Shown: piece by piece, positions 1 through 64,000 of the stretch
Layout: every line of letters begins with the position of its first letter
Position numbering within the stretch: the stretch's first letter is position 1
Virus record (IMG/VR): IMGVR_UViG_3300043435_001124
DNA from: an uncultured virus (IMG/VR IMGVR_UViG_3300043435_001124)
Lineage: Duplodnaviria > Heunggongvirae > Uroviricota > Caudoviricetes
Reading direction: 5' to 3' (one strand)
DNA length: 64,000 bases
Made by a program: the position numbers and the translations under genes
The notes under the pieces: model-generated
What the model was told of the DNA's origin: nothing
Databases searched by the model: none
What the model saw: only the letters and a program-made list of their open reading frames with translations

Positions 1-2
1 AT

Positions 3-1046
3 AAAGACGCAGTTTACGCTGCGAATAAGTTTATAAATTATTATTCCCAATTTAATAGGATTGATGATTATCTTCGTTTTGTAAAAAAGGATAGAATTTC
101 TTCTCGTCCCGGATCATTATTTGGTGCAGAAACAGAAATGTTTGACCAATTTGATATTCATCCAAAAGATATGAGTATTCGTATTCATATTGTAGATACT
201 GATCCAAAACCATCTTCGCGGTTTAATCAATGGTTGTATTCGGAAACACTTAATCTAACTGCATCAAATGCGGTGGAGGAAGCAATTCCAGGAAGAACTC
301 ATAAGTGGATTGTGGAAGAAACAAACACTCAAAAGGTTTTGGGAGTAGTTCGTTTTGGTTCTCCAACTATTAATTCAAAACCAAGAAACGATCACTTCAG
401 TAAAGTTCTTCCTCTTGATGTAATTAATGATGAGTTTGTGATGGGATTTAATATAGTTCCTGTGCAACCATTTGGATACAATTATCTGGGAGGTAAACTT
501 CTTGCTCTTCTTGCTTGCTCTAATGAATTAAAGAGACAATTTGATCAAAAGTATGGAACTGATTTAAAATACTTTGAAACAACCTCTTTGTATGGAACTA
601 CGAAGGGGATGTCTATGTATGACGGATTAAAACCATATCTTCGCCACATTGGAGATACTGAAAGTAATTTTCTGCCCTTGTTTCACGATGGTGAGTTTCG
701 TGATTTCTTCTGGTGGTTTAATGAAAGGAACGGTGGGGAACGTTTGATTTCTGCTGATAAATCATCCAAAAAACTCAAAATTCAACAAAAGATGATTGCG
801 ATTATTCGTAAGTCTCTTAATAGTGAAGAAAAACTTAAGGAGTTTAATGATGTAATTGATAAGGCAAAAACCCTTACAGAAAAGAAAAGGTACTACCTCT
901 CGAAATTTGGTCACGAAGTTGATGATGTGATTGAGTGGTGGAAAAGAAAAGCATCTAACCGATATGAAAAACTAAAGTCTGAAGGAAGATTAAGAACTAA
1001 ACTTGAGATATGGGAACCTGGTTCTAACTTGGAGATTATACGATGA
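3..1046 (+). CDS. DUF4338/Druantia DruA-like protein, 5'-partial
   Basis: The frame is open from nt 3 (KDAVYAANKF...), upstream of the tracked ATG at 138. Motifs GGKLLALLA and FETTSLYG..SMYDGL resemble DUF4338. Lies directly before gp62. Confidence 0.6.
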   Translation, partial: KDAVYAANKFINYYSQFNRIDDYLRFVKKDRISSRPGSLFGAETEMFDQFDIHPKDMSIRIHIVDTDPKPSSRFNQWLYSETLNLTASNAVEEAIPGRTHKWIVEETNTQKVLGVVRFGSPTINSKPRNDHFSKVLPLDVINDEFVMGFNIVPVQPFGYNYLGGKLLALLACSNELKRQFDQKYGTDLKYFETTSLYGTTKGMSMYDGLKPYLRHIGDTESNFLPLFHDGEFRDFFWWFNERNGGERLISADKSSKKLKIQQKMIAIIRKSLNSEEKLKEFNDVIDKAKTLTEKKRYYLSKFGHEVDDVIEWWKRKASNRYEKLKSEGRLRTKLEIWEPGSNLEIIR

Positions 1047-1429
1047 CTTATGAGTTGAAAGATTGGTTGAATTCCATTAATTTTACTAAAGAAAATTTAA
1101 TGGAAGAAGATAAAACTTCAAAAAAAGATTATGCACCATATATCATTAATAAATGTTTGTCTGCACATATTGAATGCATTCTTTTTGCAAATGAAATGAA
1201 TATGAATCATTCATTAGACAAAGATATGCAATATTCATTTTATCTAAATACTTTGAGGAAACGGAAGAGATTTTCTCCCTGGATCCGTAAAGATAAAGTT
1301 CAAGATTTAGAGTATGTAAAACGTTACTATGGTTATAGTAATGATAAGGCAATTCAAGCTTTAAAAATTCTAAACAAAACTCAATTGAACTTCATAAAAC
1401 AACGACTTGAAACTGGCGGAATGAAATGA
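1043..1429 (+). CDS. 62: Clamp loader small subunit (gp62-like)
   Basis: KDWLNSIN...YAPYIINKCLS...RKRKRFSPW; synteny before regA. Confidence 0.85.
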   Translation: MTYELKDWLNSINFTKENLMEEDKTSKKDYAPYIINKCLSAHIECILFANEMNMNHSLDKDMQYSFYLNTLRKRKRFSPWIRKDKVQDLEYVKRYYGYSNDKAIQALKILNKTQLNFIKQRLETGGMK

Positions 1430-1869
1430 CTAACCAAACAATTGAACCACAAGTAAACTGGTCTCCCGATATGATGGTGGAGGTTATTCTTAATGAACCA
1501 GATGACTTTTTAAAAGTACGTGAAACTCTAACACGTATTGGAGTTGCATCAAGAAAAGAAAAAAAACTATACCAGAGTGCTCATATTCTCCATAAACAAG
1601 GACGATATTATATTGTAAGTTTTAAAGAACTTTTCGCTCTTGATGGCAAACATGCAAATCTTACTGTAAATGATATACAACGTCGTAACAGAATTGTTCA
1701 TCTTCTCGCTGATTGGGGACTTGTGTCTGTAGTAAATCCAGACAAAATTGCTGATATAGCACCTCTAAATCAAATTAAAGTTCTTCCTTTTAAAGAAAAG
1801 GGTGAGTGGGAATTAGAACAAAAATATAATATTGGATCTAAGAAACGATCTCAGGAAGTAGGGGAGTAA
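1426..1869 (+). CDS. regA: RegA translational repressor
   Basis: PDDFLKVRETLTRIGVAS...LYQSAHILHKQGRYYIV. Confidence 0.95.
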   Translation: MTNQTIEPQVNWSPDMMVEVILNEPDDFLKVRETLTRIGVASRKEKKLYQSAHILHKQGRYYIVSFKELFALDGKHANLTVNDIQRRNRIVHLLADWGLVSVVNPDKIADIAPLNQIKVLPFKEKGEWELEQKYNIGSKKRSQEVGE

Positions 1870-1878
1870 ACCGAATAA

Positions 1879-1908
1879 AAATGGTGGGAAATTACATCCC
1901 ACTTTTTT
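1879..1908 (+). terminator. Rho-independent terminator after regA
   Basis: GTGGGA...TCCCAC stem followed by a T-run. Confidence 0.7.
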
Positions 1909-1984
1909 TATGATCTTGTATAATTAATAATGTCAAATGCTTCGGGTTTGACATTATAAACCTCGCTTTTTAAGGAGAAAACAA

Positions 1985-2413
1985 ATGAATTTACTTGCAA
2001 AGTATCAAACTGACAATGTTGAAAAATTTTTAAGAGATGTTGACAGGTATTCAATTGGTATGGACGAATGGTTTCATAGAATGGGAAGCTTGCATCAAAC
2101 TGAATCAAATTATCCACCGTACAATTTAGTTAAAGAAAATAACATTACTTTTAGATTGGAAGTTGCTCTCGCAGGATTTAAAAAAGAAGAAATTTTTGTA
2201 ACTACCGAATCAGGTAAACTCTTCGTTGAAGGGCAAACTGAAAAGGAAGATGTTGAATATGTACATCAGGGATTGGCAAAAAGGGCATTCACCCGATCTT
2301 GGACTTTATCAGACGATGTAGAAGTCTGTAATGTAGTTTTTGAGGATGGATTATTGACTATTGAGTTGAAACGAATTATTCCGGAACATCAGCAAAAGAA
2401 AGTTTGGTTTTAA
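1985..2413 (+). CDS. hsp20: Small heat shock protein Hsp20
   Basis: NYPPYNL...LEVALAGF...F.RSWTLSDD...DGLL.I.L alpha-crystallin motifs; strong AAGGAG Shine-Dalgarno. Confidence 0.95.
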   Translation: MNLLAKYQTDNVEKFLRDVDRYSIGMDEWFHRMGSLHQTESNYPPYNLVKENNITFRLEVALAGFKKEEIFVTTESGKLFVEGQTEKEDVEYVHQGLAKRAFTRSWTLSDDVEVCNVVFEDGLLTIELKRIIPEHQQKKVWF

Positions 2414-2437
2414 ATAGTATTTAATATCATTATCGCT

Positions 2438-2481
2438 AGAGGGGTGAACTGGCAAAATTCAGTTGACATCCCTCTTTTTTT
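2438..2481 (+). terminator. Terminator after hsp20, overlapping a TTGACA -35 box
   Basis: AGAGGGG...CCCTCT stem followed by a T-run. Confidence 0.65.
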
Positions 2482-2512
2482 ATGTTAAAGTGCATACACG
2501 TATGAGAGTATT

Positions 2513-2869
2513 ATGACTGTAAAACTTGTAATCTTCAAATCTGGAGAAAATATAATTTCAGATGTTAAAGAAGGTTTTTATGGAGAAAAACTTGCTTGCT
2601 ATATTCTAGAAAATCCATGCAAAGTGTTTGTCAATGGATCTTATAAAGTAATTGATGATGATCAAGATGCTGGAAATATGGTAAGTATTTCATTGCATCA
2701 ATGGCCTTCACTGTCTAAAGATACAACAATAGAAATTGTTCCTGAGTGGATTGTTACTCTTGTGGAACCAAATTCTCAACTTAAAGAAATGTATGAAACT
2801 CAGGTATTAGAAAATGGAAACGAAATTGATAGTATTACAGAACAACTTGATGTTAGTAACACAGATTGA
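2513..2869 (+). CDS. Conserved cyanophage hypothetical protein (Sm-like fold candidate)
   Basis: MTVKLVIFKSGENIISDV; usual position between hsp20 and gp43. Confidence 0.7.
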   Translation: MTVKLVIFKSGENIISDVKEGFYGEKLACYILENPCKVFVNGSYKVIDDDQDAGNMVSISLHQWPSLSKDTTIEIVPEWIVTLVEPNSQLKEMYETQVLENGNEIDSITEQLDVSNTD

Positions 2870-3065
2870 GGAAGTTGGTGTAGATATTGGTGAACCCGAT
2901 TGTAAGTTAATTAAACCATTTGTCCTTCATAAAGATGAAACATTGTCTCCTTGGTTAATTGATGTTACTAGTGAAACTACTTTTATGATTAGTTCCGAAA
3001 AGATACTAACTCTTACTAATCCAAAACCAACTCTTCTTGAAAAATATCAAAATCTTACTAAATAA
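2814..3065 (+). CDS. Conserved cyanophage hypothetical protein
   Basis: DIGEPDCKLIKPF motif; stop overlaps the gp43 start. Confidence 0.7.
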   Translation: METKLIVLQNNLMLVTQIEEVGVDIGEPDCKLIKPFVLHKDETLSPWLIDVTSETTFMISSEKILTLTNPKPTLLEKYQNLTK

Positions 3066-5563
3066 TGCGCTTTTACACAAACGTACAAATGATCGGGAAT
3101 AAGTTTCTCGTTCGCGGTTATGATAATGGTGAACACGTTATGTTTAAAGAAGAGTATTCACCTACTCTTTTTGTAAAATCAAAAAATGAATCAAAATACA
3201 AAACTCTAGAAGGAGAATATGTAGAACCAATTCAACCTGGTTCAGTGAAAGATTGTCGTGAATTTTATAAAAAGTATGACGGTATAGAAAATTTTAAGAT
3301 TTATGGAAATGAACGATATGTGTACCAGTACATATCAGACAAATATCCAGAAGATGAAATTAAGTTTGATACTACTAAAATTAAATTGGTGACTCTTGAT
3401 ATTGAAACCACTTCAGAAAATGGATTTCCTGATCCAAAAGAGTGTGTTGAAGAAATACTATTAATTACAATTCAAGATTACACCACTAAGCAGATTATTA
3501 CTTGGGGAACAAGATCTTTTAATAATACTCAAAAGAATGTAAAGTATATTGAATGTGAATCTGAATATGCTCTTCTTAATTCATTTCTTCATTATTGGGA
3601 AAATAATACTCCAGAGGTAGTAACTGGGTGGAACATTGAATTTTTTGATATTCCTTATATTTGCGGAAGATTGAATAGAGTTCTTGGTGATAAGAGAGCA
3701 AAATGTTTTTCTCCTTGGGGACTAGTTTCTCAAAATGAAGTGTGGGTAAATAATCGTCAACAGATTTGTTATGATATTAAGGGAATATCTCAACTAGATT
3801 ATTTAAAACTTTATAAGTGGTCTCCAGCAACTTCTAATCAGGAATCGTATCGTCTAGATCATATTGCAAGCGTAGAACTGGGGCAGAAAAAATTAGATCA
3901 CTCCGAGTTTGATACTTTCAAGGACTTTTATACCAGGGGGTGGCAAAAGTTTGTAGAATATAATATTGTTGACGTAGAACTTGTTGACCGTTTGGAAGAC
4001 AAGATGAAACTGATTGAACTTGCTCTTACGATGGCATATGATGGTAAAGTGAACTATGAGGATGTGTTTTCACAGGTTAGAATGTGGGACACTATTATCT
4101 ACAATTACTTGAAGAAGAGAAATACGGTTATTCCACCAAAAGAAAAAACTGATAAAAATGAGAAGTATGCTGGTGCTTATGTAAAAGAACCTGTTCCGGG
4201 TGTTTATGATTGGGTTGTTAATTTCGATTTAAACAGTCTATATCCACATTTAATTATGCAATTCAATCTGAGTCCAGAAACTCTTGTTGATGAAAGGCAC
4301 CCTACTGTAACTGTAGATAAGATTCTTAATCAAGAACTTACTTTTGAGAAGTATGGTGATTATGCAGTGTGCCCTAATGGTGCTATGTATCGCAAGGATA
4401 TCCGTGGATTTCTTCCGGAACTAATGGAAAAAATGTACAATGATCGTGTCATTTTTAAGGAAAAAATGATTGATGCAAAAAAACAGTATGAGAAGAAAAA
4501 AACAAAAGAATTGGAGAAGGAAATTTCCAGATGCAATAACATTCAAATGGCAAAAAAGATCTCTCTTAACTCTGCTTATGGAGCCATTGGAAATGAATGG
4601 TTCAGGTACTTTAAATTAGCAAATGCTGAAGCAATTACTTTGTCTGGACAAGTTGCAATTCGTTGGATTGAGAGTAAAATGAATATATATTTCAATAAAC
4701 TACTCAAAACTGAGGATGTGGATTATGTTATTGCTTCTGACACTGACTCCATTTATCTTCATATGGGTCCTCTGGTTGAAACTATATACAAAGGACGAGA
4801 GAAAACTACTGAAAGCGTTGTTTCGTTCCTTGATAAGATCTGTCAAGTGGAACTTGAAAAGTATATTGAAGGTTGCTACCAAGAACTGGCGGAGTATATG
4901 AATGCATATGACCAGAAAATGCAGATGAAGCGGGAGAATATTGCTGACCGTGGAATTTGGACTGCCAAGAAACGCTATATTATGAACGTTTGGGATAGTG
5001 AGGGTGTTCGCTATACTGAACCAAAACTTAAAATTATGGGTATTGAAGCAATTAAATCTTCAACTCCAGCACCTTGCCGTCAGATGATTAAAAATGCTTT
5101 AAAACTAATGATGAATGGAACCGAAACTGATATTATAAATTTCATTGAAAAATGCAGAGTTGACTTTTACAAATTATCTCCAGAAGAAATTTCATTTCCT
5201 CGATCAGTTTCTGATGTAATAAAATATAAATGTTCAAACGGCATTTATGGTAAAGGAACTCCAATTAATGTTCGTGGGGCATTGCTTTTCAATCATCATA
5301 TTAAAGAAAAAAAATTAACAAACAAATATTCTTTGATACAAAATGGAGAGAAAATTAAATATTGTTACTTAAAAAAACCAAATCCAATCTATGAAAATGT
5401 TATATCATTCATTCAAGATTTTCCTAAAGAATTGGGTCTAAATTCTTATATTGATTATGATACTCAATTTGAAAAAGGATTTCTTGAACCACTCAAAGTA
5501 ATTTTAAATGCTATCGGGTGGGATGATGAGAAAAAAGTTACACTTGATTCTTTCTTCTCTTAG
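3065..5563 (+). CDS. 43: Family B DNA polymerase gp43
   Basis: Exo I DIET; DLNSLYPHLI; KISLNSAYG; ASDTDS; KKRY. Confidence 0.98.
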   Translation: MRFYTNVQMIGNKFLVRGYDNGEHVMFKEEYSPTLFVKSKNESKYKTLEGEYVEPIQPGSVKDCREFYKKYDGIENFKIYGNERYVYQYISDKYPEDEIKFDTTKIKLVTLDIETTSENGFPDPKECVEEILLITIQDYTTKQIITWGTRSFNNTQKNVKYIECESEYALLNSFLHYWENNTPEVVTGWNIEFFDIPYICGRLNRVLGDKRAKCFSPWGLVSQNEVWVNNRQQICYDIKGISQLDYLKLYKWSPATSNQESYRLDHIASVELGQKKLDHSEFDTFKDFYTRGWQKFVEYNIVDVELVDRLEDKMKLIELALTMAYDGKVNYEDVFSQVRMWDTIIYNYLKKRNTVIPPKEKTDKNEKYAGAYVKEPVPGVYDWVVNFDLNSLYPHLIMQFNLSPETLVDERHPTVTVDKILNQELTFEKYGDYAVCPNGAMYRKDIRGFLPELMEKMYNDRVIFKEKMIDAKKQYEKKKTKELEKEISRCNNIQMAKKISLNSAYGAIGNEWFRYFKLANAEAITLSGQVAIRWIESKMNIYFNKLLKTEDVDYVIASDTDSIYLHMGPLVETIYKGREKTTESVVSFLDKICQVELEKYIEGCYQELAEYMNAYDQKMQMKRENIADRGIWTAKKRYIMNVWDSEGVRYTEPKLKIMGIEAIKSSTPAPCRQMIKNALKLMMNGTETDIINFIEKCRVDFYKLSPEEISFPRSVSDVIKYKCSNGIYGKGTPINVRGALLFNHHIKEKKLTNKYSLIQNGEKIKYCYLKKPNPIYENVISFIQDFPKELGLNSYIDYDTQFEKGFLEPLKVILNAIGWDDEKKVTLDSFFS

Positions 5564-5570
5564 TGATAGA

Positions 5571-5693
5571 ATGAATCTACCTATTTCAGAAAAAGAACTC
5601 AAGTATATACTTGAAAGGGTAAAAGAAAATCGAAAACTTTATAATAAATTATGGAGTTTTTGGATTGAATACACACATCAAAATAGCAAATAA
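5571..5693 (+). CDS. Small hypothetical protein
   Basis: 40-aa ORF (MNLPISEKELK...) filling the gap between gp43 and uvsX. Confidence 0.5.
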   Translation: MNLPISEKELKYILERVKENRKLYNKLWSFWIEYTHQNSK

Positions 5694-5695
5694 AT

Positions 5696-6697
5696 ATGGA
5701 CTTTCTTAAAGATATTGTAAAAGAAATTGGTGGAGAATACACCCAACTTGCTTCGGATATTGATGAAACTGAAACTTATGTGGATACGGGTTCGTACGTT
5801 TTTAACGCTCTTGTATCTGGTAGTATATTTGGTGGTGTATCTGGGAATAAGATTACTGCAATCGCTGGAGAAACTTCTACTGGAAAAACTTTCTTCAGTC
5901 TTGCCGTCGTTAAAAATTTCCTTGATAATAATCCTACTGGATATTGTCTGTATTTTGATACTGAAGCAGCAGTCACAAAGTCCCTTCTGGAAAGTAGGGG
6001 AGTTGACACAAATCGTTTGGTGGTTGTCAATGTAGTTACGGTAGAAGAATTCCGCACAAAAGCACTTAAGGCAGTTGATATTTACCTAAAGAAAAAAGAG
6101 GATGAAAGAAATCCTTGTATTTTGGTATTGGACTCTCTGGGAATGCTTTCAACGAATAAAGAGATTAATGATGCCTTGGCTGAGAAAGATACGCGGGATA
6201 TGACTAAGGCACAACTTATCAAAGGTGCCTTTCGTATGCTGACTCTCAAATTGGGACAGGCAAAGATTCCTATGCTAGTTACAAATCACACATATGATAG
6301 TATGAGTCTTTATGGTGGAAAGCAAATGTCGGGTGGTTCTGGACTACAATATGCAGCGTCTACAATCATCTATCTTTCTAAGTCAAAGGAGAAAGATGGA
6401 ACCGAAGTAATTGGAAACATTATCAAGGCAAAGACTCACAAATCACGTTTAAGTAAGGAAAATCAACAAGTAGAAATTCGTCTATTCTATGATTCACGGG
6501 GTCTTGACCGTCACTATGGTCTTCTTGAACTTGGTGAATTGGGTGAACTCTGGAAGAACGTAGCAGGTCGTTATGAGATTGATGGTAAGAAAATCTATGC
6601 CAAAGAGATTCTTAAAAGTCCAGAAAAGTATTTTACTGATGAGGTAATGGAAAAACTTGATGTAATTGCTAAAGGCGAATTTAGTTACGGAGCATAA
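5696..6697 (+). CDS. uvsX: UvsX RecA-like recombinase
   Basis: Walker A GETSTGKT; YFDTEAA; LDSLGML; MSGGSGLQYAAS. Confidence 0.95.
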   Translation: MDFLKDIVKEIGGEYTQLASDIDETETYVDTGSYVFNALVSGSIFGGVSGNKITAIAGETSTGKTFFSLAVVKNFLDNNPTGYCLYFDTEAAVTKSLLESRGVDTNRLVVVNVVTVEEFRTKALKAVDIYLKKKEDERNPCILVLDSLGMLSTNKEINDALAEKDTRDMTKAQLIKGAFRMLTLKLGQAKIPMLVTNHTYDSMSLYGGKQMSGGSGLQYAASTIIYLSKSKEKDGTEVIGNIIKAKTHKSRLSKENQQVEIRLFYDSRGLDRHYGLLELGELGELWKNVAGRYEIDGKKIYAKEILKSPEKYFTDEVMEKLDVIAKGEFSYGA

Positions 6698-6703
6698 AAT
6701 TAA

Positions 6704-8089
6704 ATGGAGAAAATTGAGTTTCTAATTTTGAGAAACCTATTATATAATGAAGATTATACTAGGAAAGTATTACCGTTTATTAAAGCAGATTATTTCCAAG
6801 ATTCTAATCAAAGAATTGTATTTGAAGAAATATACTCCTTTATTTCAGAATATAATAAACTCGCTACCAAAGAAGTTCTCTGTATTGAATTAGAAAAAAG
6901 AAATGACTTAAATGAAGAAACCTTTAAAGAAACTCTGAATGTAGTTTTTGCTCTCGAAGATGTTCCTGTTGAGAAGAACTGGGTTGTTGATACTACCGAA
7001 AAGTGGTGTCGTGATAGGGCAATCTATCTTGCACTTATGGAATCTATTCATATTGCGGATGGTGGTGATGGTAAGAAAAATCGTGATTCAATTCCATCAA
7101 TTCTTTCCGATGCTCTTGCAGTAAGTTTTGATAATCACGTTGGACACGATTATCTTCAGGATTATGAAGAACGTTATGAATCTTATAGAAGAAAGGAGGA
7201 TAAAATTGAATTTGATCTTGAGTATTTTAACAAAATCACCAAAGGCGGTCTCCCCAACAAAACTCTTAATATTTGTTTAGCTGGAACAGGAGCTGGAAAA
7301 AGTTTGTTTATGTGTCACGTGGCAGCATCAGTTCTTCTACAAGGTAAAAATGTTCTGTACATTACGCTTGAAATGTCGGAAGAAAAAATTGCTGAAAGAA
7401 TTGATGCAAATCTCTTAAATGTCAATATTCAAGATATTGCAGAACTTCCTAAAAGTGTATTTGAATCTAAAGTTAATAGTATTGCTAAAAAAACTCAAGG
7501 TACTTTGATCATCAAAGAGTATCCTACTGCTTCTGCTCACTCTGGTCATTTTAAGGGATTAATTAATGAACTTGCTCTCAAGAAATCATTTAAACCTGAT
7601 ATTATCTTTATTGATTATTTGAATATTTGCTCCTCGTCTAGATTTAAAGGTGGGAGTAATATAAATTCCTATACACTAGTTAAGTCTATTGCGGAAGAAC
7701 TTCGTGGTCTTGCTGTGGAATTTAATATTCCTATTGTCAGTGCAACACAGACTACCAGATCCGGTTTTGGATCATCTGATGTTGAACTAACGGATACTTC
7801 AGAATCTTTCGGTCTTCCTGCGACTGCTGACCTTATGTTTGCTCTGATTAGTACTGAAGAACTTGAAGAACTTGGGCAAATTATGGTTAAACAACTTAAA
7901 AATCGGTATAATGACCCAACACTATATAAAAGATTTGTTGTTGGAATAGATAGGGCAAAAATGAGACTTTATGATGTAGAACAAAGTGCTCAGAAAGATA
8001 TACTTGACTCTGGTAAAGAAGAAGAGTATAATTACGAAGAAACTAAAAATTCATCACTAAAAGAAAAATTTGGACAATTTAAATACTAA
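6704..8089 (+). CDS. 41: Replicative helicase gp41
   Basis: AGTGAGKS; YITLEMSEE; DYLNIC; SATQTTRSG; QLKNRY. Confidence 0.97.
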   Translation: MEKIEFLILRNLLYNEDYTRKVLPFIKADYFQDSNQRIVFEEIYSFISEYNKLATKEVLCIELEKRNDLNEETFKETLNVVFALEDVPVEKNWVVDTTEKWCRDRAIYLALMESIHIADGGDGKKNRDSIPSILSDALAVSFDNHVGHDYLQDYEERYESYRRKEDKIEFDLEYFNKITKGGLPNKTLNICLAGTGAGKSLFMCHVAASVLLQGKNVLYITLEMSEEKIAERIDANLLNVNIQDIAELPKSVFESKVNSIAKKTQGTLIIKEYPTASAHSGHFKGLINELALKKSFKPDIIFIDYLNICSSSRFKGGSNINSYTLVKSIAEELRGLAVEFNIPIVSATQTTRSGFGSSDVELTDTSESFGLPATADLMFALISTEELEELGQIMVKQLKNRYNDPTLYKRFVVGIDRAKMRLYDVEQSAQKDILDSGKEEEYNYEETKNSSLKEKFGQFKY

Positions 8090-8090
8090 T

Positions 8091-8504
8091 ATGACACAAG
8101 TAATTGATACAAACAAATATATTGAATTTGTTCGTCAGACTACAAGTCCTGCAAGCAGTGACTTCGCAGCACTTCTTACACGACTAACAGAGCTTGAGGT
8201 ATCTGCTAACGCTGATGTTCCTCGTCTTATGACTGCTGCTTTTGGTATCAGTGCAGAAGCGGGAGAGTTCACTGAAGTTATTAAAAAAATCTTCTTGCAG
8301 GGTAAACCTTATAATGAAAATAATGTCTTTCACCTAAAACGAGAATTGGGTGATATTTGTTGGTACATTGCACAAGCATGTATGGCTCTTGATACTACTT
8401 TTGAGGAGGTTCTACAAATGAACTATGAAAAATTGAGTGCTCGTTACCCAGAAGGAACTTTTGATGTATTTCGAAGTGAAAATCGTGTAGAAGGAGATTT
8501 GTGA
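8091..8504 (+). CDS. mazG: MazG nucleotide pyrophosphohydrolase
   Basis: AEAGEFTEVIKK...RELGDICWY...KLSARYP. Confidence 0.92.
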   Translation: MTQVIDTNKYIEFVRQTTSPASSDFAALLTRLTELEVSANADVPRLMTAAFGISAEAGEFTEVIKKIFLQGKPYNENNVFHLKRELGDICWYIAQACMALDTTFEEVLQMNYEKLSARYPEGTFDVFRSENRVEGDL

Positions 8505-8528
8505 AATAAAATGATCTAAATATAATGC

Positions 8529-8561
8529 AATAGGATAGTTTTTAAACTGTCCTATTTTTTT
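8529..8561 (+). terminator. Terminator after mazG
   Basis: AATAGGATAGTTT/AAACTGTCCTATT stem followed by a T-run. Confidence 0.75.
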
Positions 8562-8618
8562 ATAGCATAAATTTTCAAAAAAATTAGAACAAATAAATAT
8601 AATTATATCTAACTACAT

Positions 8619-9260
8619 ATGAAAAAGTTCTCTCAATTCATTCAAGAAGCAAATAATACCTTGTCTGAGTTTGTTGACAAGAATAAAAATCTTGCTGTCT
8701 TTAATGCAAAAAGAGTTCGTCTTCCTAGTGGTGGAAGATTAGTTCCCAATGGTCATGGTGATTATCACGATAGTGTAACTGGCGAATTTATTGCAAAATC
8801 AAAAGTTACTTCTGGAGGAACAGTTGCTTTAAAATTTTCCAATCAAAATCAAAGAATTGGAAAAAGAGATCGTGATCAAGATAGATCTAAACTTTCACCA
8901 CTTGTCCCACCATCACACCAAGTTGCAGAAGAGTTTGAAAAACAATTACGAGATAAGTATGTTCGTGGAGAAATATTCAATGAGGGGGATTGGGTGGAAA
9001 ATCCCAATACTGGTTTAACTGGAAAGATTATTCGTAGAGGAACAAATTATCTTATCTGTGTTACGGAAGATAATGTGATGTTTAAACCTTGGATTAGAGA
9101 TGTTGTGGAATGGACGAATAAATCTGGAGTTCCCGCAAATCAAAGAGAAGTTGGAACTGACGCTCTACGCAAATATGTTATGTCAGTTTCCGATACTAAG
9201 GCAATTGATAATTTTAGTATTAAAAAATTCATAAATAAGTATAAAGTAAAAAGAACATAA
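8619..9260 (+). CDS. Putative internal head protein, related to cyanophage 'cytidyltransferase' proteins but lacking the catalytic core
   Basis: N-terminal MKKFSQFIQE; C-terminal G.IIRRGTNYLICVTED motif; no HxGH motif. Confidence 0.55.
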   Translation: MKKFSQFIQEANNTLSEFVDKNKNLAVFNAKRVRLPSGGRLVPNGHGDYHDSVTGEFIAKSKVTSGGTVALKFSNQNQRIGKRDRDQDRSKLSPLVPPSHQVAEEFEKQLRDKYVRGEIFNEGDWVENPNTGLTGKIIRRGTNYLICVTEDNVMFKPWIRDVVEWTNKSGVPANQREVGTDALRKYVMSVSDTKAIDNFSIKKFINKYKVKRT

Positions 9261-9264
9261 GAAA

Positions 9265-11322
9265 ATGCTATCTCATATCACGACCGATTTACATCAAGTA
9301 TATCTTGAAGAAGTTTTTACTCCTCAATTAGGGAAACCTGGGGCATCTACTCCAGCAAAATCCAAATCTTCTTCAGATATTGATGGTGACGGAGATGTTG
9401 ACTCTTTTGAGAAAAAAGTTCGTCAAGTAGTTTATGATGTTCGTCATATAATGAAAGAAAAGAAAGTTCCTGCTGAAAAAGCATTTGAACTGAGAACCTC
9501 AAAAACTAACTATGGTGCAGAAGTAATTAATACCGCGAAAGAAAAACTTGGCATTAGAGGTGGATCAGTAACTTCTGTGTCTGAAGAATCTTCTACAAGA
9601 ATGGTGAAAGTAACTATAAATTATAAAAATGGTACAATTGATAGGAGGAATGTACCTTATGGTGAAATCTCTCAATTAAGAAGTAAACCGACAATTAGTT
9701 CTGTTGAAATAAGTTCAAATAAAGTTTCTTATTCCAATTCTAGCAAAGGATTAGATCCAGTAGGTCAAGAAGACTCTGATATTAATAATGATGGTAAGGT
9801 AAATAAAACTGATGGATACCTTAAAAAAAGGAGAAGTGCAATTGGAGGCGCTATTGCATCAAGAACTTCTAAAAAGAAATTGAAAACTTATGGTGTAAGT
9901 GAAGAATTTTCAAATTGGAGAGAAGATCTTAAGGAAGTAGTTTCTAATGTTTCTGATGAAATTGCTTCAAGAAAGGAAAAGCAAATAAAAGAAAAACCTG
10001 TAAATAATTATAAAGATAAAATTGTTGTTATTAATCCAACCTTTAGTGAAAAAAATGACATTCTTGGTGGTACAATATTAGAAGCATTTGAACTTAATGA
10101 AGACTATCTTAATGAGGCAGTAGATATTGCTACTGAGTTTTTCTGTAACTGCGGACTAAATGAGAATGGAGTTTATAGTGTTATTGAAGAACTTGGGGAA
10201 GAAAAATTCACTGAATTTGTTTTTGATCTTGCTGAAGAATATTTCTTAAGTGAATCTAGAACTTTAATTGGAAAGAAAAAATCTCCTGCAACTGGAAAAC
10301 AATTAGGAATTTCTAGAAAAGCAGCACCAGGAAAAACAACAAAAGCAGCAGTTGAAAAGGGTGGAACTACTTCTAAAATGCAATCAGCACCTCGCTCCGG
10401 AACTATTAAGAAAAAAGATATTGGAAAAGCAATAGATGCAGATAAAGCAAAACAGGCAGTAGATACCGCAAAAAAAACTCAAGCACCTTCATCCGAAAAA
10501 TCTAGGCCTGCCGGACAAGAAAAAATTCGTCAAACAGCGAAGTCGGCAATTGCAAGAGCAACATCACCCGAAGCAAAAAAAACTGTTGGTAATATCGCAA
10601 AAGGTGCTGCCGATACTGTTGCTAGAGTTGGACTTTCTGCTTGGGAAGGTCATAAGAAAGCAATGGAAACTAAAAAGAAAGGTGGATCTGTTGCACAACA
10701 ACTTGGTTCAGGTGCTGGAAAGGCATTGAAAAGTTTTTTCACAAGGGGAACTAAACAATTTAAAGAATGGGTTGAGTACTTGATTAGTGAAGGATATGAT
10801 CTTTCTGATTCGACTACTGAAGAACTCTATGAAGAATATGGATACTTATGTGAGAAGGCGGAAAGTGAGCAACAGCAAAAACTTTTTGGACTTGCTCTCT
10901 CAGTAAAGCGTGGCGACACACCAAGATCTGAAGCAAGTGCTGAAGTTATTAAAATTGTTGATACTATGAGTGAAAAGAAAATACGTGATTTTGCATCAAC
11001 TTCTCATAGTGAAGTTCCTAAAAAAAAAGTAACTGAAGCGATTTCTAGAGTAAGACCTGGCCGCCGCACGGATACCGAAAGCCGACAGAGGGAGATTATG
11101 AAAATACAAACGGATAATGCAAGAGAAAAAATTGGTGAAGATATAGATTCTTTTGCAACGGCCAATCCAAATATATCTACATTGAATGTGAGAATTGCTA
11201 GATTGAAAGCGTTAAATGATCCGAATAAGGAAAAACTACTAAAGACGTTAATTACTCAACAACAAAGACTTGAATTGCAGGCATCGACAAAAAAAACTAA
11301 GGTATCCGAACCTCAAACATAA
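9265..11322 (+). CDS. Large modular Lys/Ala/Glu-rich protein, probable virion/internal protein
   Basis: Alternating acidic and basic blocks; EF-hand-like DIDGDGDVD and DINNDGKV; KAESEQQQKLFGLAL module. Confidence 0.6.
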   Translation: MLSHITTDLHQVYLEEVFTPQLGKPGASTPAKSKSSSDIDGDGDVDSFEKKVRQVVYDVRHIMKEKKVPAEKAFELRTSKTNYGAEVINTAKEKLGIRGGSVTSVSEESSTRMVKVTINYKNGTIDRRNVPYGEISQLRSKPTISSVEISSNKVSYSNSSKGLDPVGQEDSDINNDGKVNKTDGYLKKRRSAIGGAIASRTSKKKLKTYGVSEEFSNWREDLKEVVSNVSDEIASRKEKQIKEKPVNNYKDKIVVINPTFSEKNDILGGTILEAFELNEDYLNEAVDIATEFFCNCGLNENGVYSVIEELGEEKFTEFVFDLAEEYFLSESRTLIGKKKSPATGKQLGISRKAAPGKTTKAAVEKGGTTSKMQSAPRSGTIKKKDIGKAIDADKAKQAVDTAKKTQAPSSEKSRPAGQEKIRQTAKSAIARATSPEAKKTVGNIAKGAADTVARVGLSAWEGHKKAMETKKKGGSVAQQLGSGAGKALKSFFTRGTKQFKEWVEYLISEGYDLSDSTTEELYEEYGYLCEKAESEQQQKLFGLALSVKRGDTPRSEASAEVIKIVDTMSEKKIRDFASTSHSEVPKKKVTEAISRVRPGRRTDTESRQREIMKIQTDNAREKIGEDIDSFATANPNISTLNVRIARLKALNDPNKEKLLKTLITQQQRLELQASTKKTKVSEPQT

Positions 11323-11517
11323 AATGTTTTTTATGAACCAGAAGGCGATGTAATTTGTGAAAAAATAAGATAATAAAAATTTACGAACAAAAACTACCCC
11401 CCATCTCCGACAGATCATAGACTAAGATTTGGAAAATTTGATGAATTGTTAAAATAAGTAAAATCTCTAAATATATTAGGATACAAAATCTCAAACAAAT
11501 TCATTCGGGAGAAAACA

Positions 11518-11700
11518 ATGAAATTCAATGTATTAATTAAACTCGGTGAAAATCTTGTCGAAATGTTCTGGGAGAGTTGCGAAGTTAAAAGATTCGTAGT
11601 ACGTCTTCTTGAAAAGTATGCAAAAAGTACCGATAATGATATTGATGATGTTGCGGTGAACTTAGTGAAAACAAAACTTCTCAATAACTGCCCAGAGTGA
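11518..11700 (+). CDS. Conserved hypothetical protein
   Basis: LLEKYAKSTDNDIDD motif; GGAG Shine-Dalgarno. Confidence 0.65.
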   Translation: MKFNVLIKLGENLVEMFWESCEVKRFVVRLLEKYAKSTDNDIDDVAVNLVKTKLLNNCPE

Positions 11701-11870
11701 TGTTGGAGTGTTTTCTTCTTAACTGGGGAATTGCTCTTATTCTGGCTTTATTATTAGGATTGTCCGAAGCACTAGATGAAATTCCAAGTGTGAAGGCAAA
11801 TAGTGTTCATAGATTAATTAAAAATATTTTAATATCATTAGTCAAAAAAGATAAAACAAAGGAGAAGTGA
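11700..11870 (+). CDS. Small membrane protein (not in ORF track)
   Basis: MLECFLLNWGIALILALLLGLSEAL...; TGATG coupling to the upstream ORF; followed by a terminator. Confidence 0.55.
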   Translation: MLECFLLNWGIALILALLLGLSEALDEIPSVKANSVHRLIKNILISLVKKDKTKEK

Positions 11871-11893
11871 GAACTTCTCTTTTTTTATAAATA
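11861..11893 (+). promoter_or_regulatory. Terminator plus T4-type late promoter
   Basis: GGAGAAGT-GAGA-ACTTCTCT stem with T-run, then TATAAATA at 11886-11893. Confidence 0.75.
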
Positions 11894-11927
11894 CTCATAG
11901 CAAAAAAAATAGTAAAAGGTAAAAAGA

Positions 11928-12827
11928 ATGGCACTCTGGGGAACTGCAGATAGTCTTTATTCGGTAGGAATTGTAACAGTAAACTACTCAACAAAACAAG
12001 TTATTGGATCTGGTACATCATTTACTGCTGTTGGAATTTCTACTGGTGATGTAATTACTATTGGAGCAGGTGGAACTTTTGGTTCAGCAGTAATTTCTGG
12101 AATTACTTCTGATACACTTATTTCAATTGCTACAACGCAATATTTAAGTGGTGCTGTTATTTCTGGAGTTGCTTATACACTTTCTGAGAGACCAGTATAT
12201 ACTCTTGAAGATTCAAACTACTCTTCAAATGTTGTTGGTCTAACTTCAACGGTTCCAACTCATAACATTTATGGTGTTGACATCTATGAAATGGCATCAC
12301 TGACACCTGGTAATAGTGGTCTTGCTACACAATACGGTGGATTCCATGCGGGATGGGTTGGTATTCATACTTATATTGATATGCATGGTAATCTAAGAGT
12401 TAAATCAGAAACTCTTGTAGCAATGTCAGGAATTACAACTCTAGGGCAAGCGACATTTACTGCTGCTGGAGATGCTCTTGATGATTCTATATTCCCAGAT
12501 CGTTATATTACTATTACTACTCAACCGGTAAGTTTGGTTGGCGTTGCTACAACTTCTACACAATCATTCTCAGTTGTTGCATCAGCAACACCAGATGCTA
12601 CTCTTGCTTATCAATGGCAGTATTCATCCAATGCGGGTGTTGCATATACTGCAATTACCAGTCCTCTTAATAATATCGTTTATACTGGAACGACTGGAAC
12701 TACCTTGGGAATTGGAAGCACAACAGTTGGCGCAAATAGACCAGATGGTTTCTACTACCGTGTTGGAGTATCTACAACTGGCGTAGCAACTGTATTCTCC
12801 AATGGTGTAATTCTTGACTATGTTTGA
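11928..12827 (+). CDS. Virion structural protein (beta-rich, C-terminal Ig-like domain)
   Basis: MALWG start; HAGWVG...RVKSETLVAMS; ITTQP...YQWQYS; late promoter upstream. Confidence 0.75.
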   Translation: MALWGTADSLYSVGIVTVNYSTKQVIGSGTSFTAVGISTGDVITIGAGGTFGSAVISGITSDTLISIATTQYLSGAVISGVAYTLSERPVYTLEDSNYSSNVVGLTSTVPTHNIYGVDIYEMASLTPGNSGLATQYGGFHAGWVGIHTYIDMHGNLRVKSETLVAMSGITTLGQATFTAAGDALDDSIFPDRYITITTQPVSLVGVATTSTQSFSVVASATPDATLAYQWQYSSNAGVAYTAITSPLNNIVYTGTTGTTLGIGSTTVGANRPDGFYYRVGVSTTGVATVFSNGVILDYV

Positions 12828-12833
12828 TAATAT

Positions 12834-13220
12834 ATGATATTCAATGAACTAAATGAAGACAACTTTTTATTATTTGCTATTAAGAATTATGAAAATCCTC
12901 AAGCAGTCGCTAAAGAAGATTTTGATAAAGACTTAAATCATTTCAAATATATTAAAAGACTTTTAAAAAGGTATAAAAAAACAGGTGAATTAAAAACTCA
13001 CCTGTTAATTAATCACTTTATTGTTTTGTATAATATATTTGGTGAGGCAACTACTCCTATGTTATTTTTTAAATTGGAAAGAGAAATGTGGTCTCAAGTA
13101 AAAACTTTTATAATGTTTTTAAATCGTTTACCTGAGTTTCCAAAGTCTTATCTTAATGATATTCAAGTAGATTTAAATTGTTTAGAGCAACTTCAAAAAA
13201 TTTACATTAAAGATGAATAA
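12834..13220 (+). CDS. Conserved T4-like hypothetical protein
   Basis: LFAIKNYENPQ...FKYIKRLL...HLLINHFIVLYNIFG. Confidence 0.75.
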   Translation: MIFNELNEDNFLLFAIKNYENPQAVAKEDFDKDLNHFKYIKRLLKRYKKTGELKTHLLINHFIVLYNIFGEATTPMLFFKLEREMWSQVKTFIMFLNRLPEFPKSYLNDIQVDLNCLEQLQKIYIKDE

Positions 13221-13443
13221 GATTGATAGGGTTATACAATATTTTAGAAATCTTAAAGAGGAAGCGCCAACAATGTCTTCTGGAAATGGAGGATTTAGTG
13301 GATCTTCTTCTTCTCAAGGTCCAACTGCAGGATTTGATCCCGTAATTGGATTTAGAAAAAGAATAGGTGGAAAAATTGATGGCAGATCTGTAGCAAAAAA
13401 ATATAAAAATTGGATGAAATCTTTGGGATTACTTGAAAGATAA
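13213..13443 (+). CDS. Hypothetical protein (possible internal head protein)
   Basis: LKEEAPTMS...GPTAGFDP. Confidence 0.6.
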   Translation: MNKIDRVIQYFRNLKEEAPTMSSGNGGFSGSSSSQGPTAGFDPVIGFRKRIGGKIDGRSVAKKYKNWMKSLGLLER

Positions 13444-13515
13444 ATATAATTAATAGAAGTTTATTCTATGCTAAGGTGAGTTACAGGATACTAAACACTT
13501 ACCCAAAGCAACGTC

Positions 13516-13902
13516 ATGTCCGAAGAATCCGTAAAGATCGCCGTGTTGGAACAAAAATTGGTAGATCTTAAAGATATAGTATTAAAAATTGATGATGCTA
13601 TTGAAAAATTAAGTGAAGTAAACATTAACGTAGGAAAAATGCTTGCCGTCCATGAGCAAAAAATTGCAAAACAAGAAACTACGGACGAGATACTATTTGC
13701 AAAAATTGACAAACTCCGTGATAAAATGGACGGCGATCATAACAAGGTATTGTCTAGAATACAAGAAATAGAAAAGCGTATTTGGGTTGGCGTAGGAGCA
13801 ATTGCTACACTCTCATTTTTAATTAATCATTCTTCTCTTGTTGGAAAATTCTTGACTCCAGAACCAGCACCTGTTATAATACAGGAGAATATTAAGAACT
13901 AG
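13516..13902 (+). CDS. Coiled-coil protein with C-terminal transmembrane helix
   Basis: Heptad pattern followed by hydrophobic IWVGVGAIATLSFLI. Confidence 0.65.
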   Translation: MSEESVKIAVLEQKLVDLKDIVLKIDDAIEKLSEVNINVGKMLAVHEQKIAKQETTDEILFAKIDKLRDKMDGDHNKVLSRIQEIEKRIWVGVGAIATLSFLINHSSLVGKFLTPEPAPVIIQENIKN

Positions 13903-13904
13903 TT

Positions 13905-14873
13905 ATGAATTTGATTGAGGATAAGTTTATCAATCTTTTATCTCTTCGTTTAGAAAAATTTAAAAAGATTAAACCGGGACTTTATAATTGCCGTTGTCCT
14001 ATTTGTGGAGACTCCCAAAAAAATAAATCAAAAGCAAGAGGATATTTTTATGATGTAAAAAATAACACTAATTTTAAGTGTCATAATTGTGGTGTAAACA
14101 TATCTTTTAATAATTTTTTAAAACAAATTGACCCAATTTTATATCGGCAATTTTCTATTGAGAAATTTAAAACTGGAACTACTGGGAAGAATTTTGTAGT
14201 TGAAGAACCCAAGTTTCACTTTGAAAAACCGAAGTTTCAAATTAAATTGAATCTTCCGAAAGCAACAGAAAATGAGGAAGCAAAAAAATATTTGGAAAGT
14301 AGAAAATTAAATCCTAATAAATTTTATTACAGTGAAAAATTTAAATCCTGGGTCAACTCAATACAACACACATTTTCAGATTTAAAGTATGAAGAACCAA
14401 GAATAGTAATCCCACTACTTTATAATAATAAGTTTGTGGGACTTCAAGGAAGATCTTTAAATTTAAAGTCTATTAAATATATTACTATAATGTTTGATGA
14501 TGACGCACCAAAAATCTATGGTCTCGATGAAGTCCAAAAAAACAAAACTGTCTACATCGTGGAAGGTCCATTTGATTCCACATTCATTCTCAATTCAATT
14601 GCTTTATGTGGAGCTGATGGTGATCTTGATAAGTGGAATATTCACAATCGTGTTTGGATATACGATAACGAACCTCGTAATGCCGAGATTCACAAACGAA
14701 TCGCAAAATGTATTGATAATGAAGAGAGAGTCGTAATTTGGCCCGAAACAATTAAATGTAAGGACATTAACGATATGGTTTTATCTGGACTTAATGTTCA
14801 GTCTGTGATAGAATCAAATACTTACTCTGGTTTAGAAGCAAAACTTAAATTCACTACCTGGAAGAAAATATGA
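13905..14873 (+). CDS. 61: DNA primase gp61
   Basis: CPICGDS...CHNC zinc finger; TOPRIM VEGPFDS; DNEPRN; KDINDM. Confidence 0.95.
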   Translation: MNLIEDKFINLLSLRLEKFKKIKPGLYNCRCPICGDSQKNKSKARGYFYDVKNNTNFKCHNCGVNISFNNFLKQIDPILYRQFSIEKFKTGTTGKNFVVEEPKFHFEKPKFQIKLNLPKATENEEAKKYLESRKLNPNKFYYSEKFKSWVNSIQHTFSDLKYEEPRIVIPLLYNNKFVGLQGRSLNLKSIKYITIMFDDDAPKIYGLDEVQKNKTVYIVEGPFDSTFILNSIALCGADGDLDKWNIHNRVWIYDNEPRNAEIHKRIAKCIDNEERVVIWPETIKCKDINDMVLSGLNVQSVIESNTYSGLEAKLKFTTWKKI

Positions 14874-17173
14874 GCAATGGAACAAACGTAGTCAAGAGAA
14901 ATGGTTTAATTGAATCTCTTGACCTAGATAAGATGCACTTGATGGTTGAAGAGGCATGTAAGGGTCTTGCAGGTGTCTCTGCGAGTCAAGTTGAGATGAC
15001 CTCTGGTATTCAATTCTATAGTGGAATCTCCACTCAAGAAATACAAGAAATTCTTATTCGCAGTGCAAGTGATCTTATTGATTTGGATCATCCAAACTAT
15101 CAATTTGTTGCCGCCCGACTTCTTTTATTTTCTGTTCGCAAGCAACTTTATGGGAAGATGAAGGAACTTCCTAATCTTGAGCAACACATTTACCAGTGTG
15201 TTAATCATGAAGTTTATGATAAGGATATTTTCAACAAATACTCCAAAGAAGAAATTGAACGTGCGGATTCTTATATTGATCACGACCGAGACTACCTGTT
15301 CACTTATGCAGGTCTTCGTCAAGTAGTTGATAAGTATTTGGTTCAAGATCGTAGTAGTGGTGGAGTATATGAAACACCACAATTCATGTATATAATGATT
15401 GCTCTGACTATCTTTGCAGAGTATCCGAAAGAAACTAGAATGTCTTACGTCAAGAGGTATTATGACGCAATATCCAAACACAAAATCAACATTCCCACAC
15501 CAATCATGGCGGGTGTTAGAACCCCACTTCGTCAATTTGCATCTTGTGTTTTGGTTGATGTTGATGACACCCTCGATAGCATCTTTAGCAGCGATATGGC
15601 TATTGGCAGGTATATCTCACAGAGGGCTGGTATTGGTATCAACGCAGGCCGAATCCGTGGTATCAACTCTAAAATCCGAGGTGGAGAAGTTCAGCACACT
15701 GGTGTTGTTCCTTTCCTTAAAAAGTTTGAATCCACTGTACGATGCTGCACCCAAAATGGAATCCGGGGTGGATCTGCTACGGTTCATTTTCCAATCTGGC
15801 ACCAAGAAATAGGGGATATTCTTGTACTGAAAAATAACAAGGGAACTGAAGATAATCGTGTTCGCAAACTTGATTATTCAATTCAACTTAGTAAAATCTT
15901 TTATGAAAGGTTCATTCAAGATGGTGAGATTACTTTGTTCTCTCCGCATGATGTACCTAGACTTTATGATTCTTTTGGTCTTCCTGAGTTTGATTCTCTT
16001 TATGTAGAATATGAGAATAATTCATCCATTCCAAAGAAAACTATTCGGGCACAAGACCTCATTCTCAGTCTCCTCAAAGAACGTGCTGAAACTGGTCGTA
16101 TCTACATTATGAATATTGATCATTGTAATTCACATAGTTCCTATAAGGACCAAATTACAATGAGTAATCTTTGTCAAGAAATTACAGAACCCACAACACC
16201 AATCCAACATATTGATGATGATGGACCTCAAGAAATTGCCACTTGTATTCTATCTGCAATAAATGTTGGTAAAGTAAAATCTGATGAGGAACTTGAGGAA
16301 CTTTGCAATCTCTCTATTCGTTCTTTAGAGGAACTTATTGATTATCAAAACTATCCTGTCAAGGCAGCGGAAAACTTTACCAAGCGCCGTAGATCTCTTG
16401 GAATAGGTTATATTGGTCTTGCGCACTACCTTGCTAAACTTGGGTTCAACTACGACTCACAAGAGGCGTGGGATGCCGTTCACGGTCTTTCTGAGTCCTT
16501 CCAGTATTACCTTCTTAAAGTATCCAATCAGATTGCTAAAGAGAAGGGTCATTGTGAATATTTTGGTCGTACTAAGTATGCTGATGGCATTCTTCCTATT
16601 GATACATATAAAAAAGACGTAGATCAAATTTCATCCACACCACTTCAACATGATTGGGAAAGTCTTAGGGCATCTATCCTGGAACACGGTCTCCGGCACT
16701 CAACACTGTCCGCACAGATGCCTTCTGAGAGCAGTTCCGTTGTGTCAAATGCAACAAATGGAATTGAACCACCTCGTGGATACTTGTCCATTAAAAAGTC
16801 CAAGAAAGGACCACTTAAGCAAATTGTACCTCAGTATCAATCACTTAAAAATAATTATACGCTTCTTTGGAATATGCCTAGCAATCGGGGTTATATTAAT
16901 ATTGTTGCTGTTATGCAAAAGTTCTTCGATCAAGCAATTTCTGGAAACTGGTCGTATAACCCAGAAAATTATGCCGATAATGAGGTTCCTGTTAGCGTAA
17001 TGGCACAAGATATGCTCACTTGTTTTAAGTTGGGACATAAAACCGCCTACTATCAAAACACTTATGATATTAAGACTGATGAGGTAGTTGAAGAATCAAA
17101 ACCAGAACTTCAATCTCTTCTAAATGATATTATAAGTTCTGATGAAGATGCGTGTGAAAGTTGTGCGATCTAA
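14870..17173 (+). CDS. nrdA: Class Ia ribonucleotide reductase alpha subunit
   Basis: ATP cone; QFASCVL; SNLCQEI; AQMPSESSS; C-terminal CESC. Confidence 0.98.
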   Translation: MSNGTNVVKRNGLIESLDLDKMHLMVEEACKGLAGVSASQVEMTSGIQFYSGISTQEIQEILIRSASDLIDLDHPNYQFVAARLLLFSVRKQLYGKMKELPNLEQHIYQCVNHEVYDKDIFNKYSKEEIERADSYIDHDRDYLFTYAGLRQVVDKYLVQDRSSGGVYETPQFMYIMIALTIFAEYPKETRMSYVKRYYDAISKHKINIPTPIMAGVRTPLRQFASCVLVDVDDTLDSIFSSDMAIGRYISQRAGIGINAGRIRGINSKIRGGEVQHTGVVPFLKKFESTVRCCTQNGIRGGSATVHFPIWHQEIGDILVLKNNKGTEDNRVRKLDYSIQLSKIFYERFIQDGEITLFSPHDVPRLYDSFGLPEFDSLYVEYENNSSIPKKTIRAQDLILSLLKERAETGRIYIMNIDHCNSHSSYKDQITMSNLCQEITEPTTPIQHIDDDGPQEIATCILSAINVGKVKSDEELEELCNLSIRSLEELIDYQNYPVKAAENFTKRRRSLGIGYIGLAHYLAKLGFNYDSQEAWDAVHGLSESFQYYLLKVSNQIAKEKGHCEYFGRTKYADGILPIDTYKKDVDQISSTPLQHDWESLRASILEHGLRHSTLSAQMPSESSSVVSNATNGIEPPRGYLSIKKSKKGPLKQIVPQYQSLKNNYTLLWNMPSNRGYINIVAVMQKFFDQAISGNWSYNPENYADNEVPVSVMAQDMLTCFKLGHKTAYYQNTYDIKTDEVVEESKPELQSLLNDIISSDEDACESCAI

Positions 17174-17241
17174 GTTTCATAACAATTAAAAACCTTAAAT
17201 ATGTTAGGGTGAGTTGAGTTCAAATTAATTAAAGAAAAAGT

Positions 17242-18417
17242 ATGCAGTACAATTTTATGGCACCAGAAGAGCAAAACATTAAAGGAATGACGGTTTTTAA
17301 TACTAAAGAAGTGGATACTAAAAAGCAACCAATGTTTTTTGGTGCTCCTCTAGGAGTTCAAAGATATGACTCATATAAGTATCCAGTTTTTGATAAATTA
17401 ACCCAACAACAATTAAGTTATTTTTGGAGACCCGAAGAAATCTCACTTCAAAAAGATCGCGGAGATTATCAAACTCTCCGTTCAGAACAGAAGCATATTT
17501 TTACTTCTAATTTGAAGTATCAGATTATGCTTGATTCTATTCAAGGTCGTGGTCCCGGTATGGCATTTTTACCATATTGTTCGCTTCCTGAACTAGAGGC
17601 ATGTATGACTGTGTGGGAATTTATGGAGATGATCCATAGTCGCTCATACACTTATATTATCAAAAATATCTATTCAGATCCTTGCGAAATTTTTGATACA
17701 ATTATTCATGATGAGCGTATTCTAGAACGCGCCGCAAGTATTACTGAATCTTATGATGAATTTATTCAATCAGCACAAAGTTATGGTACTTCTGAATCTT
17801 GGAAGCACAGACTTGAAGGAGTTAATTACGCAAAGGAGAATCTCAACGATGTTAAAAGAAAACTTTACAGAGCAGTCGCAAACGTTAATATTCTTGAAGG
17901 TATTCGCTTCTACGTTAGTTTTGCTTGCAGTTTCGCCTTTGGTGAACTCAAACTTATGGAAGGATCTGCGAAAATCATATCACTCATCGCAAGAGATGAA
18001 TCACAACATTTAGCACTCACACAAAACATTCTAAACAAATGGAAAGAGGGTGATGATCCTGAAATGCAACAGATTGCAAAAGAAGAAGAGGAGTGGGTTT
18101 ATGCGATGTTTGATCGTGCGGTAAATGAAGAAAAGAAGTGGGCAGACTATCTTTTCAAAGATGGGTCTATGATTGGTCTTAATGATAAACTTCTTCAGAG
18201 ATATGTTGAATGGATTGCAAATCGCCGTATGAAAGCAATTGGCCTCAAACCAGTTTATGATATTCCTGCGAATAATAACCCACTTCCTTGGACTTCTCAC
18301 TGGTTGAATTCGAAAGGTCTTCAGGTGGCCCCTCAGGAAGTGGAAGTTGAAGCATATTTGATTGGTGGAATCAAACAGGATGTTAAGACAGATACATTTA
18401 GTGGATTTAAACTTTAA
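17242..18417 (+). CDS. nrdB: Ribonucleotide reductase beta subunit
   Basis: FWRPEE; EMIHSRSY; LEGIRFYVSF; RDESQH; VAPQE. Confidence 0.98.
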   Translation: MQYNFMAPEEQNIKGMTVFNTKEVDTKKQPMFFGAPLGVQRYDSYKYPVFDKLTQQQLSYFWRPEEISLQKDRGDYQTLRSEQKHIFTSNLKYQIMLDSIQGRGPGMAFLPYCSLPELEACMTVWEFMEMIHSRSYTYIIKNIYSDPCEIFDTIIHDERILERAASITESYDEFIQSAQSYGTSESWKHRLEGVNYAKENLNDVKRKLYRAVANVNILEGIRFYVSFACSFAFGELKLMEGSAKIISLIARDESQHLALTQNILNKWKEGDDPEMQQIAKEEEEWVYAMFDRAVNEEKKWADYLFKDGSMIGLNDKLLQRYVEWIANRRMKAIGLKPVYDIPANNNPLPWTSHWLNSKGLQVAPQEVEVEAYLIGGIKQDVKTDTFSGFKL

Positions 18418-18423
18418 TGTATT

Positions 18424-18454
18424 GGGAGTTTCTAACTCCCTTTTTTTATAAATA
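18424..18454 (+). promoter_or_regulatory. Terminator plus late promoter
   Basis: GGGAGTT-TCT-AACTCCC stem with T-run, then TATAAATA. Confidence 0.75.
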
Positions 18455-18483
18455 AATATAAATTGTAAGACTTTAAAATTAAA

Positions 18484-19812
18484 ATGACCTCTTTCAACAT
18501 TTACGAAGCATACGCTGCTGTTTATAATGAAGACCTTAGAGAAGATATTCTTTCTGTTGATGAAGAATTTGAATTCATTGATGGGTTGAGTGATAATGAA
18601 CTTGATGAAGTAATGGAAGAAATAATTTCAGAAGGAACCGATATTTCTGAATGTTTTGAAGTATTTGATGAAATTATTTCGGAAGCAAAAGTAACTATTG
18701 GTGCTGGTTCAGGTGGAGAAGGAGTTGAACCTAGAACAGTAAAATATGGTTCTGCCAAAGTTACCTCAGGAAGAGGTTCTGTAATGGCAGCAAAAGAAAG
18801 GCAATCTGCAAGAAAAGCATCAAGAAGAGCAGAAAGAGTAGAAAGAATCAAATCTTCTGTAAAAAGAGCAGCAGAAAAGGTAAAAACAAAATCTGCTGGT
18901 GTAGTATCTGCTGCTGCTGGTGGTGCTGCTGAAGCAGGTAGATCTGCTAAAGGTGCTGCTAGTGCAGCTAAGAAAAAAGTAACTGGAAAACTTGCTGCAG
19001 CAAAGGAAAGAATTAAAGGTGCTGTTAAATCTGGTAGAAGTGCCGTTGCTGGTGGTCTTCGCAAAGCAGCATCAAAAATTGAACCAAAAGAAACCGAGAA
19101 AAAAGGTAAGGAAATAAAAGATGCTGCTAAAGAAAGAATTTCCACAATTCGCCCAAATCTAGGTGTAGGAAGAAAAGAACGTGTATCTTCCGCTGGAATT
19201 AGATCAACTGGTGGACCAATAGGTCGTTCGGGGAGTCAAGGTAGAGCACTTCCTCCTGTAGGAAAAACAAAATCTGGAAAGACTTTAACATCTTCTCAGA
19301 GATCTACTCAAACTTCAGCACAGAATAGGAGACTTTCATCAAGACTTGGTGAAAATTTTGATCTTCTTGCTGGAATAATTCTTGAGGATTTAATCAACGA
19401 AGGTTATGCAGAAACCTTTGAAGAAGCACTTTATGTTCTTGAATCAATGTCTGATTATGCTGTAGGTGATATTGCAGAATCTTATCTTGCAGAAGAAGTT
19501 GAAACTGTTGATCTGTATGATGTAGTTCTAGAGCACCTACTTGATGAAGGTTATGCGGATACTGAAGATGAAGCTTCTGTAATCATGGCAAATATGAGTG
19601 AGGAGTGGAGAGATGAAATTCTTGAAACCAAACTTGATCCAAGAGGTCGCCCCGCTTCTGGTCCAATGAATGCATATTCCAAACCAAAATCAAAACCAGA
19701 CCAAGCACATTTAGATGCTATCAAATCATATGAAGAGAAGCAGAAAAAGAAAACTCCAGAGCAAAAAGCAGCGGAACTAAAGGCTTACAGGGAAAGACAA
19801 GAAAATAGATGA
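18484..19812 (+). CDS. Acidic/basic modular protein, probable internal head protein
   Basis: Late promoter; repeated L.DEGYA.T...A..IM..MS modules flanking a K/A/R-rich core. Confidence 0.6.
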   Translation: MTSFNIYEAYAAVYNEDLREDILSVDEEFEFIDGLSDNELDEVMEEIISEGTDISECFEVFDEIISEAKVTIGAGSGGEGVEPRTVKYGSAKVTSGRGSVMAAKERQSARKASRRAERVERIKSSVKRAAEKVKTKSAGVVSAAAGGAAEAGRSAKGAASAAKKKVTGKLAAAKERIKGAVKSGRSAVAGGLRKAASKIEPKETEKKGKEIKDAAKERISTIRPNLGVGRKERVSSAGIRSTGGPIGRSGSQGRALPPVGKTKSGKTLTSSQRSTQTSAQNRRLSSRLGENFDLLAGIILEDLINEGYAETFEEALYVLESMSDYAVGDIAESYLAEEVETVDLYDVVLEHLLDEGYADTEDEASVIMANMSEEWRDEILETKLDPRGRPASGPMNAYSKPKSKPDQAHLDAIKSYEEKQKKKTPEQKAAELKAYRERQENR

Positions 19813-19833
19813 GTTAAATATTAAATTATAAGT

Positions 19834-19858
19834 GAGGGTCTTTATGACCCTCTTTTTT
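19834..19858 (+). terminator. Terminator between convergent genes
   Basis: GAGGGTC...GACCCTC stem followed by a T-run. Confidence 0.7.
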
Positions 19859-20282
19859 ATTCTATTAATAAACTTTTTTCAACAATACTATAAAGGTTTC
19901 CAACTTCACTACTAAAAAATTTACCTTCCACATTCGTATTGTAGTAATCTTCTCTTAAGATTACATCTCTTTTAAATTGTTCCATAGTCTCGTAAAAACT
20001 CATAGATTTCTTATGAGGGCAAAGATATAATATTTCTCTTAAGAACTTATCTTCTCCTAATACTTTTACATCTGAGATTAATTCATCGCAAGATCCGTAA
20101 TATGTTTGCCATTCACTTTCTTTGGTTTTTCTTCTTCCTGTTTTACGATCTTTTTGGCGAGTCCAGAAGTGTTTTTTGCCAATATATTTCTTATTGTTCA
20201 CCAGATTTGTAATTAGATATACAAACCCTTCCATACCTTTAGGAACTTCTACAAAATCTATATTATTGTACTTCCAAGTCAT
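19857..20282 (-). CDS. Short GIY-YIG domain protein
   Basis: GFVYLITNLVNNKKYIGKK...YYGS...E...YYN. Confidence 0.75.
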   Translation of the reverse strand: MTWKYNNIDFVEVPKGMEGFVYLITNLVNNKKYIGKKHFWTRQKDRKTGRRKTKESEWQTYYGSCDELISDVKVLGEDKFLREILYLCPHKKSMSFYETMEQFKRDVILREDYYNTNVEGKFFSSEVGNLYSIVEKSLLIE

Positions 20283-20357
20283 TCTATAAGCATTACTAAT
20301 AAGACTATGTATGCTATGAGTTTTTGTGGTATGCTGGATATATAGTTTAAAATTCTT

Positions 20358-20714
20358 ATGAAAATTTTTAGAGCACTATCAAAACTCTATAACTACTTGA
20401 CAAAAGAAAAATCCTCAGTAGACTATGAAGAACCTCAAGTTCACAAAGAACCTGAAACCCAAATTATTGAGGAAGAAGAAATCTTGGAATCAACAATTGA
20501 AAACTGTTATGTATCTGATGTGCGCGATTGGGCTATAAAAAAGATTGAACTTCTTCACGAAGCAGATCGTCATAGAAATGCAAAAGCACTTCTTGCTGAG
20601 TTTGCCGAATGGATTAATATTCCAGAAGGTACTGAAGAACTGGATTATCTTTGTATAGAAGATAATGAGTGGACTGATGAGAAAGAAGTGGATGTGAGGA
20701 AACCGAACCCTTGA
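20358..20714 (+). CDS. Hypothetical protein
   Basis: 118-aa ORF with phage-like codon usage. Confidence 0.6.
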   Translation: MKIFRALSKLYNYLTKEKSSVDYEEPQVHKEPETQIIEEEEILESTIENCYVSDVRDWAIKKIELLHEADRHRNAKALLAEFAEWINIPEGTEELDYLCIEDNEWTDEKEVDVRKPNP

Positions 20715-20739
20715 CAAAACCTAAATAACCTCATATAAT
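20711..20739 (+). promoter_or_regulatory. Sigma70-type (early) promoter
   Basis: TTGACA-17 nt-TATAAT. Confidence 0.8.
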
Positions 20740-20776
20740 GCAAAGGAACCCACTCAAAAAGTGGGTTTTGTCATAA

Positions 20777-20865
20777 TGAGTCTGTGACGTGACACTTAGA
20801 GCCGTGGAAGATGCCCTTCGAGAGAGGTGGTATACCCCTCTTCTATACGGATGCCGAATTCTATT
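20777..20865 (+). ncRNA. Candidate structured 5' leader RNA
   Basis: GC-rich island; CCGT-GGAAGA pairs with TCTTCT-AT-ACGG and encloses a TGCC/GGTA helix capped by a GAGA tetraloop. Confidence 0.5.
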
Positions 20866-20872
20866 AAACTAA

Positions 20873-21517
20873 ATGCAACAATTTTTTACTGTATCCTTTC
20901 CCCTTCTGGCGATGGTTACAACCAGCACAGTAACACTGCCCCAAGTGTTTCCTCCTCCCCCCGTGAATGGTCCGCCACCATTCTCTATTATACGAGAGGA
21001 ACCTACACCAAAGACAGCGACCAGAGAGGTTGCTCCAGTTAAACCAAAAGAAAAAAGACTGATTTGTAAAGGATGCAATACTAATGAAACTAAGACTGTA
21101 GAATTTTTACAGGAACGTGGAATTACTGACAAAAACGCCCTAGCTACCATTATGGGTAATATCCGACAAGAGTCTACCTTCACACCTAATGTATGTGAGG
21201 GTGGTGCTAGAGTGTCTTATAGTGCTTGTAGGAGTGGTGGTTTTGGAATTATACAATGGACTAATGCTCCAAGGTATAATGGATTAGGAAATCATGCTGC
21301 CCGTACTGGTGGTGACCCATCAACTCTTGATACTCAATTGCAATATATGATGTATGAAGGTGATTGGAAGATGATTGAGAACCAAATGAAAACTCCTGGT
21401 AAGTCCATTACTGATTATATGAGACTTGCTAGAAAATGGATCCGTTGGGGACATACTGGAGCAAGAGTTGATTATGCTTATAACTATGCAAATAAGTTAG
21501 TTCTTACTGAAGTCTAA
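20873..21517 (+). CDS. Phage tail-lysozyme-like (lytic transglycosylase-fold) protein with hydrophobic N-terminus
   Basis: ALATIMGNIRQES; GFGIIQWT..RY; LDTQLQY. Confidence 0.75.
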   Translation: MQQFFTVSFPLLAMVTTSTVTLPQVFPPPPVNGPPPFSIIREEPTPKTATREVAPVKPKEKRLICKGCNTNETKTVEFLQERGITDKNALATIMGNIRQESTFTPNVCEGGARVSYSACRSGGFGIIQWTNAPRYNGLGNHAARTGGDPSTLDTQLQYMMYEGDWKMIENQMKTPGKSITDYMRLARKWIRWGHTGARVDYAYNYANKLVLTEV

Positions 21518-21569
21518 AAACACATACAATAGAATAAATATTGGGGATTGTTACATTTCCCCTTTTTTT

Positions 21570-21971
21570 ATGTTTAATTTTAATTTTGGAAAGAAGAAAC
21601 CAAGTATAAAACAATATGCAATTATAGGGATTGTATTATCTTCCACAATTGCAATACTCTCACAGTGCTCTAGCATACCTAGCAATCAACTCTGGGATTT
21701 ACTGGATGAAATACAGAGAAAATATTTTCCGCAAACTATATTGAATGAGTTTATTATTAAAGATGATAAGAAACTCGAAAGAAGAATTGTTCGGGATGTT
21801 GATAGAGCAATTGATGATTATTGGAAACAATCTGAAGAGAAACCCGTAGAAGTTCCTGCTCCAATATTTTCAGAAAAACCTATTGATGAATCCGCGTGTT
21901 ATACCAAAGAATGTAAGTCACTCGGAGGAGAAATGCGTTTATGTGCCCCCTGGGTTGATGACTGTAAGTAA
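21570..21971 (+). CDS. Membrane-anchored hypothetical protein
   Basis: N-terminal transmembrane segment; C-terminal CYTKECKSLGGEMRLCAPW. Confidence 0.65.
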   Translation: MFNFNFGKKKPSIKQYAIIGIVLSSTIAILSQCSSIPSNQLWDLLDEIQRKYFPQTILNEFIIKDDKKLERRIVRDVDRAIDDYWKQSEEKPVEVPAPIFSEKPIDESACYTKECKSLGGEMRLCAPWVDDCK

Positions 21972-22014
21972 AAAATGTTATATATAAGCATATCTTATTT
22001 TTATGGAGATTATT

Positions 22015-22209
22015 ATGTCACAAACATCACAAGAACTACTTAATGCTATTGAAGAGTGGAAAGTAGAAGACGAAAAGTTTACTGCTGGCAATAATGCCGC
22101 TGGTACTCGTGCCCGTAAGGCGCTACAAGAGGTTGGTAAACTGGTTAAGACCCGTAGAGGTGAGATTACCGAGGAGAAGAGCGCTCGTAAGGCGGCAAAG
22201 GGGGGTTGA
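22015..22209 (+). CDS. Histone H1-like (Hc1-like) small basic protein
   Basis: KFTAGNNAAGTRARKAL...R.EI motif. Confidence 0.65.
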   Translation: MSQTSQELLNAIEEWKVEDEKFTAGNNAAGTRARKALQEVGKLVKTRRGEITEEKSARKAAKGG

Positions 22210-22242
22210 CAAACCAAGAGGATCCTGGTATTCTTAGGAAGT

Positions 22243-22311
22243 GAGAGTGATGCCAAAAGCACGGCACCCCGATAAGGGATACAGTAGAAGAACGCAAAGT
22301 CTTCCACTCTC
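22243..22311 (+). ncRNA. Candidate tRNA-like (cloverleaf) small RNA
   Basis: 7-bp GAGAGTG/CACTCTC stem enclosing three hairpins; starts just after a TTGACA-17-TATTCT promoter. Confidence 0.45.
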
Positions 22312-22314
22312 TAT

Positions 22315-22387
22315 GGGTCAATAACTCAGTTGGTAGAGTAGCGGGCTTTTAACCTGTAAGTCGTGAGTTCGAGTCTCACTTGACCCA
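22315..22387 (+). tRNA. tRNA-Lys(UUU)
   Basis: Cloverleaf; anticodon arm GCGGG-CTTTTAA-CCTGT; GTTCGA T-loop. Confidence 0.93.
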
Positions 22388-22425
22388 CTTGACAATTGGA
22401 TCCAGAGATGGTATGATTGTCTTAT

Positions 22426-22498
22426 GGGCACGTAGCATAATGGATAATGCATCATCCTTCTAAGATGTCGATTGCTGGTTCGACCCCAGCCGTGCCTG
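22426..22498 (+). tRNA. tRNA-Arg(UCU)
   Basis: Anticodon loop CTTCTAA; GGTTCGAC T-arm. Confidence 0.9.
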
Positions 22499-22500
22499 TT

Positions 22501-22697
22501 GAAGTAGTCGTTATGCACATAGCATAGAAAGACGCTTCATATATAAAAGGATAGAGGTTAAGTCCCTGTTATATCCTTATGAGATATATCACACCTAATC
22601 CATCAAATCAAGAAAGTGCTGGGCAAACTTTGGAGGTTTTCTCCACTACCATTTGTGGGCTTCTGAGAACAGGAGAAATAAGGTTTGGTACTTTCTT
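22501..22697 (+). ncRNA. Large structured ncRNA between tRNAs (possibly manA-class)
   Basis: Multiple helices; AAGAAAGTGC/GTACTTTCTT closing stem; potential CCTGTT/AACAGG pseudoknot; no ORF. Confidence 0.5.
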
Positions 22698-22743
22698 CAA
22701 AACACTTGACAATCTAAGATTTATGTCTTATGATTGTCTTATT

Positions 22744-22814
22744 GCGGGTATGGTGTAGTGGCAACACAAGAGTTTTCCAAACTTTTATCCTCGGTTCAAA
22801 TCCGTGTACCCGCT
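22744..22814 (+). tRNA. tRNA-Gly(UCC)
   Basis: GCGGGTA/TACCCGC acceptor stem; anticodon loop TTTCCAA. Confidence 0.92.
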
Positions 22815-22833
22815 TGAACCATAAGGTTCCTAT

Positions 22834-22905
22834 TCCACAATAGTTCAGTGGTAGAACTCAAAACTGTTAATTTTGCTGTCCCTGGTTCGAATCCAGGTTG
22901 TGGAG
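22834..22905 (+). tRNA. tRNA-Asn(GUU)
   Basis: TCCACAA/TTGTGGA acceptor stem; CAAAA-CTGTTAA-TTTTG anticodon arm. Confidence 0.92.
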
Positions 22906-22937
22906 TTTATAAATACCCAAAGAAATATGAAAATATT

Positions 22938-23198
22938 ATGGAAAACTTACGAATTAGATGTAAATCTTGTAATAGAGAACTGGAGGGTCACCCATCAAAA
23001 ACAGTTTCTTGTGGATGTTCTAATATGGCAACTATAGTAAACAATAATAAAATTACTGCACTTAATTTGTCTAATGTGGTGATGTTAAACTCTCCACATA
23101 CAAAACAAACCAATAATGTCCTTACTAATGATGATATTATGTGGCAGGAAGCTCGAAGACAACGTAAAGTTCGCCGTTTAGACTTTGAGATTCGTTGA
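22938..23198 (+). CDS. Zinc-ribbon hypothetical protein
   Basis: CKSC...CGC; WQEARRQRKVRRLDFEIR; TATAAATA upstream; start corrected to avoid tRNA-Asn. Confidence 0.7.
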   Translation: MENLRIRCKSCNRELEGHPSKTVSCGCSNMATIVNNNKITALNLSNVVMLNSPHTKQTNNVLTNDDIMWQEARRQRKVRRLDFEIR

Positions 23199-23209
23199 TG
23201 ATTTTTATT

Positions 23210-23294
23210 GGAAAGGTGACCGAGCGGTTTATGGTGTTTGTCTTGAAAACAAAAGATGTGGAAGCATCCGGAGGTTCGAATCCTCTCCTTTCCG
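23210..23294 (+). tRNA. tRNA-Ser(UGA)
   Basis: TTTGT-CTTGAAA-ACAAA anticodon arm; long variable arm. Confidence 0.92.
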
Positions 23295-23399
23295 TTACAT
23301 AAGATACTAAAACTCATTTAATATTATAATGTCAACACATAATACTCATAGTTAGTATAATAATTATACTAAATTATTAGTATAAACGCACAAAACTCA

Positions 23400-23561
23400 A
23401 TGGACGATCACACTTACCAAAATTGGGTTAAGATCAAAGAAACTTTTGAATCATCCGGTAATACTAATAATATGTTTTACACAAGAGCGTGTGAAATAGT
23501 TAAAACTAAAAGAGATCCTATGGATAAATTTTGGAATAAAAATAAACACTTGACAAATTAA
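23400..23561 (+). CDS. Small conserved cyanophage protein (not in ORF track)
   Basis: MDDHTYQNWVKIKETFESSGNTNNMFYTRAC... Confidence 0.6.
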   Translation: MDDHTYQNWVKIKETFESSGNTNNMFYTRACEIVKTKRDPMDKFWNKNKHLTN

Positions 23562-23591
23562 AGTTTTACTGCTATTATACATAAAGAAATA

Positions 23592-23665
23592 CGGGCATTA
23601 GCGCAGTTTGGTAGCGCGTTCCGTTTGGGGCGGAAAAGTCAGAGGTTCAAATCCTCTATGCCCGA
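23592..23665 (+). tRNA. tRNA-Pro(UGG)
   Basis: CGGGCAT/ATGCCCG acceptor stem; TTCCG-TTTGGGG-CGGAA anticodon arm. Confidence 0.93.
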
Positions 23666-23721
23666 TTGCCAGAAATTAAACTGGCACACTCAAATTTAAA
23701 ACTCTTATAAATTCTATTATA

Positions 23722-23916
23722 ATGTCTACAACAATTGCTCGAGGAATGGAAAGTTTCACCGTAGAAGATTTTCAAAAACACTTTGATGAATTAATGGAAC
23801 GAGTTGAGAATGGAGAGTCTTTTCTCATTACAAGCGAATATGGAAATGCAGTAATGATACCATATTGTGAATTTGACGAAGGTAGTTCTTTTTGTAATCA
23901 CGACGATGGTTGCTGA
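23722..23916 (+). CDS. Phd/YefM antitoxin-like protein
   Basis: TVEDFQKHFDELMERVENGESFLIT...AVMIPY fits the Phd N-terminal DNA-binding pattern. Confidence 0.55.
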   Translation: MSTTIARGMESFTVEDFQKHFDELMERVENGESFLITSEYGNAVMIPYCEFDEGSSFCNHDDGC

Positions 23917-23925
23917 TCCTTTTGT

Positions 23926-23999
23926 GGGAATGTAGCTCAATTGGTTAGAGCACAGACCTTATAAGTCTGAGGTTCTGGGTTCAATCCCCAGCGTTCCTA
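23926..23999 (+). tRNA. tRNA-Ile(UAU)
   Basis: CAGAC-CTTATAA-GTCTG anticodon arm; GGGAATG/CGTTCCT acceptor stem; discriminator A. Confidence 0.88.
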
Positions 24000-24075
24000 T
24001 TGGACACTTTTTTCAGTGTTCTACTTGACTATAAAACAACAATCTAGTATAATTACAGAGTCAACTTAAAAAACA

Positions 24076-24288
24076 ATGTCTCTTACTTTAAAATTCAAAA
24101 AAGATCTTCAAACACTTCGTGCTGCAGCAAAGGGTGATTTTTATCTTGATGTAAAGAATCCGAAACTTTACAAAAAAGTCCGTAAGTTCTATCAAAATGA
24201 AGGAGTTATTTTTTCTGATGATCCTCTTGACAATTATGATATTCTAATTGATTATCTTGTTCAAGATCTTGAGACCGTTGAAGCATAG
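24076..24288 (+). CDS. Conserved cyanophage hypothetical protein
   Basis: LDVKNPKLYKKVRKFY...GV.FS.DPLDNYDIL; TTGACT...TATAAT promoter upstream. Confidence 0.7.
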   Translation: MSLTLKFKKDLQTLRAAAKGDFYLDVKNPKLYKKVRKFYQNEGVIFSDDPLDNYDILIDYLVQDLETVEA

Positions 24289-24394
24289 TAATTCTAAAGA
24301 CACGGACGGTCTATAACAGCACTGGTCGGGAGCAACCCCCTTTAGTCACGGAGAGACTCTAAAAGTACTGGTGGATCCAAAATGACCCCTCAAT

Positions 24395-24488
24395 AGGTTT
24401 CCAATTTCCTTCAAAAATTGGTGGTGCGGATGGGATCTTACTCCCGCCTGGTTTCCAATTTCCAGTTAAAGAATTGGTGGCGAGCCTG
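24395..24488 (+). ncRNA. wcaG RNA motif
   Basis: Tandem GGTTTCCAATTTCC...AATTGGTGG(T/C)G units with a GCGG..GGGA/TCCCGC helix, upstream of an NAD-dependent epimerase, which is the described wcaG context in cyanophages. Confidence 0.75.
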
Positions 24489-24498
24489 GTAAAAACCT

Positions 24499-24536
24499 AA
24501 AGGAGAGTTGCATAAACTCTCCTTTTTTAGTATAAT
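24499..24536 (+). terminator. Terminator with embedded sigma70 promoter
   Basis: AAAGGAGAGTT/AACTCTCCTTT stem with T-run; TTGCAT-17-TATAAT overlaps it. Confidence 0.7.
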
Positions 24537-24562
24537 ATATAAGAGGAGATTTAAAGCATTTT

Positions 24563-25603
24563 ATGAGTGAATATACAAAAACAGCACTAGTTCTGGGTGC
24601 TGGTGGTTTCATTGGAAGTCACATGGTTAAAAGACTACGATCAGAAGGATATTGGGTTCGTGGAGTGGATCTTAAATACCCAGAGTTCTCTAATCATCAA
24701 TGCAACGAGTTTATTATTGGAGATCTTAGAGATCCTCTCTTTGTGGAAAGAGTCATTCTGTTCAAAGGAGAATTGGGAAACTTTTATAATCATGTTCCAT
24801 CTCGTTATCTGCAGGGATTTGATGAAATCTATCAGTTTGCTGCTGATATGGGTGGAGCAGGATTTGTTTTTACTGGAGAGAATGATGCAGATATTATGCA
24901 TAATTCAGTAACGATTAATCTGAATGTTTTGGAATCAGTTCGTAAGTTTAATGACTTTAAGGATACAAATAGGACTAAAATTTTCTACTCTGGTTCTGCT
25001 TGTATGTACCCAGAGTATAACCAATTAGATCCTGATAATCCCGACTGTCGTGAAGAATCCGCATACCCCGCAGCACCAGATTCAGAATATGGATGGGAAA
25101 AACTCTTTTCTGAACGATTGTTTTTCGCATATCATCGTAACTACGGGATTGATGTTAGGGTTGCTCGCTATCATAATATCTTTGGACCTGAAGGAACCTG
25201 GGAAGGTGGGAGAGAAAAATCCCCCGCAGCAATCTGTAGAAAGGTTGCATACCTCCCAGAAACAGGTGGTGCGATAGAAGTATGGGGTGATGGTCTTCAG
25301 ACTCGTTCATTCCTTTATATTGATGAGTGTATTGAAGCAACTCGTCGTATGATGGAATCCGAATTTATTGGACCAGTAAATATTGGTTCTGAAGAAATGG
25401 TCACCATCAATCAACTTGTGGAGACTGCTGCAAAGGTCTCTGGTAAAGTAGTTCAGAAAGTATATAAATTAGATGCACCTCTTGGTGTTCGTGGTCGCAA
25501 CTCAAATAATGATCTTATCCGTAAAGAACTTGGATGGGATTATTCACAGACACTTGAAGAAGGTATTCATAAGACTTATGAGTGGATTTTAGATCAAATT
25601 TGA
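24563..25603 (+). CDS. NAD-dependent nucleotide-sugar epimerase (GDP-mannose 3',5'-epimerase-like)
   Basis: GAGGFIG; AADMGG.GF; SGSACMYP; YGWEK; YHNIFGPEGTWEGGREK. Confidence 0.92.
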   Translation: MSEYTKTALVLGAGGFIGSHMVKRLRSEGYWVRGVDLKYPEFSNHQCNEFIIGDLRDPLFVERVILFKGELGNFYNHVPSRYLQGFDEIYQFAADMGGAGFVFTGENDADIMHNSVTINLNVLESVRKFNDFKDTNRTKIFYSGSACMYPEYNQLDPDNPDCREESAYPAAPDSEYGWEKLFSERLFFAYHRNYGIDVRVARYHNIFGPEGTWEGGREKSPAAICRKVAYLPETGGAIEVWGDGLQTRSFLYIDECIEATRRMMESEFIGPVNIGSEEMVTINQLVETAAKVSGKVVQKVYKLDAPLGVRGRNSNNDLIRKELGWDYSQTLEEGIHKTYEWILDQI

Positions 25604-25654
25604 TACCTCTGCTACTGACAATTTTAATATCAAATTAATTTTTGTAAAAGTAAA

Positions 25655-26458
25655 ATGATTGGATTTAATCACTTAGGTAAGGTAGGACAACTAGGAAACC
25701 AGATGTTCCAGTATGCTGCCACCAAATCTATCGCTAGAAAGATTGGAACAGACTTTATGATTCCTGATCATAGAGAAGTTGTTGTTGATGTTCTTGGTAA
25801 TAAACTTTATGTAGAACTTTTTAAGGTATTTACCTTGGATCCAGTTAATCGAGGATACTTAAATATTAAACAGGAAGATTATCTACACGAATCCACTTTT
25901 GAATTTGATGAAAAGTTCTTTGAATTGGATCCTAATAAGGATATCTCTCTATTTGGATACTTTCAAACTGAAAAGTATTTCAAGCATATTGAGAGTGAAA
26001 TTCGTGAAGACTTTACCTTTCAAGATCAATATGTAAATGAATGTGCCGACATTTTGGATCAGTTTGACACCCCAATTGCTTTACACATTCGTAGAGGAGA
26101 CTTTCTAATTAATTCATTAAATCATGCTAATCTACCAATTGAATATTATGAGACAGCACTTCAACAGTTTGATCATAATCGTCAAGTTGTAATCTTTTCT
26201 GATGACCCATTTTGGTGTAAAAATCAATCACTTTTTACTGATGATAGATTCTTGGTCTCTGACGGGAATAGTTCATATCATGATCTTTACTTGATGTCTA
26301 AGTGCTCTGATTTTATTATTTCTAACAGCACTTTTAGTTGGTGGGGATCTTGGTTAGCAAATACTGGAAAGGTTGTTGCTCCATCTCTCTGGTTTGGACC
26401 CAATAATTCCAGTAAGAATGTAAAAGATCTTTATTGTGATGGGTGGACAATCCAATGA
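25655..26458 (+). CDS. Alpha-1,2-fucosyltransferase (GT11)
   Basis: GQLGNQMFQYA; GYFQTEKYF; HIRRGD; SNSTFSWWG. Confidence 0.9.
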   Translation: MIGFNHLGKVGQLGNQMFQYAATKSIARKIGTDFMIPDHREVVVDVLGNKLYVELFKVFTLDPVNRGYLNIKQEDYLHESTFEFDEKFFELDPNKDISLFGYFQTEKYFKHIESEIREDFTFQDQYVNECADILDQFDTPIALHIRRGDFLINSLNHANLPIEYYETALQQFDHNRQVVIFSDDPFWCKNQSLFTDDRFLVSDGNSSYHDLYLMSKCSDFIISNSTFSWWGSWLANTGKVVAPSLWFGPNNSSKNVKDLYCDGWTIQ

Positions 26459-27165
26459 AAATGTCTATTGCCATTCCTACATATGAATCTAAAAGTAGAG
26501 GTGGTGAATTTTTAAATGATTTACTTCGAACAATTGAAATACAGACATTTAAAGATTTTGAAGTAGTTATTTCTGATCATAGTATCAATAATAAATTATT
26601 AAAAGTTGTTGATCAATATGTACAAAAATTTAAAATTGTTTATGTTAAGAATGAAGAACTTAGAGGAAATGGTCCTGCAAATACAAATAATTCTATTGAA
26701 AATTGTTCAGGTAAAATTATTAAGGTAATGTTTCAGGATGACTTTTTTTATGATGATGAGGCATTAGAAAAGATTTACAATGCCTTTGAATCTGATACAA
26801 AGTGGTTGTTATGTGCTTGTAACCACACAAGAAATGATGGTAATTCTTTTTATGGTGACTTGTATCCTGCTTGGAATAATGATATACTTAATGGAGTGAA
26901 TACAATTAGTTCTCCGTCTGTCTTGGCAACAAGGCGTGAAGTTTTTGAAAAGGTTAAATTTGATCCAAATTTAGTGATGATGATGGATTGCGAATTCTAT
27001 TATCATGTTAAAGAAATTTATGGAGACCCAGTTTATTATCATGATGTGTTAGTGTCTAATAGAGTTCATAATGATCAAATATCTTCTATGTATTTAAAAG
27101 AAGATTATCAAAAAAAATTTAATAGTGAACTTTTATATTGTAAAAAAAAGCATGGAGTTAAGTAA
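26443..27165 (+). CDS. Glycosyltransferase family 2
   Basis: SIAIPTY; EVVISD.S; FQDD. Confidence 0.85.
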   Translation: MDNPMKMSIAIPTYESKSRGGEFLNDLLRTIEIQTFKDFEVVISDHSINNKLLKVVDQYVQKFKIVYVKNEELRGNGPANTNNSIENCSGKIIKVMFQDDFFYDDEALEKIYNAFESDTKWLLCACNHTRNDGNSFYGDLYPAWNNDILNGVNTISSPSVLATRREVFEKVKFDPNLVMMMDCEFYYHVKEIYGDPVYYHDVLVSNRVHNDQISSMYLKEDYQKKFNSELLYCKKKHGVK

Positions 27166-27166
27166 A

Positions 27167-27217
27167 ATGCCTAAAGTTTTGATTGTTGAATTTGGATTTG
27201 TTGGATCTGTAAAATAA
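27167..27217 (+). pseudogene. Remnant of a Rossmann-fold (nucleotide-sugar dehydrogenase-like) gene start
   Basis: MPKVLIVEFGFVGSVK*, a degenerate KVxxxGxGxVG. Confidence 0.45.
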
Positions 27218-27223
27218 TAAACC

Positions 27224-27925
27224 ATGAAAATTGCTGTTATAACTGCTTCAATAGGAACAAATAAACTATTACCTCAACAAAAGTATGATGGTGTTGATTA
27301 TCATGCTTTTGTTGATAATAGTGAAAATAATAACGATTGGGTTGAACATCCAGATCTTCAATATTGGAATCAACATTCTGCTATTCAATTTTCTTCAGAC
27401 CCAGTTTATGCAAATCGAAGAAATGCAAAGATTTATAAGATAATTCCTTTTGCATTTCTTCCAGATTATGATTATTATTTTTGGATTGATTCGACTCATA
27501 TTTTAGAACAAAATCCAAATAATCTTGTAGAAACTTATCTTAAAGATGCTGACGTTGCAGTTTTTAAACATCAACAACGGGAATGTATTTACAAAGAGGG
27601 TGAGTTTATCAAACAAATTAAATTTGATTATTCAAATTTAATTGATGATCAACTTGCTTTTTATAAGAATATGTGCTATCCTGAAGGTAATGGATTGTAT
27701 GAACTTCCGGTAAGATTTCAACGCAATAATGAATTAACACAAAAAATGGGATTGATGTGGTGGGAGCAAATTTGTATGTTTTCATCTAGAGATCAATTAA
27801 GTTTCCCTTTTGTATGCCATCAACTTAATATTAATTTATCAATATTACCTGGTGCTGCTAATACAATCCGAGGTAATTCTATCGCACCTCAAGTAATTAT
27901 GTCCAATCATAGTAGAATATTCTAA
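27224..27925 (+). CDS. DUF616 (TOD1/MUCI70-like) glycosyltransferase
   Basis: AKIYKIIP; WID; FKH..R.CIY.E; SSRDQLSF. Confidence 0.8.
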   Translation: MKIAVITASIGTNKLLPQQKYDGVDYHAFVDNSENNNDWVEHPDLQYWNQHSAIQFSSDPVYANRRNAKIYKIIPFAFLPDYDYYFWIDSTHILEQNPNNLVETYLKDADVAVFKHQQRECIYKEGEFIKQIKFDYSNLIDDQLAFYKNMCYPEGNGLYELPVRFQRNNELTQKMGLMWWEQICMFSSRDQLSFPFVCHQLNINLSILPGAANTIRGNSIAPQVIMSNHSRIF

Positions 27926-29247
27926 TGTGTAGTTTTCTTTTTACTGATAAAGATATAAATGATTTAGATCACGTTAATCATTTTATGAAGTTTCGTGGAC
28001 CAGATTTGACTAAAACTATTGAGATTAATGAATATACATTTATTCATAATATTTTGTCAATTACCGGAACGTTCTCTGAACAACCTTTTGTGAATCATGA
28101 TGATCAAATTGTTTGTATTTATAATGGCGAAATCTATAACTATCTAGAATTTGGTGAATACAATTCTGATGGTGAATGTCTCATTCCATTATATAAAAAA
28201 TATGGGGATAAGTTTGTAAAAGAACTTGATGGTGAGTTTGCTATCGTCCTTGTTGACTTTAAGAATAATAAAATCATTATATCTACTGATGTATTTTCCA
28301 CAAAACCATTATGGTTTTCGATTGGAGATCAACTTGCTGTAGCAACGTATGAGTCTGCAGTAAAAGCATTAGGATTTAGAAAGGCAACTAAACTTGATGC
28401 AAATACCACACAAGTTTTTGATTTGGAAACCAGAAAATTACTTCAAGAATTTTGTGTTTATGAATTTGATTTAATACAACATAAAACCGACTTTTCTGAT
28501 TGGATTATTTCATTTGAAAATTCTATTCGAAAGCGTACATCCAATCTTAGAGAAAATATCTTTATTGGACTTTCGAGTGGATATGATAGTGGTGGAATTG
28601 CTTGTGAATTGAATAAACAAAATGTTCCGTATAAAGCATATACTGTAGTTGGAAGTGAAAATAAGGAAATCTTGGATAAGAGATTTTCTATGTTTAATGA
28701 AAATTGTTCTGGGCAATATCTTGAAGATAATCGTTGGCAATATAGAGATTACATTAATCGGAATGTGGAAGAATTTAAATATAGAATTTATTCTTCAAGT
28801 AACGACTATAATGAGTTTGATAGGAGACTTCAGGATGATAACGGATCTTGTGGTCTATCTATGATTTGTGATAATGCTAAAAGGGAAGGAAAAAAAGTAT
28901 ATCTTTCTGGATCTGGGTCCGATGAAATTTTTTCTGACTATGGATTTAATGGTGAGAAAAAGTTTCTCCACAGTAATTTTGGTGGATTATTTCCAGAAGA
29001 TCTAACTACAATCTTTCCATGGGCATCTTTTTATGGAAGTACAATGGTTTCATACTTGGCAAAGGAAGAATATGTTGCTGGATCTTATGGTATAGAAACT
29101 AGGTATCCATATCTGGATACATATGTCGTACAAGAATTTTTATGGTTAAATTGCAATCTTAAAAATTTAAAATACAAATCAGTTTTGGATGAATATTTAA
29201 CTAAATCAAACTATCCATTTGAAAAAAATATTAAAAGAGGATTTTGA
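27925..29247 (+). CDS. Asparagine synthetase B-like glutamine amidotransferase
   Basis: N-terminal Cys2; RGPD; YNGEIYN; LSSGYDS; SGSGSDEIF; ETRYPYLD. Confidence 0.88.
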   Translation: MCSFLFTDKDINDLDHVNHFMKFRGPDLTKTIEINEYTFIHNILSITGTFSEQPFVNHDDQIVCIYNGEIYNYLEFGEYNSDGECLIPLYKKYGDKFVKELDGEFAIVLVDFKNNKIIISTDVFSTKPLWFSIGDQLAVATYESAVKALGFRKATKLDANTTQVFDLETRKLLQEFCVYEFDLIQHKTDFSDWIISFENSIRKRTSNLRENIFIGLSSGYDSGGIACELNKQNVPYKAYTVVGSENKEILDKRFSMFNENCSGQYLEDNRWQYRDYINRNVEEFKYRIYSSSNDYNEFDRRLQDDNGSCGLSMICDNAKREGKKVYLSGSGSDEIFSDYGFNGEKKFLHSNFGGLFPEDLTTIFPWASFYGSTMVSYLAKEEYVAGSYGIETRYPYLDTYVVQEFLWLNCNLKNLKYKSVLDEYLTKSNYPFEKNIKRGF

Positions 29248-29249
29248 TA

Positions 29250-29873
29250 ATGGACAATGAATTAAAAAATACATTTACTCAAATATACAAGACTAAAATT
29301 TGGGGAGAAGGATCTGGGCAAGGATCAACAGATGAACTTATTGTTAATACTTATATTAATGATATTTCTGCTTTTTTAAAATCTTTTAATAACAAACCAA
29401 AAATCATAGATCTTGGATGTGGAGATTTTAATGTTGGATCTAAAATTATTGAATATTCTTCTGAATATATTGCTTGTGATATAGTGGAGTTTATTATAAA
29501 AGAAAATAAAAAAAAATATTTTGATGCAAATGTAGAATTTCAAGTATTGGATATATCTAAGGACGATCTTCCCTTAGGTGATATTGCAATTATTCGGCAA
29601 GTTCTTCAACATTTATCCAATAGAAAAATAAATAATATACTAAAAAATATATACGATACTTACCAGTACGTTATAATTACGGAGCATATTCCAAAAGATA
29701 AATTTATACCCAATATTGATATGTCTTCTGGGAATAAAACTAGAATTGAATTGAATAGTGGGGTTGTTGTAACTGAAAGTCCATTTTCATTAAAAATAAA
29801 GGATCAGAAACTTATAAGTTCAATTACACTTGGGGATACGGTATTAAAAACATTAGTGTATCAATTACACTAA
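29250..29873 (+). CDS. Class I SAM-dependent methyltransferase
   Basis: GSGQGS; IDLGCGDF; RQVLQHL. Confidence 0.85.
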   Translation: MDNELKNTFTQIYKTKIWGEGSGQGSTDELIVNTYINDISAFLKSFNNKPKIIDLGCGDFNVGSKIIEYSSEYIACDIVEFIIKENKKKYFDANVEFQVLDISKDDLPLGDIAIIRQVLQHLSNRKINNILKNIYDTYQYVIITEHIPKDKFIPNIDMSSGNKTRIELNSGVVVTESPFSLKIKDQKLISSITLGDTVLKTLVYQLH

Positions 29874-29930
29874 TGTTGACATTAAATAAATAATGTTTTA
29901 AAATAAAATTAAAATTGGAGATTTAAACAA

Positions 29931-30500
29931 ATGGCAACATATGATGGTAATGGAAATATGATTAGTACTTTATCTGTTGAAGTTCTAAAAAAATATCCAA
30001 ATGAAATATTTGTAGAAACTGGAACTCAAAATGGTCATGGTACTCAAATTGCTCTAGATTGTGGATTTAAAAAAATTCTGACAATCGAAATTGATCATGA
30101 ACAAATTTTGCGTACTAGTAAAAGGTTTGAAAAAGAAATTGAATTGGGAATTATTGAAATTATTGAGGGCGATACTTTTAAAGTCTTTGAAGATGTTCTG
30201 AATAAGGTTGATAAACAAGCTACATTTTGGTTAGATGCCCATTGGGATGGTGGACCTACAAAAGGTGAATATAAATGTCCTCTTCCATTTGAATTAGAAT
30301 TACTATTGAATCATACAATTAAAACTCATACAATATTAGTTGATGATAAGAGGATTATTGGAAATCCAAATAGTACATGGGGAGATGATCTAGATCTTAA
30401 TTTAATTATTGAATCGATGATGGACATTAATCCTGATTATAAAATTTCTTTTGAGGATGGATGTATTCCGGATGATATTATTGTTGCCTGCTTGAAATGA
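29931..30500 (+). CDS. Methyltransferase-like protein
   Basis: FVETGT..G; FWLDAHW; ILVDD.R. Confidence 0.7.
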   Translation: MATYDGNGNMISTLSVEVLKKYPNEIFVETGTQNGHGTQIALDCGFKKILTIEIDHEQILRTSKRFEKEIELGIIEIIEGDTFKVFEDVLNKVDKQATFWLDAHWDGGPTKGEYKCPLPFELELLLNHTIKTHTILVDDKRIIGNPNSTWGDDLDLNLIIESMMDINPDYKISFEDGCIPDDIIVACLK

Positions 30501-31252
30501 GTAAAAATTTAGCAATAACTTGCTTATCAAAGGGATACTCTAACCATGATGAATATGTAGAGATAATTTCTAGAAATAAAAGTATACTTAAATATATTGG
30601 AAAAGACTATCCAATTCTTATATTTAACGAAGGAAATATTTCGATAAATCATCAAAATTACATCTCCAGTTTTACTCCGGAGTTAAAATTTGAATTTATA
30701 AACATAGAAGAGATCTGGAATTCTCAATATCCATATTCTTCTATGTGTAGATTTTTTTCATATTATATATGGAATTATTGTAAACATTACGATTATGTTA
30801 TGAGAATTGATACTGATTGTGAGATTATACAAGGCGAGAATGTTCTTTCTAACTTAGAAAATAAAAATGTTTATTATAAAACAGTATCTTGGCCATGGGG
30901 AGAAAATCATCCAATGACAAATATCAGTCTCCCTCAATTTATTGAGTCAATAACTAATATTGATAGGAATAATTTTTATCATAAATTTCCATATACGAAT
31001 GTTTATCTAAGTCAAGTTAATTTTTGGTTGGATAGTGAAGTTAATAGGATTTTAAAAAATATCTGCTTATCAGATTTACAATTGATTAATAGATGGGGAG
31101 ATCTTCCAATTTTGGGATCATTATTAAATATTTTTGCAAAAGAAAATATTGGAACTTTGCAATTAAAATATAAACATAAATCTCATAATTGCATAGTTGA
31201 TTGTATTAATCAAAAAGTTATTGATGGTAATAATATTGTTTGGAATTGTTGA
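30497..31252 (+). CDS. Glycosyltransferase (GT15/mannosyltransferase-like)
   Basis: YSSMCRFFS; YVMRIDTD; RWGDLP. Confidence 0.7.
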   Translation: MSKNLAITCLSKGYSNHDEYVEIISRNKSILKYIGKDYPILIFNEGNISINHQNYISSFTPELKFEFINIEEIWNSQYPYSSMCRFFSYYIWNYCKHYDYVMRIDTDCEIIQGENVLSNLENKNVYYKTVSWPWGENHPMTNISLPQFIESITNIDRNNFYHKFPYTNVYLSQVNFWLDSEVNRILKNICLSDLQLINRWGDLPILGSLLNIFAKENIGTLQLKYKHKSHNCIVDCINQKVIDGNNIVWNC

Positions 31253-31253
31253 T

Positions 31254-32057
31254 ATGAAATATAGTATTTTTACAACAGCAAATAAATCTTATTACCCTTT
31301 TCTGGATATATTTACAGGTTCTGCTTTAGCAAATTGTAAAAATCTTGATAAAATTTACGTTGCAGATAGTGGACTTGGAAAATACCAAAAAACTATTAAA
31401 GATAAAAATAAAGTTAGTATTTTGGATACTGATTGTATTGATGAATATCGCGGTGTTCATTCTGATGGATGGGTAAAAGCAACTCAAATAAAAACCAAAT
31501 ATCTCAATAAGATTTTTCATGTAATTGATTTTGATCATCCAGTCATTATGATTGATAGTGATGTTTGTATTTTACAAGATATAGAACCAATCATTTCACC
31601 ACACTATGATATTCAAGTTACAACAATGAGTACTGGTGGTCATACAAGAGATGATGGTATTTACATTAGTGAGATTGCAAGTTTTGTTATTTTTAATAAT
31701 ATTCCAAAATGTAAAAGATTTATTCAACGATGGATTAGACAAATGGAAAAATTTTCCGAAAATAAAACTTCTTTTCCACATGAAACTCCGGCATTAAATA
31801 TTACTCTTAAAAATAATTTTGATAATTTAAATATTGGATATTTGGATGAGATAAAAGTATGTGCGGATTTGGAAATTGTAGATGGCACTTATTCTGTACA
31901 TTTTAAAAGTAATGGATCTACCAAAGATAATCCAGTAGTTAATTTTGAAAAAAGAATTTTTTCAGTACAAAATAAAACAAATAATGATTTGGAACTTGAT
32001 GGTTATTTGAATGAGCAAGTTTATGCTGATTGGAGAAATGAACATGAAACTAACTGA
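31254..32057 (+). CDS. Nucleotide-diphospho-sugar transferase-like (GT-A)
   Basis: ADSGL; K.KYL; MIDSDV DxD motif. Confidence 0.65.
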   Translation: MKYSIFTTANKSYYPFLDIFTGSALANCKNLDKIYVADSGLGKYQKTIKDKNKVSILDTDCIDEYRGVHSDGWVKATQIKTKYLNKIFHVIDFDHPVIMIDSDVCILQDIEPIISPHYDIQVTTMSTGGHTRDDGIYISEIASFVIFNNIPKCKRFIQRWIRQMEKFSENKTSFPHETPALNITLKNNFDNLNIGYLDEIKVCADLEIVDGTYSVHFKSNGSTKDNPVVNFEKRIFSVQNKTNNDLELDGYLNEQVYADWRNEHETN

Positions 32058-32928
32058 TAATAGACATTCCCTTTACATTTATTGTGATGGTGGATTTGGA
32101 AACCGATTTAATTCTTTAGTTTCCGGTCTTCTTATATCTAAATTTACTAAAATTGATCCCGTTATTGTGTGGCCCATTACAAATTGGTGTAGATCAAAAT
32201 TTTCAACTTTGTTTGACAATGAATTTGATGTAGTTGAATATAATCTCAATTATTTTGGCATTAATACTCATGAATATGAATTCTTAATGCATGGTAATTT
32301 TTTAAATTTTAACACTCAAGTTCATCATCCACAAAATTTTAGATCTATTGATGATATATGTGCATTTTGTCTTGATTCATCAAAGAATAAAATAGTCTAC
32401 AACAATGATGCAATTCCATATTATATTGGTAAAGATTTAATTGGTATGGTAATAAAAGACTTGATATTTAATAAAAATATAATTAGAGAAGCAAACAATT
32501 ATATACAGAATAATTTGGGAGAAGAATTTGTTGGAATTCATTTAAGAAATACTGATTTCTTTGATCCCCACAAACCAAATTTCAATCAAATTTATCAATA
32601 CGTATTAGAGAATAGAAATAAAAAATATTTTGTATGTTCTGATGATAAAGAAATGGAGGACATGTTTAATGAATTAGAAAATGTATTTGTCTATCCAAAA
32701 ACAAGTTATGTAAAAAAGTTGACTGAAGATGGTGAATGGAGATCTATTATCGTTGATGATACTGGAATTGAATATCCCTTCAATGTAGAAAGGTCAGATG
32801 AGAGTGTGCAGCAAGCAATTGTAGACTTGTACATCTTGTCAAAATCTGATATAATGAAAACTTCTGACAGTTCATTTTTACAGACATCCATTTTATTAAA
32901 AAACTCATACGAAAATGGACAAAAATAA
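32044..32928 (+). CDS. O-fucosyltransferase-like (GT-B) protein
   Basis: GGFGNR; GIHLRNTD; FVCSDD; A.VDLYILSK; SSF. Confidence 0.75.
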   Translation: MKLTDNRHSLYIYCDGGFGNRFNSLVSGLLISKFTKIDPVIVWPITNWCRSKFSTLFDNEFDVVEYNLNYFGINTHEYEFLMHGNFLNFNTQVHHPQNFRSIDDICAFCLDSSKNKIVYNNDAIPYYIGKDLIGMVIKDLIFNKNIIREANNYIQNNLGEEFVGIHLRNTDFFDPHKPNFNQIYQYVLENRNKKYFVCSDDKEMEDMFNELENVFVYPKTSYVKKLTEDGEWRSIIVDDTGIEYPFNVERSDESVQQAIVDLYILSKSDIMKTSDSSFLQTSILLKNSYENGQK

Positions 32929-33706
32929 ATCATCATATAAACTCAAAAACTTTGGTCCCATATATTACCTAAATCTGGACGGTCAACCGGAAAGAAAAGA
33001 GTATATGGAAGATCAATTTGAATATTGGGAAATTGAAAATTATACACGTATCTCTGCATATGATGGTCGTGAAGATGATCTAAGTGATATTCTTAAAGGT
33101 AAGTATCCAGATATGATGTCTTCAGGTGAGATTGGATGCGTAACATCTCATCTTAAGGCAATCAGACACTGGATGGAAACCTCTGATAGTCCATATGCAG
33201 TTATTATGGAAGATGATTGTGATATAGGTGTTGCTAAGTACTGGAACTTTACCTGGCAAGATTTTATTGCTCGTGCTCCTTATGCTTGGGATGTAATTCA
33301 ACTTGCAATTATTTGTACAGGAGATATTGTAGTTCCTGTTCATAATCGGTTTGTGAATGATTTTTCTACTGCGTGTTATGTAATTACTCGTCATCATGCT
33401 CAGAAATTAATTAATAATCACATCCGTGCTGATAAGTACAAACTTGATAATGGTGTAAAACCAAGAGCAGTTGCTGATGATTTAATTTATAATTCTGGAT
33501 GTACTTATGCTACTCCTATGCTCTTATATAAAACAGATCTAGGATCCACTATACATCCAGAGCATGTGGATATTTTTCATAAGAATAGTTATAATGCAAT
33601 ATTAAATTTTTGGGAAACTCAAGGAAGTCAGTTGACATTAGATCAAATTACGAGTTATGACCCTTATCTGGGTAGGATAACCGAACCTTCTCAAAAGTCC
33701 GCTTGA
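32915..33706 (+). CDS. Glycosyltransferase family 25
   Basis: YYLNLD...ER; RISAYDG; GEIGCVTSH; IMEDD. Confidence 0.88.
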   Translation: MDKNKSSYKLKNFGPIYYLNLDGQPERKEYMEDQFEYWEIENYTRISAYDGREDDLSDILKGKYPDMMSSGEIGCVTSHLKAIRHWMETSDSPYAVIMEDDCDIGVAKYWNFTWQDFIARAPYAWDVIQLAIICTGDIVVPVHNRFVNDFSTACYVITRHHAQKLINNHIRADKYKLDNGVKPRAVADDLIYNSGCTYATPMLLYKTDLGSTIHPEHVDIFHKNSYNAILNFWETQGSQLTLDQITSYDPYLGRITEPSQKSA

Positions 33707-33800
33707 CAAATTCAAAATTCTGGTCTATCATAAATATGTTCTTAGAATCCCTTGTTGGAATTCTTAACACTTGTCCTTTAGTATAAAAACAAAAAACTTT

Positions 33801-35327
33801 ATGAAAATCGAACAACTGATGCTTGCGCCCGTTGCTCTTGGTATGATTGCTCCCATTGCCGCAAATGCTGCAGAAATGAATCTTGTAGCAGTCAATCAAT
33901 ATGCCACCAGCGATCAGGTTACAAGTGTCACACAGTTCTCTGATGTTCGTCCAAGTGATTGGGCATATCAGGCACTTTCAAATCTTGTAGAACAATACGG
34001 TTGCGTTGCTGGTTATCCTAATGGCACCTTTAAAGGTGGTCAGGCAATGACCCGTTATGAGGCAGCAGCACTTCTGAATGCTTGCCTAGATCGTGTTACT
34101 GAAGTCACTGACGAACTCAAGAAACTTCTGAATGAATTTCAGGGTGAACTTGCGATTCTTCGTGGTCGTGTAGATGGTCTAGAAGCAAAGGTGGGTGAAC
34201 TGGAGGCAAATCAATTCTCTACCACCACCAAACTTCGTGGTGATACTCGTTGGGTTCTTGGCGGTATTTCCTACGGTGGAGACAGTAAGGACAACTACAA
34301 GAATCTTCGTGAATCTGTATCCTTTAATTATGATGTTCGTCTGAACTTTGATACTTCATTCACTGGTAAGGATCTACTTCGCACTCAACTTCGTGCTGGT
34401 AACTTTAGGGATAGTGCCTTTGGTGCCGCTCCTACGCCTCTTACCAAACTAGATGCTGGATTTGAAGAGAACATCGGTAATGCTGATGGTGGTGATGTAG
34501 TTGCGATTAATCGTCTCTACTACAAGTTCCCTGTTGGCAAAGAGTTTACTGTTGTTGGTGGTCCAGTAGTTCGTCAGGATGATCTGCTTGCTGTGTGGCC
34601 TTCTGTATACACCTCTGATAAGATCCTGAAGGTCTTCCAGTTTGCCGGTGCTCCAGGTGCCTACAATCAGATCCTGGGTGGCGGTGCTGGTGCTTATTGG
34701 AAGAGGGGTGGTTGGTCTGTCGGTGCCGCTTATGTTGCCGGTAATGCTGACCAAGGTAATAGTGCAACTGGTGGTATTGCTAACGGGAACTCTGCTGCTT
34801 CTAGCACAGTTCAACTTGCATACACTGGAAAGAACTGGAACCTGACTGGTGCTTACAACTACTCCAACTATGGTGTAAGTAATGCTGGTACTTCTTTTGA
34901 AACCAGTCTTCTTCCTAATGCAACTACTGGTGGTCAGACTAACTCTGTCTCTCTTGCTGGTTATTGGCAACCCATTAAGTCTGGATGGGCACCTTCTGTT
35001 TCCGCTGGTTGGGGTTACAATGCAATCGGTTATAATGAAGGTGATGGTGTAACTTCTCAATCTTGGTACACTGGTCTGGTTTGGAAAGATGTGATTGCAA
35101 AGGGTAATGCTCTTGGTGTTGCAGTTGGTCAACCTACCTTTGTTACTAATGTCGATAATGGAAACGCTAATGATGGTCAGTATGCTCTTGAGGCATACTA
35201 CAAGATGCAGGTAACTGATAATATTTCAGTTACGCCAGCAATTTTCTATCTGTCTGCACCTCGTGGAGAGACTGATAAGAACCTGGATGCATTTGGTGCA
35301 TTAGTGCAAACAACTTTCCGTTTTTGA
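33801..35327 (+). CDS. Cyanobacterial SLH-domain outer-membrane porin (SomA/OprB-like)
   Basis: Signal peptide; QVTSVTQFSDVRPSDWAYQAL; TRYEAAALLNACLD; FSTTTKL; C-terminal TTFRF. Confidence 0.92.
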   Translation: MKIEQLMLAPVALGMIAPIAANAAEMNLVAVNQYATSDQVTSVTQFSDVRPSDWAYQALSNLVEQYGCVAGYPNGTFKGGQAMTRYEAAALLNACLDRVTEVTDELKKLLNEFQGELAILRGRVDGLEAKVGELEANQFSTTTKLRGDTRWVLGGISYGGDSKDNYKNLRESVSFNYDVRLNFDTSFTGKDLLRTQLRAGNFRDSAFGAAPTPLTKLDAGFEENIGNADGGDVVAINRLYYKFPVGKEFTVVGGPVVRQDDLLAVWPSVYTSDKILKVFQFAGAPGAYNQILGGGAGAYWKRGGWSVGAAYVAGNADQGNSATGGIANGNSAASSTVQLAYTGKNWNLTGAYNYSNYGVSNAGTSFETSLLPNATTGGQTNSVSLAGYWQPIKSGWAPSVSAGWGYNAIGYNEGDGVTSQSWYTGLVWKDVIAKGNALGVAVGQPTFVTNVDNGNANDGQYALEAYYKMQVTDNISVTPAIFYLSAPRGETDKNLDAFGALVQTTFRF

Positions 35328-35330
35328 GGT

Positions 35331-35400
35331 TATAAATAAAATCACCTGACTTGTTGGCGCTTTTCAGGTAAAGATTGGGGGGCAGTAATGCCCTCTTTTC
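35331..35400 (+). ncRNA. Candidate late small RNA: promoter, hairpin with antisense loop, terminator
   Basis: TATAAATA 35331-38; ACCTGA/TCAGGT stem; GGGCA-GTAA-TGCCC terminator; loop complementary to 35416-35429. Confidence 0.5.
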
Positions 35401-35438
35401 TTGTATAAATAGTTTCGCCAACAAGTTAGAGAATAACA

Positions 35439-36155
35439 ATGACTTCACAAAGTCCAAGAATTTACACATATAAAATCACATTTGAAGAAGTTCCTTATTA
35501 TTACTATGGGGTTCATAAGGAACAAGGATTTGATGAAGAGTATTGGGGAACTCCCGTAACAAACCGCTGGTGTTGGGAATTTTATACTCCAGAGAAACAA
35601 ATATTGGAACTATTTGAATATAGTGATGAAGGTTGGATAGAAGCGCAAGAAGTTGAAAAAAGAATAATTAAACCAATCCTTAATAATAAATGGTGCCTTA
35701 ATGAAAATTGTAAAGGGATAATTTCTATAGAAGGATGTAAAAAAGGTGGGAGGATTATGGGAAACTATCTTTATAAAAATGGATTAGGTATTCACGCATT
35801 AACAAAAGAACAGCAGATTGAAAATGGAAAGAAGGGAAATAAGGAGGGTAAAAGAAGAAGTGGAAAAAATGCATATCTTATGAAAACTGGAATTCACGCT
35901 TTTACTGCCGAAGAAAAAAAAGAACTTGGAAGAAAGAGTGGTCGTATTAATTTTGAGATGGGACTTGGAATTCATTCTTTAACCCCAGAGCAAAGAGTTG
36001 AAAATGGAAAAAAGGGTGGAAAAATTGCAGGAAGAATAGTTTCCTCTCAAAGATGGAGATGTTTAGTGACCGGATATATTGCTGCCGCTGGTCCGCTAGC
36101 ATCTTATCAAAAAGCAAGAGGTATTGATAAGAGTTTAAGAGAAAGATTGTCTTAA
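35439..36155 (+). CDS. Putative free-standing homing endonuclease (divergent GIY-YIG-like N-terminus plus repeats)
   Basis: IYTYKITF...YYYYGVH...YWG.; CLN; three G.GIH..T.E repeats; late promoter at 35404. Confidence 0.6.
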   Translation: MTSQSPRIYTYKITFEEVPYYYYGVHKEQGFDEEYWGTPVTNRWCWEFYTPEKQILELFEYSDEGWIEAQEVEKRIIKPILNNKWCLNENCKGIISIEGCKKGGRIMGNYLYKNGLGIHALTKEQQIENGKKGNKEGKRRSGKNAYLMKTGIHAFTAEEKKELGRKSGRINFEMGLGIHSLTPEQRVENGKKGGKIAGRIVSSQRWRCLVTGYIAAAGPLASYQKARGIDKSLRERLS

Positions 36156-36195
36156 CCAAATCTTAGTTGACTCCAAACTTTATTTGCGATAGACT
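36151..36195 (+). promoter_or_regulatory. Putative Pho box and sigma70 promoter of pstS
   Basis: CTTAACCA-AAT-CTTAGTTG with 11-nt period, overlapping TTGACT-17-TAGACT. Confidence 0.5.
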
Positions 36196-36229
36196 GTTTA
36201 TGAAGTTTATTTTATCTTCAAAATTTTTT

Positions 36230-37198
36230 ATGAAAATTAAAAATCTATTTGCTATTGGTCTAATTGTTGCTACCCCGGTTGCGGCAATTGCGGGGACTAC
36301 TCTAAACGGTGCGGGAGCCTCCTTTCCATTTTCCATCTACAGTAGATGGTTTAATGATTATGCACGAACTTCTGGGAATAGGGTTAATTATCAGTCCGTT
36401 GGTTCTGGTGCTGGTGTTCGTCAATTCATTGCGGGAACTGTTGATTTCGCAGCATCCGACGAACCAATCAAATCCTCCGAAGCCGCCAAAGTAAAGCGTG
36501 GAGTTGTTCAAATTCCAATGGTTGGAGGTACGATTGCAATTGCTTACAATAAACCCGGTTGTACTCTTAAACTGACTCAACAACAAACCGTAGATGTATT
36601 TCTCAGTAAGATTAATGACTGGAAGCAACTCAAGTGTGCTCCCGGTAAAATCACTACAGTTCATCGTTCTGATGGTTCCGGCACTACATTCGCCTTTACT
36701 AACTCCCTGGAAGCATTCTCATCCTCTTGGACCCCAGGTGTAGGCAAGAGTGTAAAATGGCCTGTAGGGGTCGGTGGAAAGGGTAATGAAGGTGTTTCAG
36801 GTATCATCAAGAATACTCCTGGTTCTCTTGGTTATGTCTCTTATTCCTTTGTGAAGTCTCAAAATCTTCAAGTAGCACAACTTCAAAATAAATCTGGAAA
36901 GTTTGTTTCTCCAGGGGCATCAAGTGGTTCTGCTGCCCTAAATCAAATCACATTAGATACAAATCTTGCTGGAGAAAATCCAAATCCATCAGGCGTTAAT
37001 TCCTATCCAATTTCAACTCTGACTTGGGTTCTTGCATATAAGAATGGAAATGGTGCAAAGACTGATGAGATTCGTGGAGTTCTGAACTATTCGCTGGGTT
37101 CTAAAGCACAAATGATTGCTGATGATTTGGGTTATGTTCCTTTGAGTGGTAGTGTTCTGAATAAGGCACGACTTGCAGTGAATCGTATCAGCAAGTGA
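36230..37198 (+). CDS. pstS: Phosphate ABC transporter substrate-binding protein PstS
   Basis: LNGAGASFP; NYQSVGSGAG; DFAASD; HRSDGSGTT; GKGNEGV; LGYVPL. Confidence 0.96.
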   Translation: MKIKNLFAIGLIVATPVAAIAGTTLNGAGASFPFSIYSRWFNDYARTSGNRVNYQSVGSGAGVRQFIAGTVDFAASDEPIKSSEAAKVKRGVVQIPMVGGTIAIAYNKPGCTLKLTQQQTVDVFLSKINDWKQLKCAPGKITTVHRSDGSGTTFAFTNSLEAFSSSWTPGVGKSVKWPVGVGGKGNEGVSGIIKNTPGSLGYVSYSFVKSQNLQVAQLQNKSGKFVSPGASSGSAALNQITLDTNLAGENPNPSGVNSYPISTLTWVLAYKNGNGAKTDEIRGVLNYSLGSKAQMIADDLGYVPLSGSVLNKARLAVNRISK

Positions 37199-37295
37199 TC
37201 TAAGAACAGTTAGGAAACTGGCACATTACGGTTTCCCAATGCTTGACTTCAAACAAAATTTCATATATAATGACATAGTTCTTTATAAGACTACA

Positions 37296-37505
37296 ATGAC
37301 CGTTACGACCAATGAGCACGGACAGCAAAACCTGTTCGCAAAGGAACCTGAGATGTATGTGTCTCCAACAGATGCAGAGCGTTATGCACTTGAGACTTAT
37401 GCTGAAAAAGCAGAAAAAATGAATGGAAAATTTGCTATGTTAGGATTTGTTGCCGCAGTTGTTTCTTATGCACTCACCGGGAATCTCTTCTTTGGTGTAA
37501 TCTGA
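37296..37505 (+). CDS. hli: High-light-inducible protein
   Basis: AEKMNGKFAMLGF chlorophyll-binding motif; QQNLFAKEP. Confidence 0.9.
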   Translation: MTVTTNEHGQQNLFAKEPEMYVSPTDAERYALETYAEKAEKMNGKFAMLGFVAAVVSYALTGNLFFGVI

Positions 37506-37591
37506 TGAACGAACTCATTTTTACCGTAACGAGCATTTCTTTTCTTGTGCTTCTGGCACACTCTATCAATCAACTTTCCGACACTTACTAA
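37505..37591 (+). CDS. Tiny membrane peptide between hli genes
   Basis: MNELIFTVTSISFLVLLAHSINQLSDTY*; TGATG coupling. Confidence 0.45.
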   Translation: MNELIFTVTSISFLVLLAHSINQLSDTY

Positions 37592-37603
37592 GGAGAAACA
37601 AAA

Positions 37604-37723
37604 ATGAAATTTGGATTTACGCCCGAGGCAGAAATTTTAAATGGCAGACTTGCTATGTTAGGATTTGTAATTGCCGTTGGTACTTATCTCACTACCGGGC
37701 AATTGCTTCCCGGAGTATGGTGA
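37604..37723 (+). CDS. hli: High-light-inducible protein (39 aa, not in ORF track)
   Basis: MKFGFTPEAEILNGRLAMLGFVIAVGTYLTTGQLLPGVW*; AAGGAG Shine-Dalgarno. Confidence 0.92.
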   Translation: MKFGFTPEAEILNGRLAMLGFVIAVGTYLTTGQLLPGVW

Positions 37724-37818
37724 CTTCTGATATTATCCCAATATTCTGTGGAATATTTGTATCATCAATCGCTCTGACTGTATTGAAATTCTCAAATAAA
37801 AAATAACAATATCAATGT

Positions 37819-37851
37819 ACTCCTCCTAAATATTGGGAGGAGTTTTTTTTT
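37819..37851 (+). terminator. Terminator after hli cluster
   Basis: ACTCCTCC/GGAGGAGT stem followed by a long T-run. Confidence 0.75.
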
Positions 37852-37856
37852 ATTAT

Positions 37857-38012
37857 ATGCCTAGGGGTCAGATCACAAAGGATCATTTTAAGGTTTTGAT
37901 TCTTGAGCAAAAAAATAAAGTACAACATGAATCTTATAGAGATGAGTATAAGAATTTAGTACATAAACACCTTAATGAACTTATAGATAGATTAGAAGAA
38001 TTCCGGTATTAA
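37857..38012 (+). CDS. Small hypothetical protein
   Basis: MPRGQITKD...HKHLNELIDRLEEFRY*. Confidence 0.55.
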   Translation: MPRGQITKDHFKVLILEQKNKVQHESYRDEYKNLVHKHLNELIDRLEEFRY

Positions 38013-38013
38013 A

Positions 38014-38709
38014 ATGCAAATAGATATACATAACTTTTTTCTGCATTATGACCCAAAGAATCCAAAACACGTTGCAGCAGTAGAGAAACTTGAAAAGGAT
38101 TTGGAACAAAAGCAACCAGATTTAATTCAAGATAATTCTGGATGGGTAGAAATATTCAGAGAAAAAGCACCAGTTCCTGCACAGACAGGAGTTCTATCAG
38201 TTCCATATTACCCACAAACTGATAATTACAGAGATGCTAACCGTACTTGTAACAGTTCTAGTTGTGCTATGTGTCTTGAATATCTTAAACCAGGCACGTT
38301 AAAGGGAGTAAAAGGTGACGATGCTTACGTTCAAAAAGTATTCGCAATTGGTGATTCAACAGACCATACAGTTCAAACCAAAGTTCTTGAGAGCTATGGT
38401 GTTAAGTCGCAGTTTAGTTACAATCTTTCTTTTGCTGATATTGATAAGAGTTTATCTGCTGGAAAACCTGTTGTTATTGGTATTCTGCACAGGGGGTCTC
38501 TTTCTTCACCTACTGGGGGGCACATGATTGTAGTCATCGGCAAGAAAGGTAGTGACTATGTGGTGAATGACCCCTACGGCAGTCTTAACGACGGTTACAC
38601 GGGCGCGGTGACCAATGGTAAGGGAGCAGTGTATAAAAAATCTGAACTTACTTACAGGTGGTTGGAGAATGGTAAGGATAAAACAGGTTGGGGAAGAATC
38701 TTTAAATGA
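38014..38709 (+). CDS. C39-like cysteine peptidase
   Basis: VPYYPQ.DN...RTCNSSSCAM; GGHMIVVIG; VNDPYG. Confidence 0.85.
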   Translation: MQIDIHNFFLHYDPKNPKHVAAVEKLEKDLEQKQPDLIQDNSGWVEIFREKAPVPAQTGVLSVPYYPQTDNYRDANRTCNSSSCAMCLEYLKPGTLKGVKGDDAYVQKVFAIGDSTDHTVQTKVLESYGVKSQFSYNLSFADIDKSLSAGKPVVIGILHRGSLSSPTGGHMIVVIGKKGSDYVVNDPYGSLNDGYTGAVTNGKGAVYKKSELTYRWLENGKDKTGWGRIFK

Positions 38710-39167
38710 CTTTAAAGGCAGGAATAGATTTAATTAAAAAGTTTGAGGGATGTCATCTTAAATCATATCCAGACCCACTATCTGGGGGTCTTCCAATCAC
38801 TATTGGTTGGGGATCTACTCGTAAGAAAGATGGGTCTTCATTTAAACTTGGTGACACCATTACTCAAAAGGAAGCAGATGAATTGTTGATTGCTCAATGT
38901 GAGAATCAGTTCTTACCATCACTTTCTAAAATCCCATATTGGAGAGAAATGAATGACAATCAACGCGGAGCACTTTTATCCTTTGCTTACAATCTCGGTG
39001 CTGGCTTTTACGGCGGAAGTGGGTTTAATAGTATCACTCGTAACCTTCGTGAAAAAAATTGGGCAGCAATCCCAAAAACATTAGAGATGTATCGCAATCC
39101 TGGCAGCAATGTTGAGGTAGGATTATTGAGACGCAGAAAAGCAGAAGGTAAATTATGGTCAACCTAA
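38706..39167 (+). CDS. GH24 lysozyme/endolysin
   Basis: IKKFEG...YPD...TIGWG.T; ALLSFAYNLG; GLLRRRKAE. Confidence 0.92.
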   Translation: MTLKAGIDLIKKFEGCHLKSYPDPLSGGLPITIGWGSTRKKDGSSFKLGDTITQKEADELLIAQCENQFLPSLSKIPYWREMNDNQRGALLSFAYNLGAGFYGGSGFNSITRNLREKNWAAIPKTLEMYRNPGSNVEVGLLRRRKAEGKLWST

Positions 39168-39500
39168 GTAAGGTCCCGCAATTCCATCATTCAACATTCT
39201 TTCATTGATCGTAACAGGATCTCCAACACAATAAAGAGTTCCCAAAAATCTTCCATACTTATCTTCTTTGGAAGTTTCAATAATCCACTCTCCTTCACGG
39301 GAGAGTTCTTTTTTTAGCCATTCTTTTGCTGCCAGACCTTTTACCTTCTCCACTGTATCGGTGGTTCTGGTTTCAGCAGCATCAATACCATTAAGTCTAA
39401 CTCTATGAGATATTGTAATACCAAAACCTAAATCGATATCAACATCAATAGTATCACCATCAACTATTTTTTTGATGGCCTTGATCTTATAACTATACAT
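39159..39500 (-). CDS. Staphylococcal nuclease (SNase)-like protein
   Basis: IVDGDTI; RVRLNGIDAAE; DKYGRFLG. Confidence 0.85.
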   Translation of the reverse strand: MYSYKIKAIKKIVDGDTIDVDIDLGFGITISHRVRLNGIDAAETRTTDTVEKVKGLAAKEWLKKELSREGEWIIETSKEDKYGRFLGTLYCVGDPVTINERMLNDGIAGPYLG

Positions 39501-39648
39501 TTTTACCTCCTTTTTTCCAAATTCTACGAATTGCTGAACGAACTTCTGGTGCTTGCTGTTTTATTTTGATGTTTCGGTTCTCATTGAAGAAACCATCATT
39601 AGTCAGTAATCTAATGAGTATGAGTATCGGAAGAATTATTTTCGTCAT
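39493..39648 (-). CDS. Hypothetical protein
   Basis: MTKIILPILILIRLLTNDG...; overlaps the SNase start. Confidence 0.45.
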   Translation of the reverse strand: MTKIILPILILIRLLTNDGFFNENRNIKIKQQAPEVRSAIRRIWKKGGKNV

Positions 39649-39739
39649 TATCCCAGTTAAGAATTTTGTAAATGCACCATAGGGATCCAATCAGTCCAAT
39701 ACCTAATAGTATATTTACACTCCATACTGGGTCAGTCAT
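39611..39739 (-). CDS. Small membrane protein (not in ORF track)
   Basis: MTDPVWSVNILLGIGLIGSLWCIYKIL...; ATGA coupling to the upstream ORF. Confidence 0.45.
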   Translation of the reverse strand: MTDPVWSVNILLGIGLIGSLWCIYKILNWDNDENNSSDTHTH

Positions 39740-39930
39740 AATCTTCCTTCTGTTTTATGTATCCATTCCTTCAACTCAGCAACATATTTTCTAAGTTCCT
39801 GTGCCTTATTTAGATGCCATTCATCACCACTCTTGAAGTACTCCTGAGTATGATTATCTATTGCCTTCAGAATATTGTGTATGGGAGTATTCCAATGCTC
39901 TCTATGGGGAGTATTCCATTCCCGTGGCAT
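39736..39930 (-). CDS. Conserved hypothetical protein
   Basis: MPREWNTP.RE.WN.PIH..LKAIDNH. Confidence 0.65.
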   Translation of the reverse strand: MPREWNTPHREHWNTPIHNILKAIDNHTQEYFKSGDEWHLNKAQELRKYVAELKEWIHKTEGRL

Positions 39931-40019
39931 TTTTTGGGAAGCAGTTTGAAGTATTTAGATTAGTGAAATCCACAATTGGTCCAGAAAAAAATAAACGACG
40001 AGATATTTGAGAAAAGGGG

Positions 40020-40048
40020 TTGACAGCAGGTTCTGATGGTGCTATGAT
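40020..40048 (+). promoter_or_regulatory. psbA sigma70-type promoter
   Basis: TTGACA-17-TATGAT. Confidence 0.75.
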
Positions 40049-40084
40049 AAATACATAAGCAAGTCAGGGAATCCTCACATTGCT

Positions 40085-40185
40085 CCCGTGCTTACCGAGA
40101 CTTTGCACGATAAATACGTCTCTCATATCTTCTCTAGGGGTGAGAAGAAATACTGATCCTATTCGTCTCCCTACGAATTATTACT
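40085..40185 (+). ncRNA. PhotoRC-II-like RNA motif in psbA 5' UTR
   Basis: CCGAGAC...TACGTCTCTCATA; hairpins with complementary AGGG/CCCT loops; sits upstream of psbA. Confidence 0.75.
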
Positions 40186-40201
40186 TAACCCTTTTTTACA
40201 A

Positions 40202-41521
40202 ATGACTGCTACAATTGCTACACGCTCTAATACTAATCTATGGAATGATTTCTGTTCCTGGATTACTTCAACGAATAACAGGTTATATGTTGGGTGGTTC
40301 GGAGTCCTTATGATTCCCTGCCTTCTCGCAGCGACTACTTGCTTCATTATTGCTTTTATTGGTGCTCCCCCTGTTGATATTGATGGGATCAGAGAACCAG
40401 TTGCTGGGTCTCTTATGTACGGAAACAACATCATCTCTGGTGCCGTTGTTCCTTCTTCTAATGCTATCGGACTTCACTTTTATCCTATCTGGGAAGCAGC
40501 AAGTCTTGATGAATGGCTCTATAATGGTGGTCCTTTTCAACTTGTTGTATTTCACTTCCTCATCGGCATTTATGCTTATATGGGTCGTGAATGGGAACTC
40601 TCCTATCGTCTAGGAATGCGTCCCTGGATTATGGTTGCTTACAGTGCTCCTGTTGCTGCTGCTACTGCCGTATTCCTAGTCTATCCCTTTGGTCAAGGTT
40701 CTTTCTCTGATGCTATGCCTCTTGGAATTTCTGGAACCTTTAATTATATGCTTGTCTTCCAGGCAGAACATAACATCCTTATGCACCCCTTTCACATGTT
40801 AGGCGTCGCAGGTGTCTTCGGCGGATCACTTTTTAGCGCCATGCACGGTTCACTGGTGACTTCTTCACTGGTTCGTGAGACTACTGAAACTGAATCCCAA
40901 AACTACGGATATAAGTTCGGTCAAGAAGAAGAGACTTACAACATTGTTGCTGCACACGGTTACTTCGGTCGTCTTATTTTCCAATATGCGTCTTTCAATA
41001 ACTCACGCAGTCTCCACTTCTTTCTGGCTGCCTGGCCAGTAGTTGGTATTTGGTTTACTGCTCTTGGCGTAAGCACAATGGCATTTAATCTGAACGGTTT
41101 TAATTTTAACCAGTCCATCGTTGATAGTCAAAACCGAGTAGTTCCTACTTGGGCGGACATTTTAACACGAGCAGGATTGGGTATGGAAGTGATGCACGAA
41201 AGGAACGCACATTAGTAAAATAGTGTCCTTACTGAGAAATTGGTAAGTGTAAATCGGATGAATTGCTGGAAACCCTCCAAATATAAGGGCAATCAGCATC
41301 CAAGTCTCAGATACATCTGAGAAAGGTTCAACGACTACCTGAGGGATATAGTTCCCTTAATAACAGGCAAGAGCGTCCGACACCTAAGTTCTAATAGAAT
41401 ACGGTGATGATATAGTCTTCTCCATAAGAATGGTAAACTTATGGGTCCAGAGAACTTTCCTTTAGATCTTGCATTTTTAGAATCAACCCCAGTTGCTCTA
41501 ACGGCACCTACAGTAGGTTGA
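40202..41521 (+). CDS. psbA: Photosystem II D1 protein; exons 40202-41212 and 41453-41521 (359 aa spliced)
   Basis: Canonical D1 sequence; exon 1 ends MHERNAH, exon 2 reads [22 protein letters not shown]. Confidence 0.98.
41213..41452 (+). mobile_element. Group I self-splicing intron (240 nt, no ORF)
   Basis: Exon ends in U with P1 ACAU/GUGU (U.G at the splice site); P AATTGCTGGAA; Q AATCAGCA; P7 GACTA/TAGTC; terminal G; splicing restores the frame. Confidence 0.95.
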
Positions 41522-41549
41522 TATAACTTCCAACTAATGGTATAATATT

Positions 41550-41584
41550 GAGGAACTCTTCGGGGTTCCTTTTTTGTATAAATA
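41550..41584 (+). terminator. psbA terminator followed by late promoter
   Basis: GAGGAACTC-TTCG-GGGTTCCTT stem with T-run; TATAAATA 41577-84. Confidence 0.85.
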
Positions 41585-41613
41585 ACTATAGCACTAACTT
41601 TGGATTAGAAGTA

Positions 41614-42348
41614 ATGAAAAATGTATTTTACACTTATGCTTATTTGAGGGAGGATGGAACTCCTTATTATATTGGTAAGGGTAAAGGTAAAAGAGCATAT
41701 GATAGAAAAAGGCATAGTGCTTATGTCCCATCAAGAAATAGGATTTTAATATTAAAGAAAAATCTTACTGAAGATGAAGCATTTATTCACGAAATTTATA
41801 TGATTTCAATCTTTGGTAGAAAAGATTTGGAAACTGGTATTCTTTATAATCTAACAGATGGTGGAGATGGACCTTCTGGATATGTTTATACAGAAGAACA
41901 AAGGAAAAAAATGGGAGATATGCGTAGAGGAAAGAAGAGACCAAGACAAAGTAAGATTATGAAGGAAAAAAATCATTTACAAATAGTGAATGAAAATAAA
42001 ATAAACGAATTGAGAAAAAATTGTCCACCAGAAAAAATTGCTGAACTTTATATTGAGGGTAAAACTCTTAGAGAAATAAAATCAATTTTGGGATGTGGGA
42101 TGGTTTGGATTAGAAAATCATTGGATGAAATGGAAGTTAAAATAAGACATAGAAACGACTATGGAAATCCTATGAACGACAAAGAAGTTAGAGATAAAAT
42201 TTCTCAAAAAGCAATAGAAAGAGGTGCTTGGTCTGGGGATAAAAATCCAAATTCAGGGGAAGGTATTTGTAGGGATAAAATAATACAAAGAACAAAAGAA
42301 GTAAATACTGGAAAACAAAATTGGAAGTATAGGAAACCTAAAAACTAA
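41614..42348 (+). CDS. Free-standing GIY-YIG homing endonuclease with NUMOD3-like and HTH-like regions
   Basis: [23 protein letters not shown]...[22 protein letters not shown]. Confidence 0.85.
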
Positions 42349-42349
42349 A

Positions 42350-42418
42350 ATGCTAATAATCCTCACAGTCTTCCAAGTATTCGGATTCTTCCTCTTCATA
42401 ATGTCTCTGCTCTCTTGA
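42350..42418 (+). CDS. 22-aa hydrophobic peptide ORF (partially duplicated at 47297)
   Basis: MLIILTVFQVFGFFLFIMSLLS*. Confidence 0.4.
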   Translation: MLIILTVFQVFGFFLFIMSLLS

Positions 42419-42469
42419 CGCCATTCAATAAGACTGCTATAATACGCACAAAGACACAAAACAATTATG
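42414..42469 (+). repeat. Early promoter/leader direct repeat, copy 1
   Basis: CTTGACGCCATTCAATAAGAC..CTATAATAC.CACAAAG...ATTATG; TTGACG-17-TATAAT. Confidence 0.85.
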
Positions 42470-43234
42470 ACTGAATTCACACAAGAACAAGTAGAAGAAT
42501 TTAATAAATGCAAAAATGACCCAGTATATTTCATTAACAATTATGTGAAATTTGTAACTATTGATAAGGGACTCACAGACTTCAAACTCTATCCCTATCA
42601 AGAAGACCTGATTAATAAGTATCATAACAACCGCTTCAATATATGTAAAAGTTCAAGACAAGTAGGTAAAACTTCAACTGGTCTCTTCTATGTTTTACAT
42701 CACATAATTTTTAATGATAATGTGACTGATGGGATATTCTCCTTTAATACATTAAATGCTCGTAATAGTTTACAAAGATTAATGACTGCTTATGAAAATC
42801 TTCCAGAATGGATGCAACATAAGGTTATCATTAAGAATAAGTCCACATTAGAATTGGAGAATGGTTCTAGAGTTATTGTAGGTAATACAACATATAATAG
42901 TTTCAAGGGTCGGATGTTTAATCTTACCTTCCTAGATGAGTTTGCATTTGTTCCAGATAAAGATGCACAGAGCGTAGTAGATATAATGCTCCCTATGTTT
43001 ACTGCAAATAAATCTAGTAAAGTCGTCATTGCATCTTCATTTAAACCTAAAGATAACTGCTTCAATAAAATCTGGAAAGACTCTGAAGATGGTAAGAATT
43101 CTTTTGTAAGAACTACAATCAAATGGTATGAGATTCCAGGGAGGGATGAAGAATGGAAAGAACAGATGATTGCTAATATAGGTATTGATGCCTGGAATCA
43201 GGAATTTGAATGTGAGTCTGCAGAGAACCCTTGA
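42467..43234 (+). CDS. Stand-alone terminase large subunit (gp17-like) ATPase domain, no nuclease domain
   Basis: KCKNDPVYFINNY; LYPYQ; Walker A SRQVGKT; LELENGS; Walker B FLDEFAFVP; W.EIPGRDEEWK; ends at QEFECE. Confidence 0.88.
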   Translation: MTEFTQEQVEEFNKCKNDPVYFINNYVKFVTIDKGLTDFKLYPYQEDLINKYHNNRFNICKSSRQVGKTSTGLFYVLHHIIFNDNVTDGIFSFNTLNARNSLQRLMTAYENLPEWMQHKVIIKNKSTLELENGSRVIVGNTTYNSFKGRMFNLTFLDEFAFVPDKDAQSVVDIMLPMFTANKSSKVVIASSFKPKDNCFNKIWKDSEDGKNSFVRTTIKWYEIPGRDEEWKEQMIANIGIDAWNQEFECESAENP

Positions 43235-43284
43235 CGCCATTCAATAAGACGCCTATAATACTCACAAAGTCGCAAAACATTATG
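43230..43284 (+). repeat. Early promoter/leader direct repeat, copy 2
   Basis: First 21 nt identical to copy 1; similarity continues to the ATG. Confidence 0.85.
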
Positions 43285-43500
43285 AAAGCAACAGAATTTT
43301 GCTATTGGTTACAGGGTTATTTTGAACTGGACCAGGCATCCTCAAAACCTGGGAACTCCCTCTCAGACGAGCAAGTAGAGGTCATTCGGAGGCATCTTGC
43401 ACTAGTCTTTAAGCACGACATTGACCCACAAGCAGGACCATCAAAATATCAGGCAGCGTTGAATGATATTCATGGTGGTAATGGAATGTATAGGTGTTGA
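43282..43500 (+). CDS. Conserved phage hypothetical protein
   Basis: MKATEFCYWLQGYFEL...QVEVIRRHLALVF. Confidence 0.7.
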   Translation: MKATEFCYWLQGYFELDQASSKPGNSLSDEQVEVIRRHLALVFKHDIDPQAGPSKYQAALNDIHGGNGMYRC

Positions 43501-43512
43501 TAAAAATTAATT

Positions 43513-43872
43513 ATGGATTGGTTAGAACCCCTTAGACAAGATACTGAAAGAATCCGCCAGGAAAACATAAAAATCAGAGAAGAGACTGAAAAACTTAGAG
43601 AGAGTAACCGAAAACTTAAAGAATTAAATCAAAACCCAGAAAGACTATCAAAAATCGTTGAAAAGACAACTATGACTGAAAAAACATTTGACCCAAACCC
43701 AACAACTGAATGTGTAGCAAAAGAACCTACAGAAAGTCAGATTAGAAAGCGTATGGAATTAACTCAAGAAAGTTATTATACTGCTAGAGAAAATCTCCGA
43801 GAAGAAGCATACAAAACAACACATAGCAAACCACCAGGACAATCTTGGGGGGATTACTGGAAAAGTTATTGA
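43513..43872 (+). CDS. Hypothetical coiled-coil protein
   Basis: 119-aa ORF. Confidence 0.55.
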   Translation: MDWLEPLRQDTERIRQENIKIREETEKLRESNRKLKELNQNPERLSKIVEKTTMTEKTFDPNPTTECVAKEPTESQIRKRMELTQESYYTARENLREEAYKTTHSKPPGQSWGDYWKSY

Positions 43873-43888
43873 AATTAGGAGAAACTAA

Positions 43889-44029
43889 ATGAAAGAAGAA
43901 CAGAATGAAAAAACACCAGAACAACTTTTTGAAGAAGTTCTAATGGATAGGAATGGACTATCTCTTATGGATTTATTGGTACATCCAGATTTAAAAACCT
44001 TTGTTGATAATTTTGAGGATAACAAATGA
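43889..44029 (+). CDS. Small acidic hypothetical protein
   Basis: AGGAG Shine-Dalgarno; ATGA coupling to the next ORF. Confidence 0.5.
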   Translation: MKEEQNEKTPEQLFEEVLMDRNGLSLMDLLVHPDLKTFVDNFEDNK

Positions 44030-44385
44030 CTTTCTCAAGAGCAATTCTAGGAACCGATAAGACCAAAATGAACTGGTGGCAGTATTGGGTCGGTCACTGT
44101 TTTATGACTGGATGGACTTCAATGTATTACAATTTTCATACCTGGATGGATCTTGTATGGTTTGAGGACAATCAAAAGAACTATACACTCCTAAAAGACG
44201 ATGAACCCTTTGAGCAGTGCTATCTGACTTTCTGGTGTGATTTGAATGATGACGACACTTATCCGCAAGAATTCTTGGAATCTCTAATGGGACTTGTAGA
44301 TAGAATAAAGCGAGGTGAAGAAGAGATAATTCCAATTGATGAAAATTACTTGGATAATATAAAAAGAGAGTTATATGGCGAATAA
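44026..44385 (+). CDS. Hypothetical protein
   Basis: Trp-rich 119-aa ORF. Confidence 0.6.
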   Translation: MTFSRAILGTDKTKMNWWQYWVGHCFMTGWTSMYYNFHTWMDLVWFEDNQKNYTLLKDDEPFEQCYLTFWCDLNDDDTYPQEFLESLMGLVDRIKRGEEEIIPIDENYLDNIKRELYGE

Positions 44386-44533
44386 ATATGCCGTCATTCT
44401 TCATAGTCTTGTAGATAATGCAACAGTCTCTATTCAAGTTTTGGTGAATAGTGAAATGACTGCAAGACAACTGAAGACTTATTATCAATCTTTAAGTATT
44501 ACTATTTCTAATGTGGAGGTGATTTCAGTATGA
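44375..44533 (+). CDS. Small hypothetical protein
   Basis: 52-aa ORF, MANKYAVILHSL... Confidence 0.4.
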   Translation: MANKYAVILHSLVDNATVSIQVLVNSEMTARQLKTYYQSLSITISNVEVISV

Positions 44534-44591
44534 TGGGACCAGAACTCATAAGACCCATAACAATATAAATATATAAGAAATATAATTTTTG

Positions 44592-45368
44592 ATGGAAGAA
44601 CTTTCAGAATTATTTAAAATAGTTGCAGAAGAAAAGAAAAAGAAAAAACTAGAGATGGAATCTTTAGTTGGTGATTCTTTTGAAAAACTTTTTATTGAGC
44701 AACTGAAACCTAAAAAGAAAAAAAATATTCTAAAGAAAATACAAGAACCCCAAATTGTTGAAGTAATAGAAGTAAAAAAAGATACTTTAATAGAAAAATC
44801 ATTAGGTCTTCTTTCAGAACCCTCGGAAGTTAAACAGCAAACTGATCCCTTAACACCACTAGATCAAAACTTTGCAACACTTGATGATTTACAAAAGCAT
44901 TATAGCACTTTCCTGTCTCGTATTCAGCAACAACTCTCTACAGTAGGTGGAGGTGGTGAAACTCGTCTTGAGTTCTTGGATGATATTGATAGGAACTCTG
45001 CAAAGACTGATAATTACTTTCTCAAATATGATGCAACGCTCAATAAGTGGATAGGAGATCCTGCTGATGGCGTAGGTATTACAAGTATTGTATCCATTGC
45101 AGGAGTTACTACATACTATCAAGCAAATGCTGCTGATGATTATATTGGTGTAAGTGCTAATGTTCCTGTGACGATTGTATTACCACAAATACCTTCTTAT
45201 GGTAAAAAACTGATTGTAAAAGATGAGGGAAATCGAATAAATACATATAATATTACAGTTCAAGCAGGTATTGGTAAGAGTGTCGAGAATGATATTTCAG
45301 TCATTATGAGTAGCAATCACCAATCCTTTAGTTTTTTCTATAATGGTTCCAACTGGTATATCGTATAA
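44592..45368 (+). CDS. Putative virion/fibre-associated protein
   Basis: LSTVGGGGETRL; DDYIGV...TIVLP...IVKDE beta module; late promoter upstream. Confidence 0.6.
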   Translation: MEELSELFKIVAEEKKKKKLEMESLVGDSFEKLFIEQLKPKKKKNILKKIQEPQIVEVIEVKKDTLIEKSLGLLSEPSEVKQQTDPLTPLDQNFATLDDLQKHYSTFLSRIQQQLSTVGGGGETRLEFLDDIDRNSAKTDNYFLKYDATLNKWIGDPADGVGITSIVSIAGVTTYYQANAADDYIGVSANVPVTIVLPQIPSYGKKLIVKDEGNRINTYNITVQAGIGKSVENDISVIMSSNHQSFSFFYNGSNWYIV

Positions 45369-47284
45369 TGTCTTATAATCCTCTTCCACAACCAGCAGAT
45401 GTAGTAGTTAATACAGGGGTATCTACAAGTCCTGTAAGTTTTTCCAATCCATTTCCAGTATCTCTTGGTTCTTCCAATATTACAATTACTGGTGATGTAA
45501 ATGTAGGTACAACAGTATCAGTCACAAGTACTCCACAAGACCCAGTTCATACGCACATCACAGAAGTTGGTTCAAGTGGTATTTTAGAGGATGAAAATAT
45601 TCCTTATCTTCCAGTTGGCATTTCCTCATTACTGAATACTGTATCAATCTCAAATACAAGTTTTTATATTCTAAATCCAGTTACTTCGGTAACCGTAGGA
45701 GGAACTGTATCAATTGCTAATACAGTATCAATCTCAAATACAAGTTTTTATATAACCAACCCGGTTACATCAGTAACTGTAGGTGGAACTGTATCAATTG
45801 CTAATACAGTATCAATCTCTAACACTTCATTCTACATAACCAATCCAGTCACTACAGTTGCAGTATCAGGTATTGGTTCTACAGTCACAGTTCAGGGAAC
45901 AGTAGGAATTGGAACAACAGGGCAAGTATCACTCAACCTTAATAGTGCTCCTGTAAGTTCTAGTAATCCCCTACCAGTCACAGGAAATATTGGATTGAGT
46001 TCATCTGGAAATATTGTAAGAGTTGGTCTTGGAACCACAACTATTGAATTGGTAGATAACAATAAACCATTTCCAGTTTATCTTGCAAATATAACGGCAA
46101 CAAGTAAAAGAAGATTGGAAATTTCTACATACGAAACTAATTTCTTTAATACATTCCAATTCAATAAAGAAACTGATGTTTGGGATGAAAGAGTATCTAT
46201 TGGAGGAAATTCAATTCATATTCCAACATTAAGTGGAATTGGAATGTCTGTAACTTCTTCTGCTGGTTCTGAAGTCATTCGTCAAACCAGAAATGTAATG
46301 AAATACATTCCCGGTAGAGATTGTGATTTAGCATTTGCAATTAGATTAACAAATCCTGTTATTGGAGTTCGTAGAAGATTTGGATTATTTGATGAAAATG
46401 ATGGTATTTACTTTGAGGATGGTGGAGATGGTGATTATTATTGTTGTGTAAGAAATAGTAATGGTGCATCTGCAGGTATTGGGACGACTACACTAACTAG
46501 AATTCCTCGTAGTCAATGGAATGGAGACAAATTAGATGGTAATGGCGTAAGTCGAATTACTGCAGATCCTGATGCTCAACAAATAGTTAATTTTCATTAT
46601 GAATGGTATGGTGCAGGAAGAATTGAATATCAATTTGTTATTGATGGAACAATACACACGATTCATACTATAGATAATGCGAACAAATTAAAAGGTCCTT
46701 GGTGTGCAACTCCATTTTTACCAATTAGATGTGAAATTACCAACGTAACTGGTGCTGCAGGAACTCACTATCTTTATCAGGGTTCTAATTCATTAACCAC
46801 TAATGGACTTCAAACTAAATCAGGAATTGCTGGTAATATTTCATCTCCAATTACAGGTACAGATCTTGGTTCTTCCTATACTTTTACGCCAGTTTTAAGT
46901 ATTCGTCTTAAGACAATAGCACTTAAAGGTATTGTATTACCTACATTCTTTCAAGTTGCTACTGTTGATAATACTAATTTATTTTACAGATTAATAAGAA
47001 ATGCCCCACTTACAAATCCAGTTTGGGTAGATAATCCAGATCCCAATGGATTTACCCAATATGATGTTTCGGCTTCGGGAATAGGAACAACTGGTGTAAT
47101 AATTGATTCTGGATTTTTTATTACTGGTGGTGGTGCAGCAGCAATTGCATTAGACAAAGAAACCATCTATCAAATTGGTAGGAGTGGAATTGGAACTATT
47201 AGTGATACATTTACAATTGCTTGCGCGTCTGCAATTTCAAATAAAAATGCAGTTGCTGCTCTTACTTGGATTGAGCAGAGGTGA
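45368..47284 (+). CDS. Fibre/structural protein with internal 28-aa repeats
   Basis: S/T/V/G-rich N-terminus; WNGDKLDG; YEWYGAG; LP.RCEI; C-terminal W.E. Confidence 0.7.
   Translation: MSYNPLPQPADVVVNTGVSTSPVSFSNPFPVSLGSSNITITGDVNVGTTVSVTSTPQDPVHTHITEVGSSGILEDENIPYLPVGISSLLNTVSISNTSFYILNPVTSVTVGGTVSIANTVSISNTSFYITNPVTSVTVGGTVSIANTVSISNTSFYITNPVTTVAVSGIGSTVTVQGTVGIGTTGQVSLNLNSAPVSSSNPLPVTGNIGLSSSGNIVRVGLGTTTIELVDNNKPFPVYLANITATSKRRLEISTYETNFFNTFQFNKETDVWDERVSIGGNSIHIPTLSGIGMSVTSSAGSEVIRQTRNVMKYIPGRDCDLAFAIRLTNPVIGVRRRFGLFDENDGIYFEDGGDGDYYCCVRNSNGASAGIGTTTLTRIPRSQWNGDKLDGNGVSRITADPDAQQIVNFHYEWYGAGRIEYQFVIDGTIHTIHTIDNANKLKGPWCATPFLPIRCEITNVTGAAGTHYLYQGSNSLTTNGLQTKSGIAGNISSPITGTDLGSSYTFTPVLSIRLKTIALKGIVLPTFFQVATVDNTNLFYRLIRNAPLTNPVWVDNPDPNGFTQYDVSASGIGTTGVIIDSGFFITGGGAAAIALDKETIYQIGRSGIGTISDTFTIACASAISNKNAVAALTWIEQR
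45635..45865 (+). repeat. 84-nt tandem repeat (about 2.7 copies)
   Basis: Units start at 45635, 45719 and 45803, encoding NTVSISNTSFYI.NPVTSVTVGGTVSIA. Confidence 0.9.
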
Positions 47285-47417
47285 GTAGGTAATTAAATCC
47301 TCGCAGCATTCATAGCATTCGGATTCTTCCTCTTTCTAATGTCTTTGCTATAATATCTTCCTCTGGTCTTTACAAAAACTCACAAGTACCCTATACTGGT
47401 AAAAAGATTTCAAAAAA

Positions 47418-47741
47418 ATGAAAAAGTATAATGATGAATATTTTTCAGTGATTGATAAAAGAATTGGAAAAAAAATTGTAGATTGTGGTGAATATTCGGA
47501 TGCAATGATGATGTTTGACACAGATCCACACAATCGCCAAATTATTAAAAATAAATTTCTGATGGGTCAAGTTGTTGATATTGAGATGCCAAAGGCACTC
47601 CCAACCTCAGATATTGTTGTAAATATGGATGGTGGAGTTGGTGGTTCCTGGAAAGTAAACGAATCAACAGGAAATGGACCTAGTGAATCACTACCACAAA
47701 TCAAACTTCCAGAAGGACAAAAAAAACCAGTAGTAGTATGA
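47418..47741 (+). CDS. Hypothetical protein
   Basis: 107-aa ORF. Confidence 0.6.
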   Translation: MKKYNDEYFSVIDKRIGKKIVDCGEYSDAMMMFDTDPHNRQIIKNKFLMGQVVDIEMPKALPTSDIVVNMDGGVGGSWKVNESTGNGPSESLPQIKLPEGQKKPVVV

Positions 47742-47913
47742 TGCAAAATATCAATTGGATTAATATTCTATTAGACCTTTATATCATTTATTATGGGTTC
47801 AACTATGGGAGAAATAATAAAGATGAATCATAAGACAACGCTATCAGAACAGTTTCACTACATTTATATCACACTCAAAGAAACTCTAAATATTTTTGGT
47901 ACACATCTTAAGA

Positions 47914-48282
47914 ATGCCACTTTATTCTACTTCAGACGAACTTTTGTACAATCTTGAAGCAACTACGAGTTCCGAAGCAAAAAGAAAATGGAGACAATCA
48001 ATCAAAGAAAAATGGAATTATGAATGTGCATATTGCGAATCTTATCAGAATTTAACATTAGATCATATTACTCCAAGATCTAAAGGTGGAAGTGACCGAG
48101 TTACAAATGTCTTATGTGCTTGCAGAAAATGCAACACTTCCAAAGGTCATCAAGATTGGTATGATTGGTATATGCAACAACCATTCTTTACAACTGAAAA
48201 ATTATCTGCTATTATAGAATGGCGAAAGCAAACAAATGATAATGAATACTATACGTATCATCCAAGAAAAAATATAATTTAA
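47914..48282 (+). CDS. HNH endonuclease
   Basis: CAYC...TLDHITPRSKGG...N...ACRKCN..KG. Confidence 0.88.
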   Translation: MPLYSTSDELLYNLEATTSSEAKRKWRQSIKEKWNYECAYCESYQNLTLDHITPRSKGGSDRVTNVLCACRKCNTSKGHQDWYDWYMQQPFFTTEKLSAIIEWRKQTNDNEYYTYHPRKNII

Positions 48283-48373
48283 TGGACACATACAGTATTC
48301 GCCCACTGCTAGAAACGGCAGTGGGTATTATCATTTCAATTTTAACAATCCTTATACCGCTAGTTGTACTATT

Positions 48374-48613
48374 ATGAGATTCACAGTTTATTCAAAAAAC
48401 GGTTGCCCCTATTGTTCTAAAATAGAACAGGTACTACGATTAAGCAATCTGGAACATAAGATCTACAAATTAGATGAAGATTTTTTAAGAGATGAATTCT
48501 ATTCTCAGTTTGGATTAGGAACTACATTTCCTCAAGTAGTTCTTAATGATCAAGAGCATCTCGGGGGATGTACAGATACCGTTAAATATTTGCAGGAAAA
48601 TAAAGTAATCTAA
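48374..48613 (+). CDS. nrdC: Glutaredoxin
   Basis: CPYC; TFPQV; LGGC. Confidence 0.92.
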   Translation: MRFTVYSKNGCPYCSKIEQVLRLSNLEHKIYKLDEDFLRDEFYSQFGLGTTFPQVVLNDQEHLGGCTDTVKYLQENKVI

Positions 48614-48973
48614 ATGGAAACAACCTTTTACGAAGTTTATTACGATGTAGAAAAGGCAATTGATTATGCATTTAAAGGTCAGTTTGTATTGAAGTTTTAT
48701 GATTATTTAAAAATTAAAAAAGTTCTCCTACGAGAAGTTGGAGAATTTATTGAAAGTAAAACTGCATCAAATATTAGTGAGGTTGTACTAGATTTAGATA
48801 CTTATCTTGAAGGTGGTTCTGATAATGAACATAAACAACTTCGGGAAGCATATGGACATCTTTCAAAACCAGAAGCAAGAAAGATAAGAAATTATTTGTA
48901 TGACATTCTTAATGATGCATGGAAATACAGCAATGACAAAAAACCAGGACGACGAAAGAAACAAACTAAATAA
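48614..48973 (+). CDS. Conserved cyanophage hypothetical protein
   Basis: YLEGG...LREAYGHL.KP.ARKI. Confidence 0.7.
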   Translation: METTFYEVYYDVEKAIDYAFKGQFVLKFYDYLKIKKVLLREVGEFIESKTASNISEVVLDLDTYLEGGSDNEHKQLREAYGHLSKPEARKIRNYLYDILNDAWKYSNDKKPGRRKKQTK

Positions 48974-49148
48974 CTCTCGGAACCTCCATATTAATCGGGG
49001 GTTTGAGTTGATGCTAAGAAACAATAATAGGGGGGAGAAACCATCAGAACCAAACACATTTCAAATTCGTTTTGGTAAGATGATGTCTCTCTTCAAACGA
49101 GAGATACATTTTCAATTTGAATTCTTTTTAGATATGAAAAAAAAGTAA
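48933..49148 (+). CDS. Hypothetical protein
   Basis: INRGFELMLR...LFKREIHF. Confidence 0.55.
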   Translation: MTKNQDDERNKLNNSRNLHINRGFELMLRNNNRGEKPSEPNTFQIRFGKMMSLFKREIHFQFEFFLDMKKK

Positions 49149-49166
49149 CTCTCAAGGAGAATACCA

Positions 49167-49403
49167 ATGGAAACAACAGTTATTCTTACATTCACAACTC
49201 TTTTTTGTGTAATGTTTTTAATGATTGGACTAATCGGAGGTTGGATAGTTAAACAGTATCAAGTGGAAAGAATTTATGGTATTCGTAACATTCATCCAGA
49301 ATTCTTTGACAATAACGGAAATATAATTCCTGACGAGGTTGTCGCGGTTAGATTTGAAGAAGGATTCTTTGATGATGATGATGAAGATTGTGATGAAGAT
49401 TGA
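49167..49403 (+). CDS. Membrane protein with acidic tail
   Basis: Transmembrane helix; HPEFFD.NGNIIPDE..AVRFE. Confidence 0.7.
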   Translation: METTVILTFTTLFCVMFLMIGLIGGWIVKQYQVERIYGIRNIHPEFFDNNGNIIPDEVVAVRFEEGFFDDDDEDCDED

Positions 49404-49450
49404 TAAATAAACAAGATTGTATTATACTAAACTGAATTGTATTAAAAATT

Positions 49451-50026
49451 ATGCCTGTAACAAAAATAAAAACTGAAGCACCAATTGCAAAACTCCAACC
49501 AAATGCATTTCAATATGAAATTTTGGAATTGGTGTCAAAACAAAGAAGTGATGTAAAAAAAGTAGAAGTACTTAAAGAATACCGTAATGATGCTCTGATA
49601 AGTCTTTTCATTTGGAACTTTGATGATAGTGTAGTTAGTATTTTACCTCCAGGATCAGTTCCTTATGCTGATCCATCTGATCAATCGTCTATAGGGGGAA
49701 ATCTAACTGAATTGATTGATAGTAAAGCAAAAAACACCAATTTGAAAAATGGTGCATATGCAGGAACTGAAGAGTTGATGAATAAGCAACGCACATCTCT
49801 TCGTAATGAGCACACAAATTTTTATATTTTCCTAAAGGGTGGAAGTAGTACTCTTTCTCAAATTCGTAAGGAGACTATTTTTATCAACATGCTTCAAGGA
49901 CTTCATCCTTTAGAAGCAGAACTAGTTTGTCTAGTAAAAGATAAAAATCTTACAAATAAATATAAAGTAAGTTGGGATAATGTTAAGGGGGCATATCCTG
50001 ATATTCTTTGGGGAGGTCGTTCGTGA
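49451..50026 (+). CDS. Conserved T4-like hypothetical protein
   Basis: IWNFD...LPPG.VPY; F.KGG...R.E..FI..L.GLHP.EAE. Confidence 0.75.
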   Translation: MPVTKIKTEAPIAKLQPNAFQYEILELVSKQRSDVKKVEVLKEYRNDALISLFIWNFDDSVVSILPPGSVPYADPSDQSSIGGNLTELIDSKAKNTNLKNGAYAGTEELMNKQRTSLRNEHTNFYIFLKGGSSTLSQIRKETIFINMLQGLHPLEAELVCLVKDKNLTNKYKVSWDNVKGAYPDILWGGRS

Positions 50027-50358
50027 GTAAAACTGTATTAGTAGAGGAAGAAACTATGCAATGGACACCAGAAGAAAAAAAAGAAACTTCTTCTCGTTAT
50101 GGTTGTGAAATTCTTTTTGAACGTACTACACTTGCTCAGGTAAAAGATCTTTCTTTACCGAATGATGCTTATCTAATTTTGTACCGTGTAAATGCTGAGA
50201 CTCATGTAGACTTATGTCGTGGAACTGGAGTTAAAATCTTTGATATGTATTATGACAAGTTTGGTCCTGGATCAGTTCAAAAAATTGAATTTGGATATGG
50301 AAGAGTTTCTCCTAGAATATGGGGATATAAAGCACCTGAAGGAAAGAAAAAAAAATGA
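50023..50358 (+). CDS. Conserved cyanophage hypothetical protein
   Basis: LPNDAYL; IFDMYYD; GYGRVSPRIWG. Confidence 0.7.
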   Translation: MSKTVLVEEETMQWTPEEKKETSSRYGCEILFERTTLAQVKDLSLPNDAYLILYRVNAETHVDLCRGTGVKIFDMYYDKFGPGSVQKIEFGYGRVSPRIWGYKAPEGKKKK

Positions 50359-50543
50359 CTGCAGGATTTGATAATAAACTAAAAGTAGAAATTAATTCAA
50401 CTGAAGTTGATAAACTACTAAAGCAATACAAAAAAATTAAAAAATATATGAAATCTTCCTTGTATAAAGTGAAGAAAATTGATGGAACAGAAAAAGTTGT
50501 GTCGGAACTTTTAAAAGAATATGAGGATAATCCTCTGAATTAA
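50355..50543 (+). CDS. Hypothetical protein
   Basis: LLKQYKKIKKYMKS. Confidence 0.6.
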   Translation: MTAGFDNKLKVEINSTEVDKLLKQYKKIKKYMKSSLYKVKKIDGTEKVVSELLKEYEDNPLN

Positions 50544-50547
50544 ATAA

Positions 50548-50874
50548 ATGGGTAAGCATTTTTTATTGAATCTATATGGGTGCTCATCAGTTCTGTTGAA
50601 TGACGAGCGTTTTCTTGTTGATTTACTAGAAAATTGTGCAGTTGTATCTGGAGCAACCGTATTGAAAACAGTATCTCATAAGTTTGAACCTCAAGGTGTT
50701 ACTATTATTTGCTTACTTTCCGAAAGTCATATTAGCATTCATACTTGGCCTGAGGAACATAAGGCATCGGCAGATATTTTTACTTGTGGGATAGTGGATC
50801 CAAAGATTGGTTGTGATATAATGATAGCGCAACTCAAACCAATTGAATATAAACTTAATTATATTCAACGATAA
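50548..50874 (+). CDS. speD: S-adenosylmethionine decarboxylase proenzyme
   Basis: HKFEPQGVT...LLSESHISIHTWPE...D.FTCG. Confidence 0.93.
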   Translation: MGKHFLLNLYGCSSVLLNDERFLVDLLENCAVVSGATVLKTVSHKFEPQGVTIICLLSESHISIHTWPEEHKASADIFTCGIVDPKIGCDIMIAQLKPIEYKLNYIQR

Positions 50875-50938
50875 AAAAAAGGAGAGGATTGACATTCTCT
50901 CTTTTTTTATGTAAACTGATAAGAGACATACTATTGGA

Positions 50939-51106
50939 ATGAATAACGAACGATTAAAACTAATTGTGAGAAATCTGGATCTTTTGATTCAATCTTTAAA
51001 AGAGGAACTTGAAGATGTTCCAGAAATTTCTTATGAGACTACATCCTCATATGTTGAGGATGATGTTGATGAATACTATACTGAGGATGACGAAGAAGAT
51101 GTATGA
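50939..51106 (+). CDS. Small acidic hypothetical protein (not in ORF track)
   Basis: MNNERLKLIVRNLDLLIQSLKEEL... Confidence 0.6.
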   Translation: MNNERLKLIVRNLDLLIQSLKEELEDVPEISYETTSSYVEDDVDEYYTEDDEEDV

Positions 51107-51287
51107 AGACATTACGCCTTATGAAAGGGCGCTTGCAAGATTTGGTGATAAGTGTGCTCTCATAGCAGGACTTGAACTTGCTAATAAAATTTCTCCAGAA
51201 GAAGCATATCAACAAATAAAAGATATGTATAAGGAATTGAAAAAACTTCGCAAAGCAGAAAAGAAAAATTGGGAGACACCAAACTAA
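51099..51287 (+). CDS. Hypothetical protein with isopropylmalate-synthase-family-like cyanobacterial motif
   Basis: FGDK...GLE...KISPEEAYQQIK..YKELK. Confidence 0.55.
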   Translation: MYEDITPYERALARFGDKCALIAGLELANKISPEEAYQQIKDMYKELKKLRKAEKKNWETPN

Positions 51288-52042
51288 TGAAACCTATTAA
51301 AGCAAAAGATCTACTGGAACTAGATCAAGAAATGAAAGTTGTGATGATTCGTCAGTCACAACTTCCCCAGACTCTTGTTTGGCAAGCAGGTAAGAATGAT
51401 TATTCTGAAGTACCTATTCATACGGTGATGCCCCCCGTAGAAAAGGAATGTGGTAAATGGGTAATTGAACATCTACTTGCAAATGAAAGAGGTCATTGGG
51501 GACCACTAGAACATCCTGCAATTTCTTTTGATTGTGTTGGATTCGTTCATAATGTAATGGTTCAGGCACGAACTCATCGTGTTGGAGTTTCTTTTGATGT
51601 TCAATCTCAGCGTTATACTGGTCGTCGTGTACTGAAGGTTGCAAAGGGTGAACTGAAACCACAACAAGTTTTCTATGTGCGCCCAGAAGGTCTCTACCTG
51701 GACCGTAAAGGGCATAAGTATGAATGGACGAGGGAAGACTACGAAAGGCAGTTAAAGTTCTGTCTGGCGGCATCTGAGAGGTATGAGGAGGGTTATACTA
51801 AGCGTGGTATGGCAGAGGAACATCTTCGGGATTATCTTCCACAGAATATTCGTCAAAACTTCGTTGTTACATTCTCTCTTCGTGCAGTGTTACACTTTCT
51901 GGATCTTCGTGCTAAACTTGATGCTCAGGTGGAAATTCAAGCACTTTGCGAAGGTATGATTCCTGCAATTAAAGAATGGGTTCCTGAGATCTTTAGTTAT
52001 TATGAGGAGAAAAGACTTCATAAGGCACGTTTGAGTCCTTGA
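51287..52042 (+). CDS. thyX: Flavin-dependent thymidylate synthase
   Basis: HWGPLEH; QARTHRVG.SFDVQSQRY; HFLDLR...AQ.EI. Confidence 0.93.
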   Translation: MKPIKAKDLLELDQEMKVVMIRQSQLPQTLVWQAGKNDYSEVPIHTVMPPVEKECGKWVIEHLLANERGHWGPLEHPAISFDCVGFVHNVMVQARTHRVGVSFDVQSQRYTGRRVLKVAKGELKPQQVFYVRPEGLYLDRKGHKYEWTREDYERQLKFCLAASERYEEGYTKRGMAEEHLRDYLPQNIRQNFVVTFSLRAVLHFLDLRAKLDAQVEIQALCEGMIPAIKEWVPEIFSYYEEKRLHKARLSP

Positions 52043-52072
52043 TCTAAATACTCATACACATTATTAAAACTT

Positions 52073-52315
52073 ATGGCAATTTATCCAATCAAAAGTAAAG
52101 AAACTGGTGAGACTAAAGTGATTGAAATGAGTGTTCACGACATCACACAGTGGTATCAAGACAATCCAGAATGGTCCCGCGATTGGAGTCAGGGATGTGC
52201 AACTCCAGGAGAAGTTGGTGAGTGGAAAGACAAACTCATTGATAAACATCCCGGATGGAATGAAATTTTGGATAAAGCATCTAAAGCACCTAAATCACTC
52301 GTAAAGAAAATCTAA
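52073..52315 (+). CDS. Conserved cyanophage hypothetical protein
   Basis: MA.YP....TGE.K; DNPEW; HPGWNE. Confidence 0.7.
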   Translation: MAIYPIKSKETGETKVIEMSVHDITQWYQDNPEWSRDWSQGCATPGEVGEWKDKLIDKHPGWNEILDKASKAPKSLVKKI

Positions 52316-52316
52316 A

Positions 52317-53087
52317 ATGACAAGAAGAAAAAGAACCAATCAAGATACTCAGTCTGTTGGCGGTGTTCCTATGACTACGAAACATATGAAGCGTAGAAAA
52401 CCATTAAACTCTGATTTACTTTTAGATGTTCAACCTCTAACAGATAATCAAGGAAAACTATTTGAATCCTATGATGAAGGTAAGCACATTGTTGCTTATG
52501 GAGCAGCTGGAACTGGTAAAACTTTTATCGTTCTCTACAATGCACTCAAAGATGTTCTTAATGATAGGACACCTTATGATAAAATATACATCATTAGGTC
52601 TTTAGTGCAGACTCGCGAAATTGGATTCTTGCCAGGTAATCACGAAGATAAATCAGCACTCTTTGAAATACCATATAAAAATATGGTAAAATATATGTTC
52701 CAACTGCCGTCTGAAGATGAGTTTGAGATGCTATACGGCAATCTTAAATCTCAAGGTACTATTTCTTTTTGGTCTTCTTCTTTCTTAAGAGGAACTACTT
52801 TTGATAATTGCATTCTTATTGTGGACGAATTCCAAAATATGAATGGACACGAAAATGATTCTATCATCACTCGTGTTGGCGAAAACTGTAAAATTATGTT
52901 CTGTGGTGATGCTTCGCAGAGTGATTTAGTGCGACAGAATGAGAGAAATGGAATTCACGATTTTATAAAAATTCTTCAAATTATGCCATCATTTGATTTT
53001 ATTGAATTTGGTATTGAAGACGTATGCAGAAGTGGATTGGTTAAAGAGTACTTAATTGCAAAACATTCCTTAAATATTACCATATAA
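52317..53087 (+). CDS. phoH: PhoH-like ATPase
   Basis: GAAGTGKT; IGFLPG; FLRGTT; VDEFQN; TRVG; GD..QSD. Confidence 0.95.
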   Translation: MTRRKRTNQDTQSVGGVPMTTKHMKRRKPLNSDLLLDVQPLTDNQGKLFESYDEGKHIVAYGAAGTGKTFIVLYNALKDVLNDRTPYDKIYIIRSLVQTREIGFLPGNHEDKSALFEIPYKNMVKYMFQLPSEDEFEMLYGNLKSQGTISFWSSSFLRGTTFDNCILIVDEFQNMNGHENDSIITRVGENCKIMFCGDASQSDLVRQNERNGIHDFIKILQIMPSFDFIEFGIEDVCRSGLVKEYLIAKHSLNITI

Positions 53088-53088
53088 A

Positions 53089-53757
53089 ATGTTCACACAT
53101 ATTGATTTGAATCTCCCAAAACTTACGAGGGAGAGTATAGATGGAGTTCGTTATTATAACATTGGTGAAGAAAATAAAAAACTGGTGTCTATTACCTCCG
53201 TTATTAGTCATTATAGTAAAGCAAAGTTTGCAAAATGGCGTAAAAGAGTTGGAGAAGAAGAAGCAAATAGAATCACAAAAAGAGCAACCAGTCGTGGTAC
53301 TGATACTCATACTCTCATTGAGAGTTATTTGCTAAACGAAGAACTCTCAGAGGTTCAACCAATTTCAGAAATGTTATTTAAATTGGCGAAACCAACTCTA
53401 AATCGTATAAATAATATTTACTGTCTAGAAAGTTCTTTACACAGTAAAATTTTGGGAGTTGCAGGTTCTGTCGATACTATAGGAGAATTTGATGGTGAAC
53501 TTGCAGTTATTGATTATAAGACTTCCGCAAAACCAAAGCCCCGTGAATGGTTAGAAGGATATTTTGTTCAAACTATGTTTTATGGAATGGCTTTATATGA
53601 GATGACGGATATTCAAATTAAAAAGTTAGTTATTATAATGACCTGTGAGAATGGAGAATGTGTTGTTTACGAAGAAAGAGATTTAGAAAAATATATGAAA
53701 CTCGTTATTCAGTATATCAAAAAATTTGTAAACGATAAGTTAGAACAAATTGCTTGA
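53089..53757 (+). CDS. PD-(D/E)xK exonuclease
   Basis: SITSV; RGT..H; AG.VD; IDYKTS; Y..Q...Y. Confidence 0.88.
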   Translation: MFTHIDLNLPKLTRESIDGVRYYNIGEENKKLVSITSVISHYSKAKFAKWRKRVGEEEANRITKRATSRGTDTHTLIESYLLNEELSEVQPISEMLFKLAKPTLNRINNIYCLESSLHSKILGVAGSVDTIGEFDGELAVIDYKTSAKPKPREWLEGYFVQTMFYGMALYEMTDIQIKKLVIIMTCENGECVVYEERDLEKYMKLVIQYIKKFVNDKLEQIA

Positions 53758-53829
53758 CATATAAGGACTAAAGGTTTATAATAAACAAAAGTGAATTAAA
53801 TTATTGTGCCACTTACGCTCGTTCAATTA

Positions 53830-54096
53830 ATGACTTCTGATTACAATAGAGAATTAGAAAAAGTATTAGAAGAAAAGTTTTTCTGTCCCTCAAGATTTGC
53901 TCAAGAAGTTGAGAAACTTGTAGTTCAAGAGAGTGTATCTTATATTGATGCAATAATTGCTTTTTGTGAAATCAACAAAATTGATTTAGAATCTGTACCT
54001 AAACTTCTTTCAAAACCACTTAAAGAGAAGATTAAGTGCGAAGCAACTGAACTTAATTTTCTTAAGAAAACTTCAAAGGCACGATTAGTATTTTGA
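53830..54096 (+). CDS. 33: Late transcription coactivator gp33
   Basis: SYIDAI..FCE...; LSKPLKEKIK.EA..LNFL. Confidence 0.88.
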   Translation: MTSDYNRELEKVLEEKFFCPSRFAQEVEKLVVQESVSYIDAIIAFCEINKIDLESVPKLLSKPLKEKIKCEATELNFLKKTSKARLVF

Positions 54097-54686
54097 AATT
54101 GGAACCATTTGAATCATATCAAAAATATCTTGCTCTTAAGAATCATTTCACGAATAAAAAATATAATTACTTCACATATAATGGAAAAGTAAAAGCAAAT
54201 CTCCAATCTTTCTATAAACGCAAAGATAGATTTTGGTTTGAAAAATTGTCCAGAAATAAAACTGATGAGGAAATATTAAACTTTTTTGTGGCAAATTTTG
54301 CTTCTTGTGATGATCCACAATCACTTTGGATTGGTCAAATCATTAAGGAAGGAGAAGATAATTATAAGAACTGGATGCGCAAGACTCAATCACTTTCTTA
54401 TATTTTTAAAGAAGAAATAAGCATTTTTAATTCAAAAAACTTTGATGAGATGTTTAGTATTCAAGGTAACAAGCATCCTTTAATTATTAAGAATTATCTT
54501 CAGAAAAAAATATCATTAGAAACTTTAATTATTTTAAATAATATTCTCGAGTACACAAAAGAGTTTGATAAGAAACTTCAAGACCCTGTTTGGGAATTTG
54601 TATCTATGAGAATTGAAAAATATACTCCCTTCATACATATTGATGTAAACAAATTTAAGCAATTATTGAAGGAGTGTGTGTTGTGA
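54093..54686 (+). CDS. 59: Helicase loader gp59
   Basis: YLALKNHF...Y.YF.YNGK; RKDRFWFEKL; ISLETL. Confidence 0.88.
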   Translation: MKLEPFESYQKYLALKNHFTNKKYNYFTYNGKVKANLQSFYKRKDRFWFEKLSRNKTDEEILNFFVANFASCDDPQSLWIGQIIKEGEDNYKNWMRKTQSLSYIFKEEISIFNSKNFDEMFSIQGNKHPLIIKNYLQKKISLETLIILNNILEYTKEFDKKLQDPVWEFVSMRIEKYTPFIHIDVNKFKQLLKECVL

Positions 54687-55024
54687 GTTTCTTCAATTCC
54701 GATATAGTTAGAGCAGAGATGAGTGAAATATCTATTTTACAAGACGATATTTATAGAAATATATTCACTTTTCCCGCAATGAATACTGAGGAAAAAAAGT
54801 TTCATATAAGTCTTTTAGAAAAACTTTTAAGTAAGCAAAAAATTCTTTATACTCGTCTGAGTTTATCTGATGATCCAGAGGCAATTGAGATGAAAGAAAA
54901 AATTGTTGAGTCTGCAACAATGATGGGTATGTCACCAAATGTTGATATGAATATTATTTTTAATAATATGATGAGATTAATTGAAACCATGAAAGAACAA
55001 CTTGACTTTCCTGAAGAGGGGTAG
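54683..55024 (+). CDS. DUF1825-like protein
   Basis: FF.SDIV; KQKILYTRLSLSDDPEA. Confidence 0.7.
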   Translation: MSFFNSDIVRAEMSEISILQDDIYRNIFTFPAMNTEEKKFHISLLEKLLSKQKILYTRLSLSDDPEAIEMKEKIVESATMMGMSPNVDMNIIFNNMMRLIETMKEQLDFPEEG

Positions 55025-55091
55025 TAGAATAATTATGGGCTGGACGATCCCTTAAGCAAAGTCATAAAGGCCAAATCTGCACTGAAATAAA

Positions 55092-56036
55092 ATGTCATTT
55101 GAATCTCTAAAAAAACAATCTAAACTTGGTTCTCTTACTGATAAACTAGTAAAAGAAGTTGAAAAAATGAATACTAGTGGTGCTGGAGGAACCGATGAAC
55201 GCTTCTGGAAACCGACTATGGGCAAAGGAGATGTAGGTTCTGCAGTTATCCGTTTCCTTCCTGCTCCCGGTGATGAAGATCTACCTTGGGTAAAACTATA
55301 TAATCACGCATTTCAGGGAACTGGTGGTTGGTTGATCGACAACTGCTCCACTACAATTAGTCAGAAGTGTCCAGTATGTGCGTCAAACACTGAACTTTGG
55401 AACTCCGGAAACGACCGCGATAAAGAAACAGTTCGTCAACGGAAGCGTAAACTATCATATTATTCAAACATCTATGTAATTAAAGATCCTGCAAATCCAG
55501 AAAACGAAGGTAAGATCTTTCTCTTTAAATTTGGTAAGAAAATCTTTGATAAGATTCTGAACGCAATGCAACCAGAATTTGAAGATGAGGCACCCATCAA
55601 TCCGTTTGATTTTTGGGTGGGCGCAAACTTCCGTCTCAAGATTCGTAAGGTAGAGGGTTATTGGAACTACGATAAGTCAGAGTTTGATTCACCAGAACCT
55701 CTTATGGATGATGATGATGCTCTAGAAGCACTCTGGAAGAAAGAATATTCGCTCTCTGCAATTGTTGCTCCTGATCAATTCAAGTCCTATGATGAACTTG
55801 AAAAGCGTCTAAATTCTGTTCTTGGTATTGGTAAAGTTGCTCCCAAGACATCTACTGCTGATGAAGAAGAGCGTTATGAATCTTATGCTTCAAAGCAAAA
55901 CACTGAAGAAAATGTGATGCAGGAACTTGAAGAATCTTATCGCAAGAGTAAGAATGTAGAACTTCCTAAAGTTACTTCAAGTGATGATGAAGAAGATGAT
56001 GCGATGAGTTACTTTTCTAAACTAGCGAATTCTTGA
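55092..56036 (+). CDS. 32: Single-stranded DNA-binding protein gp32
   Basis: AVIRFLPA; H.F...NC...CPVC; FGKKIFDK; NYDKSEF; acidic tail. Confidence 0.96.
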   Translation: MSFESLKKQSKLGSLTDKLVKEVEKMNTSGAGGTDERFWKPTMGKGDVGSAVIRFLPAPGDEDLPWVKLYNHAFQGTGGWLIDNCSTTISQKCPVCASNTELWNSGNDRDKETVRQRKRKLSYYSNIYVIKDPANPENEGKIFLFKFGKKIFDKILNAMQPEFEDEAPINPFDFWVGANFRLKIRKVEGYWNYDKSEFDSPEPLMDDDDALEALWKKEYSLSAIVAPDQFKSYDELEKRLNSVLGIGKVAPKTSTADEEERYESYASKQNTEENVMQELEESYRKSKNVELPKVTSSDDEEDDAMSYFSKLANS

Positions 56037-57167
56037 TTACTCAAATAGTCTGATATTATCGCCTCTTTTTAAGGTGGAGTTCACATATTGATCTCCACCT
56101 TTTTTGTATGTCATCAATTCTTCCATATCATTAAAAATAACACTTAGATATATTGGTTTCAAAATATAGATATTTCTTTTTTCTTCTTCAATTTTTAATT
56201 CATACTCATAATTTGTTACCGGTCTTATGAAAGAAGTTGAAGGAACTTGAACTGTATTACTAAGTCCAGCATCCCAATATTCATAGTAATATGCGGTTAA
56301 ACTTTTAATTGTAAGTTCATCAACCCAATTAAATCCCGTATAAATCCACAAATTTCCAGTTTCAGAGTCAACTACGGCATTTCCCGATACTGCATTTGGA
56401 AATTGATTTTGTAAAACTTCATCTGATGAATTTAGTATAGATCCAATAGGTGTAAATGTGGTATTTAATGTAAAAATAATTTTCTCTTTTTTGGATGTGG
56501 ATATTACCGGATTACTGATAATAGGAACTGATGGGAGTTCATAAGTAAATCCTTTATCAAAAACTGTCGTTGCAATGAATTTACCATTATATTCTCTTTC
56601 AGATATTCCATCAATCGTGACTTGACTACCCACAAATATTCCAGGAATATTCGTTGTCATATCAACTTTTATATTTGTACCGGTAGCAGTTATATCCGCA
56701 ATAGTTGAATTTATAATTTCAATAAAATTTCCATTTGTTTTCCAAGTGGGAGAAATTGTTAAACCACCTTTAAGAACTGTAATACCTAATGAGTTCTTAA
56801 TTTCTTCTGTTTCATAATGATGAATACCATTATAAAGATTATCATAAGAACCATAACGCTCTAACATAACCTTTTCAAAGGTTATTTGAGTCATCGGCCA
56901 TTCTGATTGAATATTCAGAATGTTATTTGAAAGAAGAACAACCCAATCTAATGTTTCTTCATCATAAAACTTATAAGCAACATTATCAGGCCGTTCATCA
57001 CCAATAATTGAATACTTCTCAAAGAATTGGAGATTAGCAAAAATATCTTCTCTTAATTTTCCACGCTTAAAAAGATTTTTTACCGGAATATATTCGGAGA
57101 TATATTTGTCTCCTATGTCTCTAGAAACATATTCAAAGTTTGGAACCTGTCTGAAGTAAGATGCCAT
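56037..57167 (-). CDS. 53: Baseplate wedge subunit gp53 (with internal insertion)
   Basis: YF...PN..Y; ERPDNVA...Y; WVVLL.N; EWP; IHHYET; VTNYEYE. Confidence 0.85.
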   Translation of the reverse strand: MASYFRQVPNFEYVSRDIGDKYISEYIPVKNLFKRGKLREDIFANLQFFEKYSIIGDERPDNVAYKFYDEETLDWVVLLSNNILNIQSEWPMTQITFEKVMLERYGSYDNLYNGIHHYETEEIKNSLGITVLKGGLTISPTWKTNGNFIEIINSTIADITATGTNIKVDMTTNIPGIFVGSQVTIDGISEREYNGKFIATTVFDKGFTYELPSVPIISNPVISTSKKEKIIFTLNTTFTPIGSILNSSDEVLQNQFPNAVSGNAVVDSETGNLWIYTGFNWVDELTIKSLTAYYYEYWDAGLSNTVQVPSTSFIRPVTNYEYELKIEEEKRNIYILKPIYLSVIFNDMEELMTYKKGGDQYVNSTLKRGDNIRLFE

Positions 57168-57168
57168 T

Positions 57169-58575
57169 TTAGTAACCTATTGAAGAATCTAATCCGCCAC
57201 CAATTGCTTTATCTGCTTCTGCATAATCATCATCATAAATTGCTTCAAGTTCTGTAAATTGAAGACCTATTTCATAAGAAGTCATAGCACCATCTCCAAA
57301 AGTAGCATAACTTCCTGCAGGAGTATAATTCACAGTACACCCAGTAAGAGCACATTCTTTTATTCTATTAATCCAAGGATGATCTTTCTGAGTTATTCCG
57401 TAAATGTATTTAATCTCAAATGTATGAGGTGCCTTTAAAAATAAATCAGTTTCTGCTCTCTTTACTGACATTCCTTGTTTAAAAAATCTTATAATATTGC
57501 GAATATTTTTTGATTCATTTGGTTCTCTTGCGGATAAAGTAAAATTAAATTGGAAAGTTCTAAGTTGAGGACCTTCAAATAGTAACTCTATATTTGGATT
57601 TATTATTCCTCCAAGTACTCTAGGAACAAGACCTTTAACTTGTGCTGCCTGTCCTGCAAAATATGCCGCCGCCGCATTCTTTAGAGATTCCATAGCACCA
57701 CTTGATGCAAATAATTTTTCTATGCCAGTTATTGATTCTGTAGCACCAACGACACCATTGTTAATACTGCCGAGTGCAACTGCTGCTGCGATTCCTTCAA
57801 ATGCATTCATGGTGTCTTCTCCCCATTTAACAGTATTTGTGTCTGAAATGGAAGGTTGAATAGGAAGAACAACAGTACTTCCTCTTGTTTTAGCCTCTAG
57901 TCTATCTTCAACTGCCTTTCCTTCTCCCAATAATTTGGGACTTAATTTTCTTGGTCTATATTCAAGCATAGTGAATTGTATATAATCTTGTGTCTCATCC
58001 ATATTAATTGGATATCTTAATAAAGATTTATCTGGATATTGAGTTACTAATCTTGTTTTCTTACTACCTGCTATTTGAGTATTAGTTAAATTAGTTAATC
58101 CCTGTTCAACTCTACCGGCAGTTGCTCCAGTTTCTCCGTCAGGTTGGTCTCCAGATGGTGGCGTATCTACTCGTCCGTTCTGTAGTAATTCGTTAGTTCT
58201 TTTTTGTCTCGTTTGTAGATCAACATTCAAGTCTCTTTGGGCATTATTTGAAGTCTCTCTCGCTTTATCTTTTACTTGTTGTAGTGCTTGTGGTTGTTGA
58301 GCAAATGCTTTTTTTTCGTTTTCTGTTATTCCATTTATTCCCAAGAATGCATCATTTGGAATAAATTTTCCTTTATTTGGACCTGTTGAGGGAATTGTTC
58401 CAACTGTGGCATCAAACTCATCAGCAAGTGCCGAATCTATGATTTGAGATCTATTAAATCTTTTTAACGTAATTTCTCCAGTTTCCGTATTTACTAATGT
58501 ATAATATGTTTGAGTAGAATCAACTGATGGAAGAGGGAATTGATTTTTATTTCTTGATCCATATACATTCGCCAT
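57169..58575 (-). CDS. 48: Baseplate tail-tube cap gp48
   Basis: LRYP; NPN.ELLFEGP.LR.F.F.F; I..IIRFFK; VNYTP.G; L.FTEL. Confidence 0.85.
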   Translation of the reverse strand: MANVYGSRNKNQFPLPSVDSTQTYYTLVNTETGEITLKRFNRSQIIDSALADEFDATVGTIPSTGPNKGKFIPNDAFLGINGITENEKKAFAQQPQALQQVKDKARETSNNAQRDLNVDLQTRQKRTNELLQNGRVDTPPSGDQPDGETGATAGRVEQGLTNLTNTQIAGSKKTRLVTQYPDKSLLRYPINMDETQDYIQFTMLEYRPRKLSPKLLGEGKAVEDRLEAKTRGSTVVLPIQPSISDTNTVKWGEDTMNAFEGIAAAVALGSINNGVVGATESITGIEKLFASSGAMESLKNAAAAYFAGQAAQVKGLVPRVLGGIINPNIELLFEGPQLRTFQFNFTLSAREPNESKNIRNIIRFFKQGMSVKRAETDLFLKAPHTFEIKYIYGITQKDHPWINRIKECALTGCTVNYTPAGSYATFGDGAMTSYEIGLQFTELEAIYDDDYAEADKAIGGGLDSSIGY

Positions 58576-58687
58576 CAGAACTCCTCCCTAACAAGGAACA
58601 TAAGAATCAAATTTGTTTCCCTTTTACGCAACATTAGAAATGGAAGTTCCTTATTCTTTATTTATAGTATATAAAAATAAATTTTAA

Positions 58688-59134
58688 TTAAAAAAGTTCG
58701 TTTTCTGTAATGACTTTGAACTTTATCATTCTATCTTCACACCACTCCACGATGGATTTCCATTTTGATTGATTAACGGCATAAGTATTCACTTCATTAA
58801 TATAAGTTTTATTTTTCTTTTTTCCTTGTACTGGCGGTACTGTTTGTCTTTTTGGTTTTATTTCTATTACATACTTTTGTATTTTTCCATTATCTTCTAA
58901 CATTTCTACAATAAAATCCGGAAAATATCTACATACTTTTTCTTTTACTGGATTATAATATGGTATAGAAAATTCTTCAGACCCATATCTTAATATATTT
59001 GGAGACCTATCACACCACTGCATAAACTTAAGTTCCCAACTGCTGCGGTAGATTATATTTTGAACGTCTCCAATATATTTTTTTGGATTTCTTGGATTAA
59101 ATCTACCCTGATGATATTTTGAATCACGAGGCAT
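58688..59134 (-). CDS. 4: Head completion protein gp4
   Basis: P.NP.KY.GD...I.YRSSWE; SEE..IPY; RYFPDF; EIKP; N..KW. Confidence 0.92.
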   Translation of the reverse strand: MPRDSKYHQGRFNPRNPKKYIGDVQNIIYRSSWELKFMQWCDRSPNILRYGSEEFSIPYYNPVKEKVCRYFPDFIVEMLEDNGKIQKYVIEIKPKRQTVPPVQGKKKNKTYINEVNTYAVNQSKWKSIVEWCEDRMIKFKVITENELF

Positions 59135-59588
59135 TTTTCCATCCTTTATGTGATTTTCTTTTTCCAGAAAGAACAGAACCTAATTTTGATGGGTTTAAAT
59201 TTAATTCTTTACTTATATGAGTTATGCAATCAAATTCAACTATTTCCCCATCCTTAGAAATTATTTTTCCTCCTTTTTGTAGATGTGGATAAGTATGTCC
59301 TTTATTATGTGCAGGTTTTCCTCTTCTTTTTTCTACAGATGCTTTAATTGCTTTACTCATATCCCTTCCACTTTTCGCTTCTCTCATCAATTCCAAAGTT
59401 TCTTCAGAATAGATTCCAATTTTTCCTTTATTCCAAGGAGTGTGATTTTTTTCAAATCCTCCAAGAGAATTGTTAATTTTTTCTACGGAATCAATATATT
59501 CTATTTTAATAATTTCACTACCATCAATATTAAAAACATCACATAATGTTTTAGTATTCCAGTATTCTACTTTTTTTATATTTGACAT
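59124..59588 (-). CDS. Endonuclease-associated DNA-binding (NUMOD3/NUMOD1-like) protein
   Basis: PWNKGK...SEET...M..AK; AHNKG; C-terminal HTH ending GKRKSHKGW. Confidence 0.65.
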   Translation of the reverse strand: MSNIKKVEYWNTKTLCDVFNIDGSEIIKIEYIDSVEKINNSLGGFEKNHTPWNKGKIGIYSEETLELMREAKSGRDMSKAIKASVEKRRGKPAHNKGHTYPHLQKGGKIISKDGEIVEFDCITHISKELNLNPSKLGSVLSGKRKSHKGWKNAS

Positions 59589-59595
59589 ATTGAAC

Positions 59596-59628
59596 TATAA
59601 ATATATAATAAACTGTAGAATATTTATA
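59596..59628. promoter_or_regulatory. Overlapping oppositely oriented late promoters
   Basis: TATAAATA on + at 59596-603 and on - at 59621-628. Confidence 0.7.
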
Positions 59629-59629
59629 G

Positions 59630-60511
59630 ATGGCTGCGCCTCGCCCAAGTAGAGTTAAATTAAGTGAAATAAAAACTAAGTTACTGAGACCAGCATTAAC
59701 CTCTCATTATATTTGCGACTTTCAACCACCAGATTCTGCAAATGGTTTTTTATTAGCAAGAGTACTTAATACACCAACAAAAAGAGCAGATAGATTATCT
59801 CTCGCTTGTTCTGATGCGTCTCTTCCGGGATCTTCCTTACAGACTCACGATATTACTAATGATTTTACCGGAGTTACTGAAAAACACGCATATCGCCGCT
59901 TGTATGACGACAGAGCAGATTTTAGTTTTTATGTAGATGCTGAGGAATATTATGTAATTGATTTTTTTGAATCTTGGATTGGATATACTGTGAATGAACA
60001 ATATGGAGAAAATGGGGTAAATATTGAAAGGAGAGCGTATAATTACCGTGTCAATTATTCAAAATATTATACTACTGATGCTCTTTCTATCACAAAGTTT
60101 GAAAGATCTTATGGTACTCAAGAAGCAAAAGGAAGTTCTTCGTTAAGATATAATTTTGTGAAAGCATTTCCGATTAGTATTAATTCTATGCCAGTATCTT
60201 ATGATTCCTCACAGTTACTTAAATGTACGGTCTCATTTACTTATAGTCGTTATTGGATTCAAGGATTAAATCTACGAGGAAAAACTGGCGAACCTGGTCA
60301 AACACCTGACACTGGAGTACCAAAATCTCAATTTGATATAACTCCACAAAAACTGGCAGAAGTAAATTCAAACTTTGGATTTACTTCAAATGTAGCATTA
60401 AGTAAAGGTAATATTTCTCCTGGCACAGTATTTGATACTCAATTGAGAACTGAATCTCTTTTGGATAGTAGTGCTTATGGATCTCGATTAAGAGATATAC
60501 CTCTTTTTTAA
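59630..60511 (+). CDS. Tail tube-like/baseplate tube initiator (gp54/gp19-like)
   Basis: L.CSDASLPG; R.Y; FFESW; AFPISI; KCTVSFTY. Confidence 0.7.
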   Translation: MAAPRPSRVKLSEIKTKLLRPALTSHYICDFQPPDSANGFLLARVLNTPTKRADRLSLACSDASLPGSSLQTHDITNDFTGVTEKHAYRRLYDDRADFSFYVDAEEYYVIDFFESWIGYTVNEQYGENGVNIERRAYNYRVNYSKYYTTDALSITKFERSYGTQEAKGSSSLRYNFVKAFPISINSMPVSYDSSQLLKCTVSFTYSRYWIQGLNLRGKTGEPGQTPDTGVPKSQFDITPQKLAEVNSNFGFTSNVALSKGNISPGTVFDTQLRTESLLDSSAYGSRLRDIPLF

Positions 60512-60562
60512 TTTAGCATAATCATTATAAATAAAGTAACTGAGTTTCTATATAAAGAAATT

Positions 60563-61279
60563 ATGCTTCCTAAAATTGCTACACCAACTTATGAACTTGA
60601 GTTGCCATCAACTGAGCAAACTATAAAGTTTAGACCGTTTCTAGTGAAAGAAGAAAAACTTCTTGTAATTGCACTAGAATCGGAAGATACTAAACAGATT
60701 ACAAATGCAATCAAAACAGTCATTAAGAATTGCATTGAAACCAAAGGAATTAAAGTGGAAACACTTCCTACTTTTGATATTGAATATTTGTTTTTAAATA
60801 TTCGTGCCAAGTCAGTTGGAGAAGAAATTGATGTAAATATCATTTGCCCTGATGATGAAGAAACTAGTGTTTCTGTTAAAATTAATGTAGATGATATTAA
60901 AGTTCAAACAAATGAAGATCATACAAATAAAATAAAACTTGATGATACTTTAATGATGGAAATGAAATATCCTTCATTGGAACAATTCATTAAGAATAAC
61001 TTTGATATTTCAAATAATAGTGCAATTGACCAATCATTTGAACTTGTTGCATCTTGTGTGAATAAAATCTATAATGAAGATGAGGTATGGGCAGCTGCTG
61101 ATGTGACTAAGAAAGAACTTATGGATTTCTTGGATCAAATGAATACTTCTCAATTTAAACAGATTGAAAAATTCTTTGAGACTATGCCTAAGTTATCTCA
61201 TACTATTAAAGTAAAAAATCCAAATACTGAAGTTGAAAGTGAAGTTGTTCTTGAGGGTCTATCAAGTTTTTTCGCTTAG
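60563..61279 (+). CDS. 26: Baseplate hub subunit gp26
   Basis: LPKI.TPTYEL.LPS; RPFLVKEEK; FDIEYLFL.IRAKSVGE; FFETMPKL; LEGL.SFF. Confidence 0.92.
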   Translation: MLPKIATPTYELELPSTEQTIKFRPFLVKEEKLLVIALESEDTKQITNAIKTVIKNCIETKGIKVETLPTFDIEYLFLNIRAKSVGEEIDVNIICPDDEETSVSVKINVDDIKVQTNEDHTNKIKLDDTLMMEMKYPSLEQFIKNNFDISNNSAIDQSFELVASCVNKIYNEDEVWAAADVTKKELMDFLDQMNTSQFKQIEKFFETMPKLSHTIKVKNPNTEVESEVVLEGLSSFFA

Positions 61280-61281
61280 GA

Positions 61282-61461
61282 ATGGTTCATATGGATCTTG
61301 AGAGTTATTTTAAATTGAATTTCTCATTGATGCAGTATCATAAATATTCATTAACAGAGATTGAAAATTTGATACCTTGGGAAAGAGATGTTTATGTGGA
61401 ACTTCTCAAGCAACATATAGAGGAAGAAGAGTCCAAACAGAAACTACAAGGTAATGGATAG
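61282..61461 (+). CDS. 51: Baseplate hub assembly protein gp51-like (not in ORF track)
   Basis: YFKLNFSLMQYHKYSLTEIENLIPWERDVYV. Confidence 0.85.
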   Translation: MVHMDLESYFKLNFSLMQYHKYSLTEIENLIPWERDVYVELLKQHIEEEESKQKLQGNG

Positions 61462-64000
61462 TAATCCAGGAAAAACTTCTACAGAAAATATTAACGAAGT
61501 AATTCTTAGATTGCTGAGGTTAAAATCTGGAACGGAACTGGATTATCAGACTTATGCTAAAAAAATAAAAATTAAATTAGCATCTTCAAGAATGGTGGGA
61601 GCATTTATTCCTGCCGAAGAAGATATATTATTAAGAGAAGAGTTTAAGAGAGTTAGAAATAAAGAAGGTAGATTTGTAATATTAACGAGTAAAAAAACAA
61701 AAGTATCTTCACCTCCACCACCTTCAGGATCTAGTGGAGGTGGTGGATCTCCTCCAAAAACAGGATCAATTGTAAAAGCAAAATCCGGAAAAATAACTGC
61801 AGATAATTATTATTATCAAAATTATGTTGAACCAGTAAATGTAAAAGATGTAACTAAAAATGTTGCAAAAGTTTCTAAACAAACAGATCCATTAATAAGA
61901 ATAAGTGACATTCTTGATTCAATATTAGAAACTTTAACTAATATTAATAATTTTGATAGAGAACAAGCAACCAGACAGAGAACAGATGCTGAAAATAGAA
62001 GAAGAGGTCAAAGAGAAACTGATTTAGAATCAAAACCATTTGAGGGAATTAAAAAAGCATTATCTGCAATTACAAAACCATTCCAATCAATATGGGATAA
62101 AATTGTTAATTTTATTACTAATGTTATTCTTGGTAGAATAGTAATTAAGTTACTTGAATGGTTTGGTGATCCTAAAAATCAAGAAAAAATACAAAGTATT
62201 ATAAGATTCTTAGGAGATCACTGGCCCACTCTCTTAGCATTATACTTAAGATTTGGAACTGGTATTGGTAGATTTGTTGGGAAATTAACTAGATCATTAG
62301 TAAAGGGATCATTTAAACTTGTTAAACTTGTTGCTGGACTTGCTGCAAAATTAGGATTAAAACGAGCAGGAAAAATAGCATCATTTCTTGGTGGACCAAG
62401 AGGAAAAGCAATAGCAACTGGTGTTGGAATTGCTGCTGATGTTGCTGTTACTGCTGGAACTGCATTTGGTGCAAGTAAACTATTTGGTGGAGAAGATAAG
62501 AAGCAAGAACCTGTTGCTCCAGAACCAGTTCAACAATTCTCTGGTGGTGGTAGTGTAAAAATACCGAAGTTTGCTGGTGGGGGGTTTGCAAACTTTGGTA
62601 ATATGTTTAAGGGAGCAGGAATGGGTTCAATGTTTGGACCTATGGGAATGCTTGCTGGTGCTGCATTGGGATCTGGTAAACCTCAAGAAATGTTTAGTGG
62701 TCTTGTTAAAGGCCCAGGTGGACCAAAAGATGATAAGATTCCTGCAAATCTTAGTAATGGTGAATTTGTTATGTCTGCCGGTGCCGTTAAGAAGTATGGT
62801 GTAGGTACTTTAGAATCAATGAATGCTGCTGGAGGTGGTACTAATATTCCAAAAATTGCAAATGGTATTGTTCATGCTGCTGGTGGTGGTTATGTTGGGA
62901 TGGATGTTGAAAAAGGACATAAATTATGGATAGAATACCTTAATAACAATCCAGATGCAACTTCTCGTGGAGGAAAACTTTATGATCGCATAGATCCCAA
63001 GACAAGAGAACCTATTAGTGATAATTATAAAAAATATCATAGACAATTTATGCGGGAGTATATGAAAAATGGAAAACCCCCAGAATGGGCGAATATTAAA
63101 TCAAAAACTACTAGAGTGAGTTCTCCATCTCCAGGATCCACACAGACACCACCAACATCTTCTAGACCACCTTCATCAACTTCAAGTGCAAGACCTCAAC
63201 CTGGTGTGGGACTTTCTACAAATGCAAAACCACCAGTTCAAAAAATTAACACAAATATGAACGTCCCTGGTGGTCGTATTCGTGGAGGTTCTCTTTCTGC
63301 GATAATGATGGCCCTTGAAATGAAGCAAAGAAAAGATGAGGGGCAAACAAATGTTCAAGCAGGATTAGGAGCAGGAGGTTCTGCCTTGGGTGGTCAACTT
63401 GGTTGGATGGCAGGAGCAAAAGCAGGTGCAGTTGCTGGAGCAGCACTTGGAACTATTGTTCCGGGAGTGGGAAATGGTGTCGGTGCTGCTGTTGGTGCAA
63501 TCGTGGGTGGTCTTGCTGCTGGTTATGGTGGAGCAATGTTGGGAGGAAAACTTGCTGATAATATTTCTGGAGTAAATGCGGTAAAGGAAAGAAATAGTCG
63601 TGGTGGAATTGGTGGTTCAGTTGTTGGTGGATATGGATTAAAGAAGCAGGAATTTAAAGATGCTCCTAAAACATCAATAATAACTGATGATAAGGGAAGA
63701 CCTTCTATTGGACATAAAGCATTAAGAAATGGAAAATTACATTATGTGAGGGGTCCTCAACCAGGAACTGGTACTAAAAATCCATTAGAAATGCTTGGTA
63801 GATTTATTAATCCAAGTGCTTATAAGGAAAATGATGCAAAACTTGAGAGACAAAAGCATAAAGAAGCAATGGTAAATGCATTAGAGGGTTATCAAGCACA
63901 AAACATGGCCCCTGACGCTCAAGCAAGAATGATGAAACAAATGGGTGGAAATCTAAAAGATGTTCAAAATGATTTGAATTATAGAAACAAACCTAAACCC
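61454..64000 (+). CDS. Large baseplate hub/tape-measure-like protein, 3'-partial (absent from track because no stop in window)
   Basis: Open from MDSNPGK to the window end; coiled coil; GPGGPKDDKIPA.LS.GEFV; glycine-zipper segments; follows gp26-gp51. Confidence 0.7.
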   Translation, partial: MDSNPGKTSTENINEVILRLLRLKSGTELDYQTYAKKIKIKLASSRMVGAFIPAEEDILLREEFKRVRNKEGRFVILTSKKTKVSSPPPPSGSSGGGGSPPKTGSIVKAKSGKITADNYYYQNYVEPVNVKDVTKNVAKVSKQTDPLIRISDILDSILETLTNINNFDREQATRQRTDAENRRRGQRETDLESKPFEGIKKALSAITKPFQSIWDKIVNFITNVILGRIVIKLLEWFGDPKNQEKIQSIIRFLGDHWPTLLALYLRFGTGIGRFVGKLTRSLVKGSFKLVKLVAGLAAKLGLKRAGKIASFLGGPRGKAIATGVGIAADVAVTAGTAFGASKLFGGEDKKQEPVAPEPVQQFSGGGSVKIPKFAGGGFANFGNMFKGAGMGSMFGPMGMLAGAALGSGKPQEMFSGLVKGPGGPKDDKIPANLSNGEFVMSAGAVKKYGVGTLESMNAAGGGTNIPKIANGIVHAAGGGYVGMDVEKGHKLWIEYLNNNPDATSRGGKLYDRIDPKTREPISDNYKKYHRQFMREYMKNGKPPEWANIKSKTTRVSSPSPGSTQTPPTSSRPPSSTSSARPQPGVGLSTNAKPPVQKINTNMNVPGGRIRGGSLSAIMMALEMKQRKDEGQTNVQAGLGAGGSALGGQLGWMAGAKAGAVAGAALGTIVPGVGNGVGAAVGAIVGGLAAGYGGAMLGGKLADNISGVNAVKERNSRGGIGGSVVGGYGLKKQEFKDAPKTSIITDDKGRPSIGHKALRNGKLHYVRGPQPGTGTKNPLEMLGRFINPSAYKENDAKLERQKHKEAMVNALEGYQAQNMAPDAQARMMKQMGGNLKDVQNDLNYRNKPKP

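Follow-up and report, generated by a model that had tools for sequence, protein, structure and literature searches.

The window analysed here, the whole stretch of 64,000 nucleotides, derived from a T4-like freshwater cyanophage, as judged by its T4 core genes, a tRNA cluster, and wcaG and PhotoRC-II RNAs; its psbA carries a group I intron. On the + strand, an SLH/OprB porin gene was followed by a compact module, an open reading frame (ORF) of 238 aa, and pstS. The module (35331–35441) comprised, in this order, a late promoter, an antisense hairpin, a terminator, a second late promoter, the target of the antisense segment, and the AUG. The elements named in a preliminary description of this DNA, i.e., TATAAATA at 35331 and 35404, the hairpin arms, the terminator, and the ATG at 35439, were all found in place. 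The features considered below are:

33703–33731, + strand: sigma-70-like promoter, early type, ahead of the porin gene (11/12 consensus matches; assigned by consensus match only)
33801–35327, + strand: upstream SLH/OprB porin gene (Pfam OprB and SLH)
35331–35338, + strand: P1, predicted late promoter box (T4 type) for the small RNA, sequence TATAAATA
35344–35401, + strand: candidate small antisense RNA of about 56–58 nt with predicted ends, beginning 5 nt past P1 (fold −23.2 kcal/mol, z −3.6)
35344–35369, + strand: hairpin 1, its first base being the predicted +1 (from the fold)
35346–35358, + strand: antisense segment, pairing with mRNA +1 to +13
35355–35358, + strand: apical loop, a toehold complementary to mRNA +1 to +4
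35377–35403, + strand: intrinsic terminator with an 8-pair stem (35377–35396), GTAA loop, and U-rich tail, longest U run 4
35404–35411, + strand: P2, predicted late promoter box of the nuclease gene
35417–35429, + strand: target, occupying nt 1–13 of the 22-nt leader predicted at 35417–35438, beginning 5 nt past P2
35439–36155, + strand: gene for a free-standing Seg-like GIY-YIG homing endonuclease of 238 aa (predicted structure, language-model neighbours)
36167–36195, + strand: sigma-70-like promoter of the downstream pstS gene (9/12 matches; weak, at chance level)

A porin transcript would presumably stop at the module terminator, its 3′ end bearing the antisense hairpin; no other + strand terminator was found in 33600–37400. 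The phage-borne cyanobacterial porin gene (33801–35327) lies near pstS (36230–37198), and at most other porin loci an hli-like gene followed the porin gene. The module-nuclease gene was missing from the 17 other porin loci examined, which were 68–80% identical, included one that was cut short, and are not true empty alleles. Its closest cultured relatives were found in Synechococcus phages S-SRM01, B3, and B23.

Elsewhere in the window, a second GIY-YIG-like gene (41614, after psbA) had an upstream region without the module. Inspected by eye, this region (41517–41613) held a sigma-70-like promoter (about 41518–41546), then a strong hairpin of the terminator type and, at 41577, a late box. The group I intron (41203–41436) lies near the 3′ end of psbA and has no internal ORF, the nuclease gene being downstream of the last exon. 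On the minus strand, a 154-aa ORF (59124–59628) contained an I-HmuI NUMOD-like domain and no recognised nuclease domain, and the late box ahead of it (59621) points away from that at 59596. The starts of the module-linked ORFs of three further loci (L031, L464, and L476), for which no informative family was found, resembled this 154-aa ORF.

The preliminary description had taken the gene downstream of the module for an endonuclease, an identification supported here by a GIY-YIG-type fold recognised through structural match and language-model neighbours. The AlphaFold model of the 238-aa protein (pLDDT 78.6, pTM 0.38) consisted of an N-terminal nuclease fold, helical Gly/Lys-rich repeats, and a small C-terminal domain. 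Its best structural match among 48,161 chains was the catalytic domain of I-TevI, with a moderate Z of 6.8 (rmsd 2.6, 76 residues aligned), and EndoII, UvrC, and HIGLE were also among the top six. The language-model (Atlas) neighbours of residues 1–100 were GIY-YIG/SegE clusters at 0.94–0.95. A Pfam search of the protein returned no hit, GIY-YIG included, nor did a PDB sequence search with the family profile; Foldseek with the model gave no match at E ≤ 0.001, and PHROG a weak homing-endonuclease match (phrog_314). The protein had 2008 homologues; among 52 homologues, I8, Y22, Y23, G24, E73, and N88 were invariant and Y9 nearly so. This set of seven may map onto the catalytic residues of I-TevI; no Arg is present at the I-TevI position. 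The protein was read as a putative free-standing Seg-like homing endonuclease. Its middle part (35720–36155) consists of helical repeats of ~22 residues whose number varies widely, homologues being about 170–365 aa long. The best structural match of the repeat region, a weak one, was the DNA-binding STPR repeat (Z 5.2), and the repeats possibly serve modular DNA recognition.

The late box of T4 occupies −13 to −6 (PMC2988020), and NATAAATA is described as its cyanophage version (PMC2984593). Applying the T4 late-box spacing placed both predicted start sites: P1 would start at 35344, where the hairpin begins, and P2 at 35417, where the part of the target present in an mRNA begins. The preliminary description had proposed a separately promoted and terminated RNA of ~55 nt from 35341; the separate promoter and terminator stand, the start shifts to 35344 by T4 spacing, and the length becomes about 56–58 nt. 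The 14-nt pairing that it had reported between 35346–35359 and 35416–35429, with one G·U, was reproduced. By analogy with T4 the nuclease mRNA should start at 35417, so that 13 of the 14 pairs would be available in trans, 35359 giving one further pair in cis only. None of 5000 shuffles of the upstream segment reached a 14-nt run (best 13), and the 10-mer at the target start occurred once per strand of the 83.7-kb contig, exactly at these two sites. The arms of hairpin 1, ACCTGA/TCAGGT, occupy 35344–35349 and 35364–35369. Presentation of the antisense seed in a loop, as formerly described, applies to the apical 4-nt loop (35355–35358), which is unpaired in the MFE fold and matches mRNA +1 to +4; it does not apply to a 14-nt loop, which is partly closed. 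The complementarity was also said to run into the probable Shine-Dalgarno sequence; there is no strong Shine-Dalgarno, and the duplex stops 9 nt short of the AUG. A search of the locus against Rfam 15 gave no match at gathering score, the best weak ones (E 0.8–8) belonging to unrelated families, none of them c4.

Searching with an HMM of the N-terminal domain yielded 223 hits in the loci examined, corresponding to 154 distinct upstream regions; 15 of these were dropped as truncated or lacking the N-terminus, leaving 139 usable loci. Both promoter boxes, with a TAAATA box at P1, were present at the right spacing in 131 of the 139 (T4-like freshwater cyanophages) and absent in eight, one of which (L002) kept the hairpin and most of the pairing and was missing P1. 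The boxes were kept behind upstream ORFs of the nuclease homologues that spanned 75 clusters among 114. P1 stood 4–5 nt ahead of the hairpin in 131 of the 132 loci having the hairpin and was more degenerate than P2, the full TATAAATA being found in 31/131 vs. 117/131 loci. Seventeen different 5′ arms occurred among 168 distinct hairpins, and the stem was maintained by co-variation of the arms (mean stem score 8.3 vs. 6.3 for swapped arms); the first base of the hairpin was unpaired with the target in 162 of the 168. The terminator was conserved as well, its U run being 4 U in 115/131 loci. The end of the duplex lay 5–10 nt ahead of the AUG in 124/131, covering a weak AG-rich stretch only and leaving the AUG outside the helix.

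The idea that P1 is merely a stop codon plus ATA was rejected, as its overlap with the upstream stop codon varied across the 131 loci (offset 0 in 34, +4 in 22, −3 in 13, and elsewhere in the rest). That P1 was a host promoter already at the insertion site was not supported either, since among the 17 other porin loci (68–80% identical) the box followed the porin stop in just one and was missing in 16. A degenerate extra copy of the late box, made of one or two tandem 10-nt units, was often seen between the terminator and P2 (e.g., L004, L109, L125).

The conservation and co-variation of antisense and leader, proposed as a test in the preliminary description, were strongly evident in the homologues, in seed variety, alignment shuffles, and tree counts alike. 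The 131 loci held 50 distinct 8-nt seeds and 88 distinct pairs, changes occurring on both sides together. With the register picked to maximise pairing over +1 to +12, pairs were present at +1 to +7 in 130–131 loci, at +8 to +11 in 117–129, at −1 in 118, at −2 in 19, and at −3 in 97, both −1 and −3 being near-invariant letters. In an independent count, with 54 loci (the window and 53 of the 59 with this hairpin register) aligned by MAFFT, 90.5% of cells were paired vs. 71.5% after shuffling, with 154 vs. 38 double changes; 0 of 500 shuffles reached the observed paired fraction or double-change count, and the −2 pair held in 5/54. On a protein tree (FastTree, first 95 residues, L225 left out), all changes at +1 to +4 were concurrent on both sides (7, 10, 52, and 40 changes) and those at −2 were largely independent (32 and 36 changes, 53 joint), co-variation counts of this kind being inflated by module swapping between genes. 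A best-duplex search without bias began at −1 in 67/88 pairs and at +1 in 6/88, and 14/88 reached upstream of −1. Position −1 was a near-invariant A:U that, on departure from A:U, was unpaired in 8/10 cases, and changes at +1 were compensated. The boundary of co-variation coincided with the predicted mRNA start of P2, which promoter constraint on −5 to −1 could partly explain. At one of the 131 loci (L225, upstream of position 179), antisense and target belonged to different seed classes, with a computed binding of −5.0 kcal/mol; this locus may have arisen by natural recombination within the shared terminator, or it may be a chimera of the assembly.

Architecture-based searches and a module scanner extended the collection to 216 distinct modules with 74 8-nt seeds. 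The scanner demands pairing, so per-position pairing in this set is circular, and pairing rates were taken from the 131 loci chosen by protein homology and promoter boxes. The downstream ORFs belonged to the family of the 238-aa nuclease in 135 modules, to other clusters of 30, 13, 12, 11, and 4, and to seven singletons, four modules having no long ORF. Representatives scored as GIY-YIG, NUMOD3-bearing homing endonucleases, HNH, EndoVII-like, and, once, TnpB, and no informative family was found for one cluster and three singletons. Eighteen 10-nt seeds were common to more than one of these clusters. Up to seven modules occurred in one record; the cultured phage S-SRM01 had six modules with six seeds, B3 had three, and the 83.7-kb contig of the source genome (43% complete) had one, while the S-PM2 record gave no match to the module. 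In S-SRM01 (MW015081), the six lie near 17955, 48435, 51249, 55961, 62408, and 192423. A loose pattern scan of bacterial genomes, with 0 modules in 120 loci among the matches listed, serves only as a negative control for the scanner. One module of the collection (L434, G008; minus strand, 279–1580), complete and with cognate pairing, lay directly ahead of an IS605-type TnpB gene (399 aa; PF01385, PF07282) in a cyanophage; here an RNA-guided nuclease is predicted to be under late-promoter and antisense control.

The two complementary copies could instead form a DNA inverted repeat, acting as an operator for autorepression by the nuclease in the manner of I-TevI, which represses its own late promoter (PMC2988022); one copy does lie directly behind P2. 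The departures from complementarity were, however, strand-biased (63 G·U vs. 8 A·C), which identifies the pairing as one of RNA on the + strand. A single protein family, moreover, uses 50 seeds, and the eighteen shared 10-nt seeds are common to different nuclease clusters (GIY-YIG and HNH, with differing C-terminal domains). We therefore consider an operator very improbable.

The combination of a constant scaffold with a variable loop beside a mobile nuclease, in one module ahead of a TnpB, also resembles a guide RNA bound by the nuclease for DNA targeting (OMEGA- or bridge-RNA-like). Against this, the variable part matched only the element's own leader in the 83.7-kb contig (43% complete), and proteins of unrelated folds share one scaffold and its seeds. 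Seed and insertion site are not linked, as 25 of 28 recurring seeds occurred behind more than one kind of upstream gene. A role as guide is accordingly hard to credit. Because identical seeds precede unrelated nuclease families, nothing suggests binding of the RNA by the protein, and the label "antitoxin", used previously, can be taken as an analogy only.

We favour the explanation that the small RNA acts functionally in trans on the nuclease mRNA, with a probability of roughly 0.65, forming a two-layer RNA throttle on mobile nuclease genes. Action in trans is favoured because the hairpin sits at the predicted +1 of P1, the target at the predicted +1 of P2, and the toehold in the apical loop. 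In computed folds, the loop bases facing +1 to +4 had a mean unpaired probability of 0.94–0.95 over the 88 pairs, and mRNA +1 to +3 was 0.86–0.90 unpaired. Computed binding was −13.9 ± 2.2 kcal/mol for cognate vs. −3.5 ± 2.9 kcal/mol for non-cognate combinations, the antisense/target pair of the window ranking first of the 88. According to this mechanism, P1 would yield, in late infection, a stable RNA of ~57 nt with a hairpin at its first base and the terminator at its end, and P2 would yield the mRNA of the nuclease. This mRNA would pair through its free 5′ end (+1 to +4) with the apical loop, and pairing would then zip along the 5′ arm, opening hairpin 1 to give a duplex of 12–14 bp that, ending 5–10 nt ahead of the AUG, would exclude the 30S subunit. 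The 5′ arm would also lock read-through transcripts from the early porin promoter or P1 in cis, as T4 hairpins do. The likely effect would be a short or capped burst of nuclease that does not scale with genome copy number, similar to the multicopy inhibition of IS10.

Regulation in cis only, by contrast, would have the upstream arm mask the start in long read-through transcripts, as in T4 I-TevI, segB, and Aeh1 mobE, and would leave the short P1 RNA without a pairing role. P1 would then do something else, e.g., occlude P2 through a polymerase terminating alongside. The T4 precedent is well established (PMC2988022). The long-range fold at the locus had a z of −6.2, and the long-range helix formed in 87 of 88 computed read-through RNAs and was dominant in that of the window (−40.8 kcal/mol), so that co-variation alone cannot show trans action. 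Read-through is likely, since the U run is just 4 in most loci, and an early-type promoter lies upstream of the porin gene; together with the helix, these features make it very likely that the design includes a T4-style cis lock. Co-transcriptional folding in cis would likewise benefit from a toehold that faces the bases made first. Nor was there an orthogonality signal among modules of the same genome: in 64 modules from 23 records (excluding G007, which duplicates G004), mean binding was −3.30 kcal/mol within vs. −3.29 kcal/mol between genomes (permutation P = 0.53), and identical seeds stood side by side in G001 and in G009.

However, control in cis only leaves unexplained the nearly constant distance of P1 from the hairpin, the competing hairpin with its own varying arms, and the onset of co-variation exactly at the predicted mRNA start. 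The products of P1 would be useless in such a scheme. For any such product, computation gives an accessible toehold and binding to the P2 leader of about −14 kcal/mol. We thus regard it as unlikely that cis pairing acts by itself; this pairing, which the preliminary description had offered as the alternative, probably operates alongside trans action. Control in the reverse direction, with the 5′ end of the mRNA binding nascent P1 RNA and altering termination (attenuation or antitermination), would fit with the opening of hairpin 1 just upstream of the terminator. In all 86 sRNA-mRNA complexes computed, however, the terminator retained no less than 70% of its pairs; no antiterminator is therefore predicted to form, and this possibility seems most improbable.

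RBS-sequestering hairpins with a nested late promoter are described in T-even phages for I-TevI/II/III, segB, Aeh1 mobE, e, soc, and 49 (PMC2988022, PMC3014915), and similar ones with a late promoter were predicted at fractured-gene endonucleases (PMC2677866). Long transcripts are locked by these masks, and late transcripts are without the upstream arm (PMC2988022, PMC3014915, PMC2677866). Compared with the masks as the available parts of these papers describe them, the module is distinct in combining a shared scaffold with a seed that varies, and in passing from one nuclease family to another. It also differs in that the masking arm has its own predicted late promoter, its own hairpin, and a terminator before the target. 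The class of gene and type of promoter are the same, and P2 (35404) lies between the arms (35346–35359 and 35416–35429).

RNA-OUT of IS10 is encoded opposite its target and overlaps it, unlike the antisense of the module, which lies on the same strand upstream, has 12–14 nt of complementarity, and is linked to phage late promoters. The hairpin loop of RNA-OUT initiates pairing on RNA-IN, a mobile-element mRNA, by seizing its unstructured 5′ tail, and translation is blocked; orthogonal pairs result when the seed is altered (PMC4737173). The module is similar in that its loop bases and the mRNA 5′ end are unpaired, as computed with the start site set by T4 spacing. The c4 RNA of phages P1 and P7 is a small RNA with loop-borne complementary bases that blocks translation in trans, seed differences setting immunity groups (PMC12197685). 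Unlike c4, the module has no Rfam match, resides in a lytic T4-like phage, and has one seed instead of two and a nuclease instead of an antirepressor as target; its RNA also appears to be a primary transcript, in contrast to the processed c4. The CI RNA of P4 is akin to c4, which is encoded on the same strand upstream. CfrI of cyanophage S-PM2 is a non-coding RNA tied to a homing endonuclease gene, about 225 nt long and covering psbA and the endonuclease gene from the opposite strand (PMC2984593). The module is likewise a cyanophage element tied to a homing endonuclease gene, but its candidate RNA is on the same strand and under 60 nt.

In cis the module resembles a T4 mask, and in trans it resembles RNA-OUT or c4, but it departs from each in a defining feature. 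It is not in Rfam, and no description was found in the literature searched, which lay mostly outside subscription journals. A survey of 10,000 candidate phage RNAs (PMC10690425) held no match in its main text and four of its six supplements; the module may be among the candidates in its alignments.

On balance, we lean slightly towards regarding the modules as an undescribed family of trans-acting small RNAs in T4-like phages. The scaffold of this family would be portable, with 74 or more natural 8-nt seeds, and each RNA would capture the 5′ end of its own nuclease mRNA. Exchanged among genes of GIY-YIG, HNH, EndoVII-like, and TnpB type, the scaffold would act as a general licence to carry an enzyme that cuts genomes. 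A 2010 review stated that T4 had not yielded any functionally characterised small regulatory RNA acting in trans (PMC3014915). The module is a strong and directly testable candidate for a trans-acting RNA in the T4 superfamily, and a cultured pair, phage S-SRM01 with Synechococcus sp. KCZYC6 as host, carries six copies. The set of modules also represents a natural library of largely orthogonal riboregulator pairs, with a scaffold of under 60 nt, for cyanobacterial synthetic biology. If the proposed mechanism is true, the RNA, being diffusible, would limit how much nuclease is made as genome copies increase and would cross-silence nucleases with the same seed in co-infecting phages, resulting in RNA-defined homing-immunity groups. 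How cyanophages manage to carry many free-standing nucleases in a single genome is a question to which the module offers an answer.
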